Assembly: GCA_963924565.1 (NCBI GenBank)
Contig: OZ004610.1
Location: 28,458,001-28,522,000, forward strand
Length of the DNA: 64,000 nucleotides
Origin: Ascidiella aspersa
Taxonomy: Eukaryota
Reading direction: 5' to 3'
The position numbers were made by a program, and so were the translations under genes. The notes under the pieces were generated by a model, which was not told the DNA's origin, searched no databases, and worked only from the letters and a program-made list of their open reading frames with translations. Below, piece after piece: positions 1-64,000 of this stretch. Every line of letters begins with the position of its first letter. Positions within the stretch are counted from its first letter, which is position 1.

Positions 1-2014
1 TTATTGTTGTGAATTTTTATAGACGGCTTCTTAAGTCAAGCTCTGGCGTTCAACAGTTTGTTTTATCGTGGTCGGCTGATTGTGTTGATTTCACGTTAAG
101 AACATATATCGGGCTTCGTTACAATCCTAACGGCGTCACTAGATCTCATAAGCAAACAAACACTACCACGTCGTTAAACAGGTCTAAAGCTATAATGGGA
201 GAACATACTGTTTTTTCTTTCAGCACTAAGAGACTGTTGCGTCAATACGAAAACATTAGAAAGGGTTTCATTTCATAATAGAATATTTCCTTGGTATAAT
301 TACGGCGTTACTTTGCAAAATGCAAACACCCGCATAGGCAGGAAACAATTTAGTTTTAGCATGTAAAACGAAGTACCTTAGGGCTGCAGGATTTTACAAG
401 ATAAACTAGTGGTTCCTGTATTTAGCACGTACGTTAGATCCCATTCGAAACTACAACAGGCCAAAATAATAAGTAAGCATCAAAAGTAATTACTGAGAAA
501 ACGCCCGCGGGTTGTCATAGTTCTTTTATGTGTTTTTAAAGGGCGAGGCGACACAATAAAGCAGCTTATCGTTACCACAACGTTCTACCACAAATGTAGA
601 AGACCAAGATGTAACGTAAGCTGTATGTCATGACGAGCCAGAAACTCGTTTCCTCGCTTTAAAACACAGGATAACTGTCGTCACAGCTACTGACCTGATT
701 TGGAACAGCAATATCCCATAGTGGAAACCGATTGGGTAAACAGTTACGTCTAATTTGCAATTACCATACCATCGCCTAGTAATAAGCTATGGCCTAAAAC
801 AAGGAAAAAAATCTCCGTCGAATTTTTTTCTCGGTTAAACCTGAGAGTTTCAACAAAAAACATGACTTGTAGATTTAAATGTTGTTGCACTATTTTACTC
901 CTATACTGTACATAAAAGCTTTTGTGCTTTAAACTGTTTAATGTTTGCCCTACTACACCTCGTTGTTATTTTAAAGAAATTGCAGTTTCCGCTATCAACG
1001 AATCGACTCTTCTGGAACTGTTTAATATAAAAATAAACTTGCAACCTCACTGCCGACAATTGTTAGTCGGAAAGCAACTAACTAGTCTATGATCAGGTCT
1101 AATGTGGATTTTTAAAGCCGTTCTGTTCATGTTACCTCTACGTAGCTTAAGAAGCACGACGTTTCTGTTTCGCTTCAGAAACCGACGCCTGTGTAAATAT
1201 TCGTAACACGGCCTGTACAACTGAAAGTCAAACACACCGTTTACCACTGCTATCGGTAAACTGTATACAGCTTAATCTCCAGCACTTGTCCTTATGCCGG
1301 CGTCTGTTTCAAAACAACAGTGTGTTCTGTTTTTGCAAGGCTTTCAGTAGCTAACTACAACCCGCTACCAGTACGGCCGTATTCGTTGAAGCGAAACGAT
1401 CAGAATATCTGCTGTGTTAAGCGTTAGGTTCGTTTTTCTTTATTCCATTGTTTTCGCTTGTTTTTCGGACAAATGTTCGCCGCCCGCCTTTCACAATGGG
1501 CGCTGGATTTGTTGTATTGTGCGATTTAAAGATGGAGGAAAATTTTCACATTGGCTGGTTACATAAACTTTACATTTTACAACAATGGATGCAAAAACTA
1601 CGGCACAAAATAGGGGTGTTGAACAATCGGACATGCTTTCCACTTACTTTACGTTTGGTTGAGTCCCTGTAAGTTAATTAGCTGCAGAAAACAACCTTCT
1701 CATCTACTTTCGTTTTGTACAATAAAAACTGTTCTCTCTAAGGTAGCCCACGCCTTCTTAAAGTTTTTTTTATTGTCATAATTCAACCTGTTGGAAGATA
1801 AATGCCATTTATGTATTGTTATTGGATTTATAAGAGTTTTATTTCCCTAATGCTATGTGCTCATCTGGATTTTCAACGCCTTTTTCAATATTTGCTTGTA
1901 TTCTTTGTGAAAAACACGGTGTATTGTTGTCCTTGCTAAAGTAAACAGTAGTCATGAAATGACGTATACATCAGGAATGACGTGATGTTGTACATGAAGT
2001 TGGATGTCGCCTAC

Positions 2015-3051
2015 TCAGGTGCGCTCGTCGGCTGTCAAGTCGTTGCCAGGAACTGTATCTGTCACTTGCCGCTGGCGGTTGTCACTGTCACCGTAGTCAC
2101 TGTCATTGTCACCGCCGCAGCAGCTACCACAGCACGGAAATAAGCCGCCACCTGCCAAAATAATGATGAATTTATTTCAAAAGCTGTTTTGAGATTTCGT
2201 TACGATGCGCTGCACGCGTTTGTTCTACGTATCGTTAGTTTGATTTAGTAGAATTTTAAAATAATCTATACTAATTCAAAATTAGAATAGAACAAAACAA
2301 CTCTCGAGTCTCGACCTCTACTCTGTGCCTGTGTATCTCAGTTGGTAGAGCGACGGTCCCGGTATGATTCGAGGTCGTGAGTTCGAACCTCACTGCAGGC
2401 TAGCTATTTTTCTAGCCTGCTCTGCTTGTATCATTGATAGACAGATTCGCTAAGTCTGCGAGGAGTGCGAGGGCCTCCGGTGTAGAACTAAACAGCGCCT
2501 GAGATTTATCAGTGATAGTTGCTTCAATCTTGCACGCTTCGGTTTGCTCTTTTGATTTTATACTAAAACTAACATTAAAAAAGCTTCTTTGTAAAAGGAT
2601 ATACAAATAGAAGCTCTTAACGTACGTTTTACCAAACAATTTGTCTCTGAATTAAAATGGATTAAAACAAATATAGCGTTTCGCACTTACTTCACGCCCG
2701 CAAATATCGATCTCGAAAACAGAAACGTTATTTGGAAACAACAAACTAAAATCAGTTTATCCTAAATTAGTCCCTAAATCATGGCGAAAGGTTCATTTCC
2801 GTATTTTGCGCGCACTGGGTCCCAAAACAAACACTTCCAAATTATTCAGAGAAAACGCACGGCTGTTGATAGATTCCCTTTGTGTACCTTAATAGGCGAA
2901 GTCGCTTATATTTAACCCCGTAGTAAGGAAAATTTTTTTGAGTTCAGAATCAATACATAATATCTTGAAGAATATAATTTTGCTAAAATCTATTAATTTT
3001 TGTTTAAACTTTGTTTAAAAGCTCACCTGTGCTGGAAAAGCAACATCCCAT
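2015..3051 (-). CDS. Predicted 53-aa Cys-rich, dually acylated microprotein; exons 3051-3027 and 2151-2015
   Basis: Minus strand reads ATG GGA TGT TGC TTT TCC AGC ACA G|gtgagc ... ttttggcag|GT GGC GGC TTA. The phase-1 join stays open to TGA at 2017-2015: MGCCFSSTGGGLFPCCGSCCGGDNDSDYGDSDNRQRQVTDTVPGNDLTADERT. Exon 2 is GC-rich in an AT-rich background, and there is a minus-strand AATAAA near 1840. Confidence 0.6.
2327..2510 (+). mobile_element. tRNA-derived SINE
   Basis: tRNA-like head GCCTGTG-TATCTCAGTTGGTAGAGCG (A box) ... GTTCGAACC (B box) ... CACTGCAGGC, followed by a body shared with copies at 17590-17782 (-) and 56280-56570. Confidence 0.8.
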
Positions 3052-4752
3052 AATTGAAACAAATTAGGACAGTCAAGTCGCCTTTACGCTATTATATGAT
3101 AGCATTGCTAGTTAACCTTTACTAATACATGATGGAACATGAAACCAAATAATCAATTTCAATGTTGCTTTTGTCTGCTAAGATTGACAATTAAAACTGT
3201 TTTACGAGCTAAAATCAAGTCCTTTTTGCATAACTCCAGTACATCTATGTACCAGACTAGAGTTTTAAACCTTGTTTATTCTAAAATAACTAACAGTTTA
3301 GAAACATAAATCAACTAACGTCATTTAATTATACGTTGTTTAGTTCTGTTTTCAGTCTTTGTAAGTGCGCGTCCACAACAACAAAAATGCTTTGTCATTG
3401 TCGTCACACGCCTTACAAAAGCTAACTTAAGCACCAGAAGGCATACAGCTTTAAGCCAACCTATCGGTTGTCCTTTCTAATCAAACCAAACGTCAACAAA
3501 TCCTACGCCGATTTTAAAACGTTAGCACGCTGCGCAGCTATGCAGCAATGGCAGGTTTTCTGGCTCTGCGGAAATGGCTAAACAACAAGCCTGAATTCGT
3601 TCAAGCGTAGCTAATGTGATGTCTGTTGGTTGTAAGTTTTCACGGTATTATCTATCTTGTTTTCAGCTATAACTTAGAAAACTGTTGGTCCCATTTCCGA
3701 AGGCACTGAAGGCTGTCGTATTGCAGCTTTAAATATGGGATGCTCAACAGGTGAATTTAAACCAACAAACCACACATTGCTTTATCCAATTTATCCTTGT
3801 TCACAAAACCCAGTAACATCCTTAACTAAATGACTTTTATGGTAAAAGTCCATTCATAGTTCTACAATTTCAGAAATACCTGTACTTTTATAATCCCCAT
3901 ATAACGTAGTTTGTTGGGTTTTCGTCAGTGTGTAGATCGCAAACATAAGATGACCAATACCGTAAAAAATACAATATAAATTCAAAATGATTGGTTTCGG
4001 GAAAGTACCCTGTTTCCGACTGCTGTTATTTTTTTACCAAAATATGAAAAAGCAGCTTATTTAGCGCCAGCGGAAAAGGTTATACCTTTGATTGTTGAAT
4101 ACTTCGAAGTTCTTTCAATAACAAATCAAATACAATCTCTAAAAATGTTTAGGAAGCAATGCAACGCTGGTCAAGAATCGTACCACAACGCACACTATTT
4201 GGGTTGGGGTGGGGGTTTCGGTTTTGGGTGGGTCAAGTATTACTAATTACTATATTTATTATTGAACAATAAACTATCAAAAGTTGATAAACTTAGTAAT
4301 TTCTTAGCAGAAATGTGATCAGAAAAAATCCAAAAGAAAAAAGCAAAGCATGCCTTGAAAATAGTGAAAACTGAAACATAACAAAGTTCAAAAGTACTCA
4401 CATTAGATTGCATAGTGTGGGTTTTTTTTATTCAATATATAAACGTACTGCCATGCTAGTAATAATCCTGCTTATTAAGTATAAGTATGTTAGATGCTTC
4501 TCTATGATATTTTATATCATTAATTTTAACCTTAAAATAGCACAATTATAGATGTAGGCTAAGTAATGAAAACAAAAACTTAATGTGTTTATTAGCCATT
4601 GTTTTATTTGAATTTCTTTAAATAACTTCACTAATACTGGCCAGTTATATCCATGTAAACTTGTTTTATGTTTCAAATGCATACCCTTTTAAGATATTAA
4701 ATGTATATTTATTTATTTGCAAACAGCTTATTTAAATAATTTATTTATTAAT

Positions 4753-6411
4753 ATGTCAACTGAGCAACCAACAAATATGGACTACGATTCATTGTCACTA
4801 AAAGAAAAGAAGATTGAATTTGTCAGCAATCTAAATGGAACAACCATTTTGGAAGTAAATCTCATATCTACAGTGTCAACAACATGCTACGTACTCAGGG
4901 CATTTTTAATTGCTATGTTGCCACGTATTCTAATGCAAAATATCTTTGCCAGATGTTTGCTGGATTTTTCAGTGCTTTTTATTCCCCTGATACTGTCTGT
5001 TACCCTTTGTTCAGAGTATGTCTGGGAACTGTTTTATGTTATTCTTGCACTATGTGTGACCATGTACTTTTGGGTTTGTCATAAAAACACTGAGAAAGAA
5101 ACTGAAGAATCACCATCTGTTGCTAAAACTTTGGTAAAAAACATGGTGTACAAATTTGTGTTTGACGAACTGTCGGAAGAAGATTCTGGCATTCAGGAGG
5201 AAGACAGTTCTTCGTCATTTGAAAAAGACAAATCTCAGCGTGACTTTCTCTTCCTCTTGACTTCCAACCTCCCGTTTGTGACGACCTTTAGATCCTTTGT
5301 CAACATCGCGACTTGCATTTGCATCCTGGCTGTGGATTTCCATGTTTTTCCGAGAAGATTTGCGAAAGTCGAGACGTACGGAGTCAGCGTCATGGACTTG
5401 GGAGTGGGAGGTTTTATCGTGGCCAATGCTCTTGTTTCTCCGGAGGCTAGAAATCGTCAAAGCCGCGACAAAACTTGGTCGCTGCAAAGATCGCTGTCGA
5501 CTGTATTCCTGCAAATTTTATCCACCTGGCCTATTATTGCTTTAGGTGTCGGCCGTTTGATTGTTGTAAGTTCCTCTGTCACCCAGCAGCATGTTTCTGA
5601 GTACGGGGTGCACTGGAATTTCTTCTTCACCCTTGCCGCCGTCAGGGTGTTTTCGTCAATTTTGCTGACAATATTAAACCCAAAATGCTGTGGAATCTTG
5701 GCTTGTATGATAGCTGCCATTTATCAGTTTTACCTCAGCGACATAGAGTCAGGCTGGACTGAGTTTTTATTAAGCGATGAACATGAAGGGAACTTGCTAG
5801 TACAGAACAAGGAGGGCATATCGTCGTCCATCGGGATTCTAGCCCTCTATTTAGCCGGAATTGAACTTGGCTCTTTTCTGTTCAAACCAAGACAAACATA
5901 TGGCGAATGGAAGCGTGCTGCTTATCATATCTTAATTATAAACGGAGCATGCTGGTTTGCGTTGTATGCAAGCATCTCATATATACAACCAGTGTCGAGG
6001 CGGATGGGAAATATCTCCTACCTTCTCTGGCTGCTTTCCTACTCAACACTCATCTTATTCCAATATTTGGTAGTGGATTTATTTCTTGTTGGATTAGTTT
6101 ACTCCGGGACCCTTCCAATTGAATCAATGCCCAATCGTTGGATCACCGTTACAAAACAAAGTGTGAACGAAAACTCTAATGTTGATCATACACCAAACGG
6201 TCCTTCTCTTTGCTTGATCAAGGCCATTAACCGCAACCAGCTGTCTTACTTTTTGCTCTGTAATATCCTTACTGGCCTTGTGAACATGTCTGTTGACACA
6301 ATGTCGGTCAACGATTTGCACGCATTTTTAACACTGTGTGTTTACAGTTTTATTGGAGCCATAGTGGTGTGGTACCTCCACTTTAATAGTATCTCCCTTA
6401 AGTTTTGGTAA
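4753..6411 (+). CDS. PIGW: GPI inositol acyltransferase PIG-W (GWT1 family), single large coding exon, ~552 aa
   Basis: Multi-TM ORF with family motifs KxEFVSNLNGT, AVDFHVFPRRFAKVETYGVSVMDLGVG, HVSEYGVHWNFFFTL, NKEG, SRRMGN and INRNQL.YFLLCN.LTG.VN. First true ATG is at 4753; the ORF-track start at 4717 is a TTG. Confidence 0.95.
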   Translation: MSTEQPTNMDYDSLSLKEKKIEFVSNLNGTTILEVNLISTVSTTCYVLRAFLIAMLPRILMQNIFARCLLDFSVLFIPLILSVTLCSEYVWELFYVILALCVTMYFWVCHKNTEKETEESPSVAKTLVKNMVYKFVFDELSEEDSGIQEEDSSSSFEKDKSQRDFLFLLTSNLPFVTTFRSFVNIATCICILAVDFHVFPRRFAKVETYGVSVMDLGVGGFIVANALVSPEARNRQSRDKTWSLQRSLSTVFLQILSTWPIIALGVGRLIVVSSSVTQQHVSEYGVHWNFFFTLAAVRVFSSILLTILNPKCCGILACMIAAIYQFYLSDIESGWTEFLLSDEHEGNLLVQNKEGISSSIGILALYLAGIELGSFLFKPRQTYGEWKRAAYHILIINGACWFALYASISYIQPVSRRMGNISYLLWLLSYSTLILFQYLVVDLFLVGLVYSGTLPIESMPNRWITVTKQSVNENSNVDHTPNGPSLCLIKAINRNQLSYFLLCNILTGLVNMSVDTMSVNDLHAFLTLCVYSFIGAIVVWYLHFNSISLKFW

Positions 6412-6701
6412 AACGTTGTAGATTTCTTTTGTACACCTACACACATTCCACAATTTGCTTTTGCTGTAGTGCCTTATTGGTAACTTCATGAATATTTTAT
6501 CTCGTTGTTGTTGTTTTATAGAATTTCTTTAAATAATGAATGTAGGTAAAGTCTGTGTCTGCTCTGAAAACATTGCTTTTTTAACAATAATGCCAAAATT
6601 GCACATTAGTTTCTCTGATTTTTGCTGATTTTATGTTTGGCAAAATAAACAATTAGATAAATTGATTTATTTGTTCATAAGTTGTAAATGGCGTACAAAA
6701 C

Positions 6702-9700
6702 ATGAACTCAAAACTAGAAGGTAAGGGTGAAACTTTTTGTATGGAAATATTTAGAAATGATGGTTCTCCTAATAAACGTAAAGTTTATATAATATACGCT
6801 ACAATATAAGTGTGTTTGTTTTAGGTTTGAAGAATGTTAAGTATATCACAGCAGGAAACCCGTTTTATTTTGCAGCAAAGTATCATAAAACATTCACCGG
6901 AAAGCCATTCAGTGAAGTTGATCACATTGTAAATGCCCAAGGATTTTACCTATTTTGCAAGTACTGGAAACCAGAAGGAGACATAAAGTAGGTGTGAAGT
7001 TGTGGGGTTATTTAAGTTTTAATTGCTTATGACAGGTGCAAATTTAATTTGGTCAAAAATAGAGATGTCCGATACTTCACATTTTATGAGATACCAATCC
7101 CCGATGATTTGGACAAGAGGTATCGCCATCTGATCCAATACTATATAACGTCTTTAATGTGCTAAAAAACAAAATAGATGAAATAAATTCTTTTGAAGGT
7201 AATGTTTTTTCTAAAGGTTAATATGTCAAAATTGTTTTATTGTTATTAGGTTGGTTACCTTTAGTTATTAGGTTATTATTTAAAAAAAAAAATTAAAAAA
7301 AAAAAAAAAAAAATTGGATTTTAAGATAAAAATCACTGGTTGAATATAGCAAATCCAGGATGAAAACCCTATGTTAATTTGGTATTGGGTCAGCAGCAAT
7401 ACCACCCTAGTTTCAGACAAGCACTGATACTACAACTTGGCATAGATATTGGCTTCAATCCGATATTATCCGACATCCCTAGTACTCAATTGCAATAGCT
7501 ATATACTTGAAGCACTGGTAAAGGCTAGTTTTAACTTTAAGCAATAGGAAATTCCATTTGTACAGCGATACCTTATTACAGGTTTTTAATTGGCTGCATC
7601 CATGGCTTTGGTGGACACTGCGTAAGGTTTGATGAATTAGCAAGTCGGATTAATTCAATTGGAGGATTTGTGTACTCACATGACCATGGTCAGTAGTGAA
7701 GCATATTGTGTTATTCCAATGCCATTCAGATTATTTAAGTATATACCTGTAGAATCTAGGCCTGCTGTTAAACCTAAACCATTACCCTGTTAGCCCTGTT
7801 ACCTTACCGACTTGGGTTTGCAATTGTTGAAATTTTGCCTATGCTTTCTTATCTTCATATAACTCATTACGCTGGCCTAATTTGTTATATGCAGTAACTT
7901 AATCATTTATACGTAAACCGTGTAGCCATATTGATTGCTTCTTCAAATTTGGTGTATAACAATTACACAGTTTACACAGATGTCATTATGTCATATGATA
8001 ATAAAGAAGATTTTATAGTGTTAATTCCTTAAATGTATTTTTTGTTATTTTACAACGGTATCTTGCTGGCGGGTTAATCAGAAAGCAGGGCTACACGGTT
8101 GGTTAAAACAACAAGTTCAGACAAGAAAATTAAACGTTGTCTACTTGTCTGTTTGTTATGTTCAACTCCATCTTAAATGCGGCTTGGACTCTGTAGCCCT
8201 GCCAGAAAGACATATCATTGATGTTTAATATGCAATTTTTATAAAAATGTGTGCAGCAAATGCTGTAACTCTGCAACACAATGTGATTTGGAAAATGCAC
8301 GAATATAAAGTTGCTGCAGTTATTCATGCAGAAATGGCAATTTGAATTAACAGATGGTTAGATTTTAACAACAAACTGTATTTGCAATTCTCATTCAGTT
8401 GGTAATGGTGAAAGCGAAGGACCCAGGACAATTGTTGACGACTACCACTACATGATTGACGACATTAATCAACATACTGAGAAAATGAAAAAGGAATATC
8501 CCGGACTGCCAGTGTTTCTTTATGGACAGTCGATGGTAGCTATTTATGTTTCATCGGAATTTGTGGCAAGAGTGTTATAAAGCAATACTGATTATTTTGT
8601 CCAACCCATAAAAACTCAATTATTTTTGTGTTTACCTTATTCTACATGGTTTGATTAGTTTCAGGATTATATTACCGGTACACAAGTCCGACATATTTTA
8701 CTTCATTTGATTTATAGTACCGGTACATTGAACTATATATCCAAATTTTTTACCTCAAAGTTGTTTTTAATTTTTTTGCCTAGTAGTTTTGTAACAACAT
8801 GCAGTAAAATTTTCGGCCATTTAAAAACATATCTAAATTTTTTTTAAATTTACCTAAATTCGTTGGGCGTTTTGCTTGGTAAAAGGAAGTGGCCTACCCC
8901 TTTAATATTCGTCAATGGTGAAACTTTTCGTAAGTTATTCTATTTATTTTTTTTTCAGGGAGGAGCATTGGTGACAATTGCTGTCGTAGAGAATCCTCAC
9001 ATTTACAAAGGCTTTGTTTCGCTCGGTGGAATGTTTGTGAAGGAAAGGCAATTACAATATTCCGTCATGGTACAGTGCAAATCACCACTTGTTGTTACAG
9101 CTTTTATATAACATACATAGTTTTTGGTACCTGCGTTAAATCACCGCCTTTATTTTATAATGTTAAGTTCAATGACAAATGCTTTTGGTCAAATTGAAAA
9201 CATGTAGTTGTTTTTATCGCATTTTATAGCTACTAGGAAAGACAACTAATGCTCAGAATTAGTTTTTCAACTATGTCGGCGGGCTTATAGAAATGCAAAA
9301 AAATAATGGCTAATAATTCTTTTTTGGGGCTGTGTTTTCAGGCGCGTAGCGTGACCGTTTCAAAGGGGGGTGTCCCGAATTTTCAACTTTGGGAATTCTC
9401 CTATTTTCCGTCTGACGTTAATGAATAATGACGTCATAAAAACAGTGACGGGTGTGACGTCATAAAATAGTGATTGTAATGACGTCGTAAAACAATCTAA
9501 GCAGAAACAACTAACGTCCAGCATATTCGAACACGTGCGTGGTCGATACTCCTGCCAGGCGAAAAACTAAACCTAGACCGTAAAATACGTGTGATAGTCG
9601 ATTTTTTTTACTTTTAGCAGCGCAGATTCTTAAGTTCCACGTACGGGACTAGCATTAAATTACCAGCACGCTTTTGGCCACCTGCTTTTTGCCAATACTA

Positions 9701-12700
9701 AACGAAGATCGTTTTTCCCTGGTGTTATTATGCGACGATTAGCGCAACATCTGTGCTAGCTGTGTGCCAAGTCACCTAAAATACAAGTTGCGGTTGAGGG
9801 AAAATATGTTGTGTCAGCTGCACACTAAACACGTGGTCTTAGAATATGCTTATAGAGAACAATTTTGCGTTAACTATCTTTACAAAAAAGGACGACTTTA
9901 AAACGCGCACGACAGTCATCATTATACCACCTTTTAAGAATCTGATTCAGTTCAAAAAAATCCGTTGTTAACCAATATCTAATATTAGAGCAGACAGCGA
10001 ACAGCAAGGAGCATTAGCTGCGCCTAACTTCGACCTTTCAGCGTAGAAAAAGAAAGACGGTTTGACTTAGCGAACTGTTAATTGTCCAATTCACACTTAA
10101 TAATTAATCAGCCAATCTCAACAATTATCAAAAGAGATAAAATATATATTGCGTTTACGGTCGACCAAAAAATACAAAAACGGAGTGTTGCGTTAGATTT
10201 TGGTCACAATAGTTTTTTTTAAACCCCAGCCCCCTGGATACGCCACTGTGTCACATGATCAGTAACCCAAACCAACTAGGGGGGCTAGATAGTGTAAACA
10301 AACTCCAGCAAGTACGGGCGAAGCCCGAAAAAATTTACGTTTCGTGTATTCTAGACGCTAAAAACGGCGATTATTAGGAGCTTACGGCTGTTTAAAGTTG
10401 TCTATTTGACGTTAGAATATTGCAACACCTCGTTGACTTATTCACGTCCGATTGTCAAGTGATTTCAATTGCGCGCGAAACTCTATGGAATTGTGGTGTC
10501 AGAACAGCCTCTGTGACGTAACAATCACAAACTGTTGGACTTCGTTGTCAGCAAACTTAACGATGTTTATCAAACAAATTTGGTGATATTTGTATTTTAA
10601 TTTCGCCGATGGTATAAAGCGTGGCTTCAAAATCGCCCTTTTAGAACTCTGTATAATTAGCAAATTATTCAGCTGAAACTGAGCAAGAAAACCACACAAA
10701 CATGGCTTATTACTGACGGTAAGACGGCCATTTATTATCAGTTTAGCGGAAAGCTATAGTTCGCGGACGTTTTAATCTATGCTTCAAAATGCGACGGCCA
10801 AGCGCTCTTTTTCGAGATTGAGGCTAATAAAAAACATTGAATAGAGCGACCTGCGGTGAAGACGTTTGCTGTACCTTACAAGCTTGTTTTCTACGTTGTT
10901 GAAAATGTTTGTCCCAACAATAAAATATATTTTCGTTATTAAGCTTGATTAAGACTAGAGTAGTTGAGTTGTTGACAGACGAAATGCTAAATGAAACAAC
11001 GATAACGAGCGGTGATTAGGCGGCGATAAGCACCGACCTGTTTTCAACGCCAGGTGCAATGTTTGCGATGTAACATTGCAGCAATCACGGTTTTAGTTTT
11101 GTGATAATTGTTTACTGAGATTTCATAGGGGGGTATCAAGACTCCTAGATTTTGTTTTTTATTTATTTTTGGTGAGGCAATTTAATTTGTGATTGAAAAT
11201 TTATTGTATCCAGGTGATTTTCGCAAGTCTTATTACAGCAAACTTCAGTTCCGTTTTATAGTTTAGGTTTTCATATAAGCACACGGGACCCTGTTTGGTG
11301 ACCGAAAATAAGAGCACTTAAACCGTTATAAATAACTGCCCTGTGCTGTCGAATCGGTCCACCGAAAATGCTGATTTAGATAAAATATTCATTGACATGA
11401 GCAATGATAGCTATTTTTTTCGTTACAGCGATTTGCGTTGCAAGTTGTGTCATACGTCGCTCCTAACTTGCAACTGACAAGTTTTACCGAAGACAACACA
11501 ACAAGAGACGAAGAAGAGGTAACTTTACATGGAAAACCATATTGAGTTTATCGTTCTACGGCTATTTTTTTATGTGTTTAAATTGTTCGATATGAAATTT
11601 TGACACTATAGGTCTTTATCTACTTTTAACGTAATCCATTGGACAGCTTTAGAACTCGCATTTTTTTAAATAAACATCAGACATCCTGTAAGCTTAATTA
11701 CTCCGGTACTTTTTTACTATAAAATAGGTAAATCTGTTTTAACGATTTTAATTTTCGCGCTAGAAAACATTCAAATAGACCCGATCGAAAGCCATTAAAG
11801 GTTTTATTATCGGAAGAAACCCGTCTCCATTTAAAAAGGATTTTGTTGTGTTTTGTCGAAAAATAAAAAAAAATTGGCGGATATCAAGATACTTTTCAGA
11901 ATGTATTTCCTTTCTGTATGTCATTTTAGAAGCAATCACAACAAAAACTTATGCAGAGAATATAAATGCTGGGCAATGTACACGAACAAGAACATCTCTG
12001 TCGTATACAAACGCGATATCCGAACTAATTTTTTTGGCCTGATTGTTTATAACTGGGCAATCCGGCCATTTAATGACTCTGATTTTTTTAAATGTTTGAA
12101 TAATTTGCACTAACAAGCTTTCGTGATGATCAACCATTTCAATATTTATAAATCCAATATTGCATAAAAATATTTTAGATACCTCTATGTTTTCACGCGT
12201 TAATTTCAGGTTCTTTAAAACCTGCCATTAAAGGAAAATATATTACATGTTTCAAAAAGGTAGATTACAAAACTAAACGTTCTATAAAAAAATCACAGGT
12301 TTCTAAAAACAACAGGTTACAAAACCTGCCACGTGGTACAAAAATAGCAACTCTAGCAAGTTATAAGAAAATACAGATTACGTTAAAATCGCAGGTTGCA
12401 AACAACAATGATAGGTTACATTACATGTAAGAAAAAAAAACAAAGTTAAGAAAGTCATCACCTACTACAAAAATAATGACATGTTAACCAATCACTGGTG
12501 ACTAAACTGATGGCTAAAAAAAGTAAACTGAGGCTAAAAAAAAAACTAAACTGAGAAAAAAAATAATATTTTTTTTTACGATAATAAGAGTTCAATTTCC
12601 TAGCATCGAAAAGCAGAGAGCGACCCCCTCAGGAGTTGCGTCATCAAAGTCGGGATGGCCTTCCAGCTCATTCGAATCTGCGAACGCCTTGACGAAACAA

Positions 12701-13765
12701 TGACGTCATTGGAAAGCCCCTTTCTCGCCTTGCACGGCGGCGATGACGTCACTTGCGCGGTCGAGGGCTCCAGGATTTTGTACAGAACGGCCAGCAGCAA
12801 GGATAAGAAACTCAAGGTTGGATGTTTTTTTAATTTTGGAGGAATTTCCAAAGATTTTCAAATGCGGGTAACTTACCATAATACTCAATTGTACATCATT
12901 TCTCCGATTTTTCCGTTTTTTTTTTAATTCCCGAAATCATTTAATAACTTCTCAAAATACTTGACTTCGAAGACATTTTTTATACGTAAGATCGATGCTG
13001 CTATGTCAAAACAATATAGACTTTCTTGTCTCAGTCAAAATCAGTCACTATAGGTTCTAGTTTATAAAAGAGAATTATATTTCGCCAATCACGGCATCAT
13101 CAGTCTCTAAAAAACGAATACAAAATAATGTAAACACGTAAACCAGGTGGTAGACTTTAAAAATCATAGGAAAATAATCATAGAACCAAGAGCAACAAAC
13201 TACGCGACCAGGTTAAAAATATATAAGATAAAAGTTATAGGTATAGGGCTATAGAAAACCGGACCATCCTGCTACCCAAGTCTTGGGAAAAACAACAGCC
13301 AGCTGTGTTGGTAAAGCGAAAAGAAAAGGGAAAAAAGGGTGGCAAGAGGTGAAAACAAACACGATAAGGCAAACGGTAGAGGCTTTGTTGTCTCAGTCAA
13401 AATCAGTCACTATAGGTTCTATCTAGTTTATAAAAGAGAAATATATTTCGTCAATCACGGCATCATTAGTCTCTAAAAAACGAATACAAAGCTATGTCAA
13501 ATTGTGTTATGCATTTTTACTGAAATAATTAGATCCTATTTATGGTACATGAACTCTGATCGGCGTTATTATGTTAATTTTTCTTTGTGTCTAATTAAAA
13601 TGCTTGCGTCGTTTAACCGTTCAGGCAATACCGTAACGCTTATCGTCTAATTGTCCTCAGATATACGACGGCGTAATGCATGACGTCATTCACGAGTTAA
13701 AACCGGACAGGGAACGCTGCTTCCAAGACACACTGGACTGGCTAAAAGAACACATAGAAAAATAA
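6702..13765 (+). CDS. MGLL: Monoglyceride lipase-like alpha/beta hydrolase, copy a (8 coding exons, ~297 aa)
   Basis: Exons 6702-6720, 6876-6987, 7582-7688, 8399-8535, 8959-9069, 11429-11518, 12604-12816, 13661-13765; all GT-AG and phase-consistent. Motifs VNAQGFYLFCKYW, HGFGGH, HDHVGNGESEG, nucleophile elbow GQSMGG, HGGDD (catalytic Asp) and MHDVIHE (catalytic His). Confidence 0.9.
7060..7481. mobile_element. MITE, CCGATA-rich family
   Basis: Terminal inverted repeats TAGAGATGTCCGATA / TATCCGACATCCCTA with internal CCGATAC/GTATCGG motifs. Related pieces lie at ~20090-20388, 31838-32095, 33638-33735, 37480-37559, 47595-48117 and 55695-55791. Confidence 0.7.
9339..10248. mobile_element. Probable non-autonomous DNA transposon
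   Basis: Imperfect TIRs CAGGCGCGTAGC..GGGGGG and CCCCCTGGATACGCCACTG. CpG-rich insert inside MGLL-a intron 5, which is much longer than the equivalent intron of copy b. Confidence 0.45.
13070..13107 (-). ncRNA. Minimal type-I hammerhead ribozyme-like motif
   Basis: RNA GAGA-CUGAUGA-U-GCC(GUGAUU)GGC-GAAA-UAUA-A-U-UCUC. Stems I and II pair; position 16.1 is A instead of U. Confidence 0.7.
13436..13473 (-). ncRNA. Minimal type-I hammerhead ribozyme-like motif (degenerate)
   Basis: RNA GAGA-CUAAUGA-U-GCC(GUGAUU)GAC-GAAA-UAUA-U-U-UCUC. G5>A and one stem II mismatch; the UH cleavage site is intact. Confidence 0.65.
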
Positions 13766-14865
13766 AAATAAACTGATAAAACGACTTTGCCATAAATACA
13801 AGGGACGCTATTTTACTTACGAGGTTACCACAGTGACTCTTAAGAAGTATATACAATATTATACATGGCCTGTTTGGTGGAAAAAGATAAAAATATATGT
13901 ACGCACTTTGCAAATGCAAACGTTAGTTTGTAACTGTTAAATCGTAATGTGCCTTCGCAGTTTTTGAAATTTTGTGTTTTTTTGTGTTGTTGTTTTACTC
14001 TTGGCGGGCGTTACAAAGTGTTGTAAATTATTTTTTTACAACGTCTGTATGAGCATAGCAGGTATATAAACAATATTATTATTATTTAACTTACTCTTCG
14101 CTATTAACTACCACTGACAGTATGGCAACACCTCTAACCCAGTCATTTCAATTTTGTCAACTTAATATCCATACCGCCTTAGGATTAACATTAAAAAACA
14201 AATACAAAGATAAACATTTCTCGACACACAGAAAAAATAATTTATTAACTATTTTAAATTCCAAGTTCCGTATACAAACTGAAATAAAAGTCCTGCTGTT
14301 AAGGTTCGTTGCACATTTTTGAACTGATTCTTGTTTTGGGACAATCTACCTTTATTTATCGACTTATTGTTTTTATTGAACTGCAACCAAACTTGGTACA
14401 CAAAAGATTCACACACATGATATCTGTCCGGTTTTAGCAATTTATTATGCCAGTCATGCGTTAAGTAATATTTCACGCAACCTAAACAAATCTCCGTATA
14501 CTTCTTCAGACTTTTATTGTGACGCTATTTTTATTTATTGCTTTTATATTTATTAAGCGTTCCATGCGTAGTTGTGTTTTCGCAATATCTTGTTTTAACT
14601 TTTATGCTATCTATACAATCCTCAATATGTTTTTTGTTACTCTGGGTATAAAAGCTTCGCCATTTTGACAAGTTGATGATTTTTCTTTCCGTTGTTGTTA
14701 ATTGTTTTCCAGTATTTGTGGTTAAGTTAAGGGTAACTTTGAAGTGACAAACCGTAGAGAAGTTCGTTTTAAAAAAATTGTACTAATCGTGTATTTCCTT
14801 GTTTTGTTTTTAGGTTGTTATAGTCCGGGTCTTTATGTTAATATTATTAAAAATTTTATAACAAA

Positions 14866-17800
14866 ATGGATTCCGCAACAGAAGGTAATTAAGTTGTATA
14901 TCTCTAGGTTAATTTTGAAAATAAATTACATACAATTTGCAGTATATGTTTCAAACATTTGATATCTGTATTTCCATGTCGTTCTTATCTGTTTCTTATT
15001 AGTAAATTTGTGGCAAAAATACGGACGATTTTGATAATTGTTAAAATGCTTTGATTTTTTGTTCCAGCTCAGAACCACAAGACGTTCACAGGAAAGCCAT
15101 TTAGTGAAGTTGATCACATCGTAAATGCCCAAGGAATTTACCTGTTTTGCAAGTACTGGAAACCAGAAGGAGAAATAAAGTAGGTGCATAGTTGTGGGAC
15201 AGAATACCAAGCCTTTTTAAATTGATAATGAACGTTATGTTGATATTTTTTTTGGATAGTCCTCCTTTACTGAGCTAAGGCCTATTTAAAACGATTTACA
15301 ATAAATGTTACGATTTTACAAGGATGAAAAACCTACGAAAACATATGTTTTTGAAGATGGCTAACTGTTCATTATATGTGCGGGCTTTTCTTATTTGCAA
15401 ACTATGTTCAAATCTGTTTTATGTTACCTAAAATCATCAATGTTTTCCTTAGTATGTATATTTCTCTTTGGATGGTTGTAAAGCAGGGGTTCTTAAACCG
15501 CCCCTTTACACAATCTATCAAAACTCGGCCCCCCCTATGCAAATAATATGTGTTATAGTCTCAATGATCAGCATTACACAGACATAGCGTAAATAGAAAA
15601 AATTGAATCTAGTACAAAGAGGAGCTCAAATGTAAAGCCTTCTATATAAGCAAAAGCTGTTTGATAGGTTTTATTTAGCTAAAACGTTAGGTTCGCGTTG
15701 TAATTAAGCAAGCCAGCATCTGCAGTACAATAAAGTTGTTTATTATGTCACAATTACGAATTGTATGAAGGTGAATTGTAGATTCCATTCCAGAAAATAG
15801 TATTTTACACAGCACAACATATGCGGTAGTGTGCACGGAGCCTTTGGAATGAAACAATTCCCTCAAACGGGAAAAGCGTACTAATATAAGAAAAACTTTT
15901 ACCCGATTCGCACAAAAATATAGTTTCGAATACAGCATAACTTGATATCAAATAAATAAAAACAAAGTTTATATTTTACGAAAAATCTTTCGCGCCCCCT
16001 TGCAAACCCTTTACGCCCCCAGTTTATAAGCCCTGATATAGAGGTTTGTGAAAATCATCTTTGTTTGTATTGCCTGATAAAGGTCTTTTATTTAGTATAG
16101 TCGCAAAGGCTGTGAATGCAGCATTTACATTTTTTTTTTCAGATTTCTTCTTGGATGCCTTCACGGCTTCGGTGGTCACTGCGTGAGATTCGATGAGCTT
16201 GCTTCACGCATCACGACAATCGGGGGACTCGTGTTTTCACATGATCACAGTAGGTCAAAAGAAGTGAACGATTGAAAACGCACAAAAAAGGATTTAAGTT
16301 TAATGTTTCTCTGCATATATTTGGGTTACTTGCACCTAATAAGCTGAAACGTAATATAGCTAATGCAAAATATGTTCGAAAATTGTCCGAACGTTAACCA
16401 AGCATTTTTAACTTTATAATTTTTGTAAAACGTGTTGCTCAGTTTACAAAGGCACGGCATTTTTTAGCTGCCGTATTCGCATGTTGAACTTTTTTTAAGT
16501 ATTTAAAAACCCGTTTTATGACAAAGGTATAGTTTGAAGAAAAAAAAGGTTGGGTTACCTAATTAAATACTCCTTGTGCAATATTACGATCCCAAACTGG
16601 CAACAAAATTAGTAGCAAGCGGTCAACACTACTATTGCTGGTCACTGGTCAGCCAAGAGCCTCAAAAAAACTTGTCAGCTAGACGCAGTTTTTTCACCTT
16701 TGAAATAAACCAATTCTCTCGTCCTCGCAGTTGGCCATGGTGAAAGCGAAGGACCCAGGACGATAGTTGACGACTACCACTACTTGATTGACGACATGAA
16801 TCAACATACTGAGAAGATGAAAAAGGAATATCCCGGACTGCCAGTGTTTTTGTACGGACAGTCGATGGTAATACGCATTTCTTTGCTACAAATTTGTCAT
16901 TTAATGCAACTTTAACCAAAAATGCGTAGCGTTGTACAACTTCTTGATCAGCGGTTCACTAGCGTCCAAATCACATATTTTAGTTTACGAACATATGTCG
17001 GATTTCAAGCCCAAGGCATTTATATCATACGTAGGATGGTTTCGAGCAAGATTTTTTTTAAATTCTATGATTGAAAAATTATGTTAACCAGACTCAGACT
17101 ACATTCGACTTATTTTTGTAAATAAATCACTTGACAGCTTATGTACAGTAAGGATAGTTTATAAAAGTATTAATTTAAGTTTAAAATCCACTGTTCCTTT
17201 TGTCCTTAAATTTTTCTTGCGTTCAAAAGTGCCAGGGTCCTCCAGTGTTTCAAGTAAGCAAAAGGGCTCCGACAGTGAAACAATTTCGGAACCCAATGTA
17301 CTGGAGTCCATTCGCAAACCAAACTTTTTTTTGTACATTTCAGGGCGGGGCTCTGGCCTCTATCGCAGTTGTGGAAAAACCGGACTTGTACAAAGGCTTT
17401 ATATCAGTCGGAGGGATGTTCGTAAAGAATACATCGCTTCAATCACCGGTCACGGTATGAACCAATTATATTCCCATAAATCCGCATAGCAGTAACCTCA
17501 GAGTCGCGTTTATCAAAGGACGAGAAAATTTGACAAAACGTGTATATAATGAAAGATGCACATTGCATACACATGTGTGTGTTTACCACTCTGATCTAGC
17601 CCTTCTGAAGCTGCTTTTTGACCAACGATTACGGCTTACGCATAATTAGTACACCGAAAAGCCATCGCAGACTCGCCAAATCTGTCGATTAATGATGCAA
17701 GCAAGGCAGGAACAACCAGCCTGCAGTGAGGTTAGAACTCACGACCTCCGGACCTTCGCTCTACCAACTGAGCTACACAGGCTCAGAGAGGAGCGAGTCG

Positions 17801-19631
17801 AGAAACAACCATACGCCAATGCTTGTATATACCTGCAATAATTTTTAACGCGTCTCTTTGATTAATGAACATATAGATTTCGGGCACTCGAATGGATTTC
17901 TTGGGTATTTGCAATAGCACAGGAAAAAAGTTGTGTTTTTTAACATTTTTGGGTATAATGGTTGAGGTTGTATTTAAACATGAACGTTCACAAAACACTT
18001 TCCATTTTTGTACTTGGTTTTGACATAAAGTTTTATTTCTGTTCACGAAATTTGTCTATAATATAGTCTATAATATATAATCTAATTTTGTCTATAACAT
18101 ATAATGTTGTATGTTGTTTTACCTAATCATTTTTCCTTGCAGAAGTTTGCCTTACGCATGGTGTCGTCGGTTGCTCCCAACTTCCAAGTGTCCAACATCA
18201 CCGAGGTGACAAGCACAAGGGACGAGGAAGAGGTATAAGTATCTTTATGTTACTGTTAATTTGTAAACCTTTTTTCTGGAGCACACTAAGACCCAAAAAG
18301 CAACAATCCCTGAAGCAGAAAAATGTATACTACAAGAGTATTCACCATCATCCCACCTTTTACTGAAAAGTTGTTTAAATTTTTTTTTTAATACCTAAAA
18401 GTGCTTCTTGAATTTAAGACTGTTTTTACCCCTTTTTTAGGTAGAAAAACAATTTATCATTTATCCTTCAGGTTTGGGGTGTACCTCAAACCTACTTCTA
18501 CTTCTTTTCCACGCAAAGTCTATATTATTTTATTTTTTACTTATTCCGAACCCCCTAAATTCACATCAGGCTCAATTGTCCGAGAACGACCCGCTCAAAA
18601 GCGGAATCGTCAAGGCTGGCATGGCCTACCAGCTCATCCGTATCGGCGACCGCGTGCAGGAGATTATGACGTCACTGGAAGCCCCCTTTCTCGCCACTCA
18701 CGGCGGCGATGACGTCACTTGTACGGTGGAGGGCTCCAAGCTGATTCACCGAGTGGCTAAGAGCAGCGATAAAACGCTTAAGGTGTTTTTTGCAAAATAG
18801 TAGCTATTATGTGTAAAAAGTTTTTCAACAACAATAAATTCTCAATATATATAAATTTAAAATTACATATTGTTCAGTATAAATACCAAAACCCATTTAA
18901 AAGTAGGAATAGCATTTTTTGTACGTTTCAAAGCCATAAAAAAAACTTAACTTCATATAAAAAAAAGTGCTACCTACTTCTATGTTGGCTTCGAGATTCC
19001 TACAACGTCTAACTAAAACCTCCAGGCATTATGCTCAAAAAACTCGATAAAAATTTAAATCAAATAGTTTTACCAGAAAAAAATTATATTTACTTTTTAC
19101 TTTTTGTAGCTTTATGCACTTCGACAATACCGATAGCTCATATCATGCAGTTATAGGTATAATATTTCTGGTCTCATAATCGGCATGTTTTCTGTGACGT
19201 TTTATTAAAAAAAATGTTTAGATCCTATTCTAGTCGTTTATTCTTTTTCCGGTAGATTTTAGACTTGTTTCTTAATCGGCCTTATAGCTGGACCTATAAG
19301 TAGCGAGTTTTAAGCCTTTGCTCGTTAGTTAAATTGCCCAGGTATGTATGGGTTAGACAGGTAATGCAAAAAAATGTTTGAATAAAGTAAAGCGGCAGCG
19401 GCTGATAAAACCTTTTTACACTGTAAAACAAACTAGGTTTTGCGAAAAAAGTGTCTATATTTCCTTTAACAGTCTCTTCAATTTTTTTCTCATCCGCTTA
19501 TCGCTTTAACACGCGATCTAATCTACTTTCAGATTTACGAGGGAGCATGCCATGACCTGATACACGAAATCCGGGTCGACAGAGACCGCTGCTTCCAGGA
19601 TATCCAAGACTGGCTGAAAGAACGTGTTTAA
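14866..19631 (+). CDS. MGLL: Monoglyceride lipase-like alpha/beta hydrolase, copy b (8 coding exons, ~295 aa)
   Basis: Exons 14866-14884, 15068-15179, 16143-16249, 16731-16867, 17344-17454, 18143-18232, 18570-18782, 19533-19631. Exons 1-7 match copy a in size and phase. Motifs HGFGGH, HDHIGHGESEG, GQSMGG, HGGDD and CHDLIHE. Confidence 0.9.
15484..16035. mobile_element. hAT-type MITE
   Basis: Imperfect TIRs CAGGGGTTCTTAAAC / GTTTATAAGCCCTG with subterminal GCCCCC motifs; no ORF. Confidence 0.55.
17590..17782 (-). mobile_element. tRNA-derived SINE (same family as 2327)
   Basis: Reverse complement begins GCCTGTGTAGCTCAGTTGGTAGAGCG ... GAGTTCTAACCTCACTGCAGGC; the body matches the 2327 and 56280 copies. 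Confidence 0.8.
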
Positions 19632-22249
19632 ATCGTTCGCCGGCCGGCTTTTGACTATTTGTTATTGTTGTAAAAGACGATATTGTGAGTTTCGGTAGAA
19701 CGTTTTATGAAACATATGGATTTTTTTTACATTTTATTTAGGTATTATTTTTTTTACATTTTATTTAGGGCACGTTGAATTTACATTGGCCGTGTTTGCA
19801 TTTTGAAAGTTTGTTTTTATCACTATTGTGACGTGTAGAGAGCAGCTGTTACGTAACAATCCGCCAGAGTGATTGCATCTTATGTAGTTGGAGTCGATTA
19901 TAGGGTCACGTAACATTGGTGTTTACTTAAGTTACTTTAGCGTGTTGTAATTGCTAGAATCTGGCTACAATCGCGCAGTTGGACGTAAGTCCAAAGATCA
20001 ACTTACTGAATTGCGCAACAAGCTAAATACGAAACCTACCTACCTTACATTTTCCCTCATGTTTTAATAGTTTAATATATTTTATCAACCTATACCCGAT
20101 ACCGATTTTTTTATATACCTGGAAACTGTTTAAACCTTTACTTAATTGAAAACAAAATCCAAATAACGTTTAGTTTATAATTGTTTAACTATTATTTTGC
20201 ATATTAACTTGGCGTAATGGCAAAACCCAAATTTTTTCATCAAAAATCGGTAAGTTGTTTGTTTTGCTGGAAAATTATATCACATTTTCATACTAAAATA
20301 TCGGCCTACATTTACCGATACCGATATATCGGTAGAAGCCAAATATCAGCCGATATTATCGGTAAACCGCTATATCGGTCTATCTCTAGTTTAAAGTGAT
20401 ATGCTCCAGCAATAGCATTGTGCTTTCTTTAGTTATAGCTATTTTTGTTTATTGAACTTAGACGTTTTCCATCACTAGGCTTGTGTTACTGTATTTGTTG
20501 CCGTTATTGCGAAACTATCTTAAAGACGTTCCGTTCATTTTGCATGCTGTGAGAGAGTGTTACCATTGCCACGTGCAATTTTCTCGTGTGTAGTTTTATT
20601 GCATGATAACGTTACTGTTATGGATGTTCTAACTTAAACGCAGCGTTACTTACGTTTTTGCACTGATATAAAGTACTCTCATTCACGCTCGCAGTGTGTA
20701 AGGTGGCGCTATGGACAGAGCCTTGATTTTAAAAGAAATTTGCATTTTTTTAATTTGAAAGACGAAAAATTTGTCAACAGAGCAACCTATTTTAGAAACT
20801 CTTAAAAGTTTTAACCATTCTTTATAATACATATATCTAGTCTAAATAGTACAAAGTGTGTTTAGTATTGCAACTTTTTCACTGGGTATTTGATGTTGTT
20901 GCACCCCCATAAACGAAAACCCGTATTGTTTTGATGCATTTTCCAATGTCTCATTGTCCCCGTGTTATATTATTTCACGCCTATAACTTACCATTTTATT
21001 CCTCTATATCCGAAATAAAACTCGCAAGACGAAAACTTAAATCGTGGTCTTTCTTGTTTCCAATTTAGTTTTCTTTTTTAATTCTGGCGCAATTACAAGC
21101 TAAACTCCTGAAGCTTGGACTATCATATGTATTGAACTTTGTCCCCAATGCGTAGCGTAGCTTTGTGTTGCCAAGTCAAAAAGGATTTCCCTTCGATACA
21201 ACCTTTCGAACTGGGCCGCATTTCGTCCACCAGGGTCGCCACGGAGCAGAAAGTGTGCAATGACGTCAAATTAACAGTAAACTAGCGGGAAGTTGAACGG
21301 GAAGCGGCAAACAGCTGCTCCAATTGGTGGTTGCTTGTATAACTAGCTATCTACAGTGGTATAAGCTTGAGCAGCCTATGTACATTATGTCCTTGAGATT
21401 CGAGTAGCCAACACTAGACATTACGACAATGACAGTCTTGTAAAACTCCGGATTTCGGCGCTACTGTTTACAATTTCCTGATATGTTAAGAAGTGGAGCA
21501 AATACTGCGAGTGAAAAAAATTCAGAGATACAGGATACATTAACTTGTCATATTAATATACTGGAAAGTGACCGAGTACATATGGAAATTGGTCATGAAT
21601 GTTGATTGGTCGATTTGAAGGTTAATTAACGCTTCTTGCAAAGAGCCGCTTATGGACTAAAAGTAGTCAAATTTTACCATTTTTAAAAATATTATTTTGT
21701 TGGTATACAAGTTATTAAAGCAAAAACTAATGAACCGAAAAACTTCGAAGTAAACTTTATTATAAAATTAAACCCCTAAACAACTGTTAACTTAATTCTA
21801 TTGTTTTACATTAAAACATTTAATCATGTTGACAGTCGGCACGGGGATTATTGTAGTTTATGGCCCACTTAAATCAAACGTAATAAAAAAAACTTGCCCT
21901 TGCAACTTAAATTCTTGTGTGCAACAACTACGTGTTGTGTTTGCATAGGGCACTTTAGAGCCGTGTTTTTAAAATTGACCTAAAATAAACCTATGGCGAG
22001 CGGATTATACAAAATGCAAAAAGGTCTGCAGAAAAGATTTTTAACGGAAATAGTGAAGTAGATCGGGTTACACTGTGGTAGCGTGAGAAATGACAAGTGG
22101 GGTTTTGTGCTTTCCCGCCATTTCTAACACTTAAAACCCACTTCAGTCCGAATTCAGAATGGCAACAGAAAAAAAGGAAATAGTAACTGGATTCTGTTCC
22201 CACTGGAATATACAGCGGGCTAGTTAATGTAAATAGATCTCCGCGCGCG

Positions 22250-22800
22250 AACAAAACAATTAGTTTTGTCTCCCGAACTAGCACCGATTATTCTTTAAGT
22301 GTGTTAAAAACAATCATGTAATCCGTCCGCTTACTATCCAACCGCCGAATTCCGCCCATCGCTGAGGCCTTCGTAAAACGCGCGGCGGTCGCCTATTGTT
22401 TAGAAACACGAGGCAGGGCGACTTGTAGTAAGCTTGCAAGAGAGAGCGAGGATAAATAACAAAAGCGGGCTTGAATCAGCCAGGTCGACCCAATTGCCAT
22501 GACGCGGCCGCCACGAAGGCAGCGTGGTAACGGCTGAACGACTTCGATAAAAAACAAAGCGGCGTAGTATCGCGCGCGATAAAAGAGAGAAAGAAAATGG
22601 GATATTTTCGGCGCTCTGAAGCTAACTGCTGCGCGAGGCAGTTGTAAAAGGCAGTGAGTGCGATTTTGCCTCGAGGCCTGCTTACGTAACTCAACGGGCT
22701 ACGGCGGGAATTCACTCAATCGTGGTCGGGCTGCGGCGTGGCTGTAGTGTAGGCACAGGAGCTTTGTTTGAGACAATTTTAAGTACTGTACTTTCAGCAG
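22250..22800 (+). promoter_or_regulatory. CpG-rich promoter region upstream of RNASEH2C/DEPTOR
   Basis: Sharp rise in CpG/GC (CGCGCG, GCGGCCGC) immediately 5' of RNASEH2C; candidate acceptor TACTTTCAG at ~22797. Confidence 0.5.
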
Positions 22801-22939
22801 CTTACATAGCGCGGTATTATAGGGAGAGCTGTGTGTAGCGTTGTTGCCTGTGGATTACTGAGGATTTGTTTGCTGCTACGCTTTCGAAGGTGCTTTCCTA
22901 TATTACGTCGGCCATTAATCTTGCGATATTAAATTTGAA

Positions 22940-23356
22940 ATGAGTATCAAGATAGTTGGCGATCCGGCCGATTTGCAAGGCGAAGCCATTTTACACCATC
23001 TGCCTTGCACCATCGAATCGGACGATGTTGCCAATGTCACTCGGTATTTTAACATCAAAGATGACAACAGCAATGGCATGAAAACTGCTTCTTTCAGGGG
23101 AAGGCCGCTGGAAGGAAAAACCATCAAAGTTGCTGACGGATACGTGGGCCTTGTGTTGGAGGAAAAGAGAAAACCTTTTTGCGAAGAGCAGGACCGCACT
23201 TTGGAAGTATCGCAGAAGTTTAGCGAATTTACCCAGTGGTATCTCGATTCTCAATACTTAAGCAGAAATGGTGTTGAAAACAGCTGCAATACCTGGCAAG
23301 ATAAACTGTCAAAAGCGATACACGACCCCATTGATGTGGAACAAGTTTTTTATTAG
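22940..23356 (+). CDS. RNASEH2C: Ribonuclease H2 subunit C, intronless, 138 aa
   Basis: Motifs LHHLPCTI..D..ANVTRYF, ASFRGRPLEG, GYVGLVL, FSEFTQW.LD and C-terminal W...SKAIHDP are typical of RNase H2 subunit C. Confidence 0.92.
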   Translation: MSIKIVGDPADLQGEAILHHLPCTIESDDVANVTRYFNIKDDNSNGMKTASFRGRPLEGKTIKVADGYVGLVLEEKRKPFCEEQDRTLEVSQKFSEFTQWYLDSQYLSRNGVENSCNTWQDKLSKAIHDPIDVEQVFY

Positions 23357-23561
23357 TATGCTGTCTGTGTTACATTTCACTGCCAAACCTTTTTCTTTAA
23401 AGTTCTCAAATACATTGAAAATGATGCTGCTTTTACTTGTTTTGATACAAAATGTTTGTTTTTGCAGAAATTCAAATTGTGTAACTGGTAATTATTAAAC
23501 TTTTGTATCTATTTTGCTGTTTTGTGTAGCCATTAAACTGCAATCAAACAACCTATACAAT

Positions 23562-26500
23562 ATGGATAATCTTGATGTTGTGATTTTCACGGAGAAAATA
23601 AGGTAAGTAGTTCGTATTTTACTGTATTTAACTTTTAAAAATAACACCCATTTACCAAAATTTATATCAAAAGAGAAAAAATGCAAATGACGAAGCCATC
23701 TCTAGTTCGACAGAGAAGGCCTTTGATTCGCTCGTACCCAGATGTTTTTGTTGGAAATGAAGCAGTGACCTGGGCAACAAATAATGCTGACTTGAGTAGG
23801 TTTTTAATTATTTTATTTTAGCACAACTTGTACGGATGGATAAAACGTAATCAATACAAACATGTACACCTGTTTTAAAACCCATAGATATATCTTAATC
23901 ACCGAGGTATTTACATATTTTCATTTTACCCTTTTTTGCAGATAATTTAGATGACAAAAATAACAATGATGGCAAGCCAGAAAGTAACTCTACTACAACA
24001 AACAAAAAGGTTTTGGACGAGACCGAGGTTGTGTGCTTTTTTCAAAGACTAATGGATGCAGGAATGTTAAGAAACGGTAAGATGTTACGACTGTAATAAT
24101 AATTATGTATTACACAACATGATTTTTTTAGATCATATTACAATTATATATTAGTTTTCAAAAGGAGACTTTTCCCTGATTAATCAAATGTAGTTTCTAA
24201 ATTAGTTTGTATTTATATTATAAAGAAATACATTATTTTTTTTAGTTCTAACCATGGAGGGATTTCAAAATGATAAATCGTTGTACCGATTTTCCTCCGA
24301 TGACATTGAAGGCGATGAGTTTGTTCGAAGCGCAGCACTTGGATATCGATTGTTCAAAAGGTTAAAAAAAATTTTTTTTTTAAAATCACAATTAAAAAAA
24401 AAAGCAATCACAATTTAAAAAATGATGAATCACACATCCGTGTCTGTTTTCATATATTAAGTTATTAATTCAATTAATCAATAATAGTTAAAATTTATGT
24501 AACATAACAGAGGCTTAATTTGTGTGGTTTTAAAACAATGTGCTGTTTTTGCAGTGCATGTGTTCCCGACTCCGGACTGTTCCAGAAAGTTTGTGAATTT
24601 GGTCAGCTTGTTTCTTCTGAGTGCATCAAAGCTTCCGATATAGTGTCTTGGATTGTCAGCGTCGGTTTTTGCCAGACCAGGGAAGCCGCCGTCGAACAAG
24701 GCAAACTCATGTGCGACCACAACATCATCAAACCAGGTATGAGAGAACTATGTAATTTTTTTCTAATAAGGTTGAAAAAAATATAGATATGGCTCTGCTT
24801 TTGAGTATTGGTTGCTTAAAATTATTTTCAGAGAATGTTTTAGAATGTTAAAGAGTTGAGTGGTTGTCTCTTGTGTGACCGTCAATCATTACAATTGCTG
24901 AATTCGAATTTGAATTTCTGTGTTATTTCAACTTTTATTCCACGTTAATAAATTATTCCAAGCACGGCAGCTAGGCTAAGGTTTATTCAATTGGGTTTGT
25001 ACTAATTTTGTTTGCATTTTGCACCTTGAGAAGTTTGGTGTGCATTGATCGTTTTGCTAAATTGCCTAATGCTCTTAAATAAATTGAATAACGTGACTTC
25101 GTTGGCATTGTCATCAAAACGTTTATTTGCATTCAACCTTGACAATGTCAGGCTAAATTAATAGTTCAACCCAAAGTTATTAAAAGCGCGTCCATTTTAA
25201 CACCACCAAGCTCTCTTTTTATTTGCATTCAGCCCTGATATCGATATAGCGACAACGGGCTTTGTTCCGAAATCGAGCGTGTGTTTGACAGTGCGACTTG
25301 ACGCGTTCAAATTTGACGTCAATAGGTATTGTGGCCGCCCCGTTGTTTGCTCAAACAGCGCGAAAAAGTTGTTGTGTCTTCCCCGGGCGACTGTGGTTTT
25401 CGCCGAGCCTAGCCTGTGGTTGTTGGGAGAAACACTCAAGGGCCGCACTATTTGTACGTAAATCCCAGTGAATCAGCACCAGTTTGGGTTACTGTTTACC
25501 CGCTGTGCTTTCAAAGTGGACGAATCTCTAATGTTTGCGCTTGGTGTGTGAGCCCTTTATGCCTTAGCGACGTTGAGCTATGCGAGCGAATTTGGCCTTT
25601 CTTTTTTCATTTGCTGAGCGTGGGATTTCGCCTTTTGCCGTTCGCAGCAGCCCGACGCCCGTAATTTGTGAAATCCGCTGTCTTAACCCCCTTACTCCAA
25701 ACTGTAAGGTGGATTTGGAATCGGTGCGGTTAATGTAGCCTTTCGGGTTTTTCAAGTATTGATTTCTGGTATATATAGATTTTCCGTGTCCATCTATCTC
25801 TGTCAGCAGAGATGTTTTGCTACGTTTCACACACTCTTATTCAATTACACATAGATTTTTCGTTCCAGCATTACAGTGTCTTATTTTATATGCGGTTGTT
25901 AAACATAAAACATTATTCACTTTTTTTGTATACCTTTAGCTTTTTTTTTAATTTTCGTTCTAATATCTGGCTGAAAACGCATATAAAAAGATAATGTATT
26001 AACCCAAGTTTTACTAAATGGCAACTTGTCGCCATGTGTTATTCTTGCTTAAGAGTTTGTTGGCAGCTTATCTTCGAATATCCAATTGAGAAAAAACAGC
26101 TCATTTATTTAGGCTCATATTTTCTCTTGTTTAAATTAAACGGCGCCCAAACGAAGCCGTACTATTTTCGTTCTGTTCTGACAGAAAAACAACGTCGGTT
26201 ATATTTAAATAGCGGCCCTTAACGCACGCGAATATGACACACACCACTTAGGCTTCGACCGTCGTTATCACAAGAAGCTGAAGCACCCTGTTCTGGCGCT
26301 TTGTGCAAATACCCCGTTGCCGGGTTATGCCTCTCGGTGCCACGCATTCTATTGCATGGCATTGCGCAATTCTTTGTGACCTTTCGTTTGAATTTAGGCT
26401 AGCTCTAGTAACCTTTTGTCTATGCCTTTGTTCCTAGTAGCAAAAATACTGCAGTGGTTATGTTGAAACATCGACTCTCAAATGATTTTTATGATCTTAA

Positions 26501-29500
26501 AAGGACACTTTTTTTGCAAATTTGCCAAATTATATAAACCTATTGGCCTAAACATTGTTTTGACAAGGATTGTATTATTGTGGACATAATGGGTTGGAAG
26601 TTGTCGTCAACGTAATGTATCTTAAAGCCAGGAAACTTTGCGTAAACATTTTAACGAAGTCCTTTTTGATTTGCGACATCCTTATCGAATTTAATCCATG
26701 TCATTGTGCTCTCCGGCTTGGTTAACGTTTTCAGAGAAAAATCGCTAAAAAGAAAAACTTCAAAACCTTTCGCGGAAAAGCTTCCCAGTGTAAGGCGTCA
26801 CTTCTCCGAAAAATGTAATTGTGGTCGCGTGTCGCGAGCTGCGGCGCAGCGTTTTTGTCGCCTGTCGTGAAGGGCTGCAAATTAAGAGCTGTCAATAAAT
26901 TCCTCAGAAGCCAATTAAGGGCGGTTTTATCGCACCAAAGAGCGTGAACCCGACTAAACCCGTGAAGATCAATTTCAGACAGCTTTTAAATTTTAATTAA
27001 ATTTTGCATGTTTAATTGTTGGCGGCGGTCGGTCGTGTATGGTCATCAACGCGACTCTGTGTATAAGGAAAGAAGCTCAAGTACGGAAATGCCAAATATG
27101 TATTATAATGTCAAACGTTTATAGTACTGAAATCCGAGTTAGTAGTGAAATTCATTTATAGTATAGTGAAATGCGAATTAGTAGTGAAATGCGTTTATCG
27201 TAGTCACCAACTTTAAATGCAACTCAAATTGTGGTCAATCAAAAAAAATACTCATATATAAAGGCGCTCTCAAGAACTGTAGCCTAAGATTTAAAAGCAA
27301 TTATAAATTTCCTGTTCACTCATGGGGCCCCCTGCAAATTTTCCGCGAACCCATTGTGGGTCCGTTGACCCCATATTGGGACACTGCTCTATTGTAACGC
27401 CTTAGTATGTAGAAGAAGCGTATGTTGGAAACGGTGTGTCTTAATGCTCTTCCCTAGTAAAGTTATCTGCGGTTTCGCAAAGAGCGTTTACCCTCTCCCC
27501 AGCGTTGTATGCCTAGTCTCCTTGGCTCCCATTTATACTGAACCAGGTGCTACGCCCTTGTCTGTACACATCTGCGCAGCAGGTCGCCGTAAGGTCACTA
27601 CCGTACGCAGCTCATACAGTTCCTGGTATTAAAAGACAACGCTTAAATACATAGGCAATAAAACTCAAAGTTTAAAAAGCCCGGTGTTACATAAGGTATC
27701 TACCGTACGCAGCACATAGAGTTCCTGGTATTAAAAGACAACGCTCAAATACATAATAGGCAATAAAGCTCACAAATCATAGATTTATATTTTTTTATAT
27801 ATAGTTTGCCTAAATTTTATTGTTTATACACGCCTCGGCGGAACAATGATCAAAGCAGAAACCTGCTGCCAATGGTTTTGGATTCCATAAAGATTCGCCC
27901 TTTTGTATAGTCCAATTCGAATTAACGACCCATGTAGTGGTTTTAATAGATTCCAAAGACCCCCTCTAGGAGTTTTTTCAAAAGCTGATAAAATGGAAAA
28001 TTTAAGCACCTTGTAGAATTCCTCTCGCCTGTGGTCCTGGCCTTAGTCATCACCCCTCCACCACCATTGCTTGTTAATTATTGATGGAGCCCTACATTGG
28101 CGTCTCCCTACGCCTGTGTCATTTCGACAAAACTCTGTAAGTACGCCCACCATTTCTGTGACAGGATCCTGTGTGGACTTTGCCTGTGCATTTTTCCCGT
28201 CGTAAAAAAACGATCCCGTGTGAATGTGCGCACGCGTGCGTGTGGGTGTGTGTGCGTGCGTGCACGCGTTTTGCGATTCGTATTTCCGTCTTTTCCTATA
28301 GCGTCGCCGTATTGCCAGCTTGCTATCTTCAACCTGTTAAGCACACGAAACGAGCAGCGTAATTACACAGGCTAAGTTGGGAACTTAATTGTGGCCTGTC
28401 TTTCCGATGACGAGCCAGCGCCCGACCGATCAAATTAAACCCGAATAAATAGCGCGGCAATTTTAATCGATTTACGTCGTTACCCTGTCCATTTTGCGTA
28501 GTTCAATGCGGTTCAACTTTCATGTTTTGGGAGCATCCTTTTCCTTATTTTTCATAGTGAGCTTCCTTTAAACAAGTTTGTTTCCCTAACGGTTTAGGAA
28601 GTTGGTACAATTTGCAAATTAATAGAGATTTGATAACAAATGAAGGTATTATTGGCTTGGTAGATCATACCTTGTATAACCAATTATTACAGGTTCTTTA
28701 GAATATAGCTATAGGCGAGCCATTTTGTACTACAATTTAAAAAGAAGCTGAAATTAGGATGATTTTGCTAGGAAGGCCGATGGTTTCCGATTCCCTTCTT
28801 ATAACAGTGTTACAACTAAAGGACGTAGATTTGTATCACTCCAAATGAAATGTACCCAATCCGATCCATTTGTATTGCGTCGTCCTTTGGTTACACTCAA
28901 AAAGCGCGCGAATTCGCCAAAAAGGCCGAACGGGTCTTATTTCGTGTCGTGCCGCTTTTCAACCGGGCATGCAAGTCGCCAGGGAAGCTATAAACGTCCG
29001 TTCTGCGTCCGCCGATCGAACACCGATGGTCACTTAACGTGTGACTCGATTGTCCGACCTGCTATTTGTGACTTTGGAAATTTTCGCTTGCCAATTTGCC
29101 GCCTTTGCTGTCGCTTTGCGAGTCGACCAAATAGGTTTGCTGTGTAGTTGCACACGAAGCCACTTTGGATATTTTTTACTTTTATTTTTTGGATTTAGGC
29201 CTCAAAGTGATCAGATCACAGAATGTTGGCGTGTTATAGCGTAACATAGCGTAACGCTGGCTGGGCGACCTTGGTTAGCTTTTATCGTATGATCCTTTGG
29301 CTTTATTGTTTTTGCTGCCATCAAGTTTGGCAAACTTTTTCATGCATTCTAAATATGAACCCCGACGATGACTGATGGTATCTGCTGCCGAAACGTCAGT
29401 TCATTCATAGCTTGGTTGCTACCAGAAGAGTGACTTTGTAAAATGTTGTTGAGATGATGAAATTTTTTACTTGAAAAATGGGAATAATGCTTCGAATATT

Positions 29501-32500
29501 CCTAATAGCGACTCTCAACCTTTTGTCATTCAGGTACCGCCCTTAGTTCTTAAAAAGTCAAGACAAACCCTCAATACGCTGCCACCACATACAGTAGTAA
29601 GTAATATATAGTGTATACCTCAATGAAAATGGTATTACATACTACAAAGTGTATGATAGCGTTACCTGAAAACTAATATGCCATCCAAGTGCGCAAGCTG
29701 TGAAATCTTTTACGAACTTAGTTCTACCCAACTGATATATAACAACGTTATCGCGGCGTTTTGCCTACTACTAACACTCCAGCAATAAAAATTCCACTAA
29801 ATCACCTGTTTTTTCTTGCAATTGGATTGGAAGCGTCCCGAGAGCCACGTTTTTGTAAAGCGATTGAAAAGTTAACCAGAGCTCGCATTACTCGCTTCCC
29901 CTGTTGTTTCGCTGCTCGGTTTCAGAACGACCTGAATCACCACCGGCAATTCGCAATCGGACACCTCGACAGCCGGCGTTTGGTCGCCTGCCAGTTGTGT
30001 TCTTGGCCTACTTTTATCATCCCTCTCTCGCACGCCCTGCAATAACAGCCCAGTGCCGAGAATCAGGACAGTTCTTCACGTTTTTGGATCTTGCAACAAT
30101 TTGTTTTCTTTTTTATCCTATTTTAAACACTTTAAGTTTTAGTTTAAACAGGCAGGCCGCATGAGAAAAATAAAATGTCTTGGCGGGCCGGATAAAAAAA
30201 GGGATCTCAAAAACACCTAATTCAACGTGTGATTCCTTTAAATAATCTTTAAATATCAGTAGGTGAGGATGCCTTACAACAGTTATGTTTATGTTTTCAA
30301 TAAAATATTGTATGCCACATAAAATGTGTTTTGCCTAATTTTTTTTATTAAAAGTGAGACGCGTCCCGGATGTGACGCGCGGATCGCAGTTCGGTCTGCT
30401 TTACGGGTAAAAAAACTTTTTAAAGCGTTTGGGTGTATAAACTCGTCCCAGTTGACTGCTTAACAAAGCAATTTTATATAAAGGAAACAAATGTGCCTTT
30501 ACTTTTGTTTTGAAGTTGTTTTTACACTTGTTGGCACAGGTAGAACCCGGTGCTGTTTTCATGTGATTTCTTCGTAACAGCCAGTACCCTACTTTGCAGT
30601 GATAAGGAATGTACTGCTTGTCAGACCACGTTCAACCAGTTTTAGTAGTGCTGATAAGGAGGCGTTGGCCCTTTTAGTATGTGACGCATTGGTAGTAACG
30701 TTGCTACTGCATTCGGTTGTGGTCCAGTCTCCCAAAGCAGACATCTAAATTGGGATCGGTGGGTTATTTTGATTGTAAGAAGTGTCTATTGTAAGCATAT
30801 GGATTGCGTATCGACTCTGCTCTTTATTTATATTGCGGTTGCAGTTTATGCTTTTTATTGCAACTGCAGACTCGTGTTGTAAATATGCGGTTTCGTGATG
30901 CGACGTACTACATGTCACAACTGGTATTTCGGTACAGCTCGCATGTTACACGCGCAATGCGCAACCAGGTCACAGGACACTGGACTGCAATTGTACGTCT
31001 ATTTAAACCTCCAAACACTGCAGAAAAACCTTCCTGATCACATCACATCATCGCCTCGCAATCTCGCATGCAATCGGCCACGGCCTTGCAGCGCCAGACG
31101 ATCACGCGTCGGCCGCCTGATCGACGCGTGCACATTTGCAAGCGTCCCGAGTCTTATAAATAGCAGCGCTGAGCGCACGCATTCTGTGGCGCATGTGGCG
31201 AAAAATTTCCCTCTCGGGCGCAGCGACGAGCGAGAGAGAAGAGAAGACGACCTTTTTGTCAACCCGGCGGATTTTCATGCCGAACTGAAAAACGCCCGAT
31301 CCCTTTTCGCCGTGTGTGCCCTTTGACCGCACCTGAACACCAACTTTGCACGTGAATGAATTTTGGAGGGCTGTTGTTTGTTTTCCAGCGAAGCCTTACG
31401 GTCCCTCATTGTTGGTTTCACGGCAAGTTAAATCCATAGGCATTTCCCGGGTTAAAATCAGGCATATTTTTTTGTATATTAACCCTTGTTTTCTCATATA
31501 GCATGCTATTTCCGCGTTAAAAAGGCCGTTTTTAGAACTTTATACGCCCCTTACTTAATTTTAGGCGCTTTTATGATAAAAATGCCGTAGTTCATGGAAA
31601 TACGAAATCTAAAATCCAGTCCAGCATATTATTCCCATGTTACAGAGCTTATGTTTAAAGCATTATAGATTCCTTCAGTCTAATTTGGGTCCATTCTTAA
31701 ATCAATATAACAGAGTTGTAGGGCCGAAAGACTATCGTTGTGCGTTTAAAGTGTGAAAATGTAAAAATGTAAAAATGTGGCCCAAATCCTATAAGCCACA
31801 TGGTTGTAGGGTCGACAGTGACACTCGACTTCTCTACTAGGGATGTCCGATAATATCGGATCGAAACCGATACTTAATGGCAAGTGGTGTACCGGTAATT
31901 GTCCGATACTAGGGCGGTATCGATACAGATCCGATTTTTTTAGCTCGAAAGCAAAATTTGGCCAAGTAACCTGGAAATCATTGGCATTGCATGTTTCAAT
32001 TTTATCTATTTTGTTCGTTTGTTTGAGCTCAGTAATGACGTCATTTGCTATCGGATCGCATCGCGATACTTTTTGCCCAAAATATCGGCTATCGGAATGA
32101 AACGCCAGGGGTATCCAACAAGTTGGCACGCGACCTAATAAAATATGCCACGCAGGCCCCCCCAAAACACTAAAATTGTTGTTTAGCCAATAGTCAAAAA
32201 ATACCCAATTATTTATACAGCCAATTGCCATTGTTTTTTTTATTTTATGGTTTTTTTTATTTTTAAAAGGCAAAATATAATCACAATGTTATGCAGAATT
32301 GCTGCTGACCAGGAACTGTGTAATTAGGCAAAAAAAAATACATTTTGTCGTCATTTTCGTTATTGCACGCGAAATGACCAATTGCCATTGTTTGATCACA
32401 ATATAAAACAATCGCGGCAATTACGACATCTAACAAATACATCTGATAATATAACATTGTACTGTGGTGAAGGGCTGGAGGCTAGCATTAACATAATTAT

Positions 32501-35500
32501 ATAGCTTGGTGTGAAGTTCAATAGTTATCTCACCGACGGACACTTAGATGCAGTAATGCGCATTTCTACTACACAGTGTTTCAAGTTTTAATAAACGTTT
32601 TTGATTTTGGTAAAAAAGCGTTTTTATGATTAAAAAGAATTGGTTTGGTTACGAAGCTTTGGCACGGGAAGAAGTTGTAAGATAAAAATTGACAAGCCGG
32701 CATGTTTGAGTCGCACACCCCTGCTCTACACGAACACGCCTTGATTTGCCTTGGCAACCAGTGCATTCACAAAACGATCACCAGGCGATTTTAGATCGAA
32801 AGTAATCAGGGGTGGTCCCCCGCATAACTGTTGTCGCAATACAACCTGCCGAAATTTACGTCCATCTGTGCCCATTGTACTGTTATCTGTTGCGCATGTC
32901 CGATATCGCGTTACGAATGTTTCATGATATCCAACACCCCCAAAACAAAACGCGAGGGCGTTTACAAGGTTTAATACGCCCCCTCCGTACGTCCCTGTGA
33001 TGGTATCAGTGTTGCGCAATTACGTGGAAAATAGCCTTGCCGATTTCATATATGCACATCACTGAGAAATTGCCCTCCTATTTTCGGTTTTGCAACTTTC
33101 ATAAACACGCCTTTATCTTTTGGTACGCTCTTTTTGAGTTAATATTTGTGTGGAATTTCTTACATTTGCTTTAATTGGACTTCTTGAGCGTTTGTGAGAT
33201 ACTGGCTAATTGTCTTTTCATAGATTACTCGCAAATACTTTTGAGTCGTTCGGTTGGGGTTGATACAAGGCTTAAGCCACGTTACCTAGTAATTTATTCC
33301 TATGTCGTCCAAGCCAAAATAGATGGACAAATGTGACCCAATATTCCACATTTCGGATACCTCGTGACAACGCTGTTCCTTTGTTTTGATTTGTCAGTAC
33401 GGAAATAGCTAAAACGATTCGCTCGATTGCACCGAGCCACTATGCTTTGCACTTCGAAGTTTGAACCGCGACCTTATCACGGGACATCGGTTCGCAAATA
33501 TGCACGTGGTCACCGACTTTGTTTGTGTGTCATTAAATATAAATCGTGCTGAAAGTTGCTGCTGAGATCGCAACTTTACGTAACCGTATAACACGCTCGT
33601 CGCTCGTTATAAGTTTCAGCGCCTTTCGTTTATGTGTCAGGATTGTCCGATAATATTAGATCGAAGCCGACACCCCATGCCAAGCTGTAGTATCGGTACT
33701 CGTCCGATACTAGGGTGGTATCGGTGCCGATCCGTTTGAATTACGCATTTCAGTCACATAAAACGTTTTATAGCTTAGAAGGTACCTTTAAAAAAATTAC
33801 AAATCCAAAGGAAACGGAGTTTCCCGCCTTCTAACAAACTTTGCTTAAAAATCTTAAAAATATTTCGTATGCTGGTTTCAGTTTGGTCTGCTTAAATGGG
33901 TATAGAAAAGACGCCGTTAGGCATCGGTATGGACGGCCTTCTTATTTTCACCGAAATGCCAAATATATATCGGTATCGAAATAAATTACAAAATATAGGA
34001 CTTCCATTCTAACAAGAACCCGACCTAATTTGCCCACGCAAAACTCCGGTCGTTGTGTAACGGACCTTAGTCAATATCCGTATTCGGTGCACACCACGCA
34101 CGCCGTGTTGGCCGATGTTGGTCCTGAGTGTTGCTGTTGCTGTTGTTGTTGATTCAGTGAATCAAGTTGGAGTAAATAAGGCACTGATGATACGAGTGCT
34201 TGTATTGTGTTTGTCGCCGATGCGTCACCGCTCTGATTTCAAGGAACTGCTGTTTTGCACCTTTGAATCAGCTTGTTTGTTTCAGTGTGTTTGCGGCAAT
34301 TTGGAGTATTTCATCGTAAAGTTGAGTGTCATAAAATCACGGGAACGACTCTTATGTTTTGTATGGCCGCTTATCCGAACATCGTACAGCGATATAAAGT
34401 AGATTTAAATCCTTATAAGGGCAATCAAGAGAAGGTATTGTTTTTACTGCAAAGCCGTCCATTGCTTTAATGTCGAATTTCACCAATGTTCTTATTTTAG
34501 CTCCGTCATGAACTAAATTGCAATTTCACATAGAGAGAGAGTGGAAACGTCGTTTTTAAAATGTTTTTTTTGATGGTGTATTAAATCTTATGCCATTAAA
34601 CGAATATGAATAATGAGTTATTCGTAACGTTCAAAATGATACCTACTTCTGTATGGGCTTAGATATTCTTATTACGTCTTACTGCAACATCCAACCATTA
34701 TGCTCCACTGTTTTGAAGTATTACGCTTTATTGACGTAAACAGCATAATCGATAGTAAAATCGTACATGCTGTCCATCACATTATGACAAATAGCTCTTT
34801 CACGTACTACAAAGTATTTAATTGACAAGATGCCAAATCGTTGTGTCACGAGGCTCAAACGCCCAAACGCGTCAATAACATTGCACCACGTGTCGTACAC
34901 CCGAAGACCCCCCCCCCCCCGAACGCAACAACAAATGCAATCGGCCCAGTTTGTGACGTCACAAATGCGATCGGCTTGTTGTGACGCGCCCGTCTGAATC
35001 AGGCTTGTTTTGCCGCGCCTGTTACGTCACAAAGCAGGCATGCAGTCTGACCCCGAATAACCCGCAAAACGGACCGACTGGTCAGTAGTTATCACTCACG
35101 ATGCTGTCCATCTAATTGAGGTGACAAATTAGCCCGTCAAACTGGCCGCAAATAAGAGCCGGCCTCTTAATTTGGAGCTGGCCACAAGCGCCTGTGGGCC
35201 GGTTGGTACCTCGGCTGTGTAAAATGTTATGAAAACAGATGGGGAAGTGGAAACCGATTGCCTAAGTGGCTAAGCCTTGTATTGGATCTCAGCTGTTTGT
35301 AAATTTCTGAAAAATGAGAAAAGCGAACATATAGCACTTTTAAAGCGAAAAACTGGCACGTAAACGTTGTCAGAGGGAATAAACCAAAAGAGTGCTATAA
35401 AATAGCCGAAATAAACATACAAAATAAATAAAACCGGCGGTTGTTTTTCAAGCTGCCCCGCAAACTCTGAAAACCTAATGACGGATTAAAAAACGAAGTG

Positions 35501-38500
35501 AAAAATCCTTGTGGAAAAGACTGGCATTTTATTATTACGGCTATCTAAAGAATTTGAACAGAAATCGGCAAATATGTGCGATACGATCGCAATTTTAAGT
35601 GACCGTGTTAACTGATTAGTGACCGTCCACTCCGCCTCAAGCCAATTCACCTACTCCGGTCAAACTTGGCAACATAACCGATCAATCATCGTTGTATCTA
35701 TATCTCCTTTTACATTGACCTGCGAAGCGCTCTATACCTTTTAAAACACTTAAAAGAAAGTAAGTTATTTTTTCAACTTGCTGTATATCTGCATTGAAAA
35801 TTAATACTTCTTAACCCCCGTGCGTTTAAACACAGTTTACGTATTGGTCATTTCGATCCCGGCATTTTGGTCTTTTTTGTGTGTTTTCAAACAACATTTT
35901 GAAACAGTTTCGCTCGTATTTTGCCAGTTCAATTCTCTTCAGTCAAGATTCTCATTTAACGGCCTAACTACGCTCGGTAATAAGGTATAATGTGCGCAGT
36001 TTAAAACCCCGTACCTGCCTCCTACGCCATGCGTTAAACGTTTTCCTACGCCATGCGTCAAACGTTTTGATTCGCCTTGCGTAATTGCCCCATTTTTGAA
36101 GCGCGCTCAATTGCAATCGCCTCCAGGTTACGGCAACAAACTCCAGCAATCACTCCGTTGCCTTTTTGCAGACCGTTGGTTGAACCCACTGACCCTGTTA
36201 TAACGTTACGGGCAATGTTGTTCTTTCGGTAGTGGTTTGTTGTCGTAGCGCATAGGGCGTATTTCAAACGGCCCAAAGTTAATGCCCCTTTAAATAATGC
36301 AGGGTATTATGAGAAAAGCCTGTCAAAAGTGAAGATTCCATTTTATCATTGGGGGCATGTCAAGTTAAAAAAAAAACAGAGTAAAATGCGAACCTGGGCC
36401 AGGGTTGCCATAACTTCTATGAACTTAAAATTGTTTGAATTGATTTGCATATGGAAAAATTTTTTTTTGAAAAATGCATGGTTATCCAAAAGGTTTGCGC
36501 GGGATTAATTTTATAAGGTATTTTTAAAGCTGTAAATGTTCTATATATTTAAGTGCCTTAGAATTTATTCCATAAAAATGTGTGACAACCCGGTATTATA
36601 ACAGCAGTTCACATAACAGTAAGATATATTCGTGTCAAGACCTTAAAAACTATCAAGAACAGTAGGAAAAATAGAAATAAAAAAACACAATACATTATCA
36701 TGTCAATTTCCATGTCATTTCATACACGTCTTGGCTCAAGTTGCGGCTCGTTCGCTGTGTGACGGAATACGCTGTGTGTGATGTCGTCAATGCCTGTATT
36801 ATCTTCCACATTTCTCCGCGCGTCTTTCCCGGAATGTTTGGCTACACGTGTTTTACGGTCGCTGTCAACATACAGTCGGCAGTGGGCCAGGGAATTTCTG
36901 AAAGGCCGCTCCGATTTGGGCTTTACTATGTTTGTCGAGACGTTTTTTATTGCTGATGCCGCTTTACGACGATTTATTGCTGTCATGGTTTAACTCCCGT
37001 TCGTCGGCCGCACGTTCAAAAGCGGCGCGCGCAACCTTTTGAACTTTGTTTTTTTTTCGAATAAAATGTGGCGATTTTTTGTGTATTCAACTCTACGGCT
37101 CTCCAAACTTTTTTTTTGCTACCTCTTTTAATTTGATTTTATTTGGCAAAACTTGAGGTTTAACATTTGACAACAAACCTTGTCTCATTTTGTCGTTCGT
37201 CGCGTATTTGTGCGAGCAGTGTGCATTTGAAGGGGTTGCCATTGGCATGCCGAAACGCAGAAAAAGTACAACTGTAAGGCCGTGAGTTCAAACCTTCCAC
37301 GGGCGACGTTTTTGTAACGGGTAGCCTTGCCTTGCTTGCACGCCATCCTGAATAGGCCACCTGATTTCGGTAACATCCTTAACGGCGGCACCTAATATAC
37401 TAGTGAAAGTGTGCGTTTATTCAATGCTAGTTTACAGCATACCCTTTTCTATAATCCACTGATTAGTTTATTTTCTTCTTTTGGTATCGGTCGGAACATT
37501 CCGATACTACCTCTTGGTATCGGGTATCGGCCTGGATATGTCTGTATCAGACAACCCTAATCAAGACAAAAAATGGTTATTTTAAGTCCGTTAAGAAAAC
37601 ACACGCTTTTACATTAAAAAGTAAAATAAATTAAAATATTTATTTTTGTTCACTTCCTAATACGGCCGAAAAATGTTTCGATAAGTCGACCTTGTTTACT
37701 TAAAATCCACTCATCCCCGCTTGGCCCGAAATACTTTGTCTGCTGGGAAAGTGCTCTGGCGTGTTCGTGGCCACAACAACACAACAGCGAAATTCCACGA
37801 CGCATTCCGCATTCTAAGTCGCACCACACTCGTGGCATTGGAAAAGTTACTCCCTAAATTCTGTGTCTTGTGCTCCCGCCGTGGGATAGTTGACTCGGCC
37901 GAGTTTTCGCACGGACCTCAGCTGTGCAGTATTGTTGTTTAGGTTTGGTGGTGAATTGATAGACGACTGTTCACTGCTGCCATAAAAACAGTCAGGCGGT
38001 AGAAAGTCAGCTAAAAATGGATTTTTTTTTCTAACTGGCCATGTTCCGGGATTCCACACAGTCTTTAAATCTAATGTCTGTGAATGTTTTTTTATTGATT
38101 GCGTATTACAAAGTCTTAGAAAAACGCTATGTTTTTACAAAAGTATTTCAATAGTCGTTGAATTTATCCTATGTGCAGCTTAAGTTATGAGTTTAAAAAC
38201 TACTGAAGTAAAATATATTTTTTAATCAATCGTTAGTGCGTTGACCATGGCATTTATACTGCTTGTTTACCAATTATATTCAAAACACGTCGGGGAAATG
38301 ATTCCATTCTAGGTCTTCAAAAACCTATAAATTCTTTGAATCTCTTAAAATTGATTGTATGCAAATGTGTGGCACATTGGCAAACCCTGATGTTGAATGC
38401 CTAAAAGTTGCCTCAAAAAACATTTTTTTACCCTGCCCTATTTATGTGCCATTCTCTCCACACCTTGGTGTCCAGGAAGTCACGTTCACATAAAAGCTTT

Positions 38501-41500
38501 TTCGCCACGGTTAACTGACAACCTCCCCATCCCCAGTTGTTTTCTCTCAATCCGAGTTTTCGGTTTCGAAAGCTAGGCCGAGTCCGTGCGTGATCTGACG
38601 TATTGAAGTGTTGTTGTCCTTTCTCGGAATTACCTGTATAGGTCAGCATAGTTAAACAAACCGCACCTAATGGATATTGTTATTTCGGAGTCTTTAACGC
38701 TCCAGCCCAAATAATAACCCCTACTCGCCGAATTTGTTTTTTCCTTTTCAAATTTGCGCCCAACACAAGCGAACCCGTTCGACTCCTTGTTGTTCGGCCT
38801 AAACCCACGTGCGCCTTTTCTATCTCGCCTGTTATGCGTCGTACGGTTATGGCGCAGTTCGGCGTCCTGTTTGGTCCCTTATTTCCAGCTTTCGCTCGCT
38901 TGGAATAACAGTTTTATCAGTTGTCCAGTTAACTTGGTGGCTTCAATAACATCCCATAGACCTTCTTGTCTTTTACCTTATTTCCGTACAATTTTCGCCA
39001 CTTTGCGGATTGCGTTATCGAATTACGGTCTCTTTGTTAGAAATAATACCTTAAGTTGTCACAAAAACTGCAGCCGTGTTTGCAAACTACCCTTTTCTGT
39101 TATTGCTTGTTTTTGCAATACTCGTGCGTGGAGAGTTTTCATTGCACAGTTTTATGATTGTTTTGCACAAAGGACTCAATTTGCACAAAAAGACTTAGTC
39201 AAGTCAAGTAATTTTGCACAAAAGACTTAAGTCAAGTCAAGTCATTTGAAAACAGTGACTTAAGTGCACTTAACTTAAGTCATTGACTTAAGTCATTACA
39301 ACACTGTGAAATACTGTCCTGAAACTACGTAACCCCAATATTGTCTTACTTCCAGTCGACTCGGAAGTGTCGAAGTTCAGCGACGACCGCTTATCGTAAC
39401 TGTATTTTGTTACTGTATAAAAAAGGTGGTAGGATTTCAAGACCAGTGTGGAGAATTTTTATTATTCTAAAAGCGACGGCCCCTTTATCTTTTTTCTACT
39501 TGCAGTCGACTCCGAAGTGTCGAAGTTCGGCGACGACCGCGCCTTCTACGTGTTCGCGGTTGACTACCGACGCAAGCCGCTACCCCTGCGTCACTTCCTC
39601 AACTCACGCTCCGCTGCTCGGGATTGCAGCAGCCGAAACAAGCTCATTCACCTCAGGTCGGTTTTTCTTTTTCGCCTGCGTTTTTTTTTTATTGTCGTAT
39701 TGCGGTTTTTCGCGCCGTTTTTGCGAGCCATGCGTGCCTAAGCGGTCACGCCGTTAGGTTTTTTGTTTTATGCAGCCGAAACAAACTAATTCGCCTCAAA
39801 TCAAACTCTGACAACTAGATTTTTATATAGAATTCGAACTAGCTTTTGCGTCAAACCATTAAATTAGAAAACTATAGAATGATCTAGTTGTCGAAGTGTG
39901 TCTCAAGCCAGTTTCTTTTTCCCCTGCGTTTTTTCGCCTGCGGTTTTTTGCGCCGTTTTGCAAGCCATGCGTGCCGAAGAGGTGTCACACCGTTGGGTTT
40001 TTTAATTTTATTATAGGCGAGTTAGCCCGTGCAAGCCAGCCAGCCAACAGTGGCGGACTTGTGCGTTTTTTTTGTTTTTTTTATTGGATTGCTGTTCAAC
40101 CAATAGGCGCGACCTTAATACTTGGTTGATTTAGTTGCGTCTGTTAGATTTACTTTTGGACCTGATGCAAGATTATTGTTTAAAGTTTGCTGGACGAAGA
40201 CAAGGCCTACATCAGTTCAATTCAATCTTAATTAACACTCTGTTGTCTTATTTAACGAAATACTTTCTTTAAACTCGTCTCAACAGAAAGTCAGCATGTT
40301 GCAATTTAATTATAAAAATCACCTTTTCCGTTTAATTATGCGAAGAGATTTAAAAGAAAGTATATAACTTTAAATTATTGCTGATTGCAGTTAATTCATT
40401 TAATTTTAATAAACTGTAAAATAAATGCTGCCTTTGTTGATATGTAATAAAAAAAACTTTACATTTCTTGCCCCACGTCCAATATTACAGCTTACCATTA
40501 TTATTTTGAATAGGTTCATCCCTAAATAACAGGTATTATAAAAATGCCTTTTTTCAACATTTTAACTTTTTGCTTGCATAATGTGTCAACCGCTCTGACT
40601 AATAACTGTTCAAACGCTTTTCTTAACCACAAACAACTTCAATTTTAGAATAATTGAGTGTTCTGCGATATTCTGGGCCAAGCAACTTACAATTAATGTT
40701 TAAATCATCCGCACGATTGACGTTGCGCACTTGAAATAGACCAAAAAAGCTCCACTTGGAACTTAGGAGAAGGTTTTGAAACTTGATGCCGCAGCGGCCA
40801 ATACACTCGAGGCAACCTAATCCCTTCTTTTGAGGCTTTTTCGCGAGTTTTGTTCGAGTTTTAGCGCCACAGAGCCTGCAATAACAACGTTGACCTACAT
40901 TTCTGCAAGCAAACTTGGCAGTTTTTGCCCGAGCTTCGCTATGTGTTCATGTTCGCGAAATTTTCGTCGCTATTGGTGTTTTTTAAGACGTACGAATGAA
41001 ACAATGCATTTAATATGGCGGGATTTTTTTCCTGATTTCTATTTGCATAGAGGGCGATGGTTTCACTTCCCATCGCCTCTCTTACAAAGGAAACGTGGGT
41101 CAATCAATATTGAGGAATGCGCACGTCTGGATATTTGCGACTAGAATTACAATTAGGTTGTTTTGACGTCTTGGCGATGCCATGTGATCCAAACCATTAA
41201 AAACATCTCATTGTTATCCTTTCTTGCGTAAGTTTCGTATTGCGCAAACAGTTTCGTAACGGCAAATGTCATTGCCTAAGATAAGCTTTTTTTCTCCAAA
41301 GCCCTATTAAAACCCTGTTGCCTTGTTAAGCCGCTTGATCTAAATCTAAACCATTAAACGAACTGTTGCTGTATTTCCTTTTACAAGCTTCACTCGTTAC
41401 ACAAACGCCTCCCCAACGTGATCTCTGTTGCCGAAAGAAGCATCGTTGAAAAAGATTTTCCAAATTCAATTGCACAAGATTAAGAACGGGGTAGTGCTAA

Positions 41501-44500
41501 GCAGATTCAACTTGGAAATTTCCAGCTGGCATTTTAATGCGCAACTGTCATCCCCTAATCACGTTCCTTACGCAGCATTACATTCGAAGCCATTTGTGTC
41601 TTGTAATGACAAGAGGTCTGGAGAGTGCCAATTCCAGAAACCGCTTTCTTTCGACTTATGCTGGTCGTTAAACTGGATTGAACAAAATTTTAAAGTGGAA
41701 AACGTGCGTTGACGTTTTAAGTGGTAAACGTGTGTTGTCCAAATGGCTGAAAAGCTTTGCGAAAACAAGTAGCACAGCTGACTACTCTTAAATGCTTTTA
41801 AACACACGAGTCAAATCTCGGCATGCTACAAAAACTTGCTGAAGGACTAAAGGCTATACTTTATTGCTAATTGCTAATTGCTTTTCTATCTTGTTGTTAC
41901 CACGTTTTTTTCTTGCATTTATTCTTTGTTTTCAATTTATTGTACTGAGAGCTTTCGGTGTCATTCACCCTGACGATGGCGACTTGCATAGGTTGCCGGA
42001 ACGTTGGTTATGAATTATACTTAGAGGAGCTGTTTATGATTATTATTAATCGAGTTTAACGTTTTACTTTTTGTACAGACAAACCAGCGACCATTTGATG
42101 GACCTTTCGCTGTACTCCAGCTCCAATGGCCTCCTTCCTAAGCGAAGCTCAAGGCACAAAGGTACGTCGTTTGGGAAACTTGCTTTAATGTCAAAAGACA
42201 AAAATTTACAAAATATCGTGTACAAGTAACTGTGCTTGTGATTGAACAAATCTGGTGAATGGCACCTCTTTGCAGAGCGGACAAATAGTGAACACTGCTG
42301 CGATAGATTTTATTAAACTCTTGCAAATAAACGCGCATATTATGCCGGAAAAATTGTATTTTAAAGTACACTTTGTACAGTTCTGTCTTTAATGAACCTT
42401 TAAGCCAAAAAAGGCGAGTAAATCGACATCATCTTGATAAAGACGTTTCTATACGTACTTGTATCATCATCAGTTAATGTCAAGATATTTTGCATTTAAA
42501 ACTGTATTGTATTTAAAACTACATAGACAAATCACTTTGTAGTTATCGGCCAGCATTTTAGAAACGTATGCACGAAGTGGTCTAGCAGTTGAATGCAACT
42601 GCGTAATTACGATTTGGGAGTCACAACTTGCAATATTTAATTTTTATTTTCAGGTCTCTCCATATCTTCGGACGATTCCGGGTACGACACTGTGTAAGTT
42701 CAAATTAAATTCGTTGCTGGCCTTATCAGAGCGTAAGACACACACAAAGCGAAACGGTCACTCTTTGACCGCTCCCTGCAAAGTAAATCAAACTTCAAGC
42801 GTTACGCAACGGTGACCTTTAGATGACCCAAATTATGCTGACGTCATCGTTAGACAGCTCTTTGCTTGACGCTCACATTAGTCGGCATTCTATCAATTTG
42901 ATGTGATTAGTCGTGACCGTGATTCATAAAATTAGCCCGTTTGTAGCACTATTAATAATATCGTGAAATTTTAGACGTGTTGACATCTGATTGGCTGGTA
43001 AATTTTTTGGCCTGCCATATGTCTGAAGCAGTTCTTTTCCAACCGTGTCGCGGAATATTTTAATTTAAAATATTTTGATTATTTAGGAATCTAATTTTGC
43101 TATAATGATAACTCTATCAATTCGATTTTTTATACGTTTTGAGGGAAAAGTAACATGTCGTGAAATATTTTTAAAAGTAAAGTTTCCTGCGTTATGCACA
43201 GCAAATTAATAATAATCTCTGATTGGTGTTTTAATTTATTTAATCATAGCGTAACAGCAAACTATAGCAAAAATGGTATTTTTTGAGTCGACGAGTCGCA
43301 TTGCTGCTTTCTGAGTCGCAAAAGCACAATGCAGCATGGCGATTCAGTCATATTAAATGTATATAGCCTCACAAAAAATTGGCCTTCTTTCAAGGACTAA
43401 AATAGCACGCAGCGAGCTATCCCTTTTGCGGTGTACCAAGGCTTTACCTGCTTGGCCCATCCTTGAATTAAGGGATAAGGGCGCTTTATCCACGAAACCT
43501 CGCGCTGCATTGACCTCGCTTTGTTATTCAAGCTGAACGCGTTTCAACGAAAACTGTCGCGGTTTTATGATAATATTCCCGGCGCAAAATTTATGGTTGA
43601 TTTATTTTAAGCTGCAAGAAGCGGGGCGAATCCTAAACGCGTAATTTGTCTCTTCGCATCAAATATTTGTTTCATCCTTGTCGATTTTTCGTTTAAATCT
43701 TTGTCTGCGCTCTTTTTTGAAGCAAAGCAGCCAGTTTTGTTAACTGAAATAAAAAAATCTATTCAATTCTTTTACAACCTGAAAACCGCGTTAGGGTTAC
43801 GATATAACGTTAAGAATAAGCGCTTAATTTTAAATAGGTGCTGTGCAACTTTCTAACATTGCTATACCCGGTGCTTGTTTTTGATCAAAACAAACATAAC
43901 CCGAGTACGACGTCTGTTGTATTAGCAAGCATTTCTGCTCTTGCGCAATCTCTCTATAGGCACCCTTTAGTTGAACAAGTTGCGTGTAATTATAACAGAG
44001 GCGCTTGACATTCGAGACCTTATATAAGCCTTACATAAACGCCGCTTGCTTCAAGTGGATTTTTTAAATGCGTCGACAAGTATTACCGCAAGTGGCTGAC
44101 ACACCGGCGCTCGACCGACCGTAAAATGAACAATTTTTGTGCTGACGACTCAATTTTTGCCGCGTCCACCTTGATGGTTAAAGCTGTACAAGATACCTGG
44201 GTGATTTTCGTACATCAGGAAGCTTCCAGTACTCGCTTTTTTCAACGTCATGTTAAAACCTGACAATTATTCTAATTTTAGTTTAGGTAAAATGTATATC
44301 GAATTTATAGTTAGACTTGTCCTTTTGGTCGTGCTTAGTACTTTTGCATGTTCATTTCATTATGAATGTGTAGTTTGTTAATTTTTTTTTTCTGTTAACA
44401 CTCTTTTGAAAAATAAAACGGATTGATTTTTTATGTTTCCGCTACCCTAAATATTTGCTAATGCCGTGCACTTAAATAACTAATTCCAAAACCTACACTT

Positions 44501-47500
44501 AACCTTATGAAGGCGATACCCGTGTTAAATATCTCGTACGTGGCCTGTGCACATGTTTCGGCACTTGAAAAAAAAATATTTTTTTTTATGTTATTGACAC
44601 AGCAACAAGCGATACTCGCAAGCATGCGTCAAGGCAACTGCCCTGGGGTGCTGAGCCGTAAAAAACTCGCGGTTTTGTGTCGCCTTTTCGCGCGAACTGG
44701 CTCGCGCACAATGGCGCGATTGTTGAGATGAACGTTTGCCGAGTTTTGTTAAGTTCAAGTGAAACGCGACCCTGGCCCGAGTTCGTCTGTCTGAACATCG
44801 CCACTGCGCGCTTCGTTTAACCGATGCGAATTGGAGTCGAAATGGCGTGAATGCGTGGCGTTGTTAGCGCTGAACATTTCGTGCGGTGATAAAGTTTTTT
44901 GTTTGACGGAATTTGTCGATGACTAGGCTTGCGCCCGTCATTCAAATCCAAAAAATCTAAGCCAATTATGCATTCGAATGTTCGTCCGACTTTCAAGCAT
45001 AATCAAAGTCAGTTATTTCGTAATACGCGAGATTTAAGTTCAAAGTCAGTCATTTTGTGAGATGTAAGGATGTAAACTCTTGGCATTCCATGTTATATCT
45101 CACTTTAATTATTCCAGAAAAGTCTAAAGAACATGTGCTTTAATTTGAGGTTATTGTCGATTTTTTTTTTTTAGATATAAGGCGATTTCTTTTTAAACAT
45201 TTCGTTTGCTATTGATCAAATTTTATTATAATTTAAAACCAAGAAGTAAACAAACCATGTCGTTATATGAAGCTTTCGAATATGAAGTGTCAACGTTTTC
45301 GTTCACGAAGTGCAAACCATTATTCAATCATTAAATAAAACACGTTAATAATGCCGACCGGTGATAACTCATATTAAGTGTCGGCCTTTGTTTTGTCAGT
45401 ACGAGTTTCCACGAACTTTTACACTTTTTCAAAAATCTAAATTTGACACTGTTCGTGGTACTTTGTCGCAACAAATCATATCTGTGTGGGGGCGTCAACG
45501 ATTTTAAGCAAAGTACAACAGGGGGGATTTTTTTTTTTAGTTTACAAATGCTATACCCTTAATATAAACTCAACGAAAACAGTGGGAAGCGTTCTTCACG
45601 CAAAACCGTTTCTTCATGGCGAAAAAAAACGTCACTCTGCGTTTGCGTCAAACGTCGATTGCGTGACACGTAATTGCACCCTCTGTGCGTGTTGCGTGTA
45701 CCTCCGCACTCTCGTTCGCAGAAATCGAGTTTTTACAAAAGCTGGAAAACACGTTTTCGTGGCTTTGCGACGAGTTCTTAGCACGATAGCCGACCCCGAA
45801 AATTTTCCACTCCATATGGGGGATTTGTTTTTGAGAAATAGTTGGCATTATGGCTGGACAAAACGCAAAAGGATGGTTTAACGCGCAGATTTCACCAATA
45901 ACCCAAGAACGCTTTGAAATCAATCGTAAACCTACTTTACTTATATAAAAGGGCGTATCTTTATGGAATCCAAAACCGATATATATTCCTTTAACAAAAT
46001 GTCTGATCCTGGTTTTACTCGGGTTTTTAAACTTTGAGTTTGTTTGCCTATACCTTACTTAAAACGTCCAACTCGTGGTTACCATTTTAGCAACGTTTTT
46101 CTTATTAACAAAGGTATGTTTTTCATAGAAAGGTGCTTGGCGAAAAAATAAAAAACTTTGATGGAACTCTTATCGCGAATACTTTTTAAACCCAAGGAAT
46201 GCTTCCTAAAACTCTTTTAACTATCACGTTTTTTGTTTCTTAATTTTCCCGATTCCGGTAGACAAAGGATATTTGTTGAGGCGTAATATGGGTTGTGCTT
46301 AAAATGGACTGAAATGCTCGTAAAATCTCATCTCCACGTTGTATCCAATCGTATGGGGAACACTATGAAGTCGTTTTTGTTTTAACAATTTTATAAAAGC
46401 GCCGAATAAAACGAACGGCTTGTACCAAATTTCCACCCACGCTACCGCAAGCGTAGTTTTCTTTGAACAGCTTGATTAATCAGCGGTATTTTTGGCGATG
46501 CTGACGCGACGCGCCCGAAACACGACATTAGTGTTTATACAAAGCTTATTAATAGCCAAAGCCGCCCTTTAATAGGCCTCGGTCAATTGTTCGAAGGTGT
46601 ATTTTCTCACACGACCCACCCTGTATAATTGTACGTACTTTGTAACAATGCTTACGACGCATTATTACACCCTAAGTTCATAACTCACTGACTGCGACAT
46701 TGTAAACTTAGTTTTGTGTTGACTTGTAAAGTGAACCTTTTGTTTGTTTGTTAATTAGGTTGAACTGTTTAAATACAGATTTACTTTGAAATTTAATTTT
46801 GTCTTGCAAGCGTCCCTCAAATTCACAATGCAATCGAGACGGTCAAACTTTTACGGTTTTGAAACAAAAAAAATTTAATACATTTCGAATAAGAGTGTCT
46901 ATTTAAATACAACTTGTTTATCTAATTCGCAACAAAGCCCAGCGAACGCGTTCTTACCCTGACACATTAAACCATTTGTTTTATGTTGATTGATGAAGTT
47001 CATCAACATTTAAAAAAAAATTGATCGGTGGGCCCAGCTGGAGGTCAGAGTCTACCTTAAAAGCAATTTTATCCCAAGTGCAATCTAATTAACGCCAAAG
47101 ATCGACAGCATCGCTGCAGCCAAGCAAACGCAGTAAACCATTAACCACAGCTCGCTGTACGTAAACTACAGCCGCCATACGCTCAAAATAACGCCGGCAT
47201 AACAATTTCCGAAAATCTTGCCTTCCGCCGACTTTCAGGGGAATCCCCCTCACTTTCGCCATTCTGCCAAGAAAAACATTCTCTAATAGTCTCTGGTGCG
47301 TACTTTGCCCTCGTGTCTGTACCCAAACTGCCAGTTTTTAATGCCGGCTCATTTTGGGTGAAAAACGTGCCCGAAAGTCGCAATCAAACTGCCAGTTTTT
47401 AATGCCGGCTTATTTTGGGTGAAAAACGTGCCCGAAATTCGCAATCGCTTGCTGTTTGTCTCGCCATCACGTGCTAGAGATGCGTGTCACTTTTTCTTGG

Positions 47501-50500
47501 CGTTTTGCCTCGATTTTGGCGACTCTGCCTTATTTGGAATGATAAAGGCGCTTTGAAGGAGAGCAATTAATTTTAAACTGTCGACACTGCCAGCGCAGGT
47601 CCGATACTGGACATTTTATCGCATACCGATACCCGATATTTTGGACGTAGATTATCGCGATCCAATCTGATACCTAATGACGTCATTGCTCTACTCAAAC
47701 GAGAAAAAAAGATGAAATCGCAACGATTAAAGGCATTTGTTTAGGTTATTAGGCTAAAAAGCACAAATGTTTGTATACCTACAGTGGTTAACCTACTATT
47801 CTTGGACAGGTTTTTTTAAGGTTTGGTTTGGGTGACCGCTAAGTAATTTTAGGAGACCGCAAGTGTTTCATTTAAATACCAAAAACTTGCAAGTCTAAAA
47901 TTTGACAGTTTCGGTCCCCCAAAACACCTTAAAAAAAAACACTGTTCTTGGATAAATTTACCCTTTCAGGTATAATTTGCTGAGTTGAATCACAAATCAT
48001 GTTTAAAATGCCTATATTAATTTGGCATCAGATCGGCACCCTAGTATCAGACAAGTACTGATGCTTCCACATTTCTATTGAGTATCGACTACGATCCGTT
48101 ATTATCGGGTATTTCTAACAAGCACCATAACAAGACGCCCCTAAGCACGCTATAAAGCAATTTGCATAACATTTGTCAAAGCCACGTTGGTTGTAGTTTT
48201 ATTTTGTATTACGTCCGACTGTTGTACGATCGATTGAGATGCAACGGAAACACTGCAATGCTCTAGTATTGCCACGCCCATGCATTATTCTTGTTGAGGT
48301 CAGAACTGGGTCGCTATGGTTTACAACACGTTTTTCAGTCTTAAGTAGTATGTATAGTTGTAGTGGTTTTGCGACCTTGATTGATCGCCTTGTTTTTGCG
48401 TTACGTAATGTCACGAAGCTTTGTTATGGTGCAATTTACAAAACGGCGCAATTTGTCCATTTTTTAATCTCAGAAACGTGTCTGTAAGTCGAAATAGCAC
48501 ATTCGTAATCCCATATCATGTTTCTTTTATGTTTTTTTTATTATACTGGCTAACTGTCTGCCAACTTTTATTTCGGAACACCAATTCAAATCACAGATAG
48601 GCCAGGGTCTTTTAACTTGCGGACCGTGGAATTTTAAAGCATGACCATTTCCAAATTTTTAAAAAGAGCAAGGTTTTTAGGTATTTGCTAAGGTATAAGA
48701 AAATGTGAAAAAAAAAACATAAGCTCACTCGCACAACAATAATAACTTGTGTTTGCATAATTTGACATTACTAAATTTGCATTTTTTTAATGTGGCTGAT
48801 ACGATTTTAAACTTTTCCATCTGGCCCTTGCCTAAAACTATTTGAATATCTTTGGCATAGGCCCTAAACGCTCGATAAGGCTTAAGATGCGCCGCCCCGT
48901 TTAATGCAGTCGCCAAGGCACGCCGGACGCCGGTTCGTTTAATACCAAGTACCAAAGCATGACAGTTCATTAGAAGTTGCGTGCCAACGCATGCCGGCTC
49001 CTTAGGGTTTCGGTTATCTTAAACGCAGAGTGCCAAGCCTTACATCAGTGTAACAAAATAGCGCGCCAGTCTTATCTGCAAAGGCCATCGCACTTTTCGC
49101 CTCTTGATGTTGATCCCCTGGTGCCCTGCGCTGCCAGGCTGACAAAAGTCCCTTGTGTTGCTTAACTGAATCGTGCATGACGCTTGTTGTACTACCGAAT
49201 CACGTCATCCGCATTCTTGTACAGTTGAACCGAGGGTCGCCGGTTCGATTCCCGGTGTCGTACGGTATATTTTCAAAGCGTTAAAACCCCCCCAAAAAAG
49301 AAAAAACAATAAGGAAAAAATATAACCCGAAAGAATTTTTTTAAACGGATTCCGTAAATCAGAATTAACCAATACTAAAATGTTTCCCCGACGCTTTACT
49401 CTTAGCAAGTACCGCTATTTTATCAATTTCTTTTTTATTTACATATAACGACACAAAAAACACAAAAAACGAATGCGAAAGAGGAGAGATAAAGCACATG
49501 CGACGATTTAGCAGGGAGGCATTACAAGACACCTGTGAATTCAGGACTTACTTGTACTGGGTTTTAACAGAGCCCTGTCCACTTGCAATGAAAGTCATTC
49601 ATTTTATTGTTCTTAGTGGCGAAAAAAACGGTTCGATTTCTAGACCGATTTGACCATATTAAGGATCACATAACGGTAAATAACAAAACGCGCGCACAGC
49701 AACAAATAATTCAGCAGAATTGCGTACATTTATCAAGTTTCGCCGATATCCAGGCAGTTAGGTCTTCCCAGAAGGCTACTACTTAGCTCCAAAAATAAAA
49801 CACGTGTGCTACAGTTTCTAATACATAGCAGTAGAAAACACAATTATTCCAGTCTTAATACCAGATGAGCTCATTGGTCACTATGGCTTTAAGGTTTGGT
49901 TTATCTGAAAACTTCTAGGTTTGTTTTCTACAGTACAATGTCCCGCTATTGCAATAAAAGTAATACTAAAGCCTTAAATATCACCAGTTGGCGGTATTTG
50001 ATTTCACGTGGACGTCAAATGACGGTCGTTTGGTGCGGATGACGACCCGTAAATCTCGTATAAATCTCATAAATTTGTTTGCGGTTGCACCAGCCTATAG
50101 TAGTGCACATCACAGTGAACCCCGTTTGCGGCATTCAATTAACTTAACGACGATTGTTTGTGCCGGTATGAGGCGGTGCCTATAGGCCATGCAACCACGA
50201 GAAACAAAGGTCTCGGCAAAAGTTAATCATTGCAAATGCACTTGTGCGGCCAATGTGCATGGCGCCACTAAACCCTACGCTACGACAACAATCAGATGTA
50301 AAGCCTTTTTTAAAGTACCAAGTTTTTTTGGCCCAGCGTTGTTTGCCAAACCTGAAAAGGCCGCTACATACCCAGTTAAATTGCATTTATGCCCAGTGGT
50401 AAATTATTCTCATTTTTTGTCAAACATCGCTAAAATCAGACTAGAAAAATAGTGGACCGATTTTAAGATGGCCATTTTTTTGGCCAAAGTTGTTATTTTC

Positions 50501-53500
50501 CTGGCAAACCCTAATGTCTATATACCCAGTTTAAATTGCATTCATACCCTATGCTGGCCAGATTGGTCATTCTAAAAAATAAATAACACTCTTCCAGTCA
50601 AAAATTTGCTAAAAAAAATACTGGGCCGGCCGATTTTTAAATGGCTAAGTTTATTAACCGAATTTGCTATTTTTCTGGCAGACTCTAAAAGTCTAAAGGC
50701 TACATAACCAGTCTAAATTGCATTCATTGCCAGTGCTGGCCAGAACGGTCATTCAAAAAAAAAACACCCTTTTAGTCAAACATTTGCTAAAAAAAGAAAA
50801 ATAAAAGGGGCCGGCCGATTTTAAAATGGCCACATTCCCCGGACAGTGCATTGCTTATGCAAGCGGTCGTTAGCCCCGAATTTGTTTGGCTAGGTGCTTG
50901 CGGCTTCCTATAGGCGCCCCACTTCTTTACCGCCGCCTAATTCACAAGTTTGTCCCTGCAACGAGGCGACGTGATCACTCACCGAACAGCATTTGACCTT
51001 AACCCACCGCGGAAGTGCATTTGTGCTGTGTGTATGTTTTTCTACCGCCTTGCCACCATTTGGTCGAGTTAAATGCTTTATGTAGACGGCATTCTGAGCA
51101 GTTTTTTGTCAAACTGGCTTCCGCATCGTTTATTTTTTAATTTACTTGTGTTAAGCATTGATAGGGTCCGTCGTTATTCCCAAGAAAGCAAACGAGGTCC
51201 ACAGGGTTTTATGAGCACTTCTTTAATGTTTACAATAACTGAAAACCTAATTTTTGAGGCAGATTTTTTTCTTCACTTTTAAGGACTGTAAATTAAAAAA
51301 TATACAACAAACGTTAGCTTTTAACCAAAGTTTTTTTAATCAATGTATACTTTACGCTTTATGATTGTGAAAGATTGCGACATTCAGTTATGTGCGCCTA
51401 ATATGCAACTGATGTTAGACCAACAGCGTTGCCCATTAGTATGAACCAATATAAAGATGCGTGAGTCATCGTGATCTGCAAAAATCCCACATGAACTAAC
51501 TGGGGTAGCGCAAATGTAGTTACACTGCCGACGCCAGTAGCAAGTCTTGAACGTTTGCTAAATTTTGTTAATACAACCGTACAACATCAGAATTTAAGTA
51601 AATAAAGCCTCGTTATAGAAAATCACTTAGCGTGACTGCAAAAATTATTAATCAATCCTACAAGCACTTGTTGGAGGACAAAGGCAAAACTTTATCGCTA
51701 ATTCTTTTTCTTTTATTCTACGAGCGTTCGGTGTCACTCACCCTGACGAAGGTTACTTTGCATAGGTTGCCGAAACGTTGGTAAAAAATTACAAATACCG
51801 AAAGAGCTGTTTTTTTATTAACATTCAATTATACCCGAGTGTTTGATTTATCATTTTCTTCGTAAATTATAATGTGGTAAGCGGTACTCTGCTTGTTTTA
51901 CAGTTCTCCTCCCACCTACAAGACGCTGCTGAAGAGTGACGGAAGCATGACGTCAGAGGCCTTGCTGCATCCTTCTGCGCCTTACGTTCGCAAAGATTTT
52001 AAGGTGGATATTTTTACAATCTAGAGAACAACACACACAGTATGCACCCAAAGCTTTGCAGTTTAAATAAAAAGTTATAATCTGTGGTCTAAGTGATTGT
52101 GATATTATGACATGACTTGAAAAATTGTTCTGCCAAAATGGCCTAAATTTAGGAAGGAAAAAAAACATTGTTTTCTCAGCCATGTGTGCAGCTTCCGAGG
52201 CTGAAAACTTGATTGGATAACTGGTATGTCGAGAAACTACAAATTCAAGTTTTTAGAGGGATCATGTTTTGCCTTTCTATTAGGCATTGTTTCGTGTTTT
52301 AATATTTCAATCTAGCCTTGTCTTTATTATTTGAATTCCATTTTAAGTATAATATATATAAGGTATTAACCTCAAAGGTAGATTGCTCGAAATGCACAAT
52401 TTAATTTGGGCTCAGATCCGATATAATTATCTTGCATTTCTTAAAATGAATCGGCATAAACTTTCCAATCAAGGCAGCGACAGTTTTGTTTCGCCAGTTT
52501 TGTGAGGTCACGAATTTCATTGTTTTCTAATTGTTCAAAGGTACTAACCTGAAACGTCGATTGCTTGAAATGCACAATCTAATTTGGGCTCAGATCCGAT
52601 ATAATTATCGGAAATCCCTTAAAATTAATCGATAAAAACTTATTTATCAAAGCAGCGACAACTTTGTATCGCCAGTTTTGCGAGGTCACGAATTTCTTTG
52701 TTTTCTAATTGTTCAAAGGTAATAACCTGAAACGTAGATTGCTTGAAATGCACAATCTAATTTGGGCTCAGATCCGATATAATTATCGCACATCCCTTAA
52801 AATGCATCGGCAAAAACCTATCCTATTAAGACAGCGGCAGTTTTGCGTCGCCAGTTTTCTGGCATGCGCGACCCGGCCTCGGTTTTTGTGAATCGAACCG
52901 ACCGCATCCGTCCGCCCATACAATGCTTCCGTAAAGTAGCAGCGAACCCGTGCGACTTGCTGCTGCTGTTGTTGTTGTTGTTATGGTCGTGCCACCGCTG
53001 AACTGTGCTGGCCACGTGGTGCTCAGACCTCGCTTTCGGCCAGAAAAACATGACTCGCGATTGGCCTCTTGCTGCTTTTGATGTATTGACGCTTATGTTT
53101 GCTTAAACACTGATCAACATCATCAGAGATCGAACAGAATAACAAATGTTAAGAATAATTTAAAACAATGGGGCATGATGGTTGGAGGTTGTAGTGAGAC
53201 TTAATAAGAATACCAAAGCCATCATTTTGGACGGTTCGAATAAGTTTTTATTCATTTTCAACAACGTTTAAAATGCTACCTATACTTCTGTATGGGCTTT
53301 GATATTCTTATTACGTACTATATAATAAAACTTTTTTAGTACAGCATTCTGCAGTTACACCAAAAACTGCATCGTCAGTTGTGCTAAAAAACTTATTCAA
53401 ATATAGTTTTGATAGAATTGTTTTAGATCTTTTTAACCTTAGTGTTTGTTTTTTGGATTTTTTTACTATAAATATAATAGCGTTATTCTGTTTTCACCCA

Positions 53501-56500
53501 ACGTCATCAAAGTTAGAGCCTAACTATTTGTTGTTTCTATTTACTACATCTTAACCTAATATTTTTTAAATATTTTCCCCTTTAAGTTTCCCTCACCTAT
53601 ATAAATTGCTACAAAATTGTAGCAAAAGTTGAGTGCAACTAACGAGCATTAGCAAATAGTACTTTGATATCTATATCTATAAACCTATGGGGTGGTAATT
53701 ACAAAACGGCTGATGTGTTATTAAATCTTTTTTAATGTAAAATCACAATCTGCACAGATTCCTACACAAAAAGAGTTACATGGGTACACTGTGCACGGAT
53801 CTGTAATGCAGCTTTATAATGAATTGCAAAGCCAAAAAGGTCGAGATCGACAAAGTTTAACATTAACTGAAGATAATACAAGCTCGTATCGAAACTTTTT
53901 AATCAAAATTATGTCCATCTACTCGACCTATTTGGCTTTGCAATTCATTATCAAGCTACAATACACAGATTCGTGCATAGTGTACCCATGTAACTCTTTT
54001 TGTGTAGGAATCTGTGCAGATTGTGATTTTACCTTTAAAAAACATAAAAGAGTTACAGTTTCGATGTTTTAGCGTTTTAATTGTTTTTCCTTTTTTGGCG
54101 ACCACAACCAGCAACAAACAACATGTTCTCGTTTCGTTGCAGATTTTCCCCGACCCAGTTGGCTACGGTTTCGTGGTTCGCGGATCCGGACCCTGCTACG
54201 TTAAAATCGTCGACCCCGACTCCCCCGCCGGCAAAGCTGGTTTGCAGGTAAACCCAACTCACATTTAAAATCGAACGCTTAAACATTTTTAAAATTTGTT
54301 TTAAATTTACCGTGGCCTATTTAGTTGTCAGAACACTAAAGTTTATTTCATTCACGTTGCGCAGTTATATCACAGCGGGTATGGCTTGTACAGCAAATTG
54401 CCTACTCCTTTTTTCGTTTGTTCAAATATCCGATGATCCATTGCCGCAAAAAAATTGTTTACAATATACCACCTAGAGATTTCCTCGCGCAGCCTGTCAG
54501 GTTAAATTTAGGGCAAAATAACAACGGGTCTGAAATATGCGATGGAAAATGCCTTGCAAAGCTAATGCTTTCGGCATCCGCGCCTTGCGATGCAACATGT
54601 TATTTACTTACGCTCTATATGCGGAGACAAAGAAAAAATAAAAGTAAAACGTATGGGCGTAAACGTGGTTTTGTGTGGCGGCAGCTAAAAGTTTAAAGCG
54701 GCGTGGTATTTGTTTCACAGATAGCATTGTGTTGCGCTAAATAAGCACTTGGATTTTTATCGTCATGATATGGCGTTATCTTTAAACCACTATCGTTTTG
54801 CCCGACTCGAAATTGCCTTTTTCGTTTCCAGGGAACTCGAATCGGCAATAAAACGCCATTAAAATTTACATACTAATTTCAGTTTAGCCGGCCCCACCCC
54901 TCCTCTATGGTTCGTGCACGCATTAGCGGCAAAAAATACCAACATTATAAAGCGGGGTTCAACGCGCAACATCTTGCAAACTAATTAACGAATAATTTCT
55001 GCTAGCCGACGCACTTTATTTCATTAGATTTTAATGATGAGGACTTTTTTAAAAGACAGCTTTTCTGTACAATTGTGGGTTTGTTGACCTACTTGGATGT
55101 CAAAATGTAACAGTGATTTTCCTTTTCTTGAAATAAACTTGGCTAACTAGAATATTTTCAAAAAGCAAAAGGGTGAAAAAGGTTAAAAAGCGCTCCTACA
55201 AAGCAAGCACCTTTTGACCTTTACCGTAACTACCTGGGCACAGTGCCATCGTTTGTATAGCTTTTTGTCTAAATACCGGCATAGCTTTAAACACAGCGAC
55301 TATTATTCACCTTTGGTTTTATCCCCTCACCACAGGTGCTTTTACGACCTTGTTCGTTGGTATATCACTAGCGACGACGGCGCCCGAGAATGAATCATTG
55401 ACCAATTAAAAAGTCCCCTGTGTGTGTACCTAATGTTGAGCTTTACAGCGCCGTAACTCCTTTATGCTGTCCAATTAGGGTGTTTCGAGTCACGGTCATG
55501 TGCTGAGGTGGATACAGAAAATCGATTTCCTTTTAGTAAAATTTAAAGTTATCTTTTTAGGTAATTTGGCCAAAATTTGCTTAAGCGTTAGGAAGTTTGG
55601 TTTTCCCGTGTTGTTACCCTATCATAAATTAACGTTTCCTAATAAATAAATCAGTGTTTGATCGCAAATCACGGCCGAACAACAATAAATTGATATTGAA
55701 TCGGCACCGATATCACCGTATAGGACAAGTACCCGATACAGCCATTCGAACTGGCTATCGGTTTCGATCCGATATTATCGGTATTCACTAGTCACTACAA
55801 ATACAAGCTGGAGAATAACTGTTTTAAAACGAAGCCAATATACCATTAAGGAGATGTTCCAAGTGTTTATTAAGCAATGAAAGTATTAAAAACCAAAAGT
55901 TAAATATATATTACTACACGTTATGAACGGGTCATAAATTTAGAAAAATTTAGTGACGTCACATTTAGCGAAGAATTTAAAGCACCCTTGTGGAAAAACG
56001 ACAGTCGGCGTTTATGGCTCGTGGCATATATAAAGGGATACAAACCATAAAAGATTGAGAACAACTGTTTTAAACTATGAGCACAACGACTTATTTTCGC
56101 ACTCAGGCCAAGCAGTTCATCATCGACATAAACGGCAACAGTGTAACCGAGCTCCCGCACACAGACATCGAGGACCTCATCCTGAACGGACCAAAGTTCC
56201 TCCGGATCGGAATTATGGAGCACAACAAAGCCGAACAGAGGCGGAAGTTGAGCGAGGTGCGTTAATTGCTGAAGTTCAATGAAAAATGCACACTCACATA
56301 TGTGTGTTAAAAACTGCGATCTAGCCCTTCTCAAGCTGCTATTTAACCAACAATTACGGCTTACGTAGCATTAGTACACCTAAAGCCAAGCCTGCTTGCA
56401 TCATTGATCGACAGAAATGGTGAGTCTGCGATGACTCACGGTGTACTAATTTCTGAAGATGGGAGAAGTTTAACTTTTAGAAATCGAGAAATATAAGTTA

Positions 56501-56982
56501 CGAGAGAAAACGTTCGAACCTCACCGCAGGATAGTTTATTTTTCCAGCCTGACCTTGCTTGCACTAAATTAATCTGTTCTGCAGCCATCCATCAAAAAAT
56601 TAACTTTTCAAATAAAAATGCACAAGTGATGCACTTAACAACTTGGTATAAGACTGGGCCAGACATCACCCTAGTATCTGCGAGTAGCAAAATGACAGGT
56701 TAAAACATACAATCGTTTTTGACCGAAATATAAATGACATTTCTATTGCTAAACTTTGCCTACACGAAAGCTAGCGCAAATCAGTTAAACTAAAAAAGCG
56801 CTATATTCAAAGCTCTAATTTATATTTTTTCTACCTTGTAGACGGCCCCCGCTCCCCCTGCAACCCCCACCACCCCCGGCCGGGTCCGTTCCTCCCCTAC
56901 CCTGCCCACCGCCCAGCCCTGGATCAAGCGGCGCGACAGCTACCGCGAAATCCACACCAGCGCGGTAATGAGCCGTTCCTGA
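23562..56982 (+). CDS. DEPTOR: DEP domain-containing mTOR-interacting protein (DEP-DEP-linker-PDZ), 12 coding exons, ~454 aa
   Basis: Exons 23562-23602, 23674-23795, 23942-24076, 24246-24360, 24555-24736, 39506-39656, 42079-42161, 42654-42693, 51904-52003, 54143-54247, 56107-56256, 56842-56982; all phases chain. DEP1 ([15 protein letters not shown]...LYRF), DEP2 (ASDIVSW...[18 protein letters not shown]), linker [27 protein letters not shown] ([32 protein letters not shown]...LILNGP). The last exon is less certain; an alternative stop lies at 56265. Confidence 0.88.
27599..27772. repeat. Local direct duplication of ~70 bp
   Basis: TACCGTACGCAGC.CATA.AGTTCCTGGTATTAAAAGACAACGCT.AAATACATA occurs at ~27599 and ~27701. 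Confidence 0.8.
29355..29404 (+). ncRNA. Degenerate hammerhead-like motif
   Basis: ATGAAC...CCGACGA-T-(weak stem II)..TGCC-GAAA-CG-TC-A-GTTCAT. Stem I arms are complementary; core U4>C and a decayed stem II. Confidence 0.4.
41826..42057 (+). mobile_element. Hammerhead-bearing repeat fragment (Penelope pLTR/retrozyme-like), family shared with 51658-51844
   Basis: Blocks CTACAA..ACTTG.TG.AGGAC, TTCGGTGTCA.TCACCCTGACGA, GCATAGGTTGCC, ACGTTGGT and GAGCTGTTT are shared with the 51.7-kb copy. Confidence 0.65.
41967..42008 (+). ncRNA. Minimal type-I hammerhead ribozyme-like motif
   Basis: ACC-CUGACGA-U-GGCGACUU(GCAU)AGGUUGCC-GGAA-CG-U-U-GGU. Fully paired 8-bp stem II; GAAA is mutated to GGAA. Confidence 0.7.
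42431..42486 (-). ncRNA. Hammerhead-like motif of the foldback family (antisense to DEPTOR)
   Basis: RNA AUCUUGA-CAUUAA-CUGAUGA-U-GAUAC(AAGUAC)GUAUA-GAAA-CG-U-C-UUUA-UCAAGAU. The flank at 42390-42430 matches the arm of the 53737-54032 element. Confidence 0.6.
47324..47445. repeat. Tandem duplication of ~61 bp
   Basis: CAAACTGCCAGTTTTTAATGCCGGCT.ATTTTGGGTGAAAAACGTGCCCGAAA.TCGCAAT occurs twice head-to-tail. Confidence 0.9.
50364..50832. repeat. Degenerate tandem repeat, ~3 units of ~155-180 bp
   Basis: CCAGT.TAAATTGCATT ... CCGATTTT.A.ATGGC recurs at ~50372, 50526 and 50708. Confidence 0.75.
51740..51782 (+). ncRNA. Minimal type-I hammerhead ribozyme-like motif with intact catalytic core
   Basis: ACC-CUGACGA-A-GGUUACUU(UGCAU)AGGUUGCC-GAAA-CG-U-U-GGU. 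All core nucleotides are present, with palindromic AACGUU at stem III; lies within repeat 51658-51844. Confidence 0.75.
52361..52870. repeat. Tandem repeat, ~3 units of 178 bp
   Basis: Units start AGGTA.TAACCT at 52361, 52539 and 52717, each with GAAATGCACAAT.TAATTTGGGCTCAGATCCGATATAATTATC. Confidence 0.9.
53737..54032. mobile_element. Foldback/MITE with ~120-bp inverted arms enclosing a hammerhead-like motif
   Basis: GTAAAATCACAATCTGCACAGATTCCTACACAAAAAGAGTTACATGGGTACACT... is the reverse complement of ...AGTGTACCCATGTAACTCTTTTTGTGTAGGAATCTGTGCAGATTGTGATTTTAC. Flanked by TTAA on both sides. Confidence 0.8.
53862..53903 (+). ncRNA. Hammerhead-like motif at the apex of the foldback
   Basis: AUUAA-CUGAAGA-U-AAUAC(AAGCUC)GUAUC-GAAA-CU-U-U-UUAAU. 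Perfect 5-bp stem I; G10.1>A. Confidence 0.62.
56280..56570. mobile_element. Rearranged fragments of the tRNA-derived SINE
   Basis: GATCTAGCCCTTCT.AAGCTGCT...TTACGGCTTACG as at 17594, plus GTTCGAACCTCAC.GCAGG as at 2381, in mixed orientation. Confidence 0.65.
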
Positions 56983-59900
56983 GAGACAGCGTGTCGACAC
57001 AGTCTGTGGTGCTGTTGTTACGTCACAACGGACGCGCGAGGGCTGAAACAATGCGAAGCGTGAGAGCCGAAAAGTCGGACGCTGCGGTTTGGCGCCGAGA
57101 TCGCCAAGTGCTGGATTCAGGATCCAGCTTCGGTATTTTATTTCAATCGGAGATGAGCAATCTAATGTGAATCGCGGCTGCCTTAAGAGTAACCTGGCTA
57201 ACCTTAAACGTTATTGAGTGAAATACAGGCTGTAAAGTCGGAGCCAGACGCCATACTAAAAAAAAACTCCAATTTGGCTGGAGTCGGACTATGATTCATT
57301 ATTTTTCCGGGATCGGACTAGGGTTTTTACGGACTCCCAGCCCTGGACTTGGACTCAATCCGGTTTTCGAGTGACGTTGTTGCTCTAAAGTCCCGATTCA
57401 ACACCTTGAACAATATTGGGCTTAAAAACTCAGGTTGTGTGCCTGAGTTTGTCGCGGCAAAGTGGGCTTGTGTTGGGCGGATGTACGTTTAATCAAGATC
57501 ATTCGCCTTCTAGGTTTTCCTGTATACGTGCCCCTTCGAGATCGGCCATATCGGCTTTTTCGCCGTTTTTCTCAGCGCGCGTATCGTTCTGCTTACTTTA
57601 CAGCTTTTTTTTGCTCGAACAAATCCATCTACGTAAATTAAGTGGACAGAGGTTGTACTTTGCCTTAATGTTTTCATTGTGTTTTAAAAGCCTTTGCGAT
57701 TAAATTTCGTCACAACTGTTTTGATACCGATAACATCACACCGTCTCTGCAGTTACGACGACTGTCTGATCATCTATCAATAAATAATGCGTAATCTGCT
57801 AATAATACTCGCCTTTTCACGGATAAAGGATGACGTCAACCGTCCGCTCGGATCCAGCGATATTTATCTCACGGTCGTGCCAATTGCTTTTTTCATTTGT
57901 CCGTTCGTCAAACCTGTGGACAGGATCGGCGTTGGTATGTTCAACCCTGTTCTCCAAATCAGCATACTACAATATGTTTATGTCAGAATTAGGACGCTTT
58001 TTTTTCACCGACGAAACTTTGCATTAGGGATCACGTTAGCGTTTAAAAGTCTCCAACGAAATGCCCCTGTTAAAAAATTGTTACCAAACTGTTGTTGTAT
58101 AAATTGACCTGCTATAAGTATAATGAATACTATAGACAATAATTTGAATCATTTATAATAAAGTAATAAAAAGTATTACAACAAATTGTATAGTCGCATT
58201 TCGGCTAATGGCGTAACTGTTACGATATAACATTTCAGTATACGTACAAAAAAGGCAGTATGATGTGTAAGCTTATAGAAAACATCTTTATAAACATCGA
58301 ACACATCGTATATAAACTTGAAATCAGGTTACCGGCTGTCCAAAGTCCAACGTAACGCGAACTTTAAACTTCTGGTTGGCGTAACACTTTCAAAGCCAAT
58401 ACGGTTACCACCAAATCACCCTTGGGACAGAATTCCGTATGACGTGCTGCCGTTACGGTACCATGATCCACACTTGTGTGAAATCTGCACTTCAAGGCGA
58501 CCCTGTAATCTTTGTATAAATAAATGATGGCGCGTCTAGCTGGCATCCCTTTACTTATGATGACTCGTTCGCGTGTAGTACTCAGCGCCCGTCAAATTCG
58601 TGAACGGCAGCTGCTTTTGGCGACTTATTTCATGAACGCTTCCTGTAACCTTTCTCACAAATTGGGTTTGCGTTTCATTCTGTCGGTCAGCTTTTTTAGC
58701 AAAACCGAAAAATTCGTAGGACCTGGTGTGATTTTTTTTAATTGTGTCGCGCATACTTCGCTTTTCGATTGTCGTCGGTTTTGTTTGCGAATTTGCAAGT
58801 TATTTTCTTCGCACAGGATTTTGGAATTTTACCGACGCTCGCGCACACACACATACACGTTTTTAAACCCATTTCGAATCGCAATGGAAGTTTAACAAGT
58901 GAACAAATACGACTGATTTTCGTTGCGAGCCTTGTACATTCGCAATTGGCTGCACGTCCCTTTGATCTGCACACACACACATTATAAGCAGCGCACATTG
59001 CGCAGTATGTTGCCTTATACGCGTTTGTTTATTTGTTTGTTTCTTCTTTCATAGTTTGCCCGCATACGTACAACTTTTATCAACCACTTGTTGTCTGAGC
59101 CAAGCCAGTCGCGGTCGAAAATACGTAAAAATTGCTCAACTCCTTTCGATTTTTCGTGTAAAATGTTGCTACCCCGTTCTTTGTGGACGTAGCAAGCTGT
59201 GTTCATTTTCGTGCTACCTCCAGAGTACTACAAGTTTGACTAAGTCCGGGCGTCTCATCACTGTCGTATCACGGTGTTATACCTCAGTGAAAGGACAACT
59301 TACCGCTACGGTGGATTGCAGTCCTGTTTCATTGTGAAACGTTACTTCCCGCTTAAACGTCATATACGGAGTGAAGTCGCTCTTGGACGCTATCATGCGG
59401 ATAATCGAAATCATATTTTTGTTTATTTTACCGATTTTTTTTAACTCTATAGAAAAGGAATTGCGTTTGCTTTCTTCGAACGGTAAATATTGACCATGAC
59501 GTCTTCGATAATTTTTTTTCGATCGCTTATTTATCCTTTTTTGTTCGATTGAAACGCGACAATCAATTCGAATTCTTTTCGCTTCTCCCTGTGTTCCGCC
59601 TTTCGCCCCATCGGCTTTTTCCCGCCTTGTTTTTTTTCCCACAAATAGTGACGTCGCCGTCGAGTTCCGCCTTTTTCGTGTGTACAGACTTTCGCCTTTT
59701 TGGACAAAGCCGCCTGATCTGATTTCGTACGTTTTCAGTTGCTGTTCGTTTTTTTTTTGTTTGTTTCTTCGTTTTTTTGCTGCTTGAAAAAATACAGAAA
59801 ATGATGTAAAAAGTAATTTATTGTCCTTCATAAAGTTTAAAGAGGAGTGTGATAAGTAAAAATGTAGAAATAGGCATTTTAACAAAATTAGTTGAGAGGC

Positions 59901-60456
59901 TTACAATTTTAACGATGTTTTGTGTACCAAAAAACAACTATGACAATTAGTCACCCTATTAACTAGTTTCCAGCTTTTTTAATAAAAATTCTAGCACTGG
60001 CGTAATTTTTATTGAAGTAAACCAAACCGTATTGTTTCGGACAAAATATTCTTACTAAACCAGACTGACTTTTGTTTAAAACGTAGAAAATGATTAATTT
60101 TGCTTTAATGCTAGTTTGATTGATTTTGCTTTGAGGCTAGTGCAAAATTGTTTTAGTTCAAAAGCAGATCCTTAAGTGGCAATAGAAGATCTACAGAAAT
60201 ACTATTTAATAGGGGAAAGGTTAATGTGTTGTAATATGTTGTGTACAAAATGCCACAATAATGTTGGCCTACATATCGTCATACCTACTGACATATCCAG
60301 AAAGTGTTTTCTTTTTTCTGTATTTATAATGCAATTGAGAGTAGGAAGACATTTCGATGTAGGCCTATTTAATCTTTTTGCTGTTAAGGTACTTAGCGAT
60401 TTATAAAACATAAAAAAGTTGAATAGAATGGTCTGCAATAAATATTGTTTTGTTCC

Positions 60457-60495
60457 AGGGAGTCGAACCGGAACCGAACGGTGTTCGACTCCCTG
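60457..60495. repeat. Tiny palindromic MITE remnant
   Basis: CAGGGAGTCGAAC ... GTTCGACTCCCTG, a perfect 13-bp inverted repeat. Confidence 0.6.
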
Positions 60496-61457
60496 TTTTT
60501 TGCAAACGTTTCAACAATTTACATTTCATGGTTGGCCGAGTGAAATTTCCGCTTGACCTATTTCACCGGTGGACTTTCGTACCAAATGTTTGAAAGACGA
60601 TTACAAGCGCTGCTTTAATGATTTATTGATAACGGCCGCGATACTAATGAGGTTTACGATTCGTGTGATGGGCTACATTTAAGCAAAATGACATAAATTT
60701 GTTCGAATAAACTGCTTTGCATGCAGGACAATAAGTGACACTGTACGAGTAAAACAGTTAATGTCGTTTATCGACGGGACCATAATGGGTTGTTTCCTCT
60801 TAAACCAGTGAACCGAGTTGTATTGTTTCTATACTAAAAACAACATATGGTTGCTTTGTCACAAGATTAAGCTAGATTAGAAACTGAAATGTGCTTTACG
60901 TGTTGTTATATTTTTAACTGAAACAGGCATTGAGATAAACTGTAAATTCTCATTACCTCACGCAGGCAAGCAACACTATTTTACAGGATATTAAAAAAAA
61001 GAAGTAATTTGTGCAACTGTAGAATGAAATACTCCTGCAATAACTGTTTACTAATAGACATGGCCCAGGTCGAAAAGTTTTGTCTGCGCAGGGGATAGTT
61101 GCATTTGAACTCACCAAGAGCTAGTTTTAAGGGAATGTTATTGAAAGAAAAAATCGCGATATTGTGCATATTCAATTTTGAATATGATTTAAATCAGTGG
61201 CATCTGGAGGTAGCATCGTTAGAAAGGTATGATTAAGGCCTACCCCACTTTTTTAATTAAAGGGTTGGTAACGATTTATCAACAATCAGTTATATATATT
61301 TATCTAATTTATCAATTTGTTTTCTTGTGAGGGTTTGTTAAACTAATTATTTACCTAGGTTAGTTTAAGTATATTTTATTTCTTGACACTTTTTAACCAA
61401 CAAATTTGTTCTTTAGCAAGCCAGATTATAGACTTGGTGTAATTAAACATTTTAATC

Positions 61458-63741
61458 ATGTATATATCAAAAGAACAAATAAAGGGGTTTGACTCTTATA
61501 AGGTTTGTATTGTTGTGTTGTTTTGGATATTCTTGTTGCATATACATTACATATAACATAATTATCAATAATTTTATTATTTTTCCTAAAGCTCAAAATA
61601 TTTATAATTAGGACTTTTGGTTATAATTATTCAGCGTCTTTCAACCCTAGAAAACATATTTGATGAAAGAAGTCTAGCCAACATCTAATATTGTATTTTG
61701 TTTTTTCAGTATAGCTGCATAGACTCCTCTCCATTGTCCAACTATGTTATGCACCCATTCTGGAATGAATTTGTTAAGGTAACAGTGAAGTTTTTTAATT
61801 TAATCATTGTGGATTCTTTTAATTTTTTTTAGACTGACCTGAAAAAAAATTTATTTATTTTAAATATATATATGTATATTATATATGGAAGTTGGAACCT
61901 TGAAACAGGTATAAAATCAGACAGGGTTGTTATGTTATAGGCTAAGCAGACATCATTCTACAATTGCTGGTCGTCGAAATTGCTAAGAGCATTGAGAGAC
62001 AGAAGTTCTATCTGTCTTTATTGTGTTTAGTGCCATTTAAGTAAATCCTTATTGAAACGCTACATATTATAGCAACAGGCAGCCATGAGAAAAACTGTCA
62101 ATGTGGCTGTCAACAGCTAAAAGGTTGTACACCCCTGTACTAAATTCTCAATCAGGGTTGACATTGAATGGAAATTTGCAAATCGGTTTTTATAAACCTA
62201 ATATTAAGTTAGCTTTTGGGTTTGGTCATTTTCTTGAGACCTTTATTACCACTGAAAACAACAAACAATTTTTACCTAAGGGCACTTGCCAGTCGGACAA
62301 GTGGGTGTTAATTAAAATTCGCCTCGTGCAAATTTCTATGCAGCAATTTGAAAGCGAGCCAGGTATGGGAAAAACCCAACCATGCCCAAAAGACACTACT
62401 AATGCCAAAACAATCTTTCAGTGGCTCATTTATACCTTATCTTAATAATTAACTTTTGTAAAAAAAAAACACGATTAAACTACTTTACTAATTTGTGCAA
62501 GACAACTGAAGAACATAGAAAAATGAGCCCCCCTAATCTTTTTAACAGCTTTTTCCAAGATGGGTTGCCCCAAACCTGTTGACTTTTGCCGGCTTCATGA
62601 TCCTGGTTGCTCAATACGTTGTGCTCGCCATTTACGACCCGTTTTACTTGACCTCATTCCACGGATCTTTTCCCGCCTGGATTTGGTGGTTCAGTGCTTT
62701 CGCCCAGTTCTTTTCCCATACTCTTGGTGAGTGATATCTGACATCCGTACGTCTAGTTCAGGCAAAAAGCGATCTGCAGCTTGATTTCCCTTGGAATTCT
62801 TAACCAAAAATAAGCCTTTTTTGAACCTTTATAAAGAAAAAGAGTCTTGTCAAATTTTAGCTTGTATTATTTTGTACTCAGTTTTCCAATCTTTTTTGAT
62901 CAGATGGAATTGACGGCAAGCAGGCTCGACGAACCGGAACTTCCTCACCACTTGGTGAGCTGTTCGACCACGGACTGGACTCGATGTGCGTCTCCTTTTT
63001 CACACTAAATGTGTTTTCAGTTTTTGGCATTGGATTAGTTTCAGGTTGGTTTGTTAACTATTAATAAATATTTTTGTATGTATTGGCCATAATTTTAGTA
63101 GTAGTTTTGCTACAGTGGCTCATAAAATCCAAGGAGAATTTTCTAGTGTACCATAGAATAATCCAAACCCTAACTTGCAGGCCATATGTGACATATTATT
63201 ACCTGTGGCCCACTGAGCATTTTTTATTTCAGTGTTTTACGAACTTTTTTTTTATTTTGCCATTTGAAGGTTTTGTGCAGGGTTTGCAACACACCTATAC
63301 CCCATTTTTTGTTACATGGTTATGGATATAAGCAGTTATTAAATCTTTTGACCGACTACAAGCTTGGATTTTAATGGGTGGATATTTTATATTGCCAACA
63401 AATGTTATGCCCCACTTTGTCACACAGGTTAACAGATATACTTCAAACGACGAGCTTATTCACAAGTGAAACTAAAACAGCTAAATTAACTGAAATCAGT
63501 CAAGTTTCTAAGGTACAAGACAAAATCTTAAGATACTTGTAGCATAAACCACGAGGTTTGCATGCTGCATTATAGTCTTGCGTCTACATTTAACTTAACT
63601 GGAGACTTTTGATTTTGTTGTGCAGTTGAAATTTTCTACTACGCCCTACTGGCCACCTTGCTTTCATTCTTCATTTCACACTGGGAGAAATACAACACCG
63701 GGGTGCTTTACCTCCCTTGGGGCTACGACCTTAGCCAAGTG
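61458..63741 (+). CDS. SELENOI: Ethanolaminephosphotransferase 1 / selenoprotein I-like (CDP-alcohol phosphotransferase), 5' part; continues beyond the window
   Basis: Exons 61458-61502, 61710-61778, 62549-62726, 62904-63044, 63626-63741: [15 protein letters not shown]|[23 protein letters not shown]|[16 protein letters not shown]...|[26 protein letters not shown]...|[22 protein letters not shown]. Contains the CDP-alcohol phosphotransferase motif; the [15 protein letters not shown] block is EPT1-type. Confidence 0.92.
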
Positions 63742-64000
63742 GTAAGTTGACTTTGGTTTTAACTACTTATTTTATAAAAATGGTGTGAATTGACTTAATA
63801 TTATTTCACTGATTTTTCATTTTTCTTCAACAAAATTTTTTTCTTGTAAAATAATTTCTATGCCTAAGTGAAATACACACGCACAACGTTAAGCCAGGTA
63901 TAATAAATCTTCAACACTTATTTTTCTTGTTTTTAAGTAATTTTTAAAACATCCTTGCAATAAATTAACTAATAAATGTTATAATTTCTTGAAATTTGGT

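What the first reader, a model, noticed from the sequence alone, without database searches (positions are those of the whole stretch)
13000..13501. Retrozyme-like element: TSD-flanked insert with two hammerheads defining a 366-nt monomer
Seen: a 480-bp non-coding insert bounded by an 11-bp direct repeat. It contains one full unit plus a partial repeat, each carrying a minus-strand minimal hammerhead (consensus GAGA-CUGAUGA-U-GCC..GGC-GAAA-UAUA-UU-UCUC, with a palindromic stem III). The two copies carry different point mutations, so the consensus is a complete core. Established: metazoan non-LTR retrozymes and Penelope-like elements carry minimal type-I hammerheads in tandem units of a few hundred nt, which self-cleave (often as dimers) and can yield small circular RNAs. 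Inference: a member of a possibly undescribed circRNA-producing retrozyme family in this lineage.
Basis: partly seen in the sequence, partly recalled or inferred. Interest (0 to 1): 0.8.

Follow-up and report, generated by a model that had tools for sequence, protein, structure and literature searches.

The report
Dead Penelope-like retrotransposon end with hammerheads
The 480-bp insert is a broken-off tail of a Penelope-like retrotransposon that landed in a gene's intron as two overlapping end pieces, each with that family's known minimal hammerhead ribozyme, now mutated, so it is an ordinary relic and not a new circular-RNA element.

Summary
Window 13011-13490 is a 480-bp non-coding insert flanked by an exact 11-bp direct repeat. 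It carries two minus-strand minimal hammerhead motifs 366 nt apart, each with different core mutations.

The retrozyme reading does not hold. The 366-nt "monomer" is not a family unit: the tandem junction occurs once in the 308-Mb genome. Other copies run further 5' into an ORF with reverse transcriptase and GIY-YIG endonuclease domains, the Penelope-like element (PLE) architecture.

The family shows the PLE insertion hallmarks:
- a 3'-to-5' copy-number gradient, from about 300 down to about 20 copies;
- head-to-head pairs;
- partial tandems of differing lengths;
- a one-sided tail;
- variable TSDs.

The hammerhead is real at family level. The 40-nt consensus has 174 genome hits, 82 of them exact. 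It has the extra base between A9 and G10.1, a G10.1-C11.1 pair and a palindromic helix III. Related families show compensatory changes in stems I and II. This is the type described for PLEs in 2014.

In the window both copies are crippled, lie antisense to the host gene and gave no locus-specific RNA. Earlier reports of this scan reached the same verdict for other PLE end pieces in this genome. The finding is ordinary and of low interest.

The parts
13000..13010 (.). Target-site duplication, left copy on the plus strand (GCTATGTCAAA). It lies 3' of the element on its sense (minus) strand. The last 4 nt (TTTG on minus) overlap the family's own terminal ...CTGTTTTG, so the unambiguous TSD is 7-11 bp.
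   Evidence: D10, exact 11-mer. (the family ends at ...CTATACTGTTTTG). table 7 (reads from other copies diverge before 13007).
13011..13383 (-). The longer 5'-truncated copy: the last 373 nt of the PLE 3' UTR, containing hammerhead copy 1. It is 88-96% identical to other genomic copies.
   Evidence: In other copies homology continues 5' of 13383 into the ORF.
13384..13490 (-). A second, shorter 5'-truncated copy of the same 3' end, about 107 nt and lacking the last ~14 nt. It lies upstream on the sense strand as a partial tandem (pseudo-LTR-like) and contains hammerhead copy 2. The joint to the longer copy is at AAAG|CCTCT, with 1 nt of microhomology (G at 13383).
   Evidence: The junction sequence is unique in the genome.
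13491..13501 (.). Target-site duplication, right copy on the plus strand. It lies 5' of the element on its sense strand. It also resembles the element sequence just 5' of the truncation point (TTTGACATAGC against GTTTACATTAT), which is microhomology at the 5' junction.
13069..13108 (-). Minimal hammerhead copy 1. Stem I is AGAGA/UCUCU; the core is CUGAUGA plus an extra U; stem II is GCCG/UGGC; then GAAA and the loop UAUA. U16.1 is mutated to A (plus base 13075). The predicted cleavage site lies between 13074 and 13073.
   Evidence: table 3 shows that all reads from other copies carry the consensus base at 13075.
13435..13474 (-). Minimal hammerhead copy 2. The core G5 is mutated to A (CUAAUGA; plus base 13467) and stem II G11.2 is mutated to A (13451). 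The predicted cleavage site lies between 13440 and 13439.
12817..13660 (+). The host intron (GT..AG, 844 nt) that contains the insert. The element's sense strand is antisense to the host gene.
   Evidence: table 5 shows the spliced RNA joint 12814/13659 (cut +2), GT..AG. Host exon reads are all first-mate-on-minus.
12700..12816 (+). End of the upstream host exon, encoding ...LHGGDDVTCAVEGSRILYRTASSKDKKLK of a Hydrolase_4 (monoglyceride-lipase-like) protein. The last coding exon is 13661-13765.
   Evidence: PF12146, E 7.8e-6, profile positions 189-225 of 239. Reading frame taken.

Best explanation
The insert is a dead-on-arrival product of one retrotransposition event of a Penelope-like element (PLE) with a C-terminal GIY-YIG endonuclease.

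Proposed sequence of events:
1. The element's endonuclease nicked the intron.
2. Reverse transcription was primed on the target near the 3' end of the element RNA (...CUGUUUUG).
3. It copied back through the 3' UTR, including the hammerhead region, and stopped after 373 nt.
4. It switched template onto the 3' region of a second (or the same) RNA and copied another ~107 nt.
5. The cDNA was joined to the target at a patch of microhomology.
6. Staggered cuts gave the 7-11-bp TSD.

The result is a partial head-to-tail tandem, a miniature pseudo-LTR arrangement, with two hammerhead motifs 366 nt apart.

In source elements the hammerhead is the PLE-type minimal type-I motif. Its 1-bp helix III and palindromic AUAUAU can only form a stable helix III as a dimer. 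By analogy with published PLEs, it is thought to process multimeric or read-through element RNA.

In this copy nothing works. Copy 1 has lost the A15.1-U16.1 pair. Copy 2 has lost G5 and one stem II pair. The motif strand is antisense to the host gene, and no RNA specific to the locus was seen.

Shown here: the anatomy, family membership, copy number, truncation pattern, motif conservation and covariation, and the mutations. Inferred: the order of events in integration, and any cleavage activity.
For: Family and ORF:
- Genome search with the insert finds at least 46 scored copies out of 424 candidates. Nearly all start at the same 3' end and are truncated at variable 5' points: 373+, 342, 328, 316, 313, 308, 279, 276, 271, 241, 216, 170 and 69.
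- The alignment shows homology continuing 5' of the window's truncation point. It runs into an ORF with a CxxCxxC linker and a GIY-YIG motif (...YGIYIATCRLCKEQYVGQT...).
- The longest copy has a 551-aa open frame with RVT_1 (E 8.9e-5) and GIY-YIG (E 2.4e-3).
- Its homologues are 880-965-aa proteins with RVT_1 + GIY-YIG, E down to 4e-143. The best of them passes Pfam's RVT_1 threshold.

Insertion pattern:
- The DNA read-depth gradient across the insert runs from about 700-1000x at the 3' end to about 68x at the 5' end, against about 3x in the flanks.
- Head-to-head pairs and other partial tandems occur.
- A ~75-nt tail is present in roughly 40% of the copies examined, and in the three head-to-head pairs examined on one arm only.
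- Other copies have TSDs of 7-12 bp.
- The window's tandem junction is unique in the genome.

Hammerhead:
- The 40-mer has 174 hits, 82 exact, control 0.
- In related families stem I G-C changes to A-U (7 against 6 sequences) and the fourth stem II pair changes from G.U to U-A. 88% of cells are paired against 46-65% in slid controls, and 0 of 500 shuffles reach the observed score.
- Motif columns vary less than the rest of the 3' UTR: 1.6% against 3.6%.
- Features match the published PLE min-HHR criteria (PMC4209133) and the published PLE insertion architecture (PMC8557442; PMC11167929).
Against: - No intact full-length copy of this exact family was found. The longest ORF is 551 aa, in a copy that is 5'-truncated and has a frameshift. 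Autonomy of the family therefore rests on homology.
- Pfam scores of the family's own ORF are below the gathering thresholds.
- The tail is about 75 nt, against the 30-40 nt described in the literature.
- Rfam hammerhead models give no hit.
- No self-cleavage was tested, and RNA reads show no pile-up of ends at the predicted site, though depth was low.
- Covariation rests on two base pairs in related sequences that share ancestry.
Confidence: 0.9

Rival explanations
1. A genuine non-autonomous non-LTR retrozyme. In this view a 366-nt non-coding unit propagates as tandem repeats, is cut out by its two hammerheads and circularised, and this locus is a 1.3-mer of it.
For: - Two hammerhead motifs lie in direct orientation 366 nt apart inside a TSD-bounded non-coding insert.
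- The size falls in the 170-400-nt range reported for metazoan retrozymes (PMC7229834).
- A 2026 preprint derives animal retrozymes from PLE pLTRs.
Against: - The unit junction is unique in the genome.
- No other copy has a 366-nt period. Other copies extend 5' into a coding region.
- The motif is the atypical minimal PLE type, not the canonical type-I motif with loop-loop contacts that defines metazoan retrozymes.
- Both motifs are mutated in core positions.
- There were no locus-specific RNA reads and no back-joined reads.
Confidence: 0.03
2. The inserted RNA came from a short non-coding derivative of the PLE, a SINE-like parasite mobilised in trans by PLE proteins, and not from an autonomous element truncated at insertion.
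For: - ORF-bearing copies of this family are few, about 8-10 pieces and none intact, while 3' ends number in the hundreds.
- A discrete short form does exist. It is about 127 nt, has the 13-nt leader TTCATTCGAATTA directly before the hammerhead, gives 68 genome hits and has its own TSDs.
- Non-autonomous PLE derivatives are known in other lineages.
Against: - The window's copy does not carry the short-form leader.
- Its 5' end at 373 nt is one of a continuum of truncation points, not a discrete class.
- Sequence 5' of that point in other copies is contiguous with the ORF.
Confidence: 0.06
3. The hammerhead-like motif is a chance match in AT-rich repeat DNA and has no structural meaning.
For: - Rfam's hammerhead covariance models find nothing at E<=10.
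- The motif is short. The MFE fold of the monomer is not the hammerhead fold.
- No cleavage ends were seen in RNA reads.
Against: - A loose core pattern is enriched in the window: 7 overlapping matches at two places against 0.85 expected.
- Diverged sister families were found with a pattern that stops at position 10.4. They still keep the 3' strand of stem II, GAAA, the palindromic loop, UH and a compensated stem I.
- All four non-descriptor criteria of PMC4209133 are met.
Confidence: 0.01

Closest known systems
Penelope-like elements with C-terminal GIY-YIG endonuclease (canonical EN+ PLEs; the CxxCxxC linker suggests a Neptune-like clade) and their pseudo-LTR minimal hammerheads (Cervera & de la Pena 2014, PMC4209133)
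   Same: - A single ORF with RT followed by GIY-YIG.
- Frequent 5' truncation and partial tandems forming pseudo-LTRs.
- An adjacent inverted 5'-truncated copy, and a tail at one end.
- The hammerhead near the 3' end has a 5-bp helix I and no defined loop 1, an unpaired base between A9 and G10.1, a G10.1-C11.1 pair, and a 1-bp helix III with a palindromic loop.
- Most genomic motifs are single, in truncated copies, or paired on opposite strands 100-700 bp apart.
   Different: - The tail here is about 75 nt rather than 30-40 nt.
- No intact full-length copy of this particular family was found.
- Clade placement was not tested by phylogeny.
- The window's copy is only 480 bp of 3' UTR with both motifs mutated.
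Metazoan non-LTR retrozymes (Cervera & de la Pena 2020, PMC7229834)
   Same: - Non-coding, low-GC repeats of a few hundred nt with type-I hammerheads in direct orientation.
- TSDs longer than 4 bp.
- They coexist with PLEs and are probably mobilised by them.
   Different: [quoted passage not shown] They carry canonical hammerheads and are expressed as circRNAs.
- Here the period is private to one locus, the motif is the minimal PLE variant, and the parent element is coding.
- No circle was detected.
5'-truncated, template-switched LINE insertions (target-primed reverse transcription products)
   Same: - A constant 3' end with variable 5' truncation.
- A TSD.
- Microhomology at the 5' junction and at the internal template-switch junction.
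   Different: - There is no poly(A) tail.
- The endonuclease is GIY-YIG.
- Insertions form head-to-tail and head-to-head arrangements in which both arms keep the 3' end. This differs from L1 twin-priming inversions.

Membership tests
Penelope-like element (EN+ PLE) | Single ORF with a PLE/TERT-like reverse transcriptase followed by a GIY-YIG endonuclease | tested here: met
   This is seen in longer family copies, not in the window's fragment. The 551-aa frame has RVT_1 (E 8.9e-5) and GIY-YIG (E 2.4e-3), both below Pfam cut-offs. Homologues of 880-965 aa carry RVT_1 + GIY-YIG with E down to 4e-143. Homologue P0001 passes the RVT_1 cut-off.
Penelope-like element (EN+ PLE) | Partial tandem insertions (pseudo-LTR) and frequent 5' truncation | tested here: met
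   The window has a 107-nt copy followed by a 373-nt copy inside one TSD. Truncation points form a series. DNA depth shows a 3'-to-5' gradient. Another partial tandem has 164-nt spacing.
Penelope-like element (EN+ PLE) | Inverted 5'-truncated copy adjacent to the insertion, and a tail extension at one end only | tested here: met
   Head-to-head pairs occur at several loci. In L078, L082 and L083 one arm carries the ~75-nt extension and the other ends at ...CTGTTTTG. The window's own copy has neither feature.
Penelope-like element (EN+ PLE) | Phylogenetic placement of the RT within PLE clades | not tested
   No tree was built. The CxxCxxC linker before the endonuclease only hints at a Neptune-like clade.
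Hammerhead ribozyme, minimal type-I PLE variant | Catalytic core CUGANGA ... GAAA ... UH in type-I order with stems I and II | tested here: met
   The family consensus has it: 82 exact and 174 near-exact 40-mers. The window's two copies do not meet it: copy 1 has U16.1>A, and copy 2 has G5>A and a broken stem II pair.
Hammerhead ribozyme, minimal type-I PLE variant | Unpaired nucleotide between 9 and 10.1, a G10.1-C11.1 pair, and palindromic 15.x-16.x/loop 3 (criteria of PMC4209133) | tested here: met
   The extra U, the GCC/GGC stem and A-UAUA-U are present in family A and in sister families. GAAAUAUAUUUC is a perfect 12-nt palindrome, and the cofolded dimer pairs through it.
Hammerhead ribozyme, minimal type-I PLE variant | Compensatory changes in stems | tested here: met
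   Two of 10 pairs change on both sides. 88% of cells are paired against 46-65% when slid, and 0 of 500 shuffles reach the observed score. The evidence is modest because the sequences are related.
Hammerhead ribozyme, minimal type-I PLE variant | Self-cleavage at the predicted site | not testable with these tools
   No pile-up of RNA read ends at the site, at low depth. Published PLE motifs cleave weakly and mostly as dimers, and likewise left no read ends at the cleavage site in RNA-seq.
Hammerhead ribozyme, minimal type-I PLE variant | Match to curated Rfam hammerhead models | tested here: not met
   No hammerhead family was reported at E<=10 over 11000-15500. This is expected for helix-III-less variants.
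Metazoan non-LTR retrozyme | A fixed non-coding unit repeated head-to-tail across the family | tested here: not met
   The window's unit junction occurs once in the genome. Other copies lack the second repeat and extend into coding sequence.
Metazoan non-LTR retrozyme | Canonical type-I hammerhead with loop 1-loop 2 contacts | tested here: not met
   Helix I is 5 bp, open and without a loop 1, and helix III is 1 bp. This is the atypical PLE type by the distinction drawn in PMC7229834.
Metazoan non-LTR retrozyme | Expression as unit-length linear and circular RNA | tested here: inconclusive
   One RNA run was sampled at about 6%. All reads over the insert carry other copies' letters, the flanking intron has zero depth, and there are no back-joints. 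This cannot exclude rare or tissue-specific RNA.

The most novel reading that the evidence does not exclude
Where their ribozyme cores are intact, partial-tandem PLE end pieces like this one may be transcribed, cut by dimeric hammerheads and circularised. The discrete ~127-nt short form (13-nt leader + hammerhead + 3' end) might do the same. Decaying PLE tails would then be a standing source of new retrozyme-like small RNAs. That would catch the birth of animal retrozymes from PLE pLTRs in the act.
Probability: 0.05. Interest if true: 0.5.

Novelty: new member of a known kind. Interest (0 to 1): 0.12.

Why it matters
It matters little by itself. It is one more decayed copy of a retrotransposon class whose hammerheads have been known since 2014.

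Its use is as annotation. It explains 491 bp of an 844-bp intron of a lipase-like gene. It also warns against reading every pair of nearby minimal hammerheads as a retrozyme.

The family is a clean, fairly young example of PLE integration by-products: partial tandems of arbitrary length, head-to-head arms, a one-sided tail, and a short derivative. It could serve studies of how PLEs integrate, and of whether animal retrozymes arise from PLE ends.

Tried and rejected
- Rfam scan of 11000-15500 at E<=10: no hammerhead family, only chance-level hits to snoRNA, CRISPR-DR and hairpin models.
- A covariance model built from this and sister families, run over the whole window with filters off: it found only the two copies already in its seed. 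It therefore adds no independent support, and it does not reach the other hammerhead families that other notes report in this window.
- Search for the window's tandem junction elsewhere in the genome: only the window itself. This rejects a propagating 366-nt unit.
- Looked for head-to-tail arrays of the short form among its 68 hits: none, only three head-to-head pairs.
- Tested whether the shared sequence 3' of many copies was the 5' part of a downstream tandem unit: homology stops after about 75 nt, so it is a tail.
- Looked for an intact full-length copy. The best copy covers residues 210-930 of a 930-aa homologue, with a frameshift.
- Read laying, for an empty site, cleavage ends and circle joints: DNA depth in the flanks was only about 3x and RNA depth about 30x, all from other copies, so there is no evidence either way on polymorphism or cleavage. 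A 7%-divergent contig of another run of the same species label keeps the right-hand junction, which suggests an old insertion.
- The organism's name is coded in the tools and was not pursued.

Full report
**What is there**

Window 13011-13490 is a 480-bp, ORF-free stretch bounded by an exact 11-bp direct repeat, GCTATGTCAAA at 13000-13010 and 13491-13501. Inside it, 13009-13134 and 13371-13500 are about 90% alike, with spacing of 362-366 nt.

Read on the minus strand, each repeat carries a hammerhead-shaped motif:
- Copy 1, 13108->13069: AGAGA-CUGAUGA-U-GCCGUGAUUGGC-GAAA-UAUA-AU-UCUCU.
- Copy 2, 13474->13435: AGAGA-CUAAUGA-U-GCCGUGAUUGAC-GAAA-UAUA-UU-UCUCU.

**It is a repeat family, and the family is longer than the insert**

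- A search of the window's own 308-Mb assembly with the insert gave 46 scored matches out of 424 candidates.
- Almost all matches begin at the same end, plus-strand position 1 of the insert. That end is the 3' end on the hammerhead strand.
- They stop at variable distances: 373+, 342, 328, 316, 313, 308, 279, 276, 271, 241, 216, 170 and 69 nt. This is the signature of 5'-truncated reverse-transcribed copies.
- None of the other loci has the second, partial repeat.
- When the near-full copies are aligned with flanks, their homology continues 5' of the point where the window's long copy stops, for at least another 700 nt.
- That extra sequence holds an open frame with a CxxCxxC motif followed by ...YGIYIATCRLCKEQYVGQT..., a GIY-YIG endonuclease signature.
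- The longest copy has a 551-aa open frame with Pfam RVT_1 (E 8.9e-5) and GIY-YIG (E 2.4e-3). Both scores are below Pfam's cut-offs.
- The protein's relatives in public data are 880-965-aa proteins annotated with RVT_1 and GIY-YIG, with E down to 4e-143. The best is 45% identical and from the ascidian Phallusia. That relative passes the RVT_1 cut-off in my own scan.
- RT followed by a C-terminal GIY-YIG endonuclease is the architecture of canonical Penelope-like elements (PMC4209133; PMC8557442).

**The family behaves like a PLE**

The literature lists four features: frequent 5' truncation, partial tandems forming pseudo-LTRs, an adjacent inverted 5'-truncated copy, and a short tail at only one end. 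It also reports reverse transcription starting at internal sites of the RNA. All four features are seen here.
- **Truncation.** DNA reads of the same species laid at >=90% likeness pile up to about 700-1000x over the last 100 nt. Depth falls stepwise to about 68x at the 5' end of the long copy, against about 3x in the unique flanks. That is roughly 300 copies of the extreme 3' end and about 20 of the region 370 nt upstream.
- **Head-to-head pairs.** In these, both arms keep the 3' end.
- **Tail.** Roughly 40% of the copies examined carry an extra ~75 nt after ...CTGTTTTG (CTACCATTCGAAGTC...). Homology stops there, so it is a tail and not a downstream unit. In the three head-to-head pairs examined, only one arm has it.
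- **TSDs.** Other copies have TSDs of 7-12 bp.
- **Other partial tandems.** At least one other exists, with a different spacing of 164 nt.

**The 366-nt 'monomer'**

On the sense (minus) strand the insert reads as follows:
1. TSD;
2. a 107-nt piece of the 3' end, which lacks the last ~14 nt;
3. a joint at AAAG|CCTCT;
4. a 373-nt piece of the same 3' end;
5. TSD.

Both pieces are 5'-truncated fragments of the PLE 3' UTR. The 40-nt sequence across the joint occurs once in the genome, in the window itself. The 366-nt spacing is therefore private to this insertion and is not a unit that propagates.

A single TSD around both pieces argues for one event. The likely course is target-primed reverse transcription, a stop after 373 nt, a template switch onto the 3' region of another RNA molecule, and end-joining at microhomology. 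The 5' TSD copy TTTGACATAGC resembles the element's own GTTTACATTAT at that point. This order of events is inferred, not shown.

**Is the hammerhead real?**

It is real at family level.
- **Abundance.** The 40-nt consensus AGAGACUGAUGAUGCCGUGAUUGGCGAAAUAUAUUUCUCU has 174 genome matches within 3 mismatches, 82 of them exact, and none for the reversed control.
- **Palindrome.** GAAAUAUAUUUC is a perfect 12-nt palindrome, and two copies cofold through it.
- **Helix I.** It is 5 bp and open, as in their PLE motifs.
- **Sister families.** I retrieved these with a pattern that ends at position 10.4, so everything 3' of that is free of ascertainment. They keep GGC, GAAA, the palindromic loop, UH and a stem I 3' strand.
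- **Covariation.** On a 16-sequence alignment, stem I pair 7-44 is G-C in 7 sequences and A-U in 6. The fourth stem II pair is U-A in 5 and G.U in 3. 88% of cells pair, against 46-65% when partners are slid. 0 of 500 shuffles reach the observed covariation score. The sequences are related, so this support is modest.
- **Conservation.** Within the family, motif columns vary less than the upstream 3' UTR: 1.6% against 3.6%.
- **Negative results.** Rfam's hammerhead models do not see the motif. My own model finds only the two copies that were in its seed.

**State of the window's copy**

- **Copy 1** has U16.1>A (plus base 13075). All reads from other copies carry the consensus base there (table 3).
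- **Copy 2** has G5>A (13467) and G11.2>A (13451), plus a 4-nt duplication downstream.
- **Expected effect.** From the classical mutagenesis literature, which I recall and did not test here, G5 and the A15.1-U16.1 pair are required for activity.
- **Location and orientation.** The insert lies in an 844-nt GT..AG intron (12817-13660) of a plus-strand gene. The flanking exon matches Hydrolase_4, a monoglyceride-lipase-like family. The hammerhead strand is thus antisense to the host transcript.
- **RNA.** In the stranded RNA run the exons are covered and spliced. The intron flanks have zero depth. Every read over the insert carries other copies' letters. No read ends pile up at the predicted cleavage site, and there are no back-joined reads. 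Depth was low, because about 6% of one run was sampled, so this is weak negative evidence. The anole PLE study likewise found no RNA-seq reads beginning or ending at the predicted HHR cleavage site.
- **Age.** A contig from another run of the same species label, 7% divergent, keeps the right-hand junction, so the insertion is probably old.

**Comparison with known systems**

The closest match is the canonical EN+ PLE with pLTR min-HHRs (2014). The membership features I could test are met at family level.

Metazoan non-LTR retrozymes are defined by a fixed non-coding tandem unit, canonical type-I hammerheads with loop-loop contacts, and abundant circRNAs. The first two features were tested and not met, and the third is inconclusive. 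I therefore do not file the insert as a retrozyme.

**Earlier notes of this scan**

I consulted them after I had already found the GIY-YIG ORF. They report other truncated PLE end pieces with hammerheads in this genome and reached the same kind of verdict. They agree with my reading and did not shape it.

**Verdict**

The insert is an ordinary, decayed, 5'-truncated partial-tandem insertion of a Penelope-like element that carries that class's known minimal hammerhead. It is a new member of a known kind, of low interest.

Noticed in passing
Genome loci L044-L057 (e.g. L046 = G000:C1:11113532-11116561, element from locus position ~1501): A discrete short form of the family, about 127 nt. It has the 13-nt leader TTCATTCGAATTA directly in front of hammerhead stem I and then the normal 3' end. 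It gives 68 genome hits within 2 mismatches. Some have their own TSDs (12 bp in L046, 9 bp in L053), and many have an inverted truncated copy upstream. About a quarter of DNA reads crossing window position 13108 switch into this leader. It may be a non-autonomous mini-derivative. No head-to-tail arrays were seen.
   Followed up: partly
L004:1898-1975 and many other loci: A ~75-nt extension (CTACCATTCGAAGTCATTGTCGTCACTAACG...GAGATATCTTC) follows the usual 3' end ...CTGTTTTG in roughly 40% of the copies examined. It is also conserved in diverged sister families. In the three head-to-head pairs examined it sits on one arm only. It is longer than the 30-40-bp PLE 'tail' described in the literature.
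   Followed up: partly
L058-L077 (small loci fetched): Sister PLE families with variant hammerheads. Stem I is AGAAA/UUUCU with cleavage-site base A instead of U, stem II closes with U-A, and loop 2 ranges from 3 to 9 nt. Several copies have GUAA instead of GAAA.
   Followed up: partly
G000 contig 1, about 2672578-2707501: Four copies of the element, in mixed orientation, at successive distances of about 11.5 kb. Two of them (L019, L020) have identical flanks, which suggests a segmental repeat that carries the element.
   Followed up: no
window 42436-42473 (minus strand): Another CUGAUGA...GAAA...UH pattern match, the second of the two places the loose core pattern hit in the window. It belongs to a region that another first-stage note flags for hammerheads near DEPTOR exons. 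My family-specific covariance model does not detect it.
   Followed up: no
window 12500-12580: A short run of ~21-23-nt direct repeats (TAAACTGAGGCTAAAAAAA-like) and A/T runs, upstream of the hydrolase exon.
   Followed up: no
window 12700-12710, 12743-12753, 13680-13690: The palindrome ATGACGTCA (containing the CRE-like core TGACGTCA) occurs three times. All three are inside coding exons of the hydrolase gene.
   Followed up: no
window 13452-13900 against run X2 (table 8): A contig from another run with the same species label differs at 33 of 449 positions, with 7 gaps (about 7%), yet keeps the insert's right junction. Either haplotype diversity is very high or the label covers divergent lineages.
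   Followed up: no
whole genome: The genome holds many PLE families: at least 81 scored matches and 662 candidates to this RT-EN protein at 37-62% identity. Several have open frames of 600-800 aa.
   Followed up: no
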